Shown here in pieces: positions 1 to 64,000 of a DNA stretch of 64,000 nt. The stretch's first letter is position 1. Every line of letters begins with the position of its first letter. Source of the stretch: an uncultured delta proteobacterium (GTDB taxonomy: Bacteria; Desulfobacterota; BSN033; UBA1163); assembly GCA_963708295.1 (NCBI GenBank), contig CAVPSJ010000020.1:1-64000 (forward strand), read 5' to 3'. The position numbers were made by a program, and so were the translations under genes. The notes below the pieces were generated by a model. The model was given only the letters and a program-made list of their open reading frames with translations, did not search any database and was not told the DNA's origin.

Positions 1-806
1 CGCTCTTCCTTTCCGTTTATTCCGATTAACTGTGGAGCGATTCCAAAAGACCTTTTTGAGAGCGAGCTCTTTGGTTATGAAAGGGGCGCCTTTACCGGTG
101 CGCTGGAGAAGGGAAAGATGGGCAAGGTAGAGGCTGCGGAAAAAGGCACACTCTTTCTCGATGAGGTCGGGGAACTCCTCAGGCGGCACAGGTCAAGGTT
201 TTGCGGGTTCTTGACGAAAAGGAATATTTCAAGGTAGGGGGAGTGGAGAAAAAAAAGGCCGACGTGCGCGTCATCGCTGCGACGAACAGAGACTTGGAGT
301 CTGAGGTCAAGAAAGGGAATTTTCGAGACGACCTCTATTTCAGGCTCAATGTGGTGAAATTGCACATTCCTCCCCTGCGAGAACGCAAGGAGGATATTCT
401 CCCTCTTTTCCGGTTCTTCTTAGGCCGATTCAACGAACAATTCAAAAAGAGTTTCGTCCAGATCTCTCAAGAAGCCGAGGAGCGCATCCTTTCCTATCCT
501 TGGCTCGGAAATATCCGTGAACTTCGAAATGCTGTCGAGCGAATTGTTCTCTTGGAAAAGGGGGATACGATTCTTGGTAAACGCCTCTCTTTTCTGACCG
601 GAGGGGAGAGAGCTTCGGAGGAGACGGTTCGGTTCAAACCTTTCATTCCCCCCCAGGGGATCATCTTAGATGAAGTAGAAAGGGAATATATCCTCGAGGC
701 TCTAAGAGTAAAGAAGGGGAATAAGTCTGAAGCGGCCAAAATGCTCGGTATCTCCAGATCCGCCCTCATCTACCGCATTGAAAAATACGGAATAAGTCCT
801 AGATAG
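1..806 (+). CDS. Sigma-54-dependent transcriptional activator (NtrC/Fis family), 5'-truncated by the window edge, frameshift near 180
   Basis: GAFTGA motif (ggcgcctttaccggtgcg, 86-103), [31 protein letters not shown]-terminal Fis HTH ([23 protein letters not shown]). Confidence 0.92.
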
Positions 807-1288
807 GACTTAGTTCCACCATATCCGAACACCAATATCTCAACAATCATGAACGACCAAATCCAGATCTCCCAACATTGTCTCCCCCCCTTTGCTAAAG
901 GGGGGCGAGGGGAATTTATGATTTTGATATTTCGTGCCTGCACACCGAAGTACCGTGTTTCGGCACGCATCCGTGGGTGGCCAAATCGGCCACGGGCAAT
1001 TTGTTTGGAACGTGAGATTTGGCTATCGGGATTTAGCCTGAAATGTCTGTTTTCAAACAGAATAATTGAATTCAGACAGTTTAGAATTTATTCAACCAAT
1101 TCGAAATGTTATCTTCCTGACCTTCCCGCTATTGTCTATTTTCCAACGTATTTACAACTTCTCCCTTATCTCTACAGAAAAGATCGACAGGGATCGCTTG
1201 CTCATTCTCAAAACACAATCCTTTGATATCAAAAGAAAATATTAACGCCATAGCATCTCGGTCAGGAATCTCTTGCTGTGATCGTCCG

Positions 1289-1305
1289 TTGGCATTAAGT
1301 TTGCT
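1289..1305 (+). promoter_or_regulatory. Sigma-54 (-24/-12) promoter
   Basis: TTGGCATTAAGTTTGCT = GG-N10-GC consensus, downstream of a sigma-54 activator gene and just upstream of the ATG at 1322. Confidence 0.8.
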
Positions 1306-1321
1306 CTATACGGTATCGACC

Positions 1322-1706
1322 ATGAACGTCCTGATCATCGAGCAAGAGAAGACGCTTCAACAATCCCTCCACTATTTTATGGAACGGTACAACGATTGCG
1401 GGGTCTTTCTGGCGCGGTTCCGAAGCGAGGGGATGTCCATTTTCGATTCCGTTCCGTTTGACATCGTCCTCTGTGGGGACCGCCTTCCGGACGGCAATGG
1501 GTTGGAGACGCTCAGAAATTGATGAAACAGAATCCAGGGCTCATTTCAATTCTGATGACCGTCCACGGCGACGAGGGATTGAAGGAGGAAGCAAGGCTGG
1601 CAGGCATTCGGGGTTATCTCGAAAAGCCTTTCGACTTGAAGCAGCTGGAGGAGGCAATAAGCTTGGGAAACGATACCCCCACGACAAAAACCATGAAAGG
1701 AGGTGA
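1322..1706 (+). CDS. Stand-alone atypical receiver-domain protein (frameshifted; end approximate)
   Basis: MNVLIIEQE..FDIVLCGDRLPDGNGLETL joins, across a frameshift near 1518, ILMTVHG..GYLEKPFDLKQL (CheY-like fold). Confidence 0.65.
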
Positions 1707-1713
1707 GAAAGAT

Positions 1714-2171
1714 ATGAAAAAGAGGATGTTTGTTTGGATGTTGTCGGTGGTGTTTGTCTTTTCGATGCTCAGCCTGGCATTGGCTCAGGAGACAAAAGCC
1801 CGCCGGACCTCCACCCGTCGTTAAAGAGATGGTGGCAAAGGCGAAGGCGGCGATCAAGGTCGTCTCGGCAGCAGACGTGAAGGCAGCGATTGACAAGAAG
1901 GAAAAGGCCGTTTTCCTCGATGTCAGGGATGCCAGGGGAGTACTCAGCAGGCCACCTTCCCGGAGCGATCAATGTCTCCAGGGGAACGTTGGAGTTCAAC
2001 ATCTGGGGTAAGATTCCGGATCAGAACGCCAAGATCTACGTCTACTGCAAGACGGCAGGACGTTCGACCTTGGCCACCAAGACCCTCAACGATCTGGGCT
2101 ACAAGAATGCGGTATTGATGGATGCCCAGTTCGAGGACTGGATCAAGGAAGGCTATCCGGTGGAGAGATAA
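1714..2171 (+). CDS. Exported single-domain rhodanese (Sud-like polysulfide sulfurtransferase), two indels
   Basis: SD AAGGAGGTG, signal peptide MKKRMFVWMLSVVFVFSMLSLALA, FLDVRD..EYSAGHLPGAINV, active loop YCKTAGRS, C-terminal WIKEGYPVE; pieces lie in three frames (shifts near 1797 and 1935). Confidence 0.85.
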
Positions 2172-2179
2172 TTCGGTGG

Positions 2180-2220
2180 AAAGATGGGCATTCGAAAGAT
2201 CTTTCGGATGCCCATCTTTT
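2180..2220 (+). terminator. Stem-loop between rhodanese and psrA (terminator or mRNA stabiliser)
   Basis: aaagatgggcat..atgcccatcttt inverted repeat followed by a T-run. Confidence 0.6.
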
Positions 2221-2279
2221 ACGTGTTTGGCACTGATCAATGATATCCACTTAAAGAAAGTAGTGGAAGCATAAGAGCA

Positions 2280-4494
2280 ATGAGTCTTAATGATTTTAAG
2301 CTAACGAGACGGGGATTTCTTAAAGCAACTGGAGCGACCGTGGGGGCCCTTTCCTTGAGCCATGAGCTTCTCGACTTTAAGCGGTGGGCCCATGCGAGCA
2401 CAGAGGCTCCTGTCACCCGAATCCCGACGTTTTGCAACGGATGCGGGAATCGTTGTGGCATATTTGCATCCGTCAAGAATGGAAGGCTCTGGAAGATTGA
2501 AGGCAATCCTGAGGCCAACGGCAACCTGGGAGTGGTCTGCCCGAAAGGCCATGGCTATCTTCATGACTTATACAATCCCCATCGACTGAAGGGTCCGCTC
2601 AAGAGGGTAGGGGATCGATTTGAACCCATCCCCTGGGAGCAGGCCTACAAGGAGATTGCCCAGAAGATCAATCTGATTTTGATGGATTCCGGTCCCCAGG
2701 GCATCTTCTGGGTCAACTATCCCCAGTCGAATAACGCTTATGCGCTGAGGTTGATGCATACCCTGGGAAGTCCTCACTACTTCACCCACGGGTCGACCTG
2801 TTATACGGCGAGGAACGCAGGCTGGGTGACGACGGTCGGCGAGCTTCCTTCGAACGACCTTTCCAATGCCCGGTACATCATGATCATCGGCCGGAACCCG
2901 GCAGGGGGGATCGATCTGGCCGAGGTGAAGAAGATGGTGGAGGCCAGGGAGAAGGGAGCCAAAATCGTGGTGGTCGATCCGAGGCATAGCGAGACGGCCA
3001 TTCTGGCGGATGAATGGCTTCCGATTAAACCCGGGACGGATCTAGCGTTCCTGCTGGGGATGATCAACGTGATGGTCAAGGAAGGGCTTTACGATAAGAA
3101 ATTTGTCGGGCAGAAGACGGTTGGGTTTGAGCAATTGGAGGACGAGATCGTCAACTATCCTCCGGAGTGGGCAGAGAAGGTCTGCGAGATACCGGCAAAG
3201 ACGATCATCCGAATCGCCCGGGAGATGGCGAGCGAAAAGCCCAGAGCCCTCCTTCATCGGGGCTACCATGCTGCGTTTGGTTCCCAATATCTCAACAGCT
3301 TTCAGACCGTCAGGGCACTGGCGATTGCGAACAGTCTCTTGGGGAACATCAATCGAAAAGGAGGGATCTACTTTCCTAAGACAGCCCAGTTGGGAGAGCT
3401 CCAGCCCAGGCACCCGGCCCCGGAGCTTCCCAAAATAGGAAAGTCGGATGGAACGGGAGTGCCTGGAAGGTATCCCCTGGGAAGTTACGGAGATGGGATC
3501 GCGCATGCCATTCCCGAGCTGGCCCTTCGCGGAGAGCTGAAGGCGGGAATCGTCTATCATAACAATCCGCTTCGGACCAATCCGAATCCGAAGCGGGTGA
3601 TTGCCGGCTACAAGAAACTCGAACTTCTGGTGGTCATCGACACGGTTCTTTCTGAAACGGCATCCATCGCTCACTATATCCTTCCTGAATCCTTCTATCT
3701 CGAACGCGATGAAGCGGTGGATACGAAACATGCCGGGAAGAGGGCTCAGGTGAGCATCCAGCAGCAGGTGGTCAAGCCGGTGTTTGATACCCGGCCGGGA
3801 ACTCAGATCATTATTGAGCTGGCCAGGCATCTTGGGGCGGGAAGATACTTTGACTTCACCATCGATGAGGCTAATCGTCTGAGACTTCATCCCTTTGGTG
3901 TTACGCTGGAAGACACTGAAGAAGAAAGGTCTTCTCTCTGTGGGGGAGGAATGGAAAGAGGGGTTTGACAAATTGCAGACCCCTTCGGGAAAGGTGGAGA
4001 TCTCCTCAAAGACCCTGGAGGGCCTTGGTTTTCCCGCCATCCCGCGATGGGAGGAACCCCTGGTTTCTCCCGATCCCAAGGATCCTCATTCTTTCCGGTT
4101 GCTCCATGGGAAGCAAGCGATTCATACCCATGCGATGACGGCCAATCAACCCTACCTGATGGCGATCAGCCATCGCTATGATATGACCCGGTTATGGATG
4201 AACAAGGAAAGAGGGAGACAGCTCGGTCTGAAGGATGGGGATTGGGTGCAGGTCAAATCGATGGTCGGGGAGGGGAGGATTCGAGTCCGGCTGACGGAAG
4301 GGCTTCATCCGTCCTGTGTATGGCTTCCGAGTGGTTACGGGATCTTTTCAAAACATTTGGAAACGGCCTACGACGTCGGGTTGTCCTACAATGATTTTCT
4401 TCCGACCTACTTCGACCCGACCGTGGGACATGCGATGTCCTCGGAAGTGATTGTTCAGGTGAAAAAAGCAGAGAGCATAGCGCATAGAGCATAG
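2280..4494 (+). CDS. psrA: Tat-exported molybdopterin oxidoreductase catalytic subunit, PsrA/PhsA/SrrA clade (frameshift near 3915)
   Basis: Tat motif TRRGFLK, FS0 motif CNGCGNRC..C, probable Mo-ligand Cys in THGSTCY, dinucleotide-binding C-terminus in ORF 3895..4494. Confidence 0.85.
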
Positions 4495-4562
4495 CGCATA
4501 GCAGCAAATGAAATCCGAAGTAAGGCTTCAAATCCGAAATCTGAAATCTGCAATTTGAAATT
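4468..4562 (+). repeat. Short heptamer tandem repeats (GCATAGA/C and AAATCYG types)
   Basis: gcatagcgcatagagcatagcgcatagc and aaatccgaaatctgaaatctgcaatttgaaa between psrA and psrB. Confidence 0.7.
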
Positions 4563-4568
4563 GGGTGA

Positions 4569-5111
4569 GTGATGGCTCGATACGGAATGGTGATTGATGA
4601 GTCGAAATGTGTGGGATGTCATGCCTGCCGGGTGGCCTGTCAGAACCAGAACCAGCTATTGGATAAGGAGGCCTACAATCACCTCGAAGAGCGGGAATAT
4701 GGGACGTTTCCGAATTATGCCCGTGAGTTCTTACCCGTTCAATGCCAGCATTGTGATAACCCTCCCTGTGTGAAGGTGTGCCCGACCGGGGCTTCCCACA
4801 AGCGGAAGGACGGGGTGGTCCTGGTGGACAAGGATAAATGCATCGGGTGTAAATATTGCATTGCCGCCTGTCCGTATAATGTCAGGATCATCAAGAAAGA
4901 GGGCTATATCGAAAAATGCCGGTTCTGCATCGAGCTGGTTGAACAAGGCGGGAAGCCCGCCTGTGTGACGACCTGCATGACCGGGGTGAGGATGTTTGGC
5001 GACCTCGACGATCCCAATAGCGAAATTTCCCGGTTCATCATAAAAAACAAATTGAGGCACTTTAAGGCCGAATTGAATACCAAGCCAAGGGTCTATTACA
5101 GGAAGGCATGA
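4569..5111 (+). CDS. psrB: 4x[4Fe-4S] electron-transfer subunit (PsrB/NrfC family)
   Basis: CVGCHACRVAC, CQHCDNPPCVKVCP, CIGCKYCIAACP, KCRFC..PACVTTC. Confidence 0.92.
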   Translation: MMARYGMVIDESKCVGCHACRVACQNQNQLLDKEAYNHLEEREYGTFPNYAREFLPVQCQHCDNPPCVKVCPTGASHKRKDGVVLVDKDKCIGCKYCIAACPYNVRIIKKEGYIEKCRFCIELVEQGGKPACVTTCMTGVRMFGDLDDPNSEISRFIIKNKLRHFKAELNTKPRVYYRKA

Positions 5112-5112
5112 G

Positions 5113-5749
5113 ATGACGGGTCAGGAGAAGGAGACGATCTGCCAGCTATTGGCTTCTCTTTTCTGTCCCCCCGATCAAGAGATGATGAGGCAGATCCATG
5201 GGGAGGCTTTCCGTTCTTTTCTAGAGAGATGCGTTGAGGGATTCGGGTCTTTTGAAAGGATTTCTTACGGAAGGTGATCCTGGGACTCTTTTAAAAGATC
5301 TCGGAGAGGAATATAGCCGCCTCTTTTCAGAATTAAACGAAGAAAGCATATCCCTGGTCGAATCTTTTTACAAACCCTGGACGCTGGATCCCCACTGCAC
5401 TCTCCCTTTTGCGTCGCAGAGAGGCTTCTTGATGGGGGATTCCGCCCTTCATCTCCTGGAGATCTATCGTCAATGCGGCTTGGAAGCAGCGGATGAATGG
5501 AAAGGGGCTCCGGATCACCTGGTATTGGAGCTTGAATTCTTATCCACCCTTTATCGACGCGCCACCGATCGTGAGGTGGAACAATTTATTAAAGACCATC
5601 TGGACTGGATTCCTCTTTTGAAAGAAGAAATGGATCGATCTGGTCCTCATCCTTTTTACAGAAGCGCTCTGGAAGTGCTTGACCTCTTTCTTGGTCAGGA
5701 GAGAAAAAGACTGGAGGAAAAAGGGAATGGAGAGACGGCAATTCATTGA
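5113..5749 (+). CDS. TorD/DmsD-family maturation chaperone (frameshift near 5235)
   Basis: N-terminus MTGQEKETICQLLASLFCPPD, then ESFY and PDHLVLELEFL motifs, FIKDHLDWIP. Confidence 0.85.
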
Positions 5750-5990
5750 GAAACTTTTTTCCCTCTTGGGGATGGCAGGGCTTCTTGTCCTGGCAGGCTG
5801 TGGAAGAGGGGAGAAGCCCCTAAGATTTGGAAATCAAGAAAAACTCTGGCAATTGGCCGAGGGGCGTGGACAATCGGAAGAGCCCGTTGACCTCTCTTAT
5901 TCAAAAAATACTCCAGCCCTGTATCGGGACGCGTCGATGGGAAAAGCGGACCCCTCGTTCGTGCCCAAAGTGGCCGGAGGCTGAAGCTGA
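5727..5990 (+). CDS. Small Tat lipoprotein, probable selenoprotein ending ...PKVAGG-U-S (87 aa)
   Basis: MERRQF twin-arginine motif, lipobox LAGC; GGA GGC TGA(5982-84) AGC TGA(5988-90); SECIS-like hairpin at 5995-6013. Confidence 0.72.
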
Positions 5991-5994
5991 GAGG

Positions 5995-6013
5995 GATTCG
6001 TCGGAGACGAATC
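5995..6013 (+). promoter_or_regulatory. Candidate bacterial SECIS element
   Basis: Perfect 8-bp stem GATTCGTC/GACGAATC with a G-initiated GGA loop; the stem starts 10 nt and the loop 18 nt after UGA 5982-84. Confidence 0.68.
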
Positions 6014-6040
6014 ATCAAAGAAATGGATGGAGAATAAGCT

Positions 6041-7027
6041 ATGGAAGGGCAGATACACGTTCACTGGAATTGGATTGTGGCCATCGACCTCTTTGCTGCC
6101 GGGTTGAGCGCCGGGGCCTTTATCATTTCAGCCACTGCCTATTTTCTAGGAAGGGAAAAGTACGAGACCATCACCAGAATCGGAGCCTATATCGCCCCCT
6201 TCCCGGTGATCGTCGGAATCCTTGCCCTCATTTACGATCTTGAGAGGCCCCATCTTTTTTGGAGATTATTTCTTACTTTTCAACCCAATTCAGTCATGTC
6301 TCTCGGATCCTGGCTCCTTTTATTTTTCTCCATTTTTAGTATGACACACTTCTATCTCTGGCTTCCGGAGCAGTTCGACTATTTGAGAATTATCCCGGCC
6401 TTGCGGTCCAGCAAGCTTTTGAGCCGCTTTCGAGGAGATAACTTGACGAAAATAAGAGGATTGGTGGCTGGATTCGGAATTCCTATTTCCATCGGGGTGG
6501 GAATCTATACGGGCGTTCTTTTGGGAGCGCTGACAGCAAGACCCTTCTGGAATAACCCCATGCTTCCGATGCTATTTCTGATCTCTGCTATGATGACAGG
6601 GTCCGCTTCGATCTGCTTTGTGGGTTGTTTCATTAAGGGATTTCAGGGAATGACCCGGGAACAGGTCAATACGAACAAGTTCATGATCCATTCCATTGAC
6701 TTCACGCTGATGGTCTTTTCTATTATTGCGATTTTCCTATTCATCTTGGGGCTTTATGTTTCGCCGAGAAGTTCAGCCGAGGCTGTCCACCTGATCATGG
6801 GGGGTGAATTCACCCTTCTTTTCTGGACCGTTGTGGTCGGCGTAGGTGTCCTCCTTCCTTTGGCTCTCGAGGTCTATGAGTTGATTCCCCACTACATCTG
6901 GCACATGGAATTGAGAGAGCATAATCCCTGGCTCTCTGGAATCATAACCACTTCTGTCCTCATCGGAGGGTTCGTGATGCGATATATCATGATTTATGCA
7001 GGACAGATGGCCCAAGTCATCTCCTAG
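6041..7027 (+). CDS. psrC: NrfD/PsrC membrane quinol-oxidising subunit
   Basis: W..AIDLFAAGLSAGA, DLERP..FW, SVMSLGSW, YTGVLLG..RPFWN, multiple TM helices. Confidence 0.92.
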   Translation: MEGQIHVHWNWIVAIDLFAAGLSAGAFIISATAYFLGREKYETITRIGAYIAPFPVIVGILALIYDLERPHLFWRLFLTFQPNSVMSLGSWLLLFFSIFSMTHFYLWLPEQFDYLRIIPALRSSKLLSRFRGDNLTKIRGLVAGFGIPISIGVGIYTGVLLGALTARPFWNNPMLPMLFLISAMMTGSASICFVGCFIKGFQGMTREQVNTNKFMIHSIDFTLMVFSIIAIFLFILGLYVSPRSSAEAVHLIMGGEFTLLFWTVVVGVGVLLPLALEVYELIPHYIWHMELREHNPWLSGIITTSVLIGGFVMRYIMIYAGQMAQVIS

Positions 7028-7176
7028 TTCTGCCATCTCTTTCTTTTCCCCGCCGATTACGGGCAATTCATATCAACCACATATCTTTAGTTTGTGTAAA
7101 GTGCAGATATTGGCAAGATATTGTTCCCTCGAACAGTTTCGGAAAACGGTTATTTTTAGTGAACAGAAAGGAAACT

Positions 7177-7207
7177 GGATCTGAACGGGCGACCTTCGGG
7201 TTATGAG
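7177..7207 (-). mobile_element. Degenerate 3' half of tRNA-fMet (attachment-site remnant)
   Basis: Minus strand reads CTCATAACCCGAAGGTCGCCCGTTCAGATCC, matching the initiator tRNA from the CAT anticodon loop to the T-arm; no 5' half or acceptor stem. Confidence 0.7.
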
Positions 7208-7559
7208 AACGATCTAACCGTTTTTGATAAGCCTTTGATTTGGTTCTGGTTTCCCGTAACCAGTTAGAAATACTGAAGTAAAAGCCTTTCCATCTATTCC
7301 AGTCTATTCTATCTATTTCCTTCTTTTTGAGTTAATTCTGTCACAAATCCGTCACAGTTGTTTTACAGCACCGTATTGGAGTCCGCTTTCTGCCTCAGCT
7401 TAGTTCCACAAGTTTAACTCTGAATGTGGTACAATGATTGTGGGCTGGTCACCCAGCCACAGACGCAAGGTGCAACCCAGCCCAGAGCATGTGTGACGCA
7501 GGGCACGCCCTGACGTAAAGTGATGCAAATGTGATAACAAACATTAATAGGAGGTTATC

Positions 7560-8060
7560 ATGACCGGTTCTCGATTCAGGGCACCCGTGGAGAGACGGTA
7601 CTTCGAGGACTACGAGGAGGGCTCTGTACATGAATTCGGCAGCATCGCTGTCGAGGAGGAGGAGATCATAAACTTTGCCAAGCGATATGACCCACAGGTA
7701 TTCCACACGGATCCGGTTGAGGCGACGAAGACCGTATTCGGGGGCCTTGTCGCCAGTGGCTGGCACACGGCTGCCTTAGCCATGCGCCTAATTGTGGACC
7801 ACTATCTCTCTCACGTGGCAAGTCTGGGATCACCGGGCGTCGACGATCTACGGTGGCTCAAGCCAGTGCGTCCCGGAAGCAGGTTATCCCTAAGGGTGAC
7901 CATCGTGGAGACCCGTCGATCGCGTAAAAAACCGGACCGCGGGATCGTCCGCTCGTTTGTAGAGACGATGAACCAGGATCACGAGGTAGTGATGAGTTGG
8001 AAGGGCACGAACATGCTTCAATGCCGCGATGCCTCGATGGGTCACGCCGTGAGTTTTTGA
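7560..8060 (+). CDS. MaoC-family dehydratase
   Basis: RYFEDY, FAKRYDPQVFHTD, GGLVASGWHT, LRWLKPVRPG; SD GGAGG. Confidence 0.9.
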   Translation: MTGSRFRAPVERRYFEDYEEGSVHEFGSIAVEEEEIINFAKRYDPQVFHTDPVEATKTVFGGLVASGWHTAALAMRLIVDHYLSHVASLGSPGVDDLRWLKPVRPGSRLSLRVTIVETRRSRKKPDRGIVRSFVETMNQDHEVVMSWKGTNMLQCRDASMGHAVSF

Positions 8061-8456
8061 TGGCTCCTCAAATCTTTGCTTCACCAATTTTCAAACCACG
8101 TATACTAAAATGACAAATCAGTGATCCTGGGCTTCAAGCATCACCTGGGGCAAAGATTAGTGATATCCTCAGGCGATCTCTTTGCAAGGTGAGGATAGCT
8201 GCTATGAACGCTGCTTTTCTAAACCTCTGAAAAGTTATCATTTGAAGATCATACCTTCCACTTTCTCAACTCGATAGCCGGAGAGGGTTCTGGCAAGCTA
8301 TTTTAGCGTCTTGAATGTATCTCGGTGCTTCGAACAATATAATGTATGTTCCTTCCTTTTCTTGAACGCCTGCTTAGAATTATTTAGAGCATACAGCAAA
8401 CGTTGCAAACATTTCGATATTTTTGGTATATTGGGTTTTAGAGGAAAGGAGGAAGT

Positions 8457-8927
8457 ATGGGAGAAATCGTTCACACGTCAAGAATCAAAATTGTAAGAGA
8501 AAAGGGTCCTACAAGAAGAGCAATGATTGAGGGGTTTAATGAGCCCGTCTATTATGGCGTTCATGGAGGAATCAAGAGATTCTATAAAGTCGAACCGGAG
8601 AAAGAGCATGCCGCTACCCTAGATCATATTGTGGCAGCCACAGCAGGCTGAATGATGGGAACATTGGCCAGGTTCCTGGCTGAAAAAAAGATTCCCACCC
8701 CGGAAGAACTTTATTGGGCAGATGTAGAAGGAGATATTGAGAATGTAAACAATGTTTTGAAAATCACCCAGATCCGTGTCAAATATCATCTCAAAGTGCC
8801 GCGAGGAAAGGCCGAAGAAGTCAAAGAGGCTTTTTCATCTTACCTTACTTCCTGCCCTGCGGCACAGAGCGTCATTGGCTGCATCAACATCAAAGATGAT
8901 ATAGCGATTGAAGAGACAACGAACTGA
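8457..8927 (+). CDS. OsmC-family protein with in-frame Sec (AATAG-U-MMGTL), 156 aa
   Basis: ORFs 8457..8651 and 8652..8927 are in frame and separated by one TGA at the first OsmC catalytic Cys position; resolving Cys in SCPAAQS; hairpin TTGGCCAG-GTTC-CTGGCTGA at 8664-8683. Confidence 0.85.
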
Positions 8928-9052
8928 TTCCAAACATTCTCCGGCGCGAACGAGGAGCAATTGTTACTAAGTCTTTGCACCCTCCCAACCGCAAATGAGC
9001 AGTGGCGATAAACTTAATCCCTAACGAAAAACAAGAAACGAAGGAGATTCCT

Positions 9053-9746
9053 ATGGATTATGAAGGATTCCTAAACCTTGTAAAAACAAGACGAAGTAGT
9101 CGCAGCTTTAAAGCCGATCCCATCCCCGACGAATATGTGGAAAGAAGTCATAGAGGCTGCTCGCTGGTCTCCCTCGGGGGCTAATTCTCAGCCCTGGGAG
9201 TTTATCGTCGTCAAGGATAAACAAATGAAGGACAGGATTGTTAATATTGTGAATGAGCATAGTGAATACAGCCGTAAAGTGGAGCTTACCAGAGAAGAGG
9301 ATTTGAGGTTTCCTGGCGTATCAGGTCCTGTGCGAGAACCAGGTTATAAAAATGCCCCCGTGTTCATCATCCTATGTGGGGACCCCAGAACTAAGGAAGC
9401 TTATCCTCTGTTAACCCTGTTAACCCGTGGCGATTCTCATTTTACTTCTGGCCTTGCTAGCGCTTTCCTTTATATGACCCTTGCCGCTACCACGCTTGGG
9501 CTGGGTTCCCAATGGGTGAGCGCAACAGGGAACCCTTTTGTAAAAAGCCTTTTGAAGTCACTTTTAGAAATACCACAAGGATTGGAAATCTATGATATGC
9601 TGGTTTTAGGTTATCCTGCCTCTCAACCCAAGCCACGGTTCGTTAGGGAGCGGGTTGAGATGGTTCATCATGGCCGATATGATAAGGCCAAATACCGTAG
9701 TGACGAAGAAATCAGGAACTTCATCGTAGGACTTCGCAAAGGGTGA
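9053..9746 (+). CDS. Nitroreductase family protein (frameshift near 9140)
   Basis: KTRRSSRSFKADPIP, EAARWSPSGANSQPWEF, LAATTLGLGSQW; SD AAGGAG. Confidence 0.88.
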
Positions 9747-9825
9747 AGTTCTGCTATCGATGGGTCCTTTTTAGAAGCTCGAAAGTTTACGGTTTGAACA
9801 TCATATTGTCCCATTTCTCTCCGAG

Positions 9826-9860
9826 AAAAGGGGTGAGGTTTTGGAGTCCTCACCCCTTTC
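9826..9860. terminator. Bidirectional terminator between convergent nitroreductase and integrase genes
   Basis: aaaggggtgagg..cctcaccccttt inverted repeat. Confidence 0.65.
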
Positions 9861-9867
9861 CAATTCC

Positions 9868-10703
9868 CTAACCATAAAGATTGTCAATCCACCTCATCGC
9901 CTCAACGTCACTCACCGTCCCAAGATACCGTTGAGTCGTGGAAAGGTTTGCATGTCTTAGAATCACCTTGCTGACAATCTCAATCGGAACCCCTGAACGA
10001 GAAGCGTAAGTTGCAGCATGTCTCCGAAGATCATGGGGCCGCAAATGAATTCCAACCACCTTGCCTGCTTTGTTCACAACTCTCCTGCCTGCCGTGTAGG
10101 ATATGGGAAAGATCCGCTGATCGGACCCAAGTCCTTTCGCATTGATGTATTCCCTAAGACGGTCAGCTACCTTCTGCGGAATAAAGACAACCTCCCGTTC
10201 CTTACCACTCTTGGGGCTTCTAAGAGTGAGCTTTCTATCCTCGATATCATTTGGAGTTAATTGCAATACCTCGCTAATTCTCATCCCGCCCCGAGCCATC
10301 AATTCAAGCATCAACCGGTTCTTGGGTTTGATCGTACGAAAAATGACTTCATCCACTACTTCCTTTTCGAGAATGGTCCAGCGGGTAAGTCCAGGGGATC
10401 GATAGGACTTTTTCAGCATGGGGGTATCGCATGGGCTTCTGAAATTGGGATCAAGGTTTTGGGTGATGAAGTTGAAAAAAGAGGTCAGTTGGGAGTACCG
10501 AGTCCTTTTGGTTGCCTGTTTGGTGTCCTGATTGATTTGGGTGAGGAAAGAGAGGATTTCCTCTGGGGTTAGGGAGTTGAGGTCTCTTTCACCGAATTGG
10601 GTGGTCAGTTTGGAAAGGATCGACTGGTAGGTTTTGAGAGTGTTTTTTTTGAATGAAGCTTGTGATACTCCAGCCAACAATGGATACCTTGAGAGACTTT
10701 CAT
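9868..10703 (-). CDS. Tyrosine recombinase / site-specific integrase (indel in the A-run near 10647)
   Basis: Start MKVSQGIHCWLEYHK after SD AAGGAGG; GMRISE, HDLRRH, LRHANLSTTQRY (R-H-R-H-Y catalytic residues). Confidence 0.9.
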
Positions 10704-11230
10704 GGTGCACCTCCTTGGATGAATTTCCCTCAATGTTATCATTTGAGTATCAAATCTACAATTAATTCTTCGAAAAATTAGGGCTCTGTCTTGGCAAGAT
10801 ATATTCATCTTCAAGATGCTGGCATCCAATGGGACGTCCATAGCTTCCTCTCAACACATGGTTCTTGAATCTCATCTCACAATACAAGTTTTCCGAGTCG
10901 TAATTACCCCTTTCGCAGATAAATGCTGATAAATACAGTGTAGTTCCCGTAAAAATACCAGACTCACCCTATTTTCGCTTTCAAATGCCAGTAGTACCCT
11001 AAAGTCGTGGAACAATGAATTTCTAAGCAGTGAGAAGAACGATTTACATCACCAACCTCAAGGTTCAAACCCAACGAAAGGAGACGACGGGCGAGCTAAT
11101 CGTCGCGCTGCCGCAACTTCCGCTGTAAAGGAGGAGACCTAGGGAGAAAGGAGGTGGTAGAAGTAATCTTCAGAGGTAGGATTGAAGAATGGTGAGCGGG
11201 TCGTTTTTTCTAGATGGACTTACTAAATAA

Positions 11231-12572
11231 CTGAACTCTTGCACTTTTTCAGGCGCATAATTGTTCAAGGTAACTATCGAGAATATTTTGTTTAAATTGC
11301 ACTTTCATATTGTTCAGCGTCACAGTGATGTTTTCTAGCAAGATGTGTTTTCTCACATGAAACGCCAAGAGGCGTATCGAGAAATCGAAGGCATGGTCTT
11401 TGTCTCTAAGCCGCTGGAGGACCTTGAGGAGAATCAGAACAAAATAGCTCAGAAGGACTAAAGCGACATGGCGCTCAATGGCATAGAGGTCCCGAACCTG
11501 ATAATGTCCAAATCCGAGGCGTTGTTTGAGGTCTTTGATCATCTGCTCGATCTTCCACCGCTTGGCGTAGTACCTCACCACATCGATCGCAGGCAAATGA
11601 AGATTGGTACAGACCAGATAGATGGGTTTCTTACGTTTTTCTTTCACGACCACGACAGCGACTTTCCCGAGGTCCTTGATCTCCCCGACGAACCTGGCGA
11701 TGTGGAGCTTTTTGGTTTTTCCATAGACGAAAACAGAGACCTCCCGATAAGAAGAAGCGAGATCGTCAGCAGGGCTGTCACCTTTGTCTTCTTCCCATGA
11801 ATCCAGAGGACCGAATTGGATTTGAGTTGAGAGATCATATGATAGCCACACGCTCGACACACCCGGACCAAGGCTTTGGCCCAGTACCAACTGTCGGCCA
11901 AGACGTAGAGCCTACAAGGAACGGGGAGTCGAAGTCCCTTAAGAATCTTTTTGGCCAAAGCGATTTTCGTCTGAAAGGGACCACATCCTCTCGTGCCCTT
12001 GGGATGATAGAGTTTGGCCCAGAGGGGTAAGAGGAAGTCTTGATAAAGCAAGGCAGAGAGGACCCATTGATGGCCAAAGACATTGGCCATATTTTGAGCA
12101 TGATCTTTATGCCAGGCACACCCAGGGATTTTCTTGCCTGTCTTCTGGACCAGGGTGTCATCGATAATAAGGAACAGGACCGATTGGGCTTTGATTCGCA
12201 AGGTAGAGAAGAATTGATGCAGAGCGGTTTCGATAACCTCTTCCACTGCCCAGACGTTTTGCCCCAAGAACCGGGTGAAACTGGAGAGGGATCGATGAAA
12301 AAAGGAACCCGTAAGGGATTGAACCATCGAAGAGGTATGGACTTCTTTGCCCAACTGAATGAAGCCCATAATGAAGGAAGAGAACATTTTGAATGAAGGT
12401 CTTGAAAAAGCCTCTGAGAAAAAAGATAATATGAACTGGATATCTTGTTTAGCATTCGGTAATCCCATGGGCTGTCCTCCTTGTTTGGCCAATTTAAAAC
12501 TTGGCGGTTTTATTGGCCTATTATAGGATGACAGCCTTTTTTATGTAACCATCAAAAAGTGCAAGAGTTCAG
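11231..12572 (-). mobile_element. Complete IS701/IS4-like insertion sequence (about 1.34 kb)
   Basis: Perfect 19-bp terminal inverted repeats CTGAACTCTTGCACTTTTT (11231-49 and 12554-72), flanked by direct repeat TAAATAA (11224-30 and 12573-79). Confidence 0.9.
11249..12468 (-). CDS. DDE transposase (IS701-like), frameshift near 11760
   Basis: LIIDDT, LADSWY, YAKRWKIEQMIKDLKQRLG motifs. Confidence 0.88.
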
Positions 12573-12596
12573 TAAATAACAAAAGGAGGACTTACC

Positions 12597-12887
12597 ATGA
12601 AAAAGATATTTGTATCAGCCACAGTAGTTATTTCCACGATAGTCCTGGTGCTTTTCATCGGGGTAAACTTCCCACCAGCCGCAGAAAAAAAGATGGATAA
12701 GGATATGATGATGAAACAGGGTGATATGATGACGGATAAGGGCCAGATGATGATGGATAAGGGCAAAATGATGAAGGAAGGCATGATGGATAAGACCACG
12801 ATGATGAAAGAAGGCGAGATGATGATGAAAGAAGGCCAGATGATGATGGATAAGGGCAAGAAGATGAAAGAGGGCATGACGAAGTAG
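12597..12887 (+). CDS. Exported methionine-rich repeat protein
   Basis: SD AAGGAGG, hydrophobic signal peptide, 23 Met in the last 64 aa arranged as G-x-MMM-DK/KE heptads. Confidence 0.85.
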   Translation: MKKIFVSATVVISTIVLVLFIGVNFPPAAEKKMDKDMMMKQGDMMTDKGQMMMDKGKMMKEGMMDKTTMMKEGEMMMKEGQMMMDKGKKMKEGMTK

Positions 12888-12970
12888 TGTTTAACAATTC
12901 CAGCATTCGCTAACATCCCGCGCGCTGTCTGCGGTCGCCACTCGATTCCTTTGTTAGCCGCTTGTAAGTC

Positions 12971-13525
12971 ATGGGCGGGACAGAAATGGATTCCAAAGCG
13001 ATGGAGGAAAAAGCCCTCCGCTTCGAGGTCTGCCGCGATGAGAATTCACTTGAACTTGAGCGGATGGTTCTCGCTCTTTATCGAGAGGATTCTTATGGAG
13101 AAAAGATTTCCCGCCGAAAGATCCGGGCCACGATGGAGGAACTGTCGTTACGTCCGGAGAAAGGGGCAATTATCCTGTTTTGGATCGGTGGAGCCGTGGT
13201 AGGATATACCATCATCATCTACTATTGGAGCAATGAATATGGCGGTGACATTGCTTGTATTGATGAGTTTTATGTCAAACACACATGGCGAAGAAAAGGG
13301 ATTGGCACATCTTTTATCGATCATATTGTCACCGTGAAAGCCGGAGGGTTGAAAGGTCTTCAGGTGGAGATCACTCCTGCAAATGGAAAGGCACTTGCTT
13401 TTTACTCACAGGAAGGTTTTTCATCCGTGAAGAATCGGCGTTTATTTAAGAAATTGTACGCGAGGCCGGCTGGAGTGAGTGATATTTTCGAATCGAATGA
13501 ATCGGGTTTCTATAACCCATCATGA
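12971..13525 (+). CDS. GNAT-family N-acetyltransferase
   Basis: IDEFYV..WRRKGIGT acetyl-CoA motif, N..ALAFY...GF. Confidence 0.85.
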   Translation: MGGTEMDSKAMEEKALRFEVCRDENSLELERMVLALYREDSYGEKISRRKIRATMEELSLRPEKGAIILFWIGGAVVGYTIIIYYWSNEYGGDIACIDEFYVKHTWRRKGIGTSFIDHIVTVKAGGLKGLQVEITPANGKALAFYSQEGFSSVKNRRLFKKLYARPAGVSDIFESNESGFYNPS

Positions 13526-13559
13526 TTGGCTAAGACTCATAACAAAGAGGTGACCGTCT

Positions 13560-14633
13560 ATGAAAAAAGGATTAACCAGAAGGGATTTTTTCAGAAGGAT
13601 TGGGATAGGAACACTGGGGTTGGGCTTCGGTGTTTCTATTTTTGACGGGATCTATCAGTACGCCGATGCATTGACCGAAGAGGAGGCCCATACCCTTCTC
13701 ATGAAGGGAACGGTCAATTTTATGGGGTTTATGGCAAAGGAGATTACACCGAACAATGAATTCTATATCACAACGTACTCCTCGAAGGTCCCTACGATCA
13801 ATGCGAATACGTTTACATTGAGGATAGAGGGCCTTGTCGAAAAACCCTATACGCTTACCATGAAAGAACTTCAAGAGATGAAGGACAAAAGGGAGTTTGT
13901 CACCCTCCAGTGTATCGGCAATCCGGTGGGAGGAGATTCAATCGGAAATGCTCTCTGGGAAGGGGTAACACTTAGAAAGATCATAGAGAAAGCCGTGCCA
14001 AAAAGTGGTCTGGTGAAAACCGTCTTTTATGCAGAGGATGGTTACACGGACAGCATCCCTTACTCTCTTTCGCTTTCAGATGACGTATTCCTGGCATTCA
14101 AGATGAATGGAGAGGATCTCCCAAAGGTCCATGGCTATCCGCTCAGAGCCATTGTCCCCGGTATTTATGGAATGAAAAATGTCAAATGGCTCTCAAAGAT
14201 AGAGCTTGTCAATTTTGACTTTAAAGGATACTGGGAGAAGAAGGGATGGTCGGATGAAGCGATCATTCCGGTTAAATCTCAGATTCTGATGCCCATGGAA
14301 GGCAAGAAGATACCACTTGGCAATTATGTCATAGGCGGCATTGCCTATGGCGGAAGATACGGAATCAGTAAAGTTCAGATATCCATGGATGGAGGGGAGA
14401 GCTGGCAGGATGCTGACATGAAGAAACCTCTCTCAAAGTGGGCATGGGCATTGTGGAGTTATCAATGGAAGCCCGCAAAAGAGGATAAGTATACGATCAA
14501 AGTGCGAGGATTCGATCGATCGGGAAAAGTACAGGAGTCAGAGGCACTGAAAGGAAGCCTCTTTAGAAGTCGTGCTTTTCCCGATGGCGCCAAAGGAATT
14601 CATTCGGTGAATGTGACAGTGCATAAGACATAA
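13560..14633 (+). CDS. Tat-exported sulfite-oxidase-family molybdoenzyme with C-terminal dimerisation domain
   Basis: TRRDFF Tat motif, TLQCIGN Mo-ligand Cys, HGYPLRAIVPGIYGMKNVKW, GYWEKKGW. Confidence 0.9.
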   Translation: MKKGLTRRDFFRRIGIGTLGLGFGVSIFDGIYQYADALTEEEAHTLLMKGTVNFMGFMAKEITPNNEFYITTYSSKVPTINANTFTLRIEGLVEKPYTLTMKELQEMKDKREFVTLQCIGNPVGGDSIGNALWEGVTLRKIIEKAVPKSGLVKTVFYAEDGYTDSIPYSLSLSDDVFLAFKMNGEDLPKVHGYPLRAIVPGIYGMKNVKWLSKIELVNFDFKGYWEKKGWSDEAIIPVKSQILMPMEGKKIPLGNYVIGGIAYGGRYGISKVQISMDGGESWQDADMKKPLSKWAWALWSYQWKPAKEDKYTIKVRGFDRSGKVQESEALKGSLFRSRAFPDGAKGIHSVNVTVHKT

Positions 14634-14657
14634 GGACATCCTATGAATGACAAGATC

Positions 14658-14956
14658 ATGAGTCATCGAATCATAATCTTTGACCTTTTGGATTCTGATT
14701 ATCTCTGTTCGTATTTTCAGGGCATGAGGCTTTTTGCCCAGAAAGATTGAAGAATCCAAAGTAATCTTTCTTGTGAGGTGATATGACGTTGGCAAAGAAG
14801 CCCTGGAGGGGCTGAAAGGGGTGAAGAGAGTCGAAAGAGGCTTTCGTAACTCGAAGGAAATAAACACCGTGTATTATGATCCTGAGCCTGATAACGATTG
14901 AAGAAATGGAGATAGCCCTGAAGAAGGCTGGAACTTATCTGGGAATATTAAAATAA
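14658..14956 (+). CDS. Small exported MsrA/HMA-like protein with in-frame Sec (VIFLVR-U-YDVG); indels in the N-terminus and near 14885
   Basis: Absent from the ORF track. Reads KIEESKVIFLVR-TGA(14779-81)-YDVGKEALEGLKGVKRVERGFRNSKEINTVYYDP, then after a shift LITIEEMEIALKKAGTYLGILK*; hairpin AGCCC-TGGAG-GGGCT at 14799-14813. Confidence 0.62.
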
Positions 14957-14989
14957 CCAGAGATACGGGAGAAAAACTTTTTCACCTAT

Positions 14990-17671
14990 ATGAATGCTGA
15001 ACGTAAGCGTCTGGATGCTCAGAGAAAAGGGACAGAAAACTGGAGGCTCTGGGGCCCTTATTTGGCAGAGCGCGCGTGGGGGACTGTCAGGGAGGATTAT
15101 AGCCCGGATGGGGCTGTCTGGGAATGCTTCGGCCATGATCAGGCCCGTTCTCGCACTTACCGGTGGAACGAAGATGGCCTGGGAGGGATCTGCGATGAGA
15201 AACAACGCCTCTGTTTCGCTTTATCGCTTTGGAACGGCTGTGACCCGATCCTAAAGGAGCGTGCCTTTGGCCTGACCGGGAACCAGGGAAATCACGGTGA
15301 AGATGTCAAAGAGTACTACTTCTATTTGGATGCTACGCCCAGCCATAGCTACCTTCATTATCTCTACAAGTACCCGCAAAGAGAGTACCCCTATGCTCTC
15401 CTGGTTGATGAAAACAGGCGGCGCACCCGACGGGACCCAACCTTTAACCTCATGGACACTGGAGTATTCGCTAATGACAGATACTGGGATGTCCACGTCG
15501 TCTATGCCAAGGGCGAACCGAGGGGAATATGGATACGGATTACGGCACATAACCCGGGGCCGGAAGTTGCTACGCTTCATATCCTTCCCACGCTCTGGTT
15601 CAGGAATACTTGGGCGTGGGGAGAAAAGGCTCGAAAGCCCCGGCTCTTCGCGGCCGAGCCAAACACCGGGGCAGCATGGTCCGTCTGGGCCGAACATCCC
15701 GAGCTCGGCATCTATCATCTCCATGGGTCCCAGCCATCCCAGCTCCTTTTCACTGAAAACGAGAGCAATTCGGGGCGGCTCTGGGGTGTTCCTAATCCCG
15801 GACCCTTTGTGAAGGATGCCTTCCACCGATACGTGGTGGACAACGAAGAGGCGGCCGTCAACCCCAAGAAAGTAGGCACCAAGTGTGCGGCTTGGTACAA
15901 GATTGACGTGGATTCCAAGTCTTCGGCCAATATCGACCTTGTCTTGAGGTTCCATGACCCGAAAGAGCACTATAAGGGCGTTCTATTTACTTCCCCCAGG
16001 GATGTCTTCAAGGACTTTGAAGAAGTGCTTCGAGACCGGCAATCGGAATCCGACGAATTTTACGACGAGATCCTTCCCGGCGCTTCAAAGGAGGACGCGG
16101 CCATTTTTCGCCAGTCCCTTTCTGGGCTTATCTGGAGCAAGCAGTTCTACGATTACGATGTCGGACGCTGGTTGGACGGTGACACAATCCAACCCCCTGA
16201 AAAACGTCGGTGGGGTAGAAACCATCGCTGGAGACATCTCAACGCTGCGGACGTGATCCTCATGCCTGACACCTGGGAATATCCGTGGTTTGCAGCCTGG
16301 GACCTGGCCTTTCACTCTGTGGCCATGGCCCTCATCGATGTCGATTTTGCCAAGGAGCAAATCGAGATTCTTCTCGCTGAAAACTACATCCATCCCAATG
16401 GTCAGATCCCTGCCTGCGAATGGTCCTTCGAAGAGGTAAATCCACCGGTCCATGCCTGGGCTGCCCTGGAATGCTTCCGCACGGAGTCTGCCCAGCGAGG
16501 CGAGGGAGACTTGGAGTTCTTAAGACGAGTTTTCAACAAGCTCCTTCTCAACTACGGCTGGTGGCTCAACCGGAAGGACCCAGACAATCGAAGCGTTTTT
16601 GAGGGCGGGTCTATGGGACTTGACAACATTTCGGTCTACAACCGTTCTCAGCCCCTGCCTCACGGATATAGTCTCAAACAGGCGGACACCAGCGGGTGGA
16701 TGGCTATGTTCGCTTTGAACCTCACTGTCATGGCCATTGAACTGGCACAGAAACATCCTGAATACGAGGAAATGGCCATCCAAATCCATAAGCAATTCTT
16801 TGCGATAGCCAACGCGATACATGGTCATACAGAAACCGGCATTTCCTTGTGGGACCCTCATGACGAATTCTTCAAAGATGCCTTGGATAGCCCCTATGGT
16901 CTGTTTCAACTCCCGGTCTATTCCTGGGTAGGCCTCATACCGATCTTCGGCATTGAGATCGTCGGTCCCGAGAAATTCGAAAAGCTGCCCCGGTATGCGG
17001 CCTTTCTCAAGAGTCATGTCGGGGGCAAGTATGACGGAAATGAGGTGTGTGCATGCCCCCATACAGTGAATGTGCGAGGAGAACACCTCTTTTCCCTAAC
17101 GTTTCTGGCGAATCTCCCATCCATTATGCAACGGGTGCTTAACTCGGAAGAGTTCCTATCCCCTTTTGGAGTCCGCGCCCTGAGCAAAACCCACGCATCG
17201 AAGCGAGACCTGGGGGATGTACCGGGGCTTGGATCGACTTTCATCGCATACGAGCCAGGGGAATCCGAGTCGGGGCTTTTCGGGGGCAATTCCAACTGGC
17301 GGGGTCCTGTGTGGTTTCCGCTCAACTTCGTCTTTGTCCAGGCGTTGGAAAAACTTCACCGTTACCTTACTAAAAGCTTTACTGTACCTGCACCACCTCT
17401 CGGCGGCGGACGGATTACGTTTGAACAGGCAGCGGAATTGATTTCGGAGCGACTGGTTAACATTTTCCGCCGGAACAACAACGGTTTGCGGCCTGTCTTT
17501 TCTGCGGACAGCCCGTTCCAAACAGACCCTCATTGGAAAGATCTTTTCCTTTTCTACGAGTATTTTCACGGAGAGACGGGCCAGGGAATGGGGGCCAGCC
17601 ATCAGACCGGGTGGACGGCACTTGCGGCGAACTTGTTGAAGAGACGTCATGAATTGACAAGTTCTTCTTAA
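14990..17671 (+). CDS. MGH1-like glycoside hydrolase (GH63)
   Basis: WGPYLAERAWGTVREDYS, MPDTWEYPWFAAWDLAFH, GGNSNWRGPVWFP, GASHQTGWT. Confidence 0.92.
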   Translation: MNAERKRLDAQRKGTENWRLWGPYLAERAWGTVREDYSPDGAVWECFGHDQARSRTYRWNEDGLGGICDEKQRLCFALSLWNGCDPILKERAFGLTGNQGNHGEDVKEYYFYLDATPSHSYLHYLYKYPQREYPYALLVDENRRRTRRDPTFNLMDTGVFANDRYWDVHVVYAKGEPRGIWIRITAHNPGPEVATLHILPTLWFRNTWAWGEKARKPRLFAAEPNTGAAWSVWAEHPELGIYHLHGSQPSQLLFTENESNSGRLWGVPNPGPFVKDAFHRYVVDNEEAAVNPKKVGTKCAAWYKIDVDSKSSANIDLVLRFHDPKEHYKGVLFTSPRDVFKDFEEVLRDRQSESDEFYDEILPGASKEDAAIFRQSLSGLIWSKQFYDYDVGRWLDGDTIQPPEKRRWGRNHRWRHLNAADVILMPDTWEYPWFAAWDLAFHSVAMALIDVDFAKEQIEILLAENYIHPNGQIPACEWSFEEVNPPVHAWAALECFRTESAQRGEGDLEFLRRVFNKLLLNYGWWLNRKDPDNRSVFEGGSMGLDNISVYNRSQPLPHGYSLKQADTSGWMAMFALNLTVMAIELAQKHPEYEEMAIQIHKQFFAIANAIHGHTETGISLWDPHDEFFKDALDSPYGLFQLPVYSWVGLIPIFGIEIVGPEKFEKLPRYAAFLKSHVGGKYDGNEVCACPHTVNVRGEHLFSLTFLANLPSIMQRVLNSEEFLSPFGVRALSKTHASKRDLGDVPGLGSTFIAYEPGESESGLFGGNSNWRGPVWFPLNFVFVQALEKLHRYLTKSFTVPAPPLGGGRITFEQAAELISERLVNIFRRNNNGLRPVFSADSPFQTDPHWKDLFLFYEYFHGETGQGMGASHQTGWTALAANLLKRRHELTSSS

Positions 17672-17727
17672 AACTTCAGAATTCAATATGGCCGCCGACA
17701 GCGACACTGTGCAATAGTATTCATTTC

Positions 17728-17847
17728 CAAAAGATAGCTGATGACCTTGGAACAGCAAGAGAAGGTGTCAGTCGTTTGTTGAAAGAATTCGAGAGAAAAG
17801 GAATCCTTCGGCTATCAAGAAATCTTATCGAGTTGACCCGCTTTTGA
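17728..17847 (+). pseudogene. C-terminal HTH remnant of a Crp/Fnr regulator
   Basis: QKIADDLGTAREGVSRLLKEFERKGILRLSRNLIELTRF* with no upstream part. Confidence 0.75.
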
Positions 17848-17862
17848 TTCCTCCTCCCCGAC

Positions 17863-17899
17863 TGTGACTAAATCACATCTCCAAGGTAATAACGTCACT
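17863..17899 (+). promoter_or_regulatory. Tandem Crp/Fnr-type operator boxes
   Basis: TGTGACTAAATCACA and degenerate GGTAATAACGTCACT, 22 bp apart, immediately after the Crp remnant. Confidence 0.5.
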
Positions 17900-18013
17900 T
17901 GAAATCTCATAGGGACAATAGCTATATTAATTACAAAGAGAGCCGGACCTGAAATCTCTCACCTGGCCGTTTCATTAGACGGTTTGACAGTGATGTAGAG
18001 AAGAAAGGAGAGG

Positions 18014-18424
18014 ATGACGATGGCACAATCAGCGGAAGTGAACACCGATGCCACAGGCTTCGTGATTCGTGGCTACGATCCGGTAGCATACTTTACGGAG
18101 GGACGCCCAGTTCCAGGCCGTTCCGATTTATCGGTGGAATACAAAGGTGGAAACTATCTTTTCGCCACGGCTGCAAACCGTGATGCGTTCAAAGCGAATC
18201 CAGAGAAATACGCGCCTCGATATGGGGGATACTGCGCATACGGAGTCGCCGTTGGAAAGAAGTTCGACATTGATGCCGCATCCTGGCGCATTGTGGATGG
18301 AAAGCTCTATTTCAACTTGAATCCTGTGATTCTTGAGAAATGGAGTGCGGAGGCAAACGAATACATTCGCAAGTCCGAAGAGAACTGGCCAAAGATCCGT
18401 GCGAAGGCTCTGTCAGAGTTATGA
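18014..18424 (+). CDS. YHS-domain protein
   Basis: GYDPVAYF, YLFATAANRDAF..NPEKYAPRYGGYCAYG, IVDGKLY. Confidence 0.9.
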   Translation: MTMAQSAEVNTDATGFVIRGYDPVAYFTEGRPVPGRSDLSVEYKGGNYLFATAANRDAFKANPEKYAPRYGGYCAYGVAVGKKFDIDAASWRIVDGKLYFNLNPVILEKWSAEANEYIRKSEENWPKIRAKALSEL

Positions 18425-18707
18425 AAGCTTATAGGCGGGACGATAGGTCAGTAGGGGCGTGTCGAAAGTAAACCGGGTGACTAAATAATTGCCTAACAAG
18501 CCGCGACGGGTGAACATGGAAAGGGTCGGAAGAAAGATGCGGACTCGTGCAAGAGACCGAGCTCAATTGGGTTAAACGAATTGCAACTGCATCACAACGC
18601 TCCTCTGCGGGAGAGGGAACACCTGAAAGTCGCCTGCCGCCAAGTGTTTTCGTGTTCCCCCAGACGGAACACATATGTGCTATAGTTTAAACAAGAAGGA
18701 GTGAGCG

Positions 18708-18791
18708 ATGAGAGTTAAGAAATGGCTAACGGCTTCCGTGATGATTTTGTTCGCCTTGATCATTGCGATCACCGGAGTTTGTGGCTGGTAG
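18708..18791 (+). pseudogene. Orphan signal-peptide fragment of a truncated exported protein
   Basis: SD AAGGAG then MRVKKWLTASVMILFALIIAITGVCGW*. Confidence 0.35.
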
Positions 18792-19009
18792 AATAATCGT
18801 TCAGGGTTTAACAGTTGCATTTTCGTATAATCACGGCAATAGATATAAATTTCTTGTTTATTCTTTCCTTCCGAAATTGCCAATCAATAGACTTCTTAAG
18901 CGATCATTTTTCTGCTCTTCGTGAAACCAACATCCTTAAAAAGTGCATATATTTGCTATATATCGACTGCTTTCGGCATCCTTCAAAAAGCTATGATTTG
19001 ATCGAGAAA

Positions 19010-20317
19010 TCAGGCGGAAGCGGAAGAGATGCCTTCCTTCTTCCGTGGAACGATGGCGTTGACCATCAGCTCGGCCAGCCCCACGACATTGACGTTCAAT
19101 TGGTAGTGTTCGTTCAATTGCCCGAGCTGGTGCCGGCAGTTGTCACAGGAAGCCACGACGGTCCCGGCACCGGTGGCACGAATCTGTCGGGCCTTGGGCT
19201 CTCCGGCCTTCAACCGGACGTCGTCATAGTCGGCCAGCGCAACCAGGCCGCCACCGCCGCCGCAGCAGATGCTCTGGCGCCGGTTGGGTGTCATCTCGCG
19301 CAAATCTTTGACACAGGCCCGAAGGATCCGCCGGGGCTCCTCGAAGAGACCTCCATTTCGGCCTAAATTGCAGGAATCGTGATACGTTACGGAAATACCC
19401 TTGTTCCGCGAGGGGTCGAGCCGGACGCGACCGAGGCGGATATACTCGTCCATGACCTCCAGAATGCTGCGCACCTTGAATTTCCACGGTCTATCAAACC
19501 ACTTTGGCGCCTCCCACCGGGATGTGGCATAGGCATGACCGCATTCTGTGACGACGACTTCCTCTACCTCGAGCCTTTCAGCCTCTTTCACGATTCGCTC
19601 TGTAATGCGCTTCGCGCGCACCGGATCCTGGAGGAAGACACCATAGTTCGATGCCTCGAACATGCTGATCGTCCAGGATGCCCCGGCGTGATAAAAGATC
19701 TCGGACTCGGGCATAATGGTGTGAGCACCGGAAAGCGGGACATAGAGAATTTGTGCGCCCTTCACTTCGATCGGAATGCGTGCCTTGGGGTCGCCGACCT
19801 TTGCCTGGAGCTCTTCTTCCATGGACTTGATTTGCTCCAGGTAGAATTCTTTAAAGAACTCCATGTTCTCTTCGCGGGAGATGGCGGCGTCGGCCAGCTC
19901 CCGCAGGATCTCAGGGGACTTTCCGATGGCGTTCAAAACGCCACGGGCCGTGGCCATGACCAGGGGCGTGTCGACTCCCATGGGGCAGTTCACGATACAC
20001 CGCTGGCACAGCGTGCAATCCCGGAAAGCGGCATCGACCCATCGGTCCAGTCCCTCTTCGGTCAACTCACCGGCCCCGACCCACCAGGGAAAGATGCGGC
20101 GCAGCCAATCGTGCTCCTTTTTCATGACCTTTCTAACGTGCTCGGCCTTGGCCACGGGGCTGACCTTCGGGTCCCCGGTGGCCATGTGGTAGTGACACTG
20201 GTCGATGCACATTCCGCAGTGAACGCAGAGGTTGGAGGATGCCACCGCCATGTTGCGGGTATACCGCTTTTTCAGTTCTTCTTTGGCCTTCTGGACGATG
20301 TTCTTCTCTTCGTTCAT
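19010..20317 (-). CDS. CCG-domain Fe-S oxidoreductase (TmcB/HmcF/DsrK/HdrD-like)
   Basis: CVHCGMCIDQC, CTLCQRCIVNCP, ECGH, YHDSCN, CCGGGGG, SCDNC. Confidence 0.9.
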   Translation of the reverse strand: MNEEKNIVQKAKEELKKRYTRNMAVASSNLCVHCGMCIDQCHYHMATGDPKVSPVAKAEHVRKVMKKEHDWLRRIFPWWVGAGELTEEGLDRWVDAAFRDCTLCQRCIVNCPMGVDTPLVMATARGVLNAIGKSPEILRELADAAISREENMEFFKEFYLEQIKSMEEELQAKVGDPKARIPIEVKGAQILYVPLSGAHTIMPESEIFYHAGASWTISMFEASNYGVFLQDPVRAKRITERIVKEAERLEVEEVVVTECGHAYATSRWEAPKWFDRPWKFKVRSILEVMDEYIRLGRVRLDPSRNKGISVTYHDSCNLGRNGGLFEEPRRILRACVKDLREMTPNRRQSICCGGGGGLVALADYDDVRLKAGEPKARQIRATGAGTVVASCDNCRHQLGQLNEHYQLNVNVVGLAELMVNAIVPRKKEGISSASA

Positions 20318-20979
20318 GACTCCGCCCTCTCGGGAGTAATGATTCCTCGTCGGCCAAAACGGAGTCCGAAAAAGGCCCGTGCAAAGAACCATTGGACATA
20401 GTGAGAGATCTTGCTGAATGGGACGTAGAATAAAAAGGCAGCGGTGGTGATGAAATAGGCTTTCATCCAGCCTGACGACCCGGTGACCAATGCCATGACG
20501 GTGAACAGGAAGAAAACCTCCACTCCTGCCAGCGAGAAATAGTCATCCGGGGTGCTGACCTCCCTCAGATCAGGGGACATGATTCTTCTCCAGAGCTTCA
20601 GGACTCCCATGACGAAAGCCCCGGCGACAAGGACGGCCATGGCCAAACTGATGCCACGGGTCATGATGGATGGGGCAAAAGGAATGGTGAAGGTGGCCAG
20701 GATCGCTGCCCCCGCTCCCAGATGGTAGATTGCAAACTCGAGCCAGCGCCAGAGATGGCGCCGGGTGCTCTCCATCGACCAGGGGAGAAACAACGAGGCA
20801 TAAGAGTAGACGACTCCCAGTTCCTGGGACCCCTTCCGAGGAGCCACTTCCCGGGGGCGCGGGAGGCGCAAGATTTGATAGATCTTGAAGAGGTAAGCCA
20901 GCACGAGCCACGAGAGGGCAACAATCTGGAGATCGAACTTAACGAACCTGAGAAAGGAATCTTCCATGGCAGCACCCAT
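20314..20979 (-). CDS. Membrane subunit, TmcC/NarI/HdrE-like (start uncertain)
   Basis: About 5 TM helices, ISTPDD-like STPDDYFS, YVPFSKISHY; overlaps the start of the Fe-S gene. Confidence 0.75.
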   Translation of the reverse strand: MGAAMEDSFLRFVKFDLQIVALSWLVLAYLFKIYQILRLPRPREVAPRKGSQELGVVYSYASLFLPWSMESTRRHLWRWLEFAIYHLGAGAAILATFTIPFAPSIMTRGISLAMAVLVAGAFVMGVLKLWRRIMSPDLREVSTPDDYFSLAGVEVFFLFTVMALVTGSSGWMKAYFITTAAFLFYVPFSKISHYVQWFFARAFFGLRFGRRGIITPERAES

Positions 20980-21221
20980 CACTTAATCCTTTTGACCCAA
21001 AACCGGATGACCTTGCCTTCTTTGTGGGTCTTCAACATCTCGTTTCCGGTCGTCTTGGCCCACGCCGGGATATCGATCAAAACTCCAGGGTCTGTTGCGG
21101 AGGCTTCGATCACCTGGCCGATCTCCACCTGTTTGATCGCCTGGCTCACCTTCACGATCGGAAGGGGACAGAGAAGTCCTTCCAGGTTGAGCACTAAATT
21201 CGCATTGATTTGTTCGGTCAT
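20979..21221 (-). CDS. tusA: TusA-family sulfur carrier
   Basis: LNLEGLLCPLP, ATDPG..DIPAWAKTTGNE. Confidence 0.9.
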   Translation of the reverse strand: MTEQINANLVLNLEGLLCPLPIVKVSQAIKQVEIGQVIEASATDPGVLIDIPAWAKTTGNEMLKTHKEGKVIRFWVKRIK

Positions 21222-21317
21222 GGTTCTTTCTCCTTTCCTGTTTTCATTCATCCGGATCTTTCGAGCCACACTTCGGTCCGGCATTCTCTGGAATCGAATT
21301 TACGTAAAATAGTTTTA

Positions 21318-22100
21318 TTAAGGCTCGAAATGGGTGATTTCGGCAATTCGTTCCAAGCGGTCCAGGAGGGCAAGTCGCTCTTCTCCGATCTTTGAGAAGG
21401 TGTCAGCCACCTGCTTCACCAGGCGCGAGACGCGCGGCAATTGGTCAGCCTGGATGGTGCGCACTCCGGCAGAGGCCGCGTGCAGACTTTTTTCAGGCAG
21501 GTCCAATTCGGAAGACAACTTTGAAAGATTCTCCCTCCAACCAACGTCGTTACGCCCTTCTCCGCCCCGAGGGTCCAACTGGCAACCCACGACAATCCCG
21601 ACCCACTTCCCATGGGTCGTGATTTGTTCGCCGGCACCCAGGAGGCCGGCGTGGCAGGTATTCATTCCACCCTTGCCCAAGTTCTTCCAGAAGGTCGAGC
21701 AGCGTCGCTGGCCTTCCTTGCTGGAGAGGATGGCCTGGCAAAAATCGCAGCTATTACTAACCTCTGTGAGCGCACGTCCCTCGGTATCCGTAGTGACTGC
21801 AGCCACACCCATGGCATCGGCAAAAATCGACTGCACGGCCTGAATGCAGGTTATAGGAAGAATTCTTGAAACCTGTTCCTCGTCCTTGCCCGCTCCATCA
21901 CTCGCCAAAGAATCGAGGTCAAAGTATCGCCCTCGGATCCAGGATTCTACCTCGGAGCGGGAAAAACGCCACTGCCCACCGACCTTGAATCCCTTAAGAC
22001 GGCCGTCTCCGAGCATTCGATAGATAGTGATCCGATCGACTTTCAGGATTTCTTCGAGCTGATGGGTGGTGAGAAGGTCATTCGTGATGTTCGTTGACAT
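21318..22100 (-). CDS. Excisionase-type HTH (HTH_17) plus PocR sensory-domain regulator
   Basis: LLTTHQL..LKVDRITIYRM..GFKVGGQWRF; PocR cysteines SCDFC..RC..CHAGL. Confidence 0.85.
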   Translation of the reverse strand: MSTNITNDLLTTHQLEEILKVDRITIYRMLGDGRLKGFKVGGQWRFSRSEVESWIRGRYFDLDSLASDGAGKDEEQVSRILPITCIQAVQSIFADAMGVAAVTTDTEGRALTEVSNSCDFCQAILSSKEGQRRCSTFWKNLGKGGMNTCHAGLLGAGEQITTHGKWVGIVVGCQLDPRGGEGRNDVGWRENLSKLSSELDLPEKSLHAASAGVRTIQADQLPRVSRLVKQVADTFSKIGEERLALLDRLERIAEITHFEP

Positions 22101-22110
22101 ATTAATTATC

Positions 22111-22173
22111 AAAATAACTCATTTGAAAGGATTTGTCAAGAAAATTATTATGTCATGTTATAAAATGTTATAA
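22111..22173 (-). promoter_or_regulatory. Sigma-70 promoter (near-leaderless) with upstream 10-bp-phased direct repeats
   Basis: Minus strand TTGACA (22139-34), 17 bp, TATTTT (22116-11), ATG at 22100; ATGTTATAA repeated at 22155 and 22165. Confidence 0.55.
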
Positions 22174-22219
22174 CAACGATAATCAAATAAACCTTTTTGT
22201 CTGGTGAGTTCTTTGAGAG

Positions 22220-22336
22220 AGCTCCTGGTGGTTTGTACTGACACAGGTGCTGGGATATGACAATGTAAAGATCTTTGACGGATCCGCCCAGGAATGGGTA
22301 AGGTATTACGACATGGTTCCGTATCAATGGGACTAA
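22220..22336 (+). pseudogene. C-terminal remnant of an SseA/RhdA-type sulfurtransferase
   Basis: SSWWFVLTQVLGYDNVKIFDGSAQEWVRYYDMVPYQWD* carries the rhodanese C-terminal DGS..EW signature; stops lie immediately upstream. Confidence 0.75.
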
Positions 22337-22337
22337 A

Positions 22338-22391
22338 TAAAAATAGGGACACATTCCAATTTTCGGAAAATGGGATGTGTCCCTATTTTTA
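22338..22391. terminator. Long inverted repeat between convergent genes
   Basis: taaaaatagggacacat..atgtgtccctattttta. Confidence 0.65.
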
Positions 22392-23876
22392 TAGCCAGTC
22401 CTTCAGGCGGTCCCAGAAGGTGAGTTTTTCGAAGACATAAAGCCCCTCTCTCGTTTGCAGAGAGACCTTCCTGCCCATCTTCAATTCATCGGGAGAACGG
22501 TAATCCGGATTGCAGGCCATCACCACCTCACCTCCTTCGGTTTTGACAAGGCCGAGGGTGAGGGGCGAACGGAATCCTTCTGGAACGGCGTAAAGGGTGG
22601 TGAATGTTTCCAGTGTTCCAACTCCAGCCGCGGGCGAAGAAGGGGGCCTTTTCTTCGGAACGCTCATTTCGCATTGATCCTCCGGGCTCCAGTCCTCGCC
22701 GAATGGGGTCGTGCCGCTTTTGAGGGTTCTCTGACCGTCGGTTCGCTCAAGGATGGTGACCAGATTGTTATTCCCCAATCCCCCAATGCTATGAGCCAGC
22801 CCGATCTCCGCCCTCGCTAATTGTCTCTCCGGTCCCGCCTCACCTCTGAGTTGATAGACGATCTCCACCAGCTGGGCCAGGCCGGAAGCACCCACAGGAT
22901 GCCCTCTGGCCTTCAACCCTCCGGATGGGTTGATGGGGAGCCTTCCACGAAGAAGGGTGACTCCTTCTTCCAGGGCCTTCCACCCCTCCCCGGCGGAGAA
23001 AAAACCTAAATCTTCCGTCCCGATGATTTCAAAGGGGGTAAAGGCGTCATGGACTTCCGCGAACTGAATATCCGAAGGATTCAGCCGGGCCATCGCGTAA
23101 GCCCTGTGAGCAGCTTCCTTCGTTGAATTAAAAGAGGTGAGAGAAGCGCGATGTCTCACTGCAGACGTATCCGTGGCATGGCCAATGCCCGAGACCTTAA
23201 TCGGAGCGGGTTGAGAGGTGAGGACCATGGCCGAAGCGCCATCTGTGATCGGCGCGCAATCATAGAGGCGGAGGGGATAAGAGACCATCTGGCTTTTCAG
23301 GTAATCATCCTTCGTAATGATTTTTCTGAATTGAGCATAAGGGTTGAGGTAGCCATTCGTGTGATTCTTGATAGCCACCTGGGCGAGAATGTCCTCAAGC
23401 TTGAGTTGCGAAAGGTTGAATTCTCGCGCGTATTTCTGGGCGACCATCGCTGCCAGGGCAGGCATGGTCGCGCCGTACCTTCGTTCGGAACGATCGATCG
23501 CCTCGGAAAGAATCCGGGTAGTTTTGCCCGTGGGGAGATGGGTCATTTTTTCTCCGGCGAGGACAAGGACATGTTTCATGTGGCCTGAGGCCACGGCGTA
23601 GAACGCCGTTTGAAAAGCGCCTGCACCCGTGGAGGATGCGGTTTCCACTCGAGTGGACGGAACACCGGCAAGCCCGAGGGTATCGACCAGAAGGGTGGCA
23701 AAATTGGAATCACCGACAAATTCCTCAACATTCATGACCCCAATGTAGATGGCGTCGGCCCGCTGCAGTTGGGCTTCTTTTAAAGCCGAAGAAGCCGCTT
23801 CTGCCATCATCGCTTCGAGAGACTCCTTCGATCTCCCGAATTTTGTCATGCCCACGCCTGAGATATAGACATCCAT
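22389..23876 (-). CDS. SCP2/archaeal-type thiolase-like protein fused to a C-terminal DUF35-like OB-fold
   Basis: GMTKFG, KNH.NG..NPYAQ, DCAPITDGA, EVHDAF, NPSGGLKARGHP; C-terminus GTLETFTT..PEGF..P..LGLV. Confidence 0.85.
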   Translation of the reverse strand: MDVYISGVGMTKFGRSKESLEAMMAEAASSALKEAQLQRADAIYIGVMNVEEFVGDSNFATLLVDTLGLAGVPSTRVETASSTGAGAFQTAFYAVASGHMKHVLVLAGEKMTHLPTGKTTRILSEAIDRSERRYGATMPALAAMVAQKYAREFNLSQLKLEDILAQVAIKNHTNGYLNPYAQFRKIITKDDYLKSQMVSYPLRLYDCAPITDGASAMVLTSQPAPIKVSGIGHATDTSAVRHRASLTSFNSTKEAAHRAYAMARLNPSDIQFAEVHDAFTPFEIIGTEDLGFFSAGEGWKALEEGVTLLRGRLPINPSGGLKARGHPVGASGLAQLVEIVYQLRGEAGPERQLARAEIGLAHSIGGLGNNNLVTILERTDGQRTLKSGTTPFGEDWSPEDQCEMSVPKKRPPSSPAAGVGTLETFTTLYAVPEGFRSPLTLGLVKTEGGEVVMACNPDYRSPDELKMGRKVSLQTREGLYVFEKLTFWDRLKDWL

Positions 23877-24287
23877 CTTTTTTTCCGGTCTCTCTTCCGA
23901 ATCTTACAACAAAAAATTCCGTTTTAACAGACAGACTCAGAGGGCTACATCCCCTTTCGAAGCCAGTTGGGTGAGGTAAAAAGAGGAGTGGAGAATCCAG
24001 ATCCTTAGCGATGAAGTCTTGAAGGGAGGCATACCGATCTACTAGAATCAGCCTGCTGTCAATCACATTTTACATCTAACCTATTGTAAATATTATATTT
24101 TTACTTGTGAAAAGAAATCCTTTGACCTTCTCGAAAATGAATATTATATTTAGCCTGGATCTAATGTTGAATCCAAACGAGCTTTTTCAGCTTTTGTAAA
24201 TATATTTAAAAAAGTCTTTCCCTCCTTCAAAAAGCCGAAACGAAGAATTCGTTCAACATTAAGATCAAATTTTAGAGGCTGATAAAA

Positions 24288-25283
24288 ATGGACGAGATCA
24301 GTTATCAGAAATTTCTGACGACCAGGATTAACGACTTGGAACTGGAAGTCAACGAGTCATTAGCTCCTTCCTTCAAAAGATTGAAGAAGGAACTCAGAGA
24401 ACACCGGATTTCCTTATGGCCTGATTTCTATCTCGGGAATGAGTGGGGATGTGTGAATAAGAAGATTTCAATCAGCATCCCGTTCTATTTAGCGATGCCT
24501 GAGTTGAAAGACCTGCAGGGAGATACACCCAGTCACGAGGAGACGATAAAGATCCTGCGCCACGAGACAGGCCATGCGGTGAATTATGCCTACAAACTTT
24601 GGCAACGGAAAGACTGGAAGAAAACCTTTGGTGATTTTCATAAGAAGTATCGTGACGGATATCTCTACCGGGTGAACCCTTGGTCGAAGAGTTATGTCAG
24701 ACACCTCCACTATTTAGGGGATCCTCATTACGCTCAAAAACATCCTGATGAGGACTGGGCGGAGACTTTCGCCATCTGGCTTGACCCGAGGTCCCACTGG
24801 GGAGTCAAATATCGAAATTGGCCCACCGCTTTAGAGAAATTATCCTATGTGGATCGTCTCATGGAGGAAATTGCAGGCAGAGAACCTTTGAATCTGTCGA
24901 TGAAACAAGATGGTCAATATACGACGATTGAAGAGACGGTAACGGAATGGTGGGGTTTAAACGGAGAAATCCTGGACCAGGAACTCCAGGAATATCTGAC
25001 CGATATGAACGAGCTCTTCGTCAAGCCGGGAAACGGATGGAAGGATCTTCTTCCGGCATGGAAGTTGATTCAAAAATACGCGAGGCCCCTTACCGAGCGG
25101 GTCAGTCTCTGGATCTCGGGGTCGAATAAACACACCCTTCGGAAAAGACTTCGCCGGTGGGAAGCCATCTGCAGGAACGAATCCTTAGGGTACCTTCCGG
25201 AAGAAGAAGGAAGAAAAGTGATTGAGTTGACTACCCTTCTGACTTACTATGTGGTGGATGGGATTCACCACTTCCGCAATTAA
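24288..25283 (+). CDS. Putative zinc-binding metallopeptidase (Peptidase_Mx-like)
   Basis: ILRHETGHA (HExxH), YAQKHPDEDWAETFA. Confidence 0.8.
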   Translation: MDEISYQKFLTTRINDLELEVNESLAPSFKRLKKELREHRISLWPDFYLGNEWGCVNKKISISIPFYLAMPELKDLQGDTPSHEETIKILRHETGHAVNYAYKLWQRKDWKKTFGDFHKKYRDGYLYRVNPWSKSYVRHLHYLGDPHYAQKHPDEDWAETFAIWLDPRSHWGVKYRNWPTALEKLSYVDRLMEEIAGREPLNLSMKQDGQYTTIEETVTEWWGLNGEILDQELQEYLTDMNELFVKPGNGWKDLLPAWKLIQKYARPLTERVSLWISGSNKHTLRKRLRRWEAICRNESLGYLPEEEGRKVIELTTLLTYYVVDGIHHFRN

Positions 25284-25348
25284 TCCGCTTTTCTTCTTTG
25301 CAAATCTACTTCTCCGAACACCGAACTCATTACTCCGAACGATCAATA

Positions 25349-26002
25349 TCAAAGGATGACTGTTTTCCTGATGACCTTGATAATTTCTTCCGGCTCATCG
25401 ATCAGCTGGAGGATTTCCAGGTCTGAGGGGGAGATCTTTCCTTCCTTCATCACCGTTTCCTTCATCCAATCCAAGAGGCCCTTCCAATAATCTGACCCGA
25501 CCAGGATCACCGGAAAAGGTCGAATCTTGTGAGTCTGAATGAGTGTGACGGATTCAAATAATTCATCCATCGTGCCAAAACCACCCGGAAGGATGATGTA
25601 GGCGACCGCATATTTGACAAACATGACCTTCCGAACGAAAAAATAACGAAACTTCAAAGTGATATTGGCATAGGGGTTAGGCCTCTGCTCCAGGGGAATC
25701 TCGATGTTGAGTCCGATGGAATTTCCCCCGGCAGACGCAGCGCCTTTGTTGGCGGCCTCCATGACTCCGGGTCCTCCCCCTGTGATGACGCCAAAACCAT
25801 TCTCCACAAGGAGCTGGCCGATTTGCTCCGCCTTCTGGTAGACCTCATCCCCCGGTCTGACACGAGTGGACCCGAAGATGCTCACCGAAGGATGATATTT
25901 CCCCAGAGCTTCGAATCCCTCTACGAATTCCGCCATGATATGAAACATCCTCCACGATTCACTGGCAGCAATCTCATTGATGACGTACTGCTTGTCGATC
26001 AT
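25349..26002 (-). CDS. LOG family protein (TIGR00730)
   Basis: ITGGGPGVMEAANKGA, FRYFFVRK, PGGFGTMDE. Confidence 0.92.
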   Translation of the reverse strand: MIDKQYVINEIAASESWRMFHIMAEFVEGFEALGKYHPSVSIFGSTRVRPGDEVYQKAEQIGQLLVENGFGVITGGGPGVMEAANKGAASAGGNSIGLNIEIPLEQRPNPYANITLKFRYFFVRKVMFVKYAVAYIILPGGFGTMDELFESVTLIQTHKIRPFPVILVGSDYWKGLLDWMKETVMKEGKISPSDLEILQLIDEPEEIIKVIRKTVIL

Positions 26003-26289
26003 GAATTCTCCTTTTCCACCCCCCCTGCCTGCAGCTCCGGTCCCGACCGAGGGCGGGCGGGCAGGCTCTCCCTCCCCCGTTTTAGGCGAAGGGCCAGGAG
26101 GGGCTGTCGCTTATTTTTATTGATAATTTCAACGTTTTATATTAGGAGAAAGAGAGTTTAATGTCAATTCTCTGGCAAAAAAAGTAGTTTAGTTCGGAGT
26201 ACTCCTGTCCAAATTAAGGGGAATCTCCTGTGGGCGACCTTGATTTCATTAGGCTTTTGGATTAACATTCGTCGCTTTCGAACCCAGGT

Positions 26290-26551
26290 TTCACCGCTGA
26301 GACGCCGAGATCGCAGAGGGAGATTTTTCTTCTGCTCCAATCGGCCACCGGCTCAGAGAGCCTATGGCTCGGAGAGGAGACGGCAATTGAAGCAGAAACT
26401 CCATCCCTTCGGGAACAAGATCGGACTCTCTTAGTGGCTATGGCACCTATTATGAGCCTCGCATTGAAAGGACGGAAACCTTTTTGTTTGGTGGTATCTC
26501 CCCGCCAAACAAAAGATTCCTTCTCTGCGTCCTTGGCGGCTCTGCGGTGAA
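26290..26551. repeat. Composite intergenic element bounded by inverted repeats
   Basis: ttcaccgctgagacgccgagatcgcagag and ctctgcgtccttggcggctctgcggtgaa are imperfect inverted copies enclosing further palindromes. Confidence 0.5.
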
Positions 26552-26657
26552 AAATGTTATTTTGGACAAGCTTGAGTTCGGAGTATGAGTTTTGAGGCTC
26601 CGAACACCGAACTGATTTACTCCGAACTGCCTTAGGAACACTTAGAAGAGGACACGG

Positions 26658-28275
26658 ATGAGAGTGGAATTTTTGGGAGGGGTTCGAACGGTGACTGGAT
26701 CGGCCACTCTCCTGGAAAGAGATTCGTTAAAATGGCTGGTCGATTGCGGGATGTTCCAGGGAGGCAAGGAGCTCGAGAAGAGAAACTGGAAAACCCAACC
26801 CTACCGGCCGAAAGAGCTCTCTTTTATCTTACTCACCCATGCCCATATTGACCACAGCGGTCTCATTCCAAAACTGGTCAAGGAGGGATTTCGGGGAAAG
26901 GTGATCTGCACCCAGGCGACGCTCGATCTCTGTGAGGTGATGCTCCAGGATAGCGGACATATTCAAGAGATGGAAGCCGAGTGGCAGAATCGTAAGGGCA
27001 AAAGGGCCGGGAAGGGAGAAGCGATTCCCCTTTACACCGCCAAGGACGCAGAAAGATCTCTTCAGTACTTTCAGCCGGTGCGCTATGACGAAATCGTTCA
27101 ATTGGCGGATGGGTTGAGGGTGCGTTTTCGAGATGCCGGGCATATTCTGGGGTCTGCCATCATTGAAATCCGGGTTGAAGAGGAGGGCCAGGAAAGGAAA
27201 CTGATCTTCTCGGGCGATTTAGGAAACTTTGACCAACCGATCGTTCGAGATCCATCGGTCGTTGAAGAAGGGGATGTCCTCTGGTTGGAATCGACTTACG
27301 GAGACCGGCTTCACAAATCAAAGGAAGAGACCGTTCAGGAATTGTTGAAAATCATCCGGGAGGCGATTGCGCATCAGGCAAAGGTCGTCATCCCCGCCTT
27401 TGCCGTGGAGACGGACTCAGGATATTATTTACACCCTCGGCCAATCTATTCGAAGGGACGCCCTCCCTCCGATTCCCGTCTATATCGATAGCCCGCTGGC
27501 CATCTCTGCCACGGAGATTTTTAAGAAGAATTCAGACTGCTTTGACCGGGAGACCCAGGAAATCCTGTCGGGAGGAGAGAATCCATTGGACATTCCAGGG
27601 ATCCGTCTATACCCGGACCACGGAAGAATCCAAAGCCATCAATGAAGATTCAAGGCCGGGTGTGATTGTTTCCGCCAGCGGGATGTGTGATTCGGGGAGG
27701 ATTAAACACCATTTGAAACACCACCTCTGGCGGGAAGCATCGCACATCGTCATCATCGGTTACCAGGCTGAGGGAACCGTACGGGAGAAGGATTGTGGAC
27801 GGAGCCAAGACGGTGAGGCTCTTCGGGGAGGAGATTGCCGTCAAAGCCCATATTCATACCCTGGGTGGATTCTCCGCCCATGCCGACCAGAAGGGGCTGC
27901 TCGATTGGCTTTCCCATGTCGAGAATCCCCGGTCTGGAGGTATTCGTCAACCATGGCGAGGAGAAAACTTCTCTGGGACTGAGTCAACTCGTCAACGCCC
28001 GATTCCACTTCAAAACGAGCGTGCCCCAGTGGAGGGAGAAGAAATTTCTTTTCAGTGACGTAGAAAAAGAGATGCCTGAAGAGCAGGGGAAGGAGGCCTT
28101 GCCTCCTGAAGAGCCGCTCTCCGTTCTTTTGAACCGTCTGGATCGAACGTATAAGAAGCTTCGCCGAAAATTGAAAAGGGAGAAAAAAGGGGGGGAGGAT
28201 GTTGGCCACCCGAGGTGGTGGAGGCAACTCGAGGAGATCGATCAGAAACTGGAGGAGTTGGAATCGGAGCTTTAA
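26658..28275 (+). CDS. MBL-fold beta-CASP ribonuclease (several indels)
   Basis: VTGS, DCGMFQG, THAHIDH, AGHILGS, FSGD, ESTYGDR, SASGMC..GRI, FSAHAD, NHGE. Confidence 0.88.
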
Positions 28276-28293
28276 AGATATTGCGGAATGCGG

Positions 28294-28470
28294 CTGCCTG
28301 CCGGTAGGCAGGGAGTTCGGACCCATCCCCTTCCCAACCTCCCCCTTGAAGGGGGAGGAGAATAAGCAGCTCACCCTTTAGGGGAAGGAACATGATGATT
28401 CCCTTCCCTTCAGGGGAAGGACATCAACTTCCCTCCCTCTCAGGGGGAGGGAAAGGGTGGGGGTGGGGGC
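28294..28470. repeat. REP-like palindrome cluster
   Basis: ctgcctgccggtaggcagg, then cccaacctcccccttgaagggggagg and an inverted partner; the same units recur at 34823-34948 and about 39618-39638. Confidence 0.7.
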
Positions 28471-28512
28471 AACGACTCGAAGTGTAGGTGCGAAAGGAAT
28501 AAAGGGATTGCC

Positions 28513-29220
28513 ATGAAAGGAAGAACTCTATTTTCTTCGATCGTGTTGATCGGGGCCCTTTTGTTTCACTTGTCCGGAGAGGGTTTCGCGGGGGTGACGG
28601 TGGAACAGGTGGTGAGAGATCAAAACGGAGTCCCGTCGAAAACATTGCTCTATCTTTCGGACCACCAATATCGAACCGACCATCAAGAAGCTGGGAAGAC
28701 CACCATCCTGGACTTCAAAGAGGATCGATTGGTGATGATCGATCACCGATCCAAGAATTATGTCGAAGTCAAACTCTCCCTGTGGGAAAGAGATGTGGCC
28801 AAACGGCTCAAGAAGGAATCCCCCGGCGTGAAGCCGAAGAAAAGGGAGATTCTCGTGAAGCAGACCGGGAAAAAGGCTGTCATCAACGGTTTTCAGACCG
28901 AGCAGGTCGAGATACGGGCCGGGGGGGAATTGATCGAGGAGAATTGGGTGACCCGAGATGTGGAAATGAAAGAGATCGAACAGGTGATGGATCGGGTGGC
29001 CGGGGTGTTTTCAAAAGATTTGCGGCTTGAGATGAAAGAAGGCCGGGAGATCCACGAGAAGCTCAAGCCTTTAGGCTTTCCGGTATTGATCAAAGACTAT
29101 ACGATGACCTACGGGTTGGGCGCGATCGATCGGGTGGAAGTCAAAAAGATAGAGAAGAAAGAGCTGAAGGACGAAGTCTTTCTCCCTCCCGCCGGTTACG
29201 AGCGGATCATTCCGAAGTAA
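28513..29220 (+). CDS. Exported DUF4412-like protein
   Basis: Signal peptide, TGKKAVINGF, ENWVT, GFPV, C-terminal F.PPAGY. Confidence 0.7.
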   Translation: MKGRTLFSSIVLIGALLFHLSGEGFAGVTVEQVVRDQNGVPSKTLLYLSDHQYRTDHQEAGKTTILDFKEDRLVMIDHRSKNYVEVKLSLWERDVAKRLKKESPGVKPKKREILVKQTGKKAVINGFQTEQVEIRAGGELIEENWVTRDVEMKEIEQVMDRVAGVFSKDLRLEMKEGREIHEKLKPLGFPVLIKDYTMTYGLGAIDRVEVKKIEKKELKDEVFLPPAGYERIIPK

Positions 29221-29232
29221 CACTTTTAATCA

Positions 29233-29586
29233 TTAAGTGCCTTGTAAGCGAATTCGAATCCTGTTTGGTTCTACTGTAATGATTGCGCCGGATCCAAGCT
29301 CATCTCCGTGAAGTTCAATCACTCGTAAGCAGGCTTCTGCTTGCTGCCTCGACGAAAGATTAACAAGCCGAACAATCCCCGAGTGAGGTCTACCATGGAC
29401 GATTGCCAACTCACCGAAGTCCTTATCCAGCGTTATGAGGATTCTGCCTTCCCGATGAGCCCTTTCCAATATTTCATCGTCACCGGGATTCTCGGGCCAA
29501 TCACCAGCCCAAAGGGTGTCATGGCCTTCAGATTGTAATTTTCTGCTGACACTGCTCGAAACACACGCGTCAAAGAGGAATTTCAC
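29233..29586 (-). CDS. DUF5615 PIN-like toxin
   Basis: MKFLFDAC, DDEILERA..EGRILITLDKDFG, H.GIV. Confidence 0.88.
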   Translation of the reverse strand: MKFLFDACVSSSVSRKLQSEGHDTLWAGDWPENPGDDEILERAHREGRILITLDKDFGELAIVHGRPHSGIVRLVNLSSRQQAEACLRVIELHGDELGSGAIITVEPNRIRIRLQGT

Positions 29587-29834
29587 GTTCCGGTCTCCAA
29601 CAGCAGGGGTTCGACCCTTTCGTGGCCGACCAGTCTTCGCGCATAGATTAAACAGGCCTTGATATCATCCTGCTCAAGCCAAGGATAGCCTTGCAGAATC
29701 GTCTCAGGGGTATCTCCCGCGGCAAGCATCCCAAGGACGTGCTCAACAGCAAGCCGTCGTCCTCGAATGATAGGCTTTCCTCCAAAAATCTTTGGATTTA
29801 CAGTGATTCTCTCCAAAAGCTTATTTTCATCCAT
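29583..29834 (-). CDS. DUF433 antitoxin
   Basis: RITVNPKIFGGKPIIRGRR, YPWLE.DDIKACL.YA; overlaps the toxin start. Confidence 0.9.
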   Translation of the reverse strand: MDENKLLERITVNPKIFGGKPIIRGRRLAVEHVLGMLAAGDTPETILQGYPWLEQDDIKACLIYARRLVGHERVEPLLLETGT

Positions 29835-30673
29835 AGGTTGCCTCCAGTGCTTAATTATTGACAATATAGCAAATCCATCGAGAGTTGAATAGTCCCTGCA
29901 AATATTATATCAAAATTAGCTCCTGGTTTCATTCTGCTGCTCCACATTCCGCAATCCCTGCCTGCCGAAGCCTCCTAGCGTAGGCAGGCGCATTTCAAAT
30001 TTCAAATTTAGATGTTGACATCCCTCCCGATTAGATCTAAAAGTAATCAAAATTGTTAGCTTCTGTCATTTTTGGACAAATTTTGATCAGGCCGAGTGAT
30101 CTAAAATAGATCGAACTATTTTTGTGCTGCAGGGATCGCCTGAGGATTTACGTTTTACTTTCATGGATTTATGCTATTTTCCATGCTTGCCCGCCGTAGT
30201 CCCGAGACGTAGGAGGGCGCTTTGCTTCGTGGGTGGCACAAAAAATGCTCTTATAAACCATCAGGATGTTGTTTTTCTTGATTTAGGTTTTACGTTTGCA
30301 TAGTTACATCAAGGGGACGTCCTCAAATTATAAGATTCCCAAAAAGGAGTAGAAAGGAGTCACCCATTAAAAGGCACCTGTCAAGAAATTAAACCACTCC
30401 TACCGTAAGAGGAGTTTCTTCTTCCCCTTCCGTCGTTGGTATCGGAATAAACGAGACAAATCAACAGAGTCATCCCCATCTCTTCCTTTGCCGTATTCTC
30501 TTTTGAGTTTGCAGTGTCCGTCTCGGAACGAGTCGCACCGACTTGACGGCACCAGTCACGTATCAAATCTTCATCCTTAACTTTTCTAGGGACAGAACAT
30601 TCGGAAAGTTGCTGCAAGGAGAAATAATGCCTGACAGGAGGAAGAAAACTGTGAGGGCAAACCACCGCCGGGC

Positions 30674-30702
30674 TTGCAGTATATCGAATATCGATATATA
30701 AT
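30674..30702 (+). promoter_or_regulatory. higBA promoter with palindromic operator
   Basis: TTGCAG, 17 bp, TATAAT; TATATCGA-ATA-TCGATATA palindrome (30680-98) spans the spacer; ATG at 30710 has no SD. Confidence 0.75.
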
Positions 30703-30709
30703 AAAGCTG

Positions 30710-30988
30710 ATGATCAAGAGTTTTCGTGATAAAGAAACTCAAGCCCTTTTCGAGGGGCGCTGCCCCCGCCGCTGGCAGGCCATCCGTAGAGTGGCTGAGC
30801 GGAAGTTGATTCAGTTGAATGCTGCGGCGACTCTTGATTTTCTCCGGGCGCCACCAGGCAACCGCCTGGAGGCACTGAAAGGGGACCGTGCAGGCCAGTA
30901 CAGCATCCGTATCAACGAACAATGGCGTGTGTGTTTTACCTGGACAGCCGGGGATGTATTTGACGTCGAGATTGTAGATTACCATTAA
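30710..30988 (+). CDS. higB: HigB (RelE-family) toxin
   Basis: MIKSFRDKET, PPGNRLEALKGDRAGQYSIRINEQWRVCF, EIVDYH. Confidence 0.93.
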   Translation: MIKSFRDKETQALFEGRCPRRWQAIRRVAERKLIQLNAAATLDFLRAPPGNRLEALKGDRAGQYSIRINEQWRVCFTWTAGDVFDVEIVDYH

Positions 30989-31000
30989 GGAGGCCTTATC

Positions 31001-31303
31001 ATGATCAAGAACGGTATGCGTCCGATTCATCCCGGTGAGATATTGCGTGAGGAATATATGGCGCCGCTGGGGCTGTCAGCCACCGCTTTGGCCCACGCGT
31101 TGGGTGTGACGCCCGCCCGCATCAACGATATTGTGCGCGGGCGGCGCGGCATCACAGCGGATACGGCGCTACGTCTGGCGCGGTACTTCGGCACGGATGC
31201 ACAATCGTGGATTAACTTGCAAACCGCATACGATCTCCGCGTGGCCGAGTTGGCGGCGGGTGCGACCATCGATCGCGTCGTGAAGCCTCGTCGGGCCGCG
31301 TAG
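31001..31303 (+). CDS. higA: HigA antitoxin
   Basis: PIHPGEILREE, ITADTALRLARYFGT, WINLQ..YDL. Confidence 0.93.
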   Translation: MIKNGMRPIHPGEILREEYMAPLGLSATALAHALGVTPARINDIVRGRRGITADTALRLARYFGTDAQSWINLQTAYDLRVAELAAGATIDRVVKPRRAA

Positions 31304-31339
31304 CATTCCGGGACGTGAGAGGCGAGGACGGATTAGAGC

Positions 31340-31535
31340 GTTGCGAGAGAAGGCACCTCTTCCGCTGGGGTTTAACGAGGTAATCTCGAGGCCGGCCCAT
31401 CTTCACACCGCTCACCGTTTGTCCAAAATATTTTCCAAAATGGATCGAGTCGCCCGTCATCAGATCATCGACTTTATTTGATAGAGCGGCCATGAGCACG
31501 GGTCGATCTTTCTCCGGTCATTCAATAGGGCAGGG
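31340..31535 (-). pseudogene. PIN-domain toxin remnant (ends approximate)
   Basis: PCPIE*PEKDRPVLMAALSNKVDDLMTGDSIHFGKYFGQTVSGVK..PRDYL; internal stop and no N-terminus. Confidence 0.55.
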
Positions 31536-31706
31536 AGCGTGGGATACTATCTTCGGGCTTCAGACCGGGGAGTCGAATGGGTTGATTGAATGCATTTGTA
31601 TCGGTTGCGAAAGGGACGAGATTGGATTATCCTTTGGGTCATGATTCAATATGGTTTGGCGGATGGATAAGGTTAGAAACGAAAAACCTTCATTTAAGCG
31701 AATGCC

Positions 31707-34700
31707 ATGGCCCGTGCCGTCCTGGAAAAAGACTCGATCCTCTCCTTTCCCCATTTTACCCTCTTGAAGGCTTCTGCCGGTTCCGGAAAGACCTACTCCC
31801 TCGCCGAGAGATTTGTCCAGGTCCTTCTGTCCAGCCACATTCCCCAGAACCATCTCAGAAATATACTGGCCATCACCTTTTCGAATAACGCTGCGAAGGA
31901 GATGAAAGAGCGCATTCTCTCGTGGCTCAAGGACCTTTATTTCAACGACCCCAAAAAGATCGAGGAGATCTCTGAAATCGTCTCCATGAAGAAGGAGCAC
32001 CTCGGAGAAAAAGCCGGGGCCAGGATCGATGAGATTCTAAAAAACTACACCGAATTCCAGGTGAAGACCATCGACAGCTTCATGACCTCCATTTACAAGG
32101 CCTCCGCCGTAGATTTGGGATATAGCCCTGACTTCGAGATCGTCATGACCCCGGAAGGCATCATGGCCTATGCCTTCAATCGATTTCTTCGGGGAGTCCG
32201 AGAAAAGACTCCGGAGGCTGAATTTCTCGAAAGACTCCTGGGAATCATCGTTGAGAACAGGGGAGGGGAGTCTGCCTACCTCTGGGATCCCTCCGAGGAT
32301 TTTCTTGAAGAAACCGTGGAGCTTTACCGTCAGCTCTCGGGGATCGTCAAAGAGGCAAAGATCTTTGACGCAGAGAAAGAGATCGAATCCATCAAGCGAG
32401 AGATTCAGAAGGCGGCGGAGAGGCTGAACGGTTTGATCGAAGCATCGGGTCTCACCAAAAGCAAGGGAAGTTCATTTTACAGAATTTTGGAGGCGGTCAG
32501 AAACAATCATTTTCCTGACCTCGTCGACAAAGGTCTTTCGAATGTTCCCGTCGTCAAACCCAAGAAGGAAGGGGAGATCACCGGGTACGAGAAAATATCC
32601 GAAGCGTGGAGCCTCCTCGGCAATCAGATCAGGGAATATGTCGAATTCTATGCGGCGACCTATTACGTTCCCTATCTGAGGACCTATGAGGCCTTCAAGG
32701 ATATCCTTGAAGATGTCAAAAAGAGAGAAGGGACGATCTTCATTCATGACATCAACAAAAAGCTTTCGGACTATCTCCGCCGTGAAATTGTGCCCGATGT
32801 CTACTTTCGGATCGGAGAGACGGTCTATCACTACCTGATCGATGAATTCCAGGACACCTCTCCCATGCAGTGGGCCAACCTGTTTCCCCTCATCGAAAAC
32901 TCCCTTTCCCAGGGAGGAAGTCTCTTTGCCGTCGGTGACACCAAGCAGGCGATCTATGGCTTCAGAAACGCAGATTACAGGATCATGAAGGGGCTTGAAT
33001 CCAAAAATCCTTTTTCCTCCGCCCTGCACAGCGTCCAAGAGCTGGAGATCAATTACCGCAGCCGCGAGGGGATTGTCGATTTCGGCAGGGCCTTCTTCAA
33101 GCAGGTGATCGCTCACCATGACAAATACAGGGAGCCTGCGAGCAGGAGCGGGCTCATCGATTATGAACAAAAAGTGAAGGAAGACCGCAGGGGATCGGGA
33201 TTTGCGGAAGTGATCCTCTGCGAGAAGCTGGAGGACGAACCTGCTGAAAGAAAGAAGATCCAGGATTTAATCAAAGAGATCATCGGGAGGGGGTACCTTT
33301 ACTCGGACATTGCGATCCTGGCCTATCGAAACGAAGATGTGGTGAATATTACCACGTGGCTCAATGAGATCAACGTGCCTTTCATCTCCTACAGCAGCCT
33401 TGACATGAGAACAAGGAAACTCACTGCAGAGATCGTTGCCCTGCTCTCCTTTCTCGATTCTCCGCCCGATGATCTTTCCTTCGCGGGGTTTGTCCTGGGA
33501 GAAATCTTCAGGAAAGCCCTGGAAAGAGACGAAAAGACCTTCAAATTGGAAACGTTGCATGCGTTTTTCTTCAGGAACCGGAAGAAATCCCCCCTCTATA
33601 AAGCCTTTCAGGAGGAATTTCCTGATCTCTGGGAGATTTATTTTGAAGATCTCTTCAAGTCGACGGGTTATCTCCCTCTCTATGACCTGGTGAACATGAT
33701 TTATTGCAGGTACAAGGTGTTCGATACTTTCGGGGAAGAGGAGGCCACCCTCATCAAGATCCTGGAGGTCATAAAAAATTTTGAGGGAGAAGGCAGAAAC
33801 AATCCCGGCGATTTCCTCAGAGGCGCCATGGACGAAGAGGAAGGCGAGCCGGATTGGACCATCGATGTCCCTGCGGGAATCCCCGCCGTGAAGGTGATGA
33901 CCATCCACAAGGCAAAGGGATTGGGGTTCCCGGTAGTCCTCCTTCTGCTTTATGAGGAAGCAACGCGGGGTTTCAAGTACATTCTTGATGACAAGACGGA
34001 TGGAGTCCATTTGCTCAAGATCAACCAGCAGATCATGAGAGCCAGCGATTTTCTGCAAGAGAGATATGAAGAAGAAAGGCTCAAGGATCTGGTAAACAAG
34101 CTCAATACCCTTTATGTGGGTTTTACGCGGGCCGAAGAAGAGCTTTATATCATCGGAGTCCAGGGGAAGAGAGTGCAATTCCCAATGGATCTCCTGAAGG
34201 AGATGGATTCTCAAACCGGAAAGAAGCGCCCTCCTGAATCCCGCTCTCCTGGAACGACCCAAGAAAAAATGGGGATCCTTCATCCCCCTGACCCGATCCG
34301 ATTCCCCTTTGCAGGCGTTGAGGAGCTCAACCTGGAGGAAAGGATGAGAGGGGAGCTTGTTCACAGGGTCCTCTCTTTGGTCGACGGCTTGGATGAAAAC
34401 ACCGCATCGGACCTCGAGCGGATCATCCGGCGGGCGAATAACGAATTAAAGACCGACTTCCCCCAGGAAGCCATGAAGAAGAGTCTCCTGGAATTTCTGA
34501 ACCATAAAGAAGTAAGCCCTTATTTCCAGGCCGTTCCAGGGAGGGCCATCAAAAAGGAGCAGGAATTTTCAGATTCCCGGGGAAATCTCTTCAGAATGGA
34601 CAGGGTGATCTTCGAAGAAGACCAGATTTCCGTCATGGATTATAAGACAGGGACCGACAGAAAAGCAGAGAAGGAGCATATCTCCCAGCTCAAGAATTAT

Positions 34701-34811
34701 ATCCGGATCTTAAAAGAGATTTATCCGGATAAGAAGGTCGAGGGTGTCATTGCTTACGTGGATCTGAAAGAGATGGAAAGGTCGAAAGGAAAAGCTTTGG
34801 TTCGTAGTTGA
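31707..34811 (+). CDS. addA: AddA-like UvrD helicase/nuclease
   Basis: ASAGSGKT, AITFSN, IDEFQDT, VGDTKQAIYGFR, MTIHKAKGL, YVGFTRA, C-terminal MDR..DYKTG..QL..Y. Confidence 0.9.
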   Translation: MARAVLEKDSILSFPHFTLLKASAGSGKTYSLAERFVQVLLSSHIPQNHLRNILAITFSNNAAKEMKERILSWLKDLYFNDPKKIEEISEIVSMKKEHLGEKAGARIDEILKNYTEFQVKTIDSFMTSIYKASAVDLGYSPDFEIVMTPEGIMAYAFNRFLRGVREKTPEAEFLERLLGIIVENRGGESAYLWDPSEDFLEETVELYRQLSGIVKEAKIFDAEKEIESIKREIQKAAERLNGLIEASGLTKSKGSSFYRILEAVRNNHFPDLVDKGLSNVPVVKPKKEGEITGYEKISEAWSLLGNQIREYVEFYAATYYVPYLRTYEAFKDILEDVKKREGTIFIHDINKKLSDYLRREIVPDVYFRIGETVYHYLIDEFQDTSPMQWANLFPLIENSLSQGGSLFAVGDTKQAIYGFRNADYRIMKGLESKNPFSSALHSVQELEINYRSREGIVDFGRAFFKQVIAHHDKYREPASRSGLIDYEQKVKEDRRGSGFAEVILCEKLEDEPAERKKIQDLIKEIIGRGYLYSDIAILAYRNEDVVNITTWLNEINVPFISYSSLDMRTRKLTAEIVALLSFLDSPPDDLSFAGFVLGEIFRKALERDEKTFKLETLHAFFFRNRKKSPLYKAFQEEFPDLWEIYFEDLFKSTGYLPLYDLVNMIYCRYKVFDTFGEEEATLIKILEVIKNFEGEGRNNPGDFLRGAMDEEEGEPDWTIDVPAGIPAVKVMTIHKAKGLGFPVVLLLLYEEATRGFKYILDDKTDGVHLLKINQQIMRASDFLQERYEEERLKDLVNKLNTLYVGFTRAEEELYIIGVQGKRVQFPMDLLKEMDSQTGKKRPPESRSPGTTQEKMGILHPPDPIRFPFAGVEELNLEERMRGELVHRVLSLVDGLDENTASDLERIIRRANNELKTDFPQEAMKKSLLEFLNHKEVSPYFQAVPGRAIKKEQEFSDSRGNLFRMDRVIFEEDQISVMDYKTGTDRKAEKEHISQLKNYIRILKEIYPDKKVEGVIAYVDLKEMERSKGKALVRS

Positions 34812-34822
34812 GGAGCTGCGAT

Positions 34823-34948
34823 CCATCCCCCTCCCAACCTCCCCCTTGAAGGGGGAGGGATAAAAAAATTCCCGTTGAAGAGGAGGAGTCAAGAAGTCGC
34901 CCCGACTGTTCCCTCCCCTTCAAGGGGAGGGTGAGGGTGGGGATGGGG
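34823..34948. repeat. Inverted pair of REP-like palindromes between addA and addB
   Basis: ccatccccctcccaacctcccccttgaagggggagg and its inverted partner ccctccccttcaaggggagggtgagggtggggatgg. Confidence 0.75.
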
Positions 34949-34968
34949 GGTGTAAAGTAGGGAATCAA

Positions 34969-37791
34969 ATGAACGTCCTTTTGGTTTCTTCATCGGAGAA
35001 TCTGATTGAAAAAGTAGCGGACCATCTCGTCGGCATGGGGAGGGACTATTCTTCGAACCTCGTGATCTTTCCGGGCAAGAGACCCTCTTATTTTCTCAGG
35101 AAAGTTCTGGCGGATCGTGAGAAGTCGAGTTTCATCCCGCCTCTGATTCTCTCCATGGATGAGTTCATTGAACATGTCCATGACGAATCCCTGGGGCTTG
35201 AGGGGAGGAAACTCGAAGCCATCGATGCGGTTTCGATCCTTTACAACATTCATGCCGCCTCGCCCGAACATCTGGGAAGGAGGAGTTTTCTCAGTCCCGA
35301 CACGTTCTTTCCGGTCGGGATGAAACTGTACAAAGACCTGGAAGAGCTTACGATTGAAGGGATATCCCCGAAGAAGGTCAGAGAGGTCGACAGCATCGCC
35401 GGGGAGAACATCCCTCAGGCGACGGCGAGGAGACTTCAATCGCTCTCGTATTTCTACGAAGCGTTCTACCAACGGATGGAGGAAGGGCATTTTTCCACGA
35501 GGTCTTCGAGATACCGGGCGGTTTCGGAGAAGATCGACCGTTTAAATCTGGCTCGTTTTCAGAAAGTGATCGCCGCAGGTTTCTTTGCCCTGACCGAGTC
35601 GGAGAAAAATATCTTTAAATCCCTGATGAAAAGGGAAAACAGCCTCTTCCTTTTTCAGGAGGGAGAGGGGATGAAGAAGAAGCTGTCCGGCCTGGGGATA
35701 CCGATCCAAAAGGAATTCCAGCCCGCCGAGCCTGAGATCCATTGCTATAAGAGTCCGGATTCCCATGGCCAGGTCCTCGGTGTAAGCACCCTCTTGAAGG
35801 ACAGGATCGACCAGAAAGAACGGATGGGCGAAAACATGGTCATCGTTCTTCCCTCTTCGGAAGCCTTGATTCCCCTTTTCCACCAGGCCCTGAGTCGCCT
35901 CGAGCCGGACAACTACAATGTCTCGCTCGGTTACCCTCTTCAGAGAACCCCGCTCTTCGGTTTTTTCAATAATCTCATGGAGGTGGTTTCTACCATGGAT
36001 GGGGATCGTCTCTATGTCCCCTATTACCTGGAGTTCGTTCTTCATCCTTATACGAAGAATATCTATTTTCAGGGGAAGGGAGAGATCACCCGGATTCTTT
36101 TCCATACCGTCGAGGAGACCCTGACCGCGAAGCGAACCAGGAAGTTTTTGTCCCTGGAAGAACTGGAGAACGATGAGGCCATCCTCCATGCCATCCAGGA
36201 TAAACTATTGAAGGCTGATCCGGGGATAACCCTGGAGGGGATGAGAGACCATCTCGGGACGATCCATGGGCATACCCTCCGGAAGATGCTCTCTTTTGAA
36301 AACGTAGGGGACTTTGCAGGGAAACTGAAAGAGGTGATCGAATACATTTATCAAAACAGCACGGCCCGTCTCCATCCCTTTTTCTATCCCTATTCGGACT
36401 CCTTCCTCACCCACCTGGACATCCTCTCGAAGTCCATGATGAAGGAGATCCAGTTTCACGAGGTCACAAGCTATTTCAACCTCTTTAAGAAATATATCAT
36501 GACTTCCTATACTCCTTTCGCCGGAACACCTCTGAGAGGAGTCCAGGTCCTTGGGTTCCTGGAAACGAGGAATCTAAAATTTGAGAAGGTCTTCTTTCTC
36601 GACGCGAATGAGGGCATCCTCCCGGATACGACGAGAGAGGATTCTTTCTTGCCGTTCAAAGCCAGACAGATCTTGGGGCTTCCCACCTATCTCGACAGGG
36701 AAGAGATGATGTTCTACACCTTCGATACGCTGATCCGGGGAGCCAAGGAGTCCCATCTTTTTTACGTCGAAAATGATGAGAAAGAGAAGAGCAGGTTTGT
36801 CGAGAGGCTCCTCTGGGAGAGGCAGAAAAGAGAGGGTAAAAGGGATGACAAGGGCTATGTGAAGACCATCCAGTACGCCGTCAACCTGAGAGAGGAGAAC
36901 CCGCGTCCCGTTCCTAAATCGGCGGAGATGGTCCGGTTCTTAAAGGAGTATTCCTTCAGCGCCAGCTCTTTAAATATCTACCTCTCCTGTCCCCTCCGGT
37001 TCTATTACGAATATGCTCTGGGGCTGAGGGAGAGGGAGATCCTCTCGGACGAGTTTGAGAAAGAAGAAATCGGATCGTTTGTTCACCTCGTCCTTTTCGA
37101 TTACTTGAAGAGAAAGGCAGGATCGGTTCTGACTGAAAGGGAGATGAATCTCAAGGAATTCGAAAAAGTCTTCGCTGAGAATTTCGAGGAGCAATACGGA
37201 AAAGACCCTACGGGTGAGAGCTATCTCCTCAGGAACCAGGTGGAAAGGCATTTGAAAGATTTCATCAGGAATTACCAGGTGCCGAGGATCAAGGAGTTTC
37301 GGACAAAAATCCTGGGTCTTGAGCAGCGGGTGGACGTGAAGATGGATTCCTTCAAGCTCGGGGCGCGGCTCGACCGGGTCGAGAAGAGGGGGGAGAGGAC
37401 CGCCATCATCGATTACAAGACATCCGCGAATAAGAATTATCTTACCATCCGTTATCAAAAGCTCGACCTGAAGAGCAGGGATTCCTGGGGCGAAGCCATC
37501 GGAACGCTTCAGCTCCCGTTCTATCTCCTCACTTATTCTCACTTAACGGGAGAAAAGCCGGAGGCCATCGATTGTATGTTCTTACTCCTCGGGAGGACGA
37601 GGATCGGCCCTGACATCGAAGTCCCCCTCTTCAGGGACGAAGCCGAGTTCAGGGAGAATTATGGAAATCTGACGGAGGTGATTTTCAGTCTCCTGAGAGA
37701 AATCGTGAACCCGGGTCAACCCTTCATGCCTACCGTTGACCCAAAGAAAAACTGCGGGAAGTGTCCGTATGGTTATATTTGCACAAATTAG
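34969..37791 (+). CDS. addB: AddB-like PD-(D/E)XK nuclease subunit with Fe-S staple
   Basis: FSASSL..YLSCP, RLDRVE..IIDYKT, LQL..Y, CGKCPYGYIC. Confidence 0.88.
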   Translation: MNVLLVSSSENLIEKVADHLVGMGRDYSSNLVIFPGKRPSYFLRKVLADREKSSFIPPLILSMDEFIEHVHDESLGLEGRKLEAIDAVSILYNIHAASPEHLGRRSFLSPDTFFPVGMKLYKDLEELTIEGISPKKVREVDSIAGENIPQATARRLQSLSYFYEAFYQRMEEGHFSTRSSRYRAVSEKIDRLNLARFQKVIAAGFFALTESEKNIFKSLMKRENSLFLFQEGEGMKKKLSGLGIPIQKEFQPAEPEIHCYKSPDSHGQVLGVSTLLKDRIDQKERMGENMVIVLPSSEALIPLFHQALSRLEPDNYNVSLGYPLQRTPLFGFFNNLMEVVSTMDGDRLYVPYYLEFVLHPYTKNIYFQGKGEITRILFHTVEETLTAKRTRKFLSLEELENDEAILHAIQDKLLKADPGITLEGMRDHLGTIHGHTLRKMLSFENVGDFAGKLKEVIEYIYQNSTARLHPFFYPYSDSFLTHLDILSKSMMKEIQFHEVTSYFNLFKKYIMTSYTPFAGTPLRGVQVLGFLETRNLKFEKVFFLDANEGILPDTTREDSFLPFKARQILGLPTYLDREEMMFYTFDTLIRGAKESHLFYVENDEKEKSRFVERLLWERQKREGKRDDKGYVKTIQYAVNLREENPRPVPKSAEMVRFLKEYSFSASSLNIYLSCPLRFYYEYALGLREREILSDEFEKEEIGSFVHLVLFDYLKRKAGSVLTEREMNLKEFEKVFAENFEEQYGKDPTGESYLLRNQVERHLKDFIRNYQVPRIKEFRTKILGLEQRVDVKMDSFKLGARLDRVEKRGERTAIIDYKTSANKNYLTIRYQKLDLKSRDSWGEAIGTLQLPFYLLTYSHLTGEKPEAIDCMFLLLGRTRIGPDIEVPLFRDEAEFRENYGNLTEVIFSLLREIVNPGQPFMPTVDPKKNCGKCPYGYICTN

Positions 37792-37940
37792 CAGGTTGCT
37801 GAAAAATGGCCACCTGCTGCGTTTCCCTCTTCCTTCGTCGTTGCGGCGTACCGCCAAGTACGCCTCACTTCTCAGGATTTCGGGGGCCTTGCATCTGGCC
37901 CTTTTTGAGCAACCTGGAAAAGATGACTTTTTCAGGACCT
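37789..37940. mobile_element. MITE-like element, copy 1
   Basis: Begins TAGCAGGTTGCTGAAAAA; core nearly identical to 48263-48499. Confidence 0.6.
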
Positions 37941-37961
37941 TTCGATGAAAGCGAGGACAAT

Positions 37962-39507
37962 ATGAACGGCGCGGAAAGCTTGATCCGGACCCTCATCGCC
38001 TCCGGGGTGGAGGTTTGCTTCGCCAATGCGGGGACCTCTGAGATCCACTTTGTCCTTGCCCTTGACAAGATCGAGGGCATGCGATGCATCCTCGGAATGG
38101 CTGAGACCGTGGTCACCGGCTGCGCCGACGGCTATGCGAGAATGGCGGAAAGACCGGCCATGACGCTGCTTCACTGCGGACCCGGCTTTGCCAACGGCAT
38201 TGCCAACCTGCACAATGCGCGCAGGGCGAATACACCCATCGTGAACATCGTCGGCGACCAAGCTTCTTACCATCGGCCTTTCGACCCACCGTTGGCTGCG
38301 GATACCGAGGGGCTGGCTCGCGCGGTTTCCCACTGGGTTCGAACGAGCGGTTCCGCAAAGGAGGCGTCCCTGGATGGCGCAGAGGCCGTACAGGCCGCGC
38401 GAACCCCTCCGGGGCAGATTGCCACGCTGATCGTGCCGGCCGATGTTGCCTGGGGTGAGGGAGGCGTTCCGGCAGCGCCCCTGCCGGTGACGCCACGCCA
38501 GCCGGTGGCGCCGGAGGCTGTCCGGAAGGCGGCGCGGATTCTCCGTGCCGGTGAGCAAGTCCTGCTGCTCCTGAGCGGGCCGGCCCTGACCGAGAGCCGG
38601 TCTCTATGCCGCCTATCGGATTGCCCACGCGTCCGGTGCAAGGCTTCGGACGCCGATGCAGGTGCCGCGCATGGCCCGCGGCCGGGGCAGGGTGCCGGTA
38701 GAGCGGGTGCCGTACGTGGTCGACACGGCCCTCCGTGCGTTATCAGGGCTCAAACACGTCATCCTCGTCGGCGCAAAGCCTCCAGCCGGGTTCTTCGCCT
38801 ATCCGGGGAAACCGAGCCTGATGACTCCTGAGGACTGCACGATGACGGTGCTTGCGCGGCCGGAGCAGGATGGAACGGCCGCCCTCCAGGCACTTGCGGA
38901 TGAGATCGGCGCGCCTCGTGTCGTGCGGATTGAAGAGACGGGCCCGAAGCCGCATCTTGTCAGCGGTCCCTTCGAGTCGGAGGCCTTCGGGCTGACCCTG
39001 GCCACACTCCTGCCCGAGAACGCGATTGTCGTCGATGACTCGGTCACTTCGGGTAGATCGGTCTTTCCGGCCACGTTCAACGCGGCGCCCCATGATTGGT
39101 TCCAGGGGACCGGCGGCGCGATCGGCCACGGCTTTCCGTGCGCTACGGGCGCTGCCGTGGCCTGCCCGGACCGCAAGGTCGTGTGCCTTCAGGCCGACGG
39201 GGCTGGCATGTATTCGCTGCAAGCGCTGTGGACCCAGGCGCGCGAAAAGCTTGACGTCGTGAACATCGTCTTTGCCAACCGCGTGTACAAAATTCTTTAC
39301 GGGGAACTGCGGTCCACGGGCGCGGAGCCCGGGCGCGCGTCCGACACCCTCTTCGACCTCGGGCATCCTGACCTCGACTGGGTCGGTTTGGCCAAGAGTG
39401 TGGGGGTGGAAGCAGTCAGCGTAGAGACACTGGAGGGGTTTGCCGATACATTCCGCGCCGCCTGCGGCCGCCGGGGACCGTTTCTGATTGAATTCCGGAT
39501 TCTCTAG
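37962..39507 (+). CDS. TPP-dependent acetolactate synthase large-subunit-like protein (frameshift at 38600-38650)
   Basis: MNGAESL, GTSEIH, ADGYAR, LHCGPG, TPP motif ADGAGMY..LWTQARE..FAN. Confidence 0.85.
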
Positions 39508-39780
39508 GGCTGCGGTAAACCCCGGCTCCCCGTTTCTTCCTTTCTTGACAGGATGGACGAATAACTGTCATACTGACCTTCGGTGAGAGAGGGAAGCCCA
39601 TATCAGATGGGGAATGCGCCTGCCTGCCGGTAGGCAGGGATTCCGGAATTGAAACGAAGAACACCATGGAAGAGCGCACGGGGCAGAGATGAAGCTCAGA
39701 GTGGATGTGGATCGGGTGGGTTGAGCGGAGCAGACTTCAACCCGAGAGCACGTTCTTGTGAACCATTCAGGAGGGGAGTC

Positions 39781-40311
39781 ATGAAGCATTTCGTCAAAGG
39801 GTTGATCTTTGTTCTGGCCGCCTTTTCGGTTAACCAAGCTGCCCTGGCTGTTGAAATGGGCGAGATTCCTCCGAGGGTAGAATTGAAAGAAAAACTGGGG
39901 GGACGGCTGGATGGAACTCCCTGGAGCAGCGAGGAGTTACGAGGGAAGGTTCATGTCCTTTTTTACGTCGATCCTGACGAAAAAGATACGAACAATGACG
40001 CCAGCGAAGCTCTGGATAAAGAGAAGTTTCCCGGCGATAGGTATCAATCGGTTGGGATCATCAACATGGCAGCGACCTGGCTTCCCAACTTTGCCATTTC
40101 TTCGTCCCTCAAAGATAAACAGAAGCGGTATCCCAGAACCATCTATGTGCGGGATGACAAGAAAGCGTTGGTGAATGCGTGGAAGATTGCCGACAACAGC
40201 AGCAATGTTCTCGCCTTTGACAAACAAGGGAAACTGATCTTTCGAAAAGACGGAAAGCTCAGCGCGGAGGACATCCAGGCACTCATCAAAGCCATCCGGG
40301 ATCATTTGTGA
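39781..40311 (+). CDS. YtfJ-family exported protein
   Basis: Signal peptide, WSSEELRGKVHVLFYVDPD, INMAATW, YVRDD..AW. Confidence 0.7.
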   Translation: MKHFVKGLIFVLAAFSVNQAALAVEMGEIPPRVELKEKLGGRLDGTPWSSEELRGKVHVLFYVDPDEKDTNNDASEALDKEKFPGDRYQSVGIINMAATWLPNFAISSSLKDKQKRYPRTIYVRDDKKALVNAWKIADNSSNVLAFDKQGKLIFRKDGKLSAEDIQALIKAIRDHL

Positions 40312-40367
40312 TCTTTAAAGCATCCCAGGAGAGTGAGGACGAGCAAACGGAAAGGAGATGAGAAGAG

Positions 40368-41141
40368 ATGGAAAGAAAGAAATTCATCTATCTGTTTCTC
40401 TTAGGTGCCTTTTTTCTTGTTTCTTCTTCATGTCACCCCCGGCGTGTTTCAGACATTAAACCGAACATGACCAGAGAGGAAGTGGCCTCCTTATGGGGGA
40501 AAACACCTCTGATCGCCCATAAAACGGCTGACGGGAAGGCCGTCGAGATTTGGGAGTATCATTTTTCAAACTCCGATTCGATCTGTTGGGTCACCTTTTC
40601 TCAAGATAGAGTCACGACGACCCAATGTCGTCCTCAGCGGGTTGGAACGTACTGGAGTTCTTCACAGCCTGGGGAGAGCAAAGTGGAACCTCCTTTAAGT
40701 GAGCGGAGTTTGGTACGGGAGGGTTACTTTGCAGTGGAGCTGGCTGAGGTTCTAAAGATAGGAGAGGTTAAAAACGAGGCGGAGGCGGAGAGCAAGTTGG
40801 CTTCGGCCGGTATTGCGCCCAAGAACGGATGGATTGCAGATTACCCTTTGACACCCAGGATCATCGGGGAGTTGGAAAATGCCGTTGGAGAGGCTGCGGA
40901 TTCGGGCAAAATAACGATGAATCGTGAGGAGGCCGTCAGGGCGTTTCAGGACCTGACCGCAAGCCTCGAGAGTCAGAATGCCGGAGTTGAAACGGCGCCT
41001 GACAGGGAACCCTATCCTGAACCCTATGTTTACCCCAGGTTCCGTTATTACCCCTACTCCTATCCCTATCCATACCCCTACCCATACCCCTTCGGGGGTA
41101 CCTACCGTTTTTACTACCCCCACCGCAGGCATTGGAGGTAG
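40368..41141 (+). CDS. Hypothetical lipoprotein with Tyr/Pro-rich tail
   Basis: SD AAGGAG, lipobox-like SSSC, SmpA/OmlA-like N-terminus (MTREEV..WG..WEY), YPYPYPYP tail. Confidence 0.7.
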   Translation: MERKKFIYLFLLGAFFLVSSSCHPRRVSDIKPNMTREEVASLWGKTPLIAHKTADGKAVEIWEYHFSNSDSICWVTFSQDRVTTTQCRPQRVGTYWSSSQPGESKVEPPLSERSLVREGYFAVELAEVLKIGEVKNEAEAESKLASAGIAPKNGWIADYPLTPRIIGELENAVGEAADSGKITMNREEAVRAFQDLTASLESQNAGVETAPDREPYPEPYVYPRFRYYPYSYPYPYPYPYPFGGTYRFYYPHRRHWR

Positions 41142-41183
41142 CAAGGGGCTCTGCTTTTTTGAGCGTCTTCTTGTCAGGAAGGA

Positions 41184-42953
41184 TTACTCTGAAATATTGT
41201 GGGGGAGCGGTTCTGTCTTAACGGCTGGGAGGATGAAGTGAAAGGTCGCTCCCTTCCCCACTTCCGATTCCACCCAGATGCGTCCTCCGTGGCGTTCCAC
41301 AATCTTTTTGCAGATCGCCAATCCGATGCCGGTACCGGCATACTCCTGCCGGCTGTGAAGCCGCTGAAAGATGACGAAGATGCGCTCGGCGTACTCCGCG
41401 GCAATGCCAATGCCGTTGTCCCTTACGGAAAAGGTCCAGCCGTTGCCGTTTCGGCTGGCCGAGATGTGAATGCGGGGTGGCTCGTTGCCCCGGAACTTGA
41501 CGGCGTTTCCGATCAGGTTTTGGAACAGCTGCCCGAGCTGGGGGCGGTCAGCCATCACCATCGGGAGAGGGTCGTGGGTGACCAGGGCCCCATTTTCTTC
41601 GATGGTGACCTTCAGGTCGTCGACGGACTGGGCGAGGACCTCTCGGGAGTCGGTGGGGGAAAATTCCTTGCCTTGCGTTCCCACGCGGGAGTAGGCCAGC
41701 AGGTCATTGATCAGCTTCCACATGCGGATGGCCCCGTCCGCAGCGAAGCGGATGAACTCGTCGGCGTCGGAATCGAGCTTACCTTCGTATCGCTTGGACA
41801 GCAGCTGGACATAACTCGTCACCGTGCGCAGCGGTTCCTGAAGGTCATGGGAGGCCACATAGGCAAATTGCTCCAGGTCTTCATTCGACCGGGCCAGTTC
41901 CTCGGTTTTCTTTTTCAGGGCCTTCTCCACCCCTTTGCGCTCGGTGATATCGTGCGCAATCGCTCGCACCACGGGCGAGATAACACCTTCCGTACGGAGC
42001 GTATTGTGGTATTCCCAGATGCGGTATTCACCATCGGCGGTCCGAATCCGGAAGAGCCCTTTAGCGACACGGTACTTCTGGATCGTATCAAGGTATGCGG
42101 CGAATTCGTCCCCGGACCGAGCTTCTAACAAATCTCGAATATTCTTGTTCAGAAGGTCTCTCTTGTTGTACCCAAGAAGTTTTACGCCCTCCTGGTTTAC
42201 GGAGAGAATCTGACCTTGGAGGTCATGCGTGCAGATCAAGTATTGGCTGCGCTCTACCAGGTCTCGATAGAGGTCTTCGCTCTCGCGAAGGGCATCTTCC
42301 GTCTGCTTGCGCTCCTTCATCTGTGTGATCAGCTGCTCGTAAGCCTGCCGATAGCGATTCTCGGATTCTTTAAGGCTCCGCTGATGATTGAGCAATCTCT
42401 GCTGGGCGTGGCGGAATCCGTGTTCCAGAAAGACGGCGATCAAACCTACCACAAAAAGTGATATGAGAAATCGATATTTCAGCTCCTGAATTTCAAATGA
42501 GGGGATTGTTTGAAAATCAAAATGAAGGATGAAAAAAGCCAGAATGCCGTAGAAGACGGACACCCAGATCAGTCCCTCGGTCAAACCGACTGCAAAGAAG
42601 ACCAGGAGAGGGTAAATATAGCACCATCCGATTCGACTGAAACTCGATTGAAAGCCGATCTCGTAGAGAAGGGTAATGCCAACCGCTGCAATGAACAGCC
42701 TAAAAGAAACGGAGTAGATCTTATATTCCAGTTTCTCGTCGGCTCTCCTCCTGATGACAAAGCCAAGGAAGATGACGATCAGAAGCATGGCCCAATTCAA
42801 AAGAGCTACGAAGTAATTGCCTTTGATGAGATTGTACAGGATCATTCCGCATACAAGAGGGATTCCGAGGTAAACGCTGATTCTCACCGTAGACCGCTTC
42901 CGGTGCTTCAACAATTTGAATTGATCCATGTCGGGAACGTTAGGATCTGTCAT
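41184..42953 (-). CDS. Membrane PAS-domain sensor histidine kinase (start uncertain)
   Basis: TM region, PAS domain, H-box FAYVASHDLQEPLR, NLIGNAVKF, DNGIGI, GTGIGLAIC. Confidence 0.9.
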   Translation of the reverse strand: MTDPNVPDMDQFKLLKHRKRSTVRISVYLGIPLVCGMILYNLIKGNYFVALLNWAMLLIVIFLGFVIRRRADEKLEYKIYSVSFRLFIAAVGITLLYEIGFQSSFSRIGWCYIYPLLVFFAVGLTEGLIWVSVFYGILAFFILHFDFQTIPSFEIQELKYRFLISLFVVGLIAVFLEHGFRHAQQRLLNHQRSLKESENRYRQAYEQLITQMKERKQTEDALRESEDLYRDLVERSQYLICTHDLQGQILSVNQEGVKLLGYNKRDLLNKNIRDLLEARSGDEFAAYLDTIQKYRVAKGLFRIRTADGEYRIWEYHNTLRTEGVISPVVRAIAHDITERKGVEKALKKKTEELARSNEDLEQFAYVASHDLQEPLRTVTSYVQLLSKRYEGKLDSDADEFIRFAADGAIRMWKLINDLLAYSRVGTQGKEFSPTDSREVLAQSVDDLKVTIEENGALVTHDPLPMVMADRPQLGQLFQNLIGNAVKFRGNEPPRIHISASRNGNGWTFSVRDNGIGIAAEYAERIFVIFQRLHSRQEYAGTGIGLAICKKIVERHGGRIWVESEVGKGATFHFILPAVKTEPLPHNISE

Positions 42954-43186
42954 ACGAATGTTTTGTCCTTTGAGACGGTCAAGACCGTTCCTGAACAGCA
43001 AAAACTCTTAACTTCTATCTTCCATGGATGCAAGAAAGCCGTGGTTCATTGAGATAGACCACAGCCCCCTTCATTTTGATTCCCAATGGCTCAGCAACAT
43101 AGCGGTTTCTGAAGAGTTTTCCATCGCACGATCACCTGGAGTTTGTTTTTGTCGTGAAATACTCATAAGAAACCTATTTTATAGCC

Positions 43187-43203
43187 AGCAATTCTAGTGC
43201 CGA
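43187..43203 (-). promoter_or_regulatory. Sigma-54 promoter facing the histidine kinase gene
   Basis: Minus strand TCGGCACTAGAATTGCT = GG-N10-GC. Confidence 0.6.
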
Positions 43204-43546
43204 AACTGAAAAAGTCTCAAAATTGTTGGATATTACAGCATTTTTAGAAAAATGAGGATTCTGGGCAGGGTTGACGAAGTGCCCTTTTTTGTCGCTAAAC
43301 GATCCTCGTTTAGTGGGGGCGTTAAGATTCGCCAAAGGAACCGGAGAATTACGGATGGCCCTTTTTCAATAACTTCCACTTCTTTAAACCTCAAAAATGG
43401 TTTATATTAAAACCTAAAATGGAAGGTGAGAGGCGGGATTATTGGCACACGATCAAATTTGCTTTAGGGAGCGCATCGATGCCCTCCTCACAATACGAGG
43501 AAGGGAAAATGGAAGGGGCCATCCCATCGGCGAGGAGGTATAAGGC

Positions 43547-44305
43547 ATGAGCATCGTTCGAAAGGTTGCTGTCGTTACGGGAGCGGGAACCGGAATCGGG
43601 AAAGGTACGGCCTTGGCTCTTTTGCGAGAAGGGTATTCGGTTGTCCTAGCCGGGCGCCGTGCGGAGCCTTTGGAAATGGCGGTGAGAGAGGCTGGGCCGT
43701 GTGGATCGGAAGCACGGGCCGTACCTACCGATATAAGTGAACCCGCCTCGGTCCATAGGCTGTTTATGAAGACAAAGGAGATCTTCTCCCGGCTCGACCT
43801 GTTGTTTAACAATGCGGGAACCGGCGCGCCCCCCATCCCTCTGGAAGATCTGACCTATGAGCAATGGAGATCGGTTGTAGACGTCAATCTGACCGGAGCA
43901 TTTCTGTGCACCCAGGAAGCCTTCAAGCTGATGAAGAGCCAGACTCCCCGCGGAGGGCGCATCATCAATAACGGATCCATCTCCGCTCACGCGCCGCGGC
44001 CGAACTCTGCTCCGTATACGGCCACCAAGCATGCGATCACAGGTCTTACCAAGGCAACGGCTCTTGACGGGCGCAAGTACGATATTGCGTGCGGCCAGAT
44101 CGATATCGGCAACGCTGGGACCGAGATGGCTCTACCGATGAGAGCCGGCATTCTGCAGGCCAGCGGCATGATTGCGGTTGAACCGACGATGGATGTCGAG
44201 CATGTCGCCAGTGCAGTGGTCTACATGGCCAGCCTGCCGCTGGATGCGAACGTACAATTCATGACCATCATGGCGACCAAGATGCCTTTTATCGGGCGAG
44301 GATGA
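43547..44305 (+). CDS. SDR-family oxidoreductase
   Basis: [17 protein letters not shown]. Confidence 0.92.
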
Positions 44306-44332
44306 CCGGGAGAGGAGTAGCGCAGATACCCC

Positions 44333-44614
44333 ATGGTGTGGATCGTCTTAGGAGTCCTCGCGGCTTCATTGACCATGTTCGGGTTTGTCCCGCAAATCAT
44401 CAAGATGTGGAAAACCCACTCGGCCAAGGATGTGAGCGGACTCACCCTCATCCAATTTGGTGTCGGGGTTACGCTATGGATGTTGTACGGAATCCATCGC
44501 AAAGATTTTATTATCATCGGCGCCAACGCCGTATCCTTAGCGACTCTCCTCATCGCGTTAGGATATTATGTCAAGCTCAATCGGAGGACTCAAGCCAAGA
44601 GGAAAGGAGAATGA
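44333..44614 (+). CDS. SemiSWEET / PQ-loop transporter
   Basis: FVPQIIK..K..SAKDVS, LWMLYG, AN; 3 TM helices. Confidence 0.88.
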   Translation: MVWIVLGVLAASLTMFGFVPQIIKMWKTHSAKDVSGLTLIQFGVGVTLWMLYGIHRKDFIIIGANAVSLATLLIALGYYVKLNRRTQAKRKGE

Positions 44615-44724
44615 GGTCGAGGGGTCGGTTTTTCATTCGGCTGTCTTGGCCCAACCTGGATAACAGGTTATATTAATTCATTCCTTTCGGGCGGGGAAAA
44701 CCTTTGGCGGTCAGAAGAAAGAAG

Positions 44725-45351
44725 ATGAAAAAGATTGGAAGATTCCACGTACTGACCGACACGTGTCTTCAAGCCCAATTTTCCCACCTGGAGCTTGCTC
44801 AGCTTGCTATCGCCGGCGGGGCGGATACGATCCAGTTACGCGAAAAGGCTGCGGAGACAAGGGAGATGATCCGTGTGGCCGAGCAGATACAGGCCCTCTG
44901 CAAGCGAGCCGGCGTCACCTTTATTGTCAATGACCGGGTGGACGTGGCCATCGCTTCTCGTGCCGATGGTGTTCATCTGGGGCAGAACGATTTCCCGATC
45001 CCCCTTGCCAGAACCCTCCTGGGGGAGGGGGCCATCATCGGCGGTTCGGCAGGAAACATGGAAGAGGCCCGGAAGTGCCTCTTGGAAGGTGCGGATTACA
45101 TCGGTTTCGGCCCTGTCTACCTCACGACCTCCAAAGAAGATGCAGGCCCAGCGAGCGGGCTTGACCTCCTGAAACAGGTCGTCGAAGAGATCCCCCTGCC
45201 TATCGTTGCCATCGGTGGTATCACGAGAGAGAATGCGTCACGGGTGATCCAGGCAGGAGGCCATGGAATTGCCGTGATCTCTGCTGTCTGCTGTCAAAAA
45301 GATCCTGCGGAGGCAGCCCAATGCCTGCGCCGCTTGCTGGAGGGCGATTGA
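44725..45351 (+). CDS. thiE: Thiamine-phosphate synthase
   Basis: QLREK, NDRVD, DGVHLGQND, GPVY.TTSK, AIGGI. Confidence 0.93.
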   Translation: MKKIGRFHVLTDTCLQAQFSHLELAQLAIAGGADTIQLREKAAETREMIRVAEQIQALCKRAGVTFIVNDRVDVAIASRADGVHLGQNDFPIPLARTLLGEGAIIGGSAGNMEEARKCLLEGADYIGFGPVYLTTSKEDAGPASGLDLLKQVVEEIPLPIVAIGGITRENASRVIQAGGHGIAVISAVCCQKDPAEAAQCLRRLLEGD

Positions 45352-46395
45352 ATGCCTGAGAAGGTGGGGGATATCGGGGAGTTCGGGCTTATTCGGAGAA
45401 TCGACCATCTCCTGATTCATGAGGGTATTCGTTCTGAACGGGTGACCCTTGGAATCGGCGATGATACGGCCTCCTTTCTTCCACGCCCCGGGTATGAGGT
45501 TTTGGTTACGTGTGATTCCGTAGTGGAAGGCCGTCACTACTTGCCCGGAAAGATCAGTCCCTTGGATCTGGGGAGGCGGGCGATGGACCTAAATATCAGC
45601 GACATCGGAGCCATGGGAGGAAGGCCTCTCTATGCCCTCATTTCACTCGGACTGAGAGCGGATGTCCCTGTCCAGGATGTCGAAGAGATGTATCGCGGCT
45701 TTCTCAGGGAGCTAAACCCTTTTGACGCTTCTATCATCGGCGGAAACCTCACCCAATCCGGGGATGGGATGTTCATCGATATTACCTTGATCGGCGAGGT
45801 GGAGCAGGGAAAAGGAGTGCGACGTTCCGGGGCAAGACCGGGAGATGTCATCTGGGTTACCGGATATCCGGGCCAGGCGGCTGCGGGTCTGCAGCTCTTA
45901 CTTCGTGCACCGGAGGACTCACAGATATTAGGACATCCTTTGGTCAAGATTTATACCAACCCCTCCCATCGAGCTCGGGTGGGGGAGGCGATCGCAAAAG
46001 CCGGGCACGCTACAGCCATGATCGACACGAGCGATGGATTTCTAGGAGATCTGGGGCATATCTGCGAAGAAAGCAGGGTAGGGGCAGAATTATTCAAAGA
46101 GAAACTTCCTTTGAGTGACGATCTCCGCGAGGCGGCTCTGATGCTTCACCAAGACCCCTATGACTTCTTCCTGGGGGACAGTGATGATTATGAGCTGGTG
46201 ATCACCTGCCGGCCCGAGGGTGCGGCCCCGCTTCGTTCCGTTGTTTCCCGGTGCTGTCCTGTGTTGTTGACAGAGGTCGGAAGGATCACGGAGACGGTGG
46301 GCAACATCGTGCTGCTCCTCCCGGACGGGGACCGACGCTCGATCAACCGTTCGGGATGGGATCATTTTCGACTCATCGGCGGGGCTGGGGGTTGA
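45352..46395 (+). CDS. thiL: Thiamine-monophosphate kinase
   Basis: GEFGLI, GIGDDTA, NISDIGAMG, DTSDG, DDYEL, GWDHF. Confidence 0.93.
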   Translation: MPEKVGDIGEFGLIRRIDHLLIHEGIRSERVTLGIGDDTASFLPRPGYEVLVTCDSVVEGRHYLPGKISPLDLGRRAMDLNISDIGAMGGRPLYALISLGLRADVPVQDVEEMYRGFLRELNPFDASIIGGNLTQSGDGMFIDITLIGEVEQGKGVRRSGARPGDVIWVTGYPGQAAAGLQLLLRAPEDSQILGHPLVKIYTNPSHRARVGEAIAKAGHATAMIDTSDGFLGDLGHICEESRVGAELFKEKLPLSDDLREAALMLHQDPYDFFLGDSDDYELVITCRPEGAAPLRSVVSRCCPVLLTEVGRITETVGNIVLLLPDGDRRSINRSGWDHFRLIGGAGG

Positions 46396-46457
46396 GGGTT
46401 CAAGGACGTCTTTTCAGAGGGTAGAGGTTGACCAAAATTCGGAGAGGAAAGAAGAAG

Positions 46458-47270
46458 ATGTTCAACGAAACGATGGCTCAGAAGGCGGCTGAGAATTTGA
46501 AGCTTGTTCGCGAGAAAAGACCGCTCGTCCACAACATCACGAATTATGTCGTCATGAACTATACTGCGAATGCGCTCCTGGCCTGTGGCGCATCCCCGGT
46601 CATGGCCCATGCATCGGAAGAGGTGGAGGAGATGGTTTCCCTGGCAGGCGCATTGGTGCTCAATATTGGGACGCTGAGCCCTCCCTGGGTGGAGGCGATG
46701 CGAAGGGCCGGGAAACGGGCGAACGCGCTCCATGTCCCGGTGATTCTTGATCCGGTGGGCGCCGGGGCAACCCGGCTCCGCACCGATTCTGCAAAGCGGC
46801 TGATTGAAGAGGTTTCGATTCAGGTGATTCGAGGGAACGCTTCGGAGATCCTTTCTCTGGCCGGAGAAAAATCATCCGTTCGCACAAAGGGGGTTGATTC
46901 CGTACACACCGTGGACCAGGTTTCGGAGACGGCGGGAGTTCTTGCCAAGGAGCTCAGGACGACGCTTGCCATCACCGGCCCGGTGGATTTGATCACCGAC
47001 GGCGAGCGGGTCTGCCGCGTGATGAACGGACATGAGATGATGAGTCGCATGACAGGAGCGGGCTGTACCGCGACGGTGGTGATTGGTGCATTTCTCGCCG
47101 TTTGCCCCGACCCTCTGGAGGCAGCGACCACAGGCCTTTCCTATTTTGGCCTGGCGGGCGAAAAGGCCGCGACCAGCGCCATGGGGCCTGGCAGCTTCCA
47201 GATCGCGCTCCTGGACGCCCTCTTTGGGATGAAGGAAGATGAACTCAGGGCGGGAGCTAAAATTGAATAG
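46458..47270 (+). CDS. thiM: Hydroxyethylthiazole kinase
   Basis: PLVHNITNYV, GASPVMA, LDPVGAG, RGNASE, TGAGC. Confidence 0.93.
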   Translation: MFNETMAQKAAENLKLVREKRPLVHNITNYVVMNYTANALLACGASPVMAHASEEVEEMVSLAGALVLNIGTLSPPWVEAMRRAGKRANALHVPVILDPVGAGATRLRTDSAKRLIEEVSIQVIRGNASEILSLAGEKSSVRTKGVDSVHTVDQVSETAGVLAKELRTTLAITGPVDLITDGERVCRVMNGHEMMSRMTGAGCTATVVIGAFLAVCPDPLEAATTGLSYFGLAGEKAATSAMGPGSFQIALLDALFGMKEDELRAGAKIE

Positions 47271-47423
47271 GAGCGCCTCCCGCTCGTTCTTCGTTCGAGA
47301 GGCAAGAGGACCCGCCTGCCTCTTCTTGCCTCCATCCTGCAAGGCAGGGGGAACGCGCAGCCAGGCGAAATCTCTTGTAGGGGACGCATATATGCGTCCC
47401 CTATGGCGATTGCCAGCAGCCTG

Positions 47424-48236
47424 TTAATTCCTCGGATATCCTGGCGGATAGGGCGCATATTCATCTTCATCCCACAGCCTGTTTTCAGGTTCCTGCCTGC
47501 AATTAAGAATTCCTTTCCTGCACAGGACCTCACGCCATTCGTACTTGACGAGGGTTTTCTGGGCCGGCATGAGATCGGGCTCGAAGGCGACTCGGGTGAC
47601 GGGCGAATATTGTTCGTCGCCGAAGCCAGTGCCGGCGCTCTCATCCTTGGCACCTCCCGCTTTGCCCTTTGCGGAGCTCCCGGCTGAGGGCGTTGAAGGT
47701 GTGTTGCCCCGCCTCTTCTGCTCGTACAAGAGCTTTGGTTGTTCTTTTTCCCGGTAGATTGCGACGGCGATGACGCCCATGGCAGTGGAGTCGCTGAAGG
47801 TTCTCATCGTATAGGAGTCGGCTGTGTCGGTGAAATAAAATTTGTGTACCTTATCCCCGGCGGTCCGCCACCCGTCATATTTTCCATGCTCGTAGCCGTT
47901 CACAATGTACATGTCTTCGCTGTTCTTCAAGTCCGATTTTTTGCCTGAAATGATGTTTCTGCCGTCAACGGCGATGACTGCGCCGATCCGGTCGGGTGTC
48001 ATGTTGCGTATGACAATGCCGTAGTTCTCCCCCCGTCTTGCCTCCAGGTACTTCTTGATGACGGTGGTCCCTCCTTTCGAAAAATCCTTGTGCGGGAGGG
48101 TCAGGAAGTTGCTCCCTTTTTCCGAGACAATCTCGATGCTCACCTCCCCCCTTAACCCGCCTCCGATATGGCCGCCCGCGGGCAGTGCCGCTGTCATGAG
48201 GACGACTGCAATGATGGATCCCAATAAGTAGCGCAT
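47424..48236 (-). CDS. Conserved exported hypothetical protein
   Basis: SD AAGGAGG, signal peptide, VIAVDGRNIISG, GWR, GTGFG. Confidence 0.7.
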   Translation of the reverse strand: MRYLLGSIIAVVLMTAALPAGGHIGGGLRGEVSIEIVSEKGSNFLTLPHKDFSKGGTTVIKKYLEARRGENYGIVIRNMTPDRIGAVIAVDGRNIISGKKSDLKNSEDMYIVNGYEHGKYDGWRTAGDKVHKFYFTDTADSYTMRTFSDSTAMGVIAVAIYREKEQPKLLYEQKRRGNTPSTPSAGSSAKGKAGGAKDESAGTGFGDEQYSPVTRVAFEPDLMPAQKTLVKYEWREVLCRKGILNCRQEPENRLWDEDEYAPYPPGYPRN

Positions 48237-48262
48237 GGTGCTCCTCCTTTCTGTTTGATCTT

Positions 48263-48499
48263 TAGCAGATTGGTGAAAAATGGCCATCTGCTGCGTTTCC
48301 CTCATCCTTCCCCGTGTCAAGCACGGGGCAGGCTTATTGCAGCGTACAGCCAAGTACGCCTCAAGCCGACTCACCAACTCGTCGGCGTGGCAAGATGTCG
48401 CTCCTTACTCGTCGCGACGCCACTCTCAGGATTTCGGGGGCCTTGCATCTGGCCCTTTTTGAGCAATCTGGAAAAGATGGCGTTTTCAGCAGACTGTTA
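48263..48499. mobile_element. MITE-like element, copy 2, with nested palindromic inserts
   Basis: Imperfect terminal inverted repeats TAGCAGATTGGTGAAAA and TTTTCAGCAGACTGTTA; no transposase. Confidence 0.65.
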
Positions 48500-48635
48500 G
48501 TCCAATAGACAACAGAGACCCTGAAAAAGTTCCCGTCCCCCTCTCCTTTGCCTGGAGTTCTTTGCTTTAATTTTCGGGTTTTGAATGTTAGGATTAATGA
48601 CAAGAGTTATTTCTCTAAGAGAGGAGGAGATTGCG

Positions 48636-49223
48636 ATGTCTTTAGTTGGCAGGCCTGCCCCGGATTTTGAGCTGGAAGGCTATTTTAACGGGCAATTCAG
48701 CAAATACAAGTTGTCGGATGACAGAAGGAAATGGGTCCTTCTTCTTTTCTATCCGCTCGATTTCACCTTTGTCTGTCCCACCGAAGTGCTCAACTTTTCT
48801 GCAGCGGCTGAGAATCTCGCCAAACTCAATTGTCAGATTTTCGGCATCTCCGTGGACTCGATTTATGTCCACAAAGCGTGGGTTGATTCGAAACGCGAGG
48901 ATGGCGGCCTTGGCGGAAGCCTCAACTTTCCGTTGCTCTCCGACCTGAATAAGGTGACGACACGAGACTATGGCATCCTCATGGAGGCGGAGGGAGTGGC
49001 CCTTCGAGGGCTTTTTCTGATTAGCCCTGATGGCGTCATCATGCATTCTACCATCAATAGCCTATCGGTGGGGCGCTCCGTCAGCGAAGCGACGCGGGTG
49101 CTAAAAGCCTTCCAATTCGTCAGCATGAACGATGGGCTGGTCTGCCCTGCGGACTGGGAGGAAGGAAAAGATAGCATGGCTGCCAATTCGGATGGGTTGA
49201 AAAAATACCTGGTCAGCCATTAA
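48636..49223 (+). CDS. ahpC: Typical 2-Cys peroxiredoxin
   Basis: FYPLDFTFVCPTE and VCPADW. Confidence 0.93.
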   Translation: MSLVGRPAPDFELEGYFNGQFSKYKLSDDRRKWVLLLFYPLDFTFVCPTEVLNFSAAAENLAKLNCQIFGISVDSIYVHKAWVDSKREDGGLGGSLNFPLLSDLNKVTTRDYGILMEAEGVALRGLFLISPDGVIMHSTINSLSVGRSVSEATRVLKAFQFVSMNDGLVCPADWEEGKDSMAANSDGLKKYLVSH

Positions 49224-49263
49224 AAAGGCAAGGGTCGCGGTGAATTTGCGCGATGCGGGACGC

Positions 49264-51370
49264 TTATTGAGCATCGGTTAGAATGATCCGGGCATCGACT
49301 GCGATCGCTCCTTTCTCAAGCGCTTTGACAGGATTGATATCCACTCCTCTGATCTCGGGGAAATCTATCATGAGCTGAGAAAGCCTGAGAAGGTTCTCAA
49401 CCAATCCACCGATATCGAGAGGCTTTTGTCCTCGGACCCCTTTGAGGATGCTTGACGTCTTCAACTCTGAAATCATCTCCTCTGCCTCGGACCGATTGAT
49501 CGGAGCCACCCGGAGAGAAGTCTCCTTGAAGACCTCCACATAAATTCCCCCCAGCCCGAAGAGAACCACCGGACCAAAAGAAGGGTCTCGTTTTGCCCCT
49601 AAGATCACTTCTCTACCCTGTGAGATCATCTTCTGAACGAGAATACCGGATGGATCTCCATCTGCCAGTCGTTGGATCTCTTGGTACGCCTCCTCTGCCT
49701 CCGGGAGGCTGCTAACATTAAGAATGACTCCCCCCATGTCAGACTTATGTGAGATCTTGGGAGAGATGATTTTGAGGGCAACGGGTCCTTCGATCTGGCC
49801 CATCGCCTTTTTTAAATCCTCTTTTCGATCAACTACCCGGTAATCCGCCACCGGGATGCCGTAGGCCTGGAGCACCTCGAAGGCCTCGGGGAGGAGGAGA
49901 TCTCTCTTCTCTCCTCTTGCTTTTTGAAGGAGGAACTTTGCCCGGACGACTTCCACAGGATAGAGAGGGGGTTTTTCTCTTAAAATGTTTTGCTTCCGAT
50001 AGTGCTCCCTGGAAACAGCCAATGCCCCCAAGGCCTCACTGGGCTCCGTAAAGATCGGGTAGTCGATCGTCCTTTTGACATAGGCCAATTCTTCCTCGTC
50101 GGTAAAATAGCACAGAGCCACTGGTTTTTGATAGCGGAGGGAAAGTTCCTTAACGGCATGAATCAATTTCCGGGAAGGCTCCTTTTCGTCTCCGGCGGCT
50201 CCATGCTGGAAAAGCACCCCATCCACTTCGTTAATTCTCAGGACCTGGTCAAGAATCTTCGTGTAGAGATCAAAATCGAAGAGGTCTCCCAGGTCGAGAG
50301 GGTTGGTGGGCTGGATGACTTTCGCCCTGAAGTAACTGTGAATAAGTCCCGTGAGCTCCTTTGCCAGGGGGAAGGAGTCGGAAGCCATAGCGTTCGGCAG
50401 AATCAGCAGCGACGATGGCAATGCCTCCGGAGCGGGAGAGGGCGATCAGGTTGTTTCCCTTCATGGCAGGAAGGGAGAGGATCTTAACCGCACTCACAAA
50501 GGATCGAAAATCTTTCGTCCGGATGATGTCCGACTGCTTCGTTGCTGCATCCACCACCCGGTCATCGTTTGCCAGGGCCGAGGTATGAAGCTTGGCGATC
50601 TCGTGGCTTCCTTCGCCAATATTGGCTTTATGGAGGATCATCGGTTTAGGAGTGGATCGTGCCAGCTCCATGAGTTCCCTTCCTCTTTCAAGGCTCTCCA
50701 GGTAGAGGCCGATGATTTCGGTCTGCGGGTCCTGGATGAGATAGTTGAGGTAATCCACCTCGTTGAGATCCCGTTTGTTCCCCATGCTCACCACTTTTGC
50801 AATCCCCACATTGGCGCTGGCAAGAAGGTTCAAATAGAGTAAGGATACTCCGCCGCTCTGGGCCAGGACAGAGACTTTCCCTTTGTTGATCACTCGCCCC
50901 TTCAGCTTGACAAAAGGGACGACAAAACCGTTTTCGATATTGATAATTCCGATTCCATTGGGCCCGACCATTCGTATTCCCCACTTTTTCGCGATGCGGT
51001 GGACCTCCTTCTCCAGGGCGGCGCCTTCTTCCGAATATTCGCTAAACCCCCCCGATTCAACGATGGCCCAGCGGATTTTCTTCTTCCCGCAGGCTTCCAA
51101 TATTCCCGGTACGGTTTGAGCCGGGGTGAGGATGACCGCCACATCGATCCCTTCTTTGAGATCTTCGATGGAGGTGCAGAATCTCCTTCCGAAAAGAATT
51201 CCTTCTTTTTGGCCGACCAAAAAGATTTCTCCGTTAAATTGAAATTCGAAGAGGTTTTCGACGATGTTTCGGCTGAGGTTGTTGGGGTTCTCGGAGACGC
51301 CGATCACGACCACCGATTTTGGATAGAAGAGTTGATCCACGTTTTGCCTCCTTTCTATGGAAGAGATCAT
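49264..51370 (-). CDS. ADP-forming acyl/acetate-CoA ligase, fused CoA-binding and ATP-grasp domains (frameshift near 50370)
   Basis: PKSVVVIG, GPNGIG, QSGG, SMGNK, HTSAL, NPLDL, HKSDMGGV, DPSFGP, DINP. Confidence 0.88.
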
Positions 51371-51647
51371 ATCTTGATGATGCGAGGTTTTCAACAAAAA
51401 AGAAGACATTTCTAATTTGGCTTGGCAATCCGGAATGCGGTGGGTGACAAGTCTTCGTTCCGCCGTATCGCCGTTAAGCTTTTCAAATGTCATTCCCTCT
51501 CCGACATACCCCTTCCGGGGTGATATTGGTGACGGTCTCAAACATCTCAAGTGGTGCCCGGGGTGTTTAAGAATACACAGGGTCTTGCCAAAAAATACAG
51601 TGTATACCCCATTGACTTTTCTTCCCATGTGGGTAAATTGCTGTATT

Positions 51648-51912
51648 ATGAAGAGAAAACTTGTCTGTCTCCTGCTCATTTGCTTCTCTCTTCTCCATCC
51701 TGGGACTTGCATTTCATCACCATGCGGATGGAGTCCCCCATGACAATTGCTCTATCTGCTCTTATGTCTCCCACCATTCAAATTTGGTCATTCAGGATTT
51801 TCCTCAAATTTCATTACTCTCTTCAAATGTTTTGTTCATCTCCGTGGAAAATACGGTCAACATCTCATGCCTATGTTACCATCCCTGTTCAAATCGAGCC
51901 CCTCCTGCATAA
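51648..51912 (+). CDS. DUF2946-like His/Cys-rich leader peptide with C-terminal RAPP (indel near 51690)
   Basis: MKRKLVCLLLICF, hydrophobic stretch, HHH, HDNCSIC, ending SNRAPPA*. Confidence 0.72.
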
Positions 51913-52050
51913 AGGACAAACCGGAATTTGATTCTTCAACGTGTACAGGACCATGTGATGTCATCCTCTCTCTTTCTCTTGTTGATGGATGCATGACAGG
52001 GGAATAATTCTATCTTAAATCGACAGTATCGAATGCATGGAGGAATCAAA

Positions 52051-53606
52051 ATGAAAACGATTCTTATCTCCATCATTATGTTCTTTGTCTTTTATTCCAT
52101 TGGGTTCGCCCAGACTTTGGAGGACCGCATCAAAATATTGGAAGAAACACTTAAAAAACAGGAGCAAACCATCAAAGAGCAACAAAAGCTCATTGAAGAT
52201 TTAAAGGCTGAGATGAAACAGGCAAAGCCTCCAGAACAACAGGTAGTAGCACAACCCAAGGAGACTCTCACCTCCTGCAGGGGCAGGAACCTCAGAAGAC
52301 ATCAACCCTTGAAAAAGTGAAGGAGGTCCTTCTCCCGAAAGAAGGAGAGCCCAAAAAGGACATTCTATCTTACCAGGTGGGCGGAGCGACAATGCGGCTC
52401 ATCGATGTTTCTTTCGATGGTCTGTTTGCCGCTGGAGCATCGACAGCAACAGACAACCAATTGCAAATCTTGCAGAATGGTGACCATGATCCAAGAAAAC
52501 GCGGTTTTACGGTACAGAATGTGGAGCTTTCTTTTATGGGGGCGGTCGATCCCTATTTCAATGCCGAGGCACACATTGTTTATCTCATTGATCCGATCAC
52601 CGGAGATTCACGGGTTGAGTTAGAGGAAGCCTTCTTTACCACACAAAAGTTGCCCTACGGGCTTCAGTTAAAGGGAGGTCAGTTCGTCACCGAGTTCGGG
52701 ATCATCAATTCGCAGCACCCCCATCAGTGGGATTGGCAGGATGCGCCGATCATCAATACGCGTCTCTTTGGCCCTGATGGGATGAGAGGCCCTGGATTCC
52801 GAGCGGGGTGGCTCACGCCTCTCCCGTGGTACTCTGAAGTCTACTTTGGCATGCAAAATGCCAATGGCGAAACAATGGCCAGCTTCCTTGCGAACAGAGA
52901 ATTTTTTGAAGAACGCCCTGTAGGGGGTCGGCCCTTTGTAGACCGGAGTGTCAAAAGTTTGCAAGACCTTGCCTACCTCGGCCGCTGGGTCAATTCATGG
53001 GACTTAAGTGATGAAGTGACCATGAAGCTGGGCTTTTCAGGGGCCTACGGTCCAAATGCAACAGGTTCTGATGGTCAGACTTGGATCTATGGTTCTGATC
53101 TCAAACTAAAATGGCGTCCGGTGAACAATTTTCGGGGATGGCCCTTCCTTCTGCTGCAATCGGAAGTCATGGGGCGTAATTACCGGGCAGACAGTTTCTT
53201 AAGTCCAGGACCCGACGGGATTTTTGGAACTGGTGATGATATTAGGCTACCACATGAAACGCTTAAAGACTGGGGATTTTATTCCCAGTTGCTCTGGGGA
53301 TTCCGGAATAATTGGGCAACGGGAATCCGATTTGAATATGTCAGTGGAAGCGGAAATAGCGTTAACGTTGATTTCCTAACGGGGACGGTAAACGTGCTGT
53401 CCAGAAACCAAGATCCTTTCCGGGACAACCGTTACCGCATCTCTCCTCTGCTCGTGTGGCAGCCCACAGAATTCTCACGCTTTCGACTCCAATATAACTA
53501 CGATCATAATAAAGAGGTACTCCCAGGCTTCAGCCATCGGGCTGCCTCTTCTGTGTGGTTAGGGGCCGAAATCATGCTCGGTGCCCATGCGGCCCATAAG
53601 TACTAA
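52051..53606 (+). CDS. Outer-membrane beta-barrel metal receptor/porin (indels at about 52265-52310)
   Basis: Signal peptide, coiled coil, HDP..RGF, GAVDPYF, HPHQW, TEFSRFRLQY, C-terminal GAHAAHKY. Confidence 0.8.
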
Positions 53607-53623
53607 ACGAAAGGAGTGACTTC

Positions 53624-54687
53624 ATGCGAAATTCACTTTTGATAATTGCCACATGCCTTGTCGGGCTGTTTCTCCTTTTTCCGTCGATATTCCATGTCCC
53701 TTTATCCATGCCCAGGGGGCCTCCAAACCCCTCCAGGTCTGTGCCACAGTTCCAGATCTGGGGAACCTCGCACAGGAAATAGGGGGTGACCAGGTTAAGA
53801 TTACCGTCTTCGCCAAAAGCCAGGAAGATCCCCACTTCGTCGAGGCCAAACCCAGCTTCATCAAGGCCTTGAGTCAGGCAGACCTCTTTCTCCAGATCGG
53901 TATGGAGTTGGAGATCGGATACGCCCCTGTCCTCCTGCAGAATGCCAGAAATAGCCGGGTCCTCGTCGGAGCCCCGGGGTATGTGGATTGCTCTAAGGTG
54001 ATAACCCCCATGGAGGTTCCAACAGGGATTGTGGATCGTTCCATGGGCGATGTCCATCCTTTAGGGAATCCCCATTACTTATTGGATCCATTGAATGGTC
54101 TCCTCGTTGCTCGGCTGATCAGGGACAGGCTTATAGAACTCCGGCCGGAGAAGAAGGCGTTCTTCGAAGAACGCTATACGATGCTCTACCGCAAAATGGG
54201 CGACGCACTGGTAGGAGAGAAGTTGGCCCGAAAATACGAATTTGAAAAATTAGCCATTTTATACGAGGAAAGGAAGCTCGAGCCTTTTCTTAAGGACCAG
54301 AAGGAAGAAGGTTCGCTCGGAGGTTGGTTGGGGATGATGCTTCCCTACCGGGGAAGCAAGGTTGTTGCTGACCACAATCTGTGGCCTTATTTTGCTCGAA
54401 GATTTGGCATTTCATTGGTTGGTTTTCTTGAGCCAAAGCCCGGGATTTCCCCCACCACGAAGCATCTCCAGGCTTTGGTAGAGCAGATGAAGGCTGAAAG
54501 GGTTAAGGTCATTTTATCTTCACCTTACTTCGAGATTCGCTATGCTCAGTTCGTGGCAAAAAATACGGGTGCTAAAATTGTTCTCTTCGCCCATCAGGTG
54601 GGTTCGCGCCCGGGAACAGATAGTTATATCCGGATGATTGATTATAATGTCCGGGAACTGGCGAGGGTTTTGGGAACCCAATCCTGA
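53624..54687 (+). CDS. Zn/Mn-type ABC transporter substrate-binding protein (N-terminal indel)
   Basis: EDPHFVE, GDVHPLGNPHYLLDP, EPKPGISPT..H. Confidence 0.88.
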
Positions 54688-54773
54688 TGTTGCCAACTCT
54701 TCCCAGGTGTGCAATGATGGATGTCAAGGGCCGTGTCTAAGAAGTATAGCCGAAGGAATGGATCAGTGGGAAA

Positions 54774-55544
54774 ATGGAGAATGATCAAGTCGTCCTCGAA
54801 GTAAGCGGGCTATCGTTAGCTTATGGCAGAAGAACGGTTCTCCGGGAAGTCAATCTGCGGGTGATGGCCGGCGAATTCTGGTTCTTCCTCGGACCCAACG
54901 GTGTCGGCAAAACCACTCTTGTCAAGGCCTTGCTTGGGATGCTGCCTATCCAGGAGGGGAAGATTTTTCTCAATCCCAGTTTAGCCAGCCGGGAGTTGAT
55001 TGGATTCGTTCCCCAGCGTTGCGATCTCAATCCCACGTTGTCTACGACGGTGAGCGAGTTCGTGCTCCTGGGCCTTACCGGTTTGCGGATGAAGAGGAAG
55101 GAGACGCTCGAACGGCTTGCTTGGGCCCTTGAGAAGATGAATCTCGAAGACATGAGAATGAGGAACTACTGGTCCCTTTCAGGCGGACAGCGTCAAAGGG
55201 CTCTGGTCGCCCGGGCTCTGGTGCGGCGGCCAAAACTCCTCATCGCCGACGAAGCGACGAAAGACCTGGACCTTTCTACCACCATTGCGCTCATGCAATC
55301 TTTAGCCGGTCTCAATCGAAACGAAAATCTCACCGTTCTTTTCATAACCCATGATCTGCCCTTGGCGGCCCGTTTCTGTACCCACACGGCTCTCTTCATC
55401 AATGGTTTCGTCCGATCTGGAAGCTGTCAGGTCGTATTAAACTCGGAAGACCTCGAAAGGGCCTATGGGGTCCCTGTATGGATTCACCAGGACCCCACGG
55501 GCGCCCTGAGCGTCCATATCGACGGAAGTGGGACACCTCCATGA
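54774..55544 (+). CDS. Metal ABC transporter ATP-binding protein
   Basis: GPNGVGKT, LSGGQRQR, ADE, THD. Confidence 0.92.
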   Translation: MENDQVVLEVSGLSLAYGRRTVLREVNLRVMAGEFWFFLGPNGVGKTTLVKALLGMLPIQEGKIFLNPSLASRELIGFVPQRCDLNPTLSTTVSEFVLLGLTGLRMKRKETLERLAWALEKMNLEDMRMRNYWSLSGGQRQRALVARALVRRPKLLIADEATKDLDLSTTIALMQSLAGLNRNENLTVLFITHDLPLAARFCTHTALFINGFVRSGSCQVVLNSEDLERAYGVPVWIHQDPTGALSVHIDGSGTPP

Positions 55545-56401
55545 TTCAAAGTTTTCTCTCATCCTGGGCCCTTTTTCACCAGAGCTATCTGACCGGATGG
55601 CTGATCTGCCTCCTGCTGTCCATCATCGGCGTTTTGGTCGTCGCCCGAGATCAAATCTTCATCGGGGCTGCCGTTTCCCAGGCATCAACGCTCGGGATAG
55701 CCCTCACGATGTGGGCAGCCCTTGTGTTTCAATTAGAACGGTTTCCATGGTTTCAATCAGACGTCTTCTTCTCCGCCATGGCAGTGATCTTCTCCATTCT
55801 GGCTGCGTCGATCACAGGCCGGGGAGGCGAAACCGGGAAAGAGAGCCACGAAGCCATTACAGGTTGGGTCTTCCTTATTTCAGCCAGCCTTTCCATTCTC
55901 ATCGTTTCCCATAGTCCCCATGGACTGGAAGAAATCCATCGGCTTCTTTCGTCCAGCATCATCGGGGCAACAACCTCCGATATCTGGACCTTTAGCCTCC
56001 TCACTCTCCTTACGGCTCTCCTGATCCTCCTCTTCTATCGGAAGATTCTCCTATTTACGCTCGATCCTTCGATGGCATCAGCCATAGGCATGAAAATGAA
56101 GATCTGGGGGCTGGCTACTTCAGCCTGGCTGGGGCTTGCCATAGGACTCTCGATCCGGGCCTCCGGGATGCTCTATACCTTCGGATGCCTCGTTCTTCCG
56201 GCTCTCGTGGCAAAGAATCTATGTCGGGAGGTGCGATACATGTTTCTGGTGGCACCTATCGTTGCTGTAGGAACCGGTGCCATCGGTTTTTTGTTAGCCA
56301 ATCAATATGATTACCCGCCAGGACAGATGACCGTCGCCTTGTTTTGTTTAGGGCTGACCATCGCATGGATTTTTCGAAGGGTGAGGAAAGCAAAAAGCTG
56401 A
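55541..56401 (+). CDS. Metal ABC transporter permease (ZnuB-like)
   Basis: FIGAAVSQ..G, FTLDP..A..G, YDYPPG; multiple TM helices. Confidence 0.88.
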   Translation: MIQSFLSSWALFHQSYLTGWLICLLLSIIGVLVVARDQIFIGAAVSQASTLGIALTMWAALVFQLERFPWFQSDVFFSAMAVIFSILAASITGRGGETGKESHEAITGWVFLISASLSILIVSHSPHGLEEIHRLLSSSIIGATTSDIWTFSLLTLLTALLILLFYRKILLFTLDPSMASAIGMKMKIWGLATSAWLGLAIGLSIRASGMLYTFGCLVLPALVAKNLCREVRYMFLVAPIVAVGTGAIGFLLANQYDYPPGQMTVALFCLGLTIAWIFRRVRKAKS

Positions 56402-56701
56402 ACGAGGGTTGGCTTAAACTTTTTTTGTTTATTTTCTTTTAACTTGAAATTCTGCCTGTATCCGCAAAAGAGGGAAAGGGTTGCGATTGTTGGAGCCCTA
56501 ATGTAGGGGGGAATGTTCTTTTCGAGAAGGCTCACCGGGACCTGTGTGACGGTATCAAATTATCCCAGGACCACGGGAAAAGTATCTTGCGGAAAAGGAA
56601 ACCCTGGGGGCGAGATCTTCGCGGTAATCAATAGTCCGGGGATGAATTCCTTTCCTCGCAGCACTGAAAAGGAACAGGTAGCCCGCTTCATCTAAAAGAG
56701 A

Positions 56702-56748
56702 GGCCTAACGTGTGTCCTCCACGTGGTCGATGCCAAGAACCTACGGCC
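56702..56748 (+). ncRNA. Candidate cis-regulatory RNA (riboswitch-like) in the 5' UTR of a transporter gene
   Basis: GGCC-TAAC, ACGTG/CACGT hairpin, GGTCGATGCCAAGAACC, closing GGCC, 30 nt upstream of the ATG. Confidence 0.4.
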
Positions 56749-56777
56749 CTGAGTCCAGAGTCAAAAGGAGGTTTAAG

Positions 56778-57615
56778 ATGAAAGGGCTAAAGAGGTTCTT
56801 GGAAATTCGTCGGTCTGCTGCTGGTTATTCTATCCGGGATGTCAGTTCCATCCTTCGCGGAAGAAAAGGAGAGCAAAGAAACGAAAAAGATTCAGGACAA
56901 CTCTTTCTTGATTGAGGAAGCATACAATCAAGAGCCGGGGGTCATCCAGCATATCCAAACATTTCAGTATATGAAAGACGGAACATGGGGGTACACCTTC
57001 ACGCAGGAATGGCCAATCAAAGGACAGACGCACCAGTTTTCCTACACCATTCCAGTCTCTCATTTGACTGATCCAGGGCGAACCGGTATGGGTGACGTGG
57101 CTCTGAACTATCGGTATCAGCTTATCAATAAAGAAAGGATTGCGATGGCTCCCAGATTCTCCCTGCTGCTCCCCACCGGAAGTGTCAAGAAGGATTTTGG
57201 CAGGGGTACCGTGGGGTTTCAGACAAACATCCCGCTCAGCTTAGAGCTTTCCGACAAATGGGTGACTCACTGGAACATGGGAGTGACATTTACGCCGAAT
57301 AGAAAGGGACCGGATGGAGGAAAGGCCAACACCTTCGACTTCAATGCGGGAGCAAGTGTGATCTACCTGTTGTCAGAAAACTTGAACCTGATGCTCGAAG
57401 CGGCTTGGAATTCCAACCAATCTGTTGAAGCGAATGGGACAAGAGAGATAAACTATACATTCTTTATCAATCCGGGGGTTCGTTACGCGATCGACTTTAA
57501 ATCAGGCCTTCAGATTGTGCCTGGGGTTGGCTTTCCAATTGGGGTGGGACCTTCCCGGAATGAATATGGTGTATTTTTATACCTCTCTTTTGAGCATCCA
57601 TTATCATTATTCTAG
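56778..57615 (+). CDS. Outer-membrane transporter (MetA-pathway/phenol-degradation-like barrel; N-terminal indel)
   Basis: SD AAGGAGG, IQDNSFLIEEAYNQEPGVIQH, GDVALNYRYQ, LPTG, YLSFEHP. Confidence 0.8.
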
Positions 57616-57639
57616 CAGAAAAAATTGTCCGCCTCCAGA

Positions 57640-57814
57640 TTTCAGGCATGACACGGGCACGGAGTTCGATCTGCCTATCTCTTACAAGTTGACCAAGGGA
57701 ATATCTTTCATCGTGGGGCTAGAAAAGTTCTATACGGGCCGCTTTTTCGAGCAGGCTTCTGGAAGCAAAAGAAACATCGAGTATGCTTATATCCAGGCTC
57801 AAGTGGAGTTTTAG
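57640..57814 (+). pseudogene. C-terminal remnant of an alginate-export-like beta-barrel
   Basis: RHDTGTEFDL..YK..F.TG.F..YAYIQAQVEF*, ending in Phe, with no start. Confidence 0.5.
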
Positions 57815-58115
57815 CGGGCTGAATAAAGGAAACGCTCCTCGGTTGTGTTGCAGATGCAAAGAGGAACGGTTTAAGTTCTACAAAGGATTTCAGGCACCCA
57901 TTTCAGCTAGGATGGGGTTCAACCTGCCTTTATGGACTGCAAAACGAAATAGTCTGGATTTCTCAATAGAAAATACTGTTTCACCCCATTCAAGAATGGA
58001 GCTATTTGGATCAAAATGATTCTAATCCTGTAAGGACAGTCCCCTGGGGAGAACAGTAATTCGCGTGGAATTCTGGATTTTGCGTTTGAATACTTTTTCA
58101 TGAGGTCCGTGAAAC

Positions 58116-60160
58116 ATGCCCCGTGATATCCCTGTAGGAAATGGGACGTTGCTGATCACGTTTGATCAGGATTACTGCCTGAGAGATATTTATTATCCCT
58201 TTGTCGGGAAAGAGAATCATACGGATGGACATAAGTTCAGATTGGGGGTCTGGGTCGATGGCAAGTTCGATTGGGTCAAGAGCGACTGGGGGCTCCGTCT
58301 CGATTATGCCTATGAAATGCTGATGACCCAGGTGACCGCATCCAATGATCCTCTCGGAGTCAGTCTTCACTGCCATGATATGGTAGACTACAGAGAAAAC
58401 ATCTATATCAAGAAGATCCTTCTGAAAAATCTCGTCAATCGAGAAAGGGAGTTTCGCCTCTTTTTCCACCATGACTTTCATATCCTCGAATCTCCGGCGG
58501 GAGATACGGCCTATTACGATCCTGATGAGAAGGCCATCATCCATTATAAAGAAAACCGCTATTTCTTGATGAGCGGCATACGGAATCAACAACAGGGGAT
58601 AGACCAGTATGCAACCGGAATAAAGGAGTTTCACGGGCTGGAAGGCACGTGGAAGGATGCTGAAGATGGAAGGCTCGAAGGAAGTCCCATTGCACAGGGT
58701 TCCGTGGACTCCACCCTGTCTTTTTCGATAAACGTCAAACCCGAGGGAGAGCAAACGATCTATTACTGGATGGCGGCAGGAAAGGACTATACTGAAGTGA
58801 GCCGGCTAAATAAGATGATTATGGGCCATGGGGCAGAATATTTTATCAGGCGGACAGGCAATTACTGGAGTGCCTGGTTAAACAAGGAAAAGATCTATTT
58901 CTCAAATCTTCCAGCAAAGATTGTTGAGCAATATAAGAAGAGCCTCCTGATATTAAGGACGAATATTGATTCCAATGGAGCCATCATTGCAGGAAATGAT
59001 TCGGACATTCAGCATTTTGCAAGGGATACCTATAGTTATATGTGGCCGAGGGATGGAGCCCTGACTGCCCATGCCCTGGATATGGCGGGTTATCTCGGAA
59101 TCACACGACATTTTTTTGATTTCTGCCTCAATATCATCAGTAAGGGTAAAGAATCCTCAGGATATTTCCTCCATAAATATAACCCCGATGGTTCTCTCGG
59201 GAGTTCATGGCATCCATGGGTCAACGCTCATGAAAAAATACTGCCGATCCAGGAGGATGGGACAGGGTTGGTCGTCTGGGCGTTGTGGTTCCATTTTGAT
59301 AGATTCAGGGATATCGAATTTACTGCCAAGCAGTATGAAAATCTTGTGATCCGGTGTGGAGACTTCCTCGCATCGTATCAGAGACGGTAAAACGGGACTT
59401 CCGCTTCCATCCTACGACCTGTGGGAAGAAAAATGGGGGATCCACACCTTCACCGTATCAACGGTCTACGCCGGAATTCGAGCCGCAGAGAAATTCGCCA
59501 GTCTCTTCAAAGATGACAAGGAGAATCAAGATATACCAGAAGGCAGCAGAGGAAGTGAAGGCAGCCATGGATCAATACCTCTACAGCGAAGAGCATGGGA
59601 GGTTTTTAAAAACCATCGTCCCCAGAAAGGATGGTTCTTTTGATTTAGATCTTACCATCGATGCCAGTATTTATGCCCCCTTCTATTTTGGCGTCTTCGA
59701 ACCGGATGATGAAAAGGTTGTCAATACCATGAATGCCATCAAAGAAAGGCTCTGGGTAAAAACGGAGGTCGGCGGAATAGCAAGATACGAAGGGGATCGC
59801 TATCATCAGGTCAGCGATAATATCCAGGATGTCCCGGGAAATCCATGGCTCATATGCACTCTCTGGCTTGCCCAGTGGTATATCGCTAAGGCGCAGACTT
59901 TAGAGGAACTCCAGGAAGCGATCCCGATTCTTGAATGGGTTGCCTCAAGGGCTTTGCCCTCGGGAGTTCTTGCCGAGCAGGTTCACCCCTTTACCAATCA
60001 ACCCCTTTCTGTATCACCCCTCACATGGAGTCATGCAGCATTTGTAACAACCGTCCTTGAATACCTGAATAAGGTGGGGGAGGTTGATATCTGTCCAAGT
60101 TGTGGAAATCCAATGGACAGCCATGAGCATGAAGGTGAAAAGGAGCGCCACCTTTCATGA
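58116..60160 (+). CDS. GH15 glycoside hydrolase (glucoamylase/trehalase-like; indels near 59380 and 59520)
   Basis: YSYMWPRDG, GSSWHPW, QEDGTG, DLWEE, GIARYEGD, LAEQV, SPLTWSHA. Confidence 0.9.
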
Positions 60161-60175
60161 TGGGGAGGTAAAAAT

Positions 60176-60397
60176 ATGGCAAAAGTGGAAGACAATTATG
60201 AAAATGAAACCATCTGTATTAAATTTTGTGGAGTGTGTCCAACCTATCCCGGTGTTAAAAGTGAGCTATTATTCTGCGCCAGAGGAAAAAGCCGTTCACC
60301 CAAACAGAAATCAGGGTGTAATTGCGGTACGTGTGATATCTGGGACAAATACGATTTGACCGATTTTTACTATTGCATTGAAGGAGCAGCAGAATAG
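60176..60397 (+). CDS. DUF2769-like Cys-rich small protein
   Basis: [28 protein letters not shown]. Confidence 0.75.
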
Positions 60398-60401
60398 CGA
60401 A

Positions 60402-62471
60402 ATGAAGAACCTTGACGAGCTCTGCATCAACACGATTCGGATGTTATCCGTGGACATGGTCCAGCAAGCCAACTCAGGACATCCGGGAATGCCGATGGGG
60501 GCGGCCCCCATGGCCTATGTCTTCTGGACCAGATTCTTAAGACACAATCCGAATCATCCCAAATGGCCCGATCGTGACCGTTTTGTCCTCTCGGCCGGTC
60601 ATGGCTCGGCACTTCTTTACTCGCTTTTGCATCTCACGGGATACGATTTGCCTATGGAAGAATTGAAACGATTCAGACAATGGGGAAGTAAGACCCCCGG
60701 GCACCCTGAGCATGGAGAGACGCCGGGGGTTGAATCTACCACAGGTCCTCTGGGACAGGGATTCGGAAACGGCGTGGGCATGGCCATCGCCGAGCGTTTT
60801 CTGGCGGCCAGGTTTAATCGTCCGGGGCACGAGATCGTCAATCACTACACCTATGCCATCGTGAGCGACGGAGATTTGATGGAAGGGGTCGCTTCTGAAG
60901 CGGCTTCCTTAGCCGGACACTTCAAGATTGGGAAAGTTGATTTATCTTTACGACAATAACGCCATCACCCTCGCCGGAGAGACGAAGCTGACCTTTACGG
61001 AAGATGTGGGCAAACGTTTTGAGGCCTATGGCTGGCATGTCCAGAGGATCGATGATGGAAATGACGTTGAGGCGATTTCAAAAGCAATCTCAGCGGCTCA
61101 AAATGAAACGGTTCGCCCCTCCCTCATCTCGATTCGGACCCACATCGGTTACGGCAGCCCCCACAAGCAGGATACGTTCGAGGCCCACGGATCTCCTCTC
61201 GGCCCTGACGAGGTCATTGCAACGAAGAAGAACCTCGGGTGGCCCCTTGAGCCGACGTTTTATATCCCGGAGGAGGCTCTGGCCCATTTCAGAAGCGCCG
61301 TTCCGTAAAGGGAGCACAGCTTGAGGAAAAATGGAAGGCCGAGACTGGAGTCCTACGGAAAGGCTTATCCAGAGCTTCGGAAGGAATGGGATCAATGGAT
61401 GAACTCAATCCTTGCCGGAGGGCTGGGATAAGGATATTCCTATCTTTCCCCCGGACCCGAAAGGACTCGCCACGCGGGCTGCCGGAGGTCAGGTGATGAA
61501 TGCCATCGCTTCCACGTCTCAATTTTTTAATCGGAGGCTCGGCAGATTTAAATCCTTCAACCAATACGGTATTGAAAGGGAAAGGAAATTTTCAACCCCC
61601 CGGGTCCGGTGATGGAAGCTATTCAGGGCTCCGTATCCGGTTCATGGGGATATGAAGGGGCCAACGTTGCCTTTGGTGTAAGAGAACATGCCATGGGAAG
61701 CATCCTCAGTGGCATGGCTCTTCACAGGGGGCTGCTTCCCTATCGGGAGCACCTTCTTCGTCTTTTCAGACTATATGAGGCCCGCGATCAGGCTTGCCGC
61801 TCTGATGAAACTCCATGTCATCTATATCTTCACCCATGACTCCATTGCCGTCGGAGAAGACGGGCCGACCCATCAGCCCGTGGAACAACTCTTCAGTCTC
61901 AGGGCCATCCCGAGCCTAACGGTGATCCGGCCCGCAGATGCGAATGAAACGGCTGAGGCATGGAGAATAGCCGTTGAGAATAAGAATGGACCTACCGCGA
62001 TCATCCTGACCAGACAGAATGTCCCGGTGATAGACCGGGGAAGGTTTAGCCCGGCGACGGGGCTCAGAAAGGGGGCTTATATCTTGTCTGATTCGTCCTC
62101 TGGCAAGCCGGAGGTGATCTTGATCGCAACGGGTTCAGAGGTTCATCTCGCTCTGGAGGTTCAGGAGAAGCTTCTGGCGGAGGGCGTAAAAACCCGTGTG
62201 GTCAGCATGCCTTCCTGGGAACTTTTTGAACAACAACCGGAAGACTATCGCCAGGAAGTCCTGCCGCCGGATGTTACCAAAAGGGTGTCTATTGAAGCAG
62301 GAGTTACCCTGGGTTGGCATCGATATGTCGGGAGGGAGGGAGAGATCATCGGCATCGATCATTTTGGAGCCTCGGCTCCCGGGAACATCCTTCTAAAAGA
62401 GTTCGGTTTTACATCCGATCAATATACTGAACAGAGTGAAGACTCTTTTGGCAAAAAAGAAAGGGAGATGA
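60402..62471 (+). CDS. tkt: Transketolase (several indels)
   Basis: [63 protein letters not shown]; probable true end ..KKKGR-TGA at 62469-71. Confidence 0.92.
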
Positions 62472-62962
62472 GAATGGCCATTGCCATCGCCGCAGACCAT
62501 GCCGGATTCTGTTTGAAGTTGCTTATTGTAGAGTTTTTAAAAAACCTCGGACATGATATCGTGGACCTCGGGACTCAAAGCGAAGAACCCGTGGATTATC
62601 CTGACTACGCCCGGGCGGTGGCGCAGGAGATCCTGAGCCGAAGAGTGGAAAGAGGAATCCTGATCTGCGGAAGCGGAGTAGGAGCCTGTGCGGCGGTCAA
62701 CAAGTTTCCCGGCATACGGGCGGCCATTTGCCATGATACCTTTTCGGCCCACCAGGGTGTTGAGGATGATGATCTGAACGTCCTCTGCCTCGGCGCAAGG
62801 GTAATCGGACCTGAGCTCGCGAAAGAGATCGTTCGTGTTTGGCTCTCAGCAGCATTTTCAGGGGCGGAGAGGCACCGCCGGAGACTGGCCAAGATTGACC
62901 AGATAGAAAAAGAATTCATGAAAGCAGGACGAAAGAAACGTGGGGAGGTGGACGATGAATAA
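62468..62962 (+). CDS. rpiB: Ribose-5-phosphate isomerase B
   Basis: [30 protein letters not shown]; ATGA overlap with the tkt stop. Confidence 0.92.
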
Positions 62963-64000
62963 GAACCCGTTAATCGGGCTTAAGGAAATCGGACAGAGCG
63001 CTTGGCTCGACAATCTGAGCAGAAAGCTGATCCACTCGGGCGAATTGAAGCGCCTGATCGATGAAGACGGGTTGAGCGGAATCACCTCCAATCCGACCAT
63101 TTTCCAGAAGGCGATTTCAGGGAGCACTGATTATGATTCTACCCTGCGAAGGATGATCGATCAAGGAGTAAAGGACGAGAAAGAACTTTTTCTCGGGCTG
63201 GCCATGGAAGATGTCTCCGATGCGGCAGATCTCTTGTGGCCTACCTACCAGTCAGCGAATGGGCAGGATGGATTTGTGAGCATCGAAGTGTCTCCTGACC
63301 TTGCTTACGAAACAGATGCAACGATTTCAGAAGCGAGGCGTCTATTCTCAACGATCGGGAAAAAAAACATACTGGTGAAGGTCCCGGGGACGAAACAAGG
63401 GGTCCCTGCGATTGAGGAATTGACGAGCGAAGGGGTCAATGTCAATGTAACCCTTCTCTTTTCGACGGAGCGATATGAAGAGATCGCGGAGGCTTATCTC
63501 AAGGGGCTGGAAAGAAGGGCAAGCAAAGGGCAGCCGATCGATGAAATCGCTTCTGTGGCCAGCTTCTTTGTCAGCCGGGTGGACACACTCGCGGACAAGC
63601 TTCTCGAAGTTCGGCTTTCCTCGGCCGCCTCGAAGACCGAGAAAGATAAATTAGCGAATCTTTTTGGAAAGGCAGCCGTGGCGAATGCAAAGGTCGCCTA
63701 TAAAAAATACAGGAACATCTTCTCCGGCCGACGTTTTCTCGCTTTAAAAGCAAAAGGCGGCCACATCCAACGAATATTATGGGGAAGTACGGGAACAAAA
63801 AATCCCAAGTATAGCGATATCAAGTATGTGGAGGAGTTAATTGCTCCCGACAGCATCAACACGCTTCCAGAAGCAACCATCAAGGCCTTTAAGGACCATG
63901 GTCAAGTGAAGATCACCATTCACAATGATCTTGGAGACGCTGAAAAGGTGTTTCCTGAGCTGAAGTCGATGGGAGTAGACATCCGTGAAGTGACGGACCA
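62955..64000 (+). CDS. tal: Transaldolase (3'-truncated by the window edge)
   Basis: [52 protein letters not shown]. Confidence 0.92.

Follow-up and report, generated by a model that had tools for sequence, protein, structure and literature searches.

The analysed DNA is a 64,000-nucleotide stretch from an uncultured delta proteobacterium, hereafter called the window, which carries an operon of polysulfide/thiosulfate-reductase (Psr/Phs) type on its forward strand. A gene at 1730..2171 specifies a single-domain periplasmic rhodanese, which has a signal peptide and a CKTAGR active-site loop, and is read in the window as two frames (1730-2011 and 1890-2171). It is followed by a psrA/phsA-like gene for a catalytic Mo-bisPGD subunit that has a Tat-type N-terminus (2280..4494; frames 2280-3968 and 3895-4494), psrB for a four-cluster ferredoxin subunit (4569..5111; Pfam Fer4_11), a TorD/NarJ-like chaperone gene (5113..5749; PF02613) whose 3' end overlaps the start of a small gene (5727..5990), and psrC for an NrfD-type membrane quinol subunit (6041..7027; PF03916, E 1e-52). 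The gene neighbours named in a preliminary description of this DNA, among them the chaperone and psrC, are borne out by these Pfam matches. In relatives, the rhodanese (154 aa), psrA (about 730 aa) and torD-like (about 217 aa) genes are all intact, and comparison with near-identical contigs reveals an extra base in the window at 5236 (torD-like) and another near 3910-3914 (psrA); the frameshifts in the window's rhodanese, psrA and torD-like genes are probably assembly errors. Split matches for FdhA (contig C4) and FlpD (contig C14) likewise suggest an indel-prone assembly. Despite these indels, the pattern at the 3' end of the small gene described below is corroborated by all other loci. DNA near-identical to the operon is present in freshwater-sediment, wetland and peat metagenomes, and contigs from one public RNA run cover psrC only (6099-6396).

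The same gene order recurs in related organisms, running from a response regulator through the rhodanese (~154 aa), PsrA (~730), PsrB (179), the TorD-like chaperone (~217) and the small protein to PsrC (~330). Of the 12 long loci listed, 11 keep this order from the rhodanese through PsrA, PsrB, TorD and the small gene to PsrC, and the twelfth (L010) spans PsrB to PsrC only. Pfam confirms the operon parts in five of these loci; the rhodanese is missing from L040. PsrA is most similar to Thermus PsrA (2vpw_A; E 2e-106), its conserved Cys174 falling on the Thermus cysteine, and scores 491.6 bits against the PhsA equivalog NF012032, below the cut-off of 694. With a Tat signal and cysteine on the Mo-bisPGD subunit, a four-cluster subunit and an NrfD subunit, the predicted products have the composition of a complex iron-sulfur molybdoenzyme of Psr/Phs type. 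The rhodanese of a relative resembles Wolinella Sud (1qxn; E 1e-11), although other rhodaneses match it more closely. The PsrA subtype found in the window forms a compact clade of its own, with members 81-89% identical to one another, and is present in 17 of 61 relatives. The small gene shares a contig with it in 16 of them, and in the seventeenth (G020) PsrA abuts the contig end. Other Psr-like paralogues in the relatives share at most 37% identity with this subtype and occur without the small gene, which accompanies one tight PsrA subtype only and sits without exception between the TorD-like gene and psrC. In a phylum-wide sample, the small gene was found in 15 of 401 genomes, distributed over three families.

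The small gene has a Shine-Dalgarno sequence, GGAGG (5713..5717, forward strand), 9 nt upstream of its ATG at 5727. As annotated, its frame (5727-5981) comprises 85 codons, MERRQFIEKLFSLLGMAGLLVLAGC...PKVAGG (MERRQF...LAGC...), and databases list it everywhere as an 85-aa hypothetical protein. The final codons GGA GGC (5976-5981) are followed in frame by TGA, AGC and TGA. If the first TGA is re-read as selenocysteine (Sec), the gene would extend over 5727..5990 (forward strand) and contain 87 codons before a true stop TGA at 5988-5990, namely 85 standard codons, UGA-86 for Sec (5982-5984) and AGC for Ser-87 (5985-5987). Entirely 3' of this true stop is a SECIS-like hairpin (5995..6013, forward strand), in which GATTCGTC (5995-6002) pairs perfectly with GACGAATC (6006-6013) to form an 8-bp stem around a GGA loop (6003-6005). 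The preliminary description reported this open reading frame, the TGA AGC TGA series, the hairpin at a spacing of 10 nt from the first TGA and the absence of a U-tract; each is present in the sequence as reported, with no T-run 3' of the hairpin. From these features it proposed that the protein ends in GG-Sec-Ser and that gene callers hide the reactive residue.

Comparison of homologous loci provides the main evidence on the decoding of the first TGA. Without regard to the stop codon, 126 loci were gathered from the whole genomes of 16 relatives (including that of the window), 20 named MAG contigs (Syntrophaceae, Syntrophorhabdus and other Thermodesulfobacteriota), 80 metagenome contigs and 10 contigs from the phylum-wide sample; one (L051) ends before the gene does, leaving 125 to be scored. 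Some of these loci represent one genome present in two collections, and the set comprises 98 distinct 45-nt downstream sequences, or 106 different loci when a longer key is used to tell them apart. The codon after GG is TGA in all 125 loci with an intact 3' end (115/115, plus 10/10 in the phylum-wide sample). It is followed by a single sense codon, which is AGC in 95 loci, AGT in 28, GGT in one and AAA in one, and then by a second stop that varies freely (TAA 65, TGA 51, TAG 9). The third base of both glycine codons before the TGA is also free to vary. Neighbouring genes in the same loci use all three stops, with TGA, TAG and TAA respectively accounting for 30, 23 and 20 of those of PsrB, 12, 8 and 48 of those of PsrC, and 6, 9 and 10 of those of PsrA; the TorD-like stop is still variable (TGA 71, TAG 13, TAA 9) though it falls within the coding sequence of the small gene. 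In the DNA alignment, conservation continues through TGA-AG-Y-T and then collapses in a spacer of variable length and sequence. Such a pattern of coding conservation beyond an invariant in-frame TGA, as is typical of bacterial selenoproteins, reads as the footprint of translation through the TGA for exactly one further codon.

The contrary reading is that the TGA is an ordinary stop, that the protein ends in GG and that the hairpin serves mRNA stability, processing or translation of psrC. Gene callers do end nearly all of the 120 homologues listed, out of 288 matches, at 84-88 aa, and the 14 of these inspected by sequence all finish in GG. The Sec reading adds two residues only, so a product ending in GG would differ little from it. 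The alternation of Cys and TGA that had been hoped for among homologues was not seen: no Cys form occurs in the 125 loci, every intact protein among 34 inspected ends in GG, and a search for Cys-containing or longer relatives in a library of 1.84 billion representative sequences returned 20 matches, of which the intact ones all end in GG. The classic Sec/Cys alignment test is thus inapplicable, since no Cys form was found with which to align the UGA. However, an ordinary stop does not account for the uniformity of the first TGA while the next stop and those of the neighbouring genes vary, for the lone following codon with its synonymous AGC/AGT variation, or for a collapse of conservation that comes only past the second stop.

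Further evidence against an ordinary stop is provided by the hairpin. Across 90 distinct sequences, pairing is kept in 97.2% of the cells of its 8-bp helix, and five of the eight pairs have changed on both sides (27 cells), a level of covariation that none of 500 shuffles reached and that is far higher than in any of the slid control helices. An unbroken stem of 6-9 bp is present in 97 of the 98 distinct sequences, the exception (L048) having one C-A mismatch. The loop begins with G in 87 sequences (GGA 41, GGU 20, GGC 11, GUU 5, GGG 4, GUG 4, GUA 1, GUC 1), while 10 others have lost the closing pair and present the same G second in a 5-nt loop. Counted from the U of the UGA, the loop begins at nt 20-25, most often at nt 22 (50/97), as it does in the window. 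The same distance is found for the FdhA gene of the same genome (contig C4) and for a second Mo enzyme gene (contig C15), both of which have a UGA at the conserved ..AR[LI]-U-HS.. site and a GGUCU loop with its first G at nt 22; one selD of this genome has the potential for an 8-bp stem capped by a GGA loop, with the G at nt 24. The hairpin exceeds what chance would give: perfect hairpins of 7-8 bp that have a G-first loop and start 8-14 nt after the stop follow only six of 6285 long frames in this genome and one of 2910 frames that end in TGA, and the exact motif occurs once in its 4.9 Mb. In an Rfam scan of 5700-6100 (E<=10) the only matches were to two lncRNA models, both attributable to chance; the lack of a SECIS family among them counts for a plain stop. 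Nevertheless, the apical-loop G, the covariation and the distance shared with FdhA are those of a bacterial SECIS stem-loop, and a plain stop leaves the equal loop-G distance unexplained. In the window, the hairpin also lies clear of the psrC ribosome-binding site. Taken with the pattern of codons, this makes an ordinary stop a very improbable explanation, and UGA-86 of the small gene is very probably decoded as Sec. The putative SECIS would lie behind the stop because Sec is the penultimate residue, and the hairpin itself would be untranslated because it is located 3' of the true stop. In E. coli, a SECIS element located 3' of the stop is functional in constructs for thioredoxin reductase. 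Bacterial SECIS elements normally sit in coding regions, according to a 2026 review (PMC13188914).

The genome also encodes the machinery for Sec insertion: selA, selB and a tRNA-Sec, together with two copies of selD that both contain an in-frame TGA. This answers a check proposed in the preliminary description. SelA is present in all 16 relatives that carry the small gene; this discriminates nothing, since 56 of the 61 relatives have SelA. Passage of the UGA by other means, through near-cognate read-through as Trp or Cys or through a slip, is scarcely credible given a complete Sec system, a hairpin with SECIS geometry and G-first loops, and a sequence in which no slippery site is apparent. 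None of the outcomes that were held in advance to count against a selenoprotein (GG ends followed by TAA or TAG, a hairpin that is not kept, or a genome without Sec machinery) was encountered, and the proposal of a hidden GG-Sec-Ser end is strongly supported by the invariant TGA, the AGC/AGT codon, the covarying hairpin and the Sec genes.

The small protein has the hallmarks of an exported lipoprotein. Its first 25 codons (5727..5801, forward strand) encode a twin-arginine-type signal peptide (ERRQF) with a lipobox (LAGC), as judged by conservation in alignments. R4 does not vary, and R3, F6, G24 and C25 are each conserved without exception or to 90% or more (alignments A1, A4 and A5), with a divergent member (P0135) lacking the lipobox cysteine. 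From its twin-arginine motif, hydrophobic core and lipobox Cys, the product would be a Tat-exported lipoprotein whose mature form, of 63 residues, begins at a lipidated Cys25. Conservation is highest in the C-terminal half (TPALYRDASMGKADPxFxPKxxGG), which leads into the tail DPSFVPKVAGG-Sec-Ser (5952..5987, forward strand), where F78, P80, G84 and G85 are invariant. An AlphaFold2 monomer model has a mean pLDDT of 65 and contains helices only in the signal (residues 3-24) and at residues 37-44; the remainder is low-confidence coil, the tail is disordered (pLDDT <50) and the model offers no fold usable for structure search. Neither Pfam (E<=10) nor the sequences of the PDB include a relative of the small protein. 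The sole NCBIfam match at E<=10 is to the lipoprotein-signal part of LptM (E 0.04), and matches in the ESM Atlas all score below 0.9 and comprise unnamed clusters and Tat-signal peptides.

An apparent GG terminus beside a rhodanese could also point to a carrier like ThiS or MoaD, with a C-terminal thiocarboxylate made before Tat export, and the NCBIfam model that the rhodanese fits best covers the rhodanese portion of MoeB (78 bits; cut-off 449). However, the Pfam search (E<=10) matched no family, ThiS/MoaD included, the model lacks a beta-grasp fold, the protein is predicted to be exported and lipid-anchored, and the conserved cluster holds no E1-like adenylating gene. As such a carrier would also leave the TGA/AGY/stop pattern unexplained, this origin of the GG end is highly improbable, and a terminus of GG-Sec-Ser is preferred.

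Association of the small protein with PsrA is supported jointly by synteny, co-occurrence and a predicted complex. The complex was modelled from residues 36-730 of a relative's PsrA (41-row alignment) and from residues 26-85 of the small protein, its mature part, in an alignment of 43 rows and without Sec-Ser. The ipSAE values were 0.85, 0.84 and 0.87, whereas the highest among three controls was 0.00; partner pLDDT was 64-71 and contact agreement between runs was at least 83%. Of 157 solved complexes, 116 attain the mark applied to such models, as do two of 215 mismatched pairs, rates that are only approximate for custom alignments such as those used here. No similar complex has been solved. 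In the model, residues 33-75 (5835..5951, forward strand), which include GNQEKLW and TPALYRDASMGK, are placed in contact with PsrA residues 389-398, 410-417, 431-446, 459-463, 661-667 and 687-722, while tail residues 76-85 are positioned without confidence. The small protein is therefore likely to be a subunit bound to PsrA, as far as modelling and genomic context can indicate. The preliminary description had envisaged a membrane-tethered carrier shuttling between the rhodanese and PsrA. Association with PsrA is supported by the evidence above, whereas the length of the predicted interface points to a fixed subunit with a free tail more than to a free shuttle. An arm of approximately 11 residues would extend past the last placed contact, and by this estimate may be long enough in principle to swing.

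Several known systems resemble parts of this arrangement. Mammalian thioredoxin reductase carries a C-terminal Gly-Cys-Sec-Gly arm. It shares with the small protein a penultimate Sec on a flexible, glycine-rich C-terminal arm but is an unrelated protein, whereas the small protein is predicted to be a periplasmic lipoprotein attached to a molybdoenzyme; unlike in thioredoxin reductase, no selenenylsulfide pair can form within its arm because there is no neighbouring Cys. SoxY is a Tat-exported sulfur carrier with a C-terminal GGCGG arm. The likeness lies in a Tat-type signal and a Gly-Gly-(Cys/Sec) arm within a periplasmic sulfur pathway, and the small protein differs in having Sec in place of Cys, a terminal Ser, a lipid anchor and PsrA rather than SoxZ as its predicted partner. 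Identity with SoxY was rejected on the lack of any Pfam or PDB match at E<=10, the absence of an Ig-like beta-sandwich from the model and the GG-U-S end. With the PsrABC systems of Wolinella succinogenes and Thermus thermophilus (PDB 2vpw-2vpz), the operon has PsrA, PsrB and an NrfD-type PsrC in common and, with Wolinella, a Sud-like rhodanese, but neither of these systems has a small fourth subunit or a selenoprotein, and the window-type PsrA belongs to its own clade.

Selenoproteins of comparable size or function also differ from the small protein. The NCBIfam star families (KCU-star and UXX-star) are small bacterial proteins with Sec 0-2 residues from the true stop, which is why gene callers routinely truncate them; their end motif, context and lineage all differ from those of the GG-U-S protein, and hmmscan of its 87- and 88-residue read-through forms gave no match to KCU-star NF033934, UXX-star NF041114 or NF041211. 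MccSep, a polysulfide reductase of Geobacter that depends on Sec, carries this residue internally and has Cys-form homologues (PMC13510729). It shares the use of Sec in respiratory polysulfide/sulfur reduction within the same broad group of anaerobes, but is a multiheme cytochrome, in contrast to a cofactor-less peptide predicted to be attached to a molybdoenzyme. A 2026 inventory lists 119 prokaryotic selenoprotein families, including KCU-star and UXX-star, and in its available portion the small protein does not appear (PMC13188914). The families of Haft and Tolstoy (2025, mSystems) were covered through the table of the 2026 review and NCBIfam, and a full-text literature search retrieved no description of a Sec-containing subunit or carrier for Psr, Phs or Srr enzymes. 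The portions consulted of the Haft 2022 preprint, the MccSep paper and a 2026 sulfur-disproportionation survey likewise contain nothing on such a protein, in agreement with the statement in the preliminary description that no Sec carrier of these enzymes was known. The small protein is rated as a new selenoprotein family and a new type of subunit, in which known mechanisms would be combined in a new arrangement.

A mechanism can be proposed in which UGA-86 is read as Sec by SelB and tRNA-Sec, guided by the hairpin just 3' of the true stop. The resulting 87-residue precursor, with its twin-arginine signal and lipobox, would be converted into a 63-residue lipid-anchored periplasmic peptide that is largely unstructured alone and becomes a fourth subunit as residues 33-75 wrap PsrA, leaving the conserved tail ..DPxFxPKxxGG-Sec-Ser as a short arm. 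Its selenolate could take sulfane sulfur from polysulfide, thiosulfate or a rhodanese persulfide as an Se-S adduct, and the arm would then present or cleave this sulfur at the Mo site with electrons passed from quinol via PsrC and PsrB to Mo. The picture as a whole, of a Sec-containing, PsrA-bound subunit whose arm handles the sulfur substrate, is considered moderately probable. A sulfur-relay role for the GG-Sec-Ser arm in particular is put forward tentatively, as a suggestion that falls slightly short of even likelihood.

The main competing proposal accepts Sec insertion and assigns the arm a role other than sulfur carriage, as a nucleophile that cleaves S-S bonds, a Mo ligand or gate, a redox or oxygen guard, or a factor in PsrAB assembly or Tat export. 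All of the evidence for recoding applies to it equally, the long predicted interface with PsrA is as compatible with a structural or active-site function as with carriage, and MccSep is a precedent for Sec acting directly in polysulfide reduction (PMC13510729). However, PsrA retains a conserved Cys174, so that Sec is not needed as a Mo ligand. The presence of a periplasmic rhodanese in the operon suggests that sulfur is relayed, and the GG-x end appears to resemble known carrier arms. A non-carrier function is regarded as rather unlikely, though it is a rival to be taken seriously. Within the sulfur-carrier reading, a bolder and still more tentative formulation is that the small protein is an obligate, Sec-only peptide subunit in wetland and sediment Thermodesulfobacteriota, with no Cys form and a SECIS outside the frame, and that a selenopersulfide on its arm feeds PsrA, whose true substrate would be protein-bound Se-S(n) rather than free polysulfide.

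If these proposals are correct, the small protein would represent a selenoprotein family that is invisible to searches based on homology or on Cys/Sec pairs, because it lacks a Cys form, is lengthened by just two residues through Sec insertion and is annotated as a hypothetical protein. It would also provide a natural case of a bacterial SECIS located wholly outside the reading frame. In Psr/Phs-type sulfur reductases, the residue with the highest reactivity would reside on an additional, fourth subunit, and the route by which insoluble or scarce sulfane sulfur reaches a buried Mo site would become directly testable. In the organisms that carry this operon, selenium supply would be tied to sulfur respiration.

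Several genes of the window are split between reading frames, with breaks at 1925-1945, at 3910-3914 within psrA and at 5236 within the TorD-like gene. Frame-split genes also occur elsewhere in the same genome, namely those for FdhA (contig C4, 536931-538890) and FlpD (contig C14, 283130-283499), and near-identical public contigs have one base fewer than the window at 5236 and near 3910-3914. Judged from these sequences, the splits look like the result of indel-prone assembly rather than marks of a decayed operon. Upstream of the operon (forward strand, 201-806 and 1223-1824) lies a gene portion for the C-terminus of a sigma-54-dependent activator, with AAA lid and Fis-type HTH. Relatives carry a receiver-domain response regulator in the same upstream place, and the receiver gene of the window itself looks split between frames.

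Between psrC and the SECIS-like hairpin behind the small lipoprotein gene, many homologous loci (e.g. L008, L017, L045, L046, L064, L073 and L103) share a conserved stretch resembling TAATGGTTTTTACGGnCACGTG, which the window lacks. It lies about 10-35 nt 3' of the hairpin, in an intergenic spacer longer than that of the window, and could be a promoter-like element or a second RNA element. Farther downstream, on the reverse strand, the C-terminal part of a 280-aa ORF (9868-10710; ..HDLRRH..RYLG..) reads by eye like a tyrosine recombinase or integrase.

In the genome, selD is present in two full copies (C17, 66608-67531; C4, 371872-372792), both of which contain an in-frame TGA; this duplication may or may not be real given an estimated contamination of 5.6%. 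A third SelD-like match, inside the window at 45442-46137, is weak (59.9 bits) and below the cut-off. Besides that for FdhA, a second molybdopterin oxidoreductase gene (C15, 57964-58560, reverse strand) combines a GGUCU-loop hairpin with a UGA that falls on the conserved ..ARI-U-HS.. site. Within the window, the frame of a forward-strand OsmC-like gene (8457-8927) is split by an in-frame TGA at 8649-8651. Its read-through product matches Pfam OsmC (E 9e-11) and gives a weak match to the NCBIfam OsmC-related (seleno)protein model (16.9 bits; cut-off 95). Because a hairpin with a GUUC loop lies ~15 nt 3' of this TGA, the OsmC-like gene is probably a second selenoprotein gene of the window.
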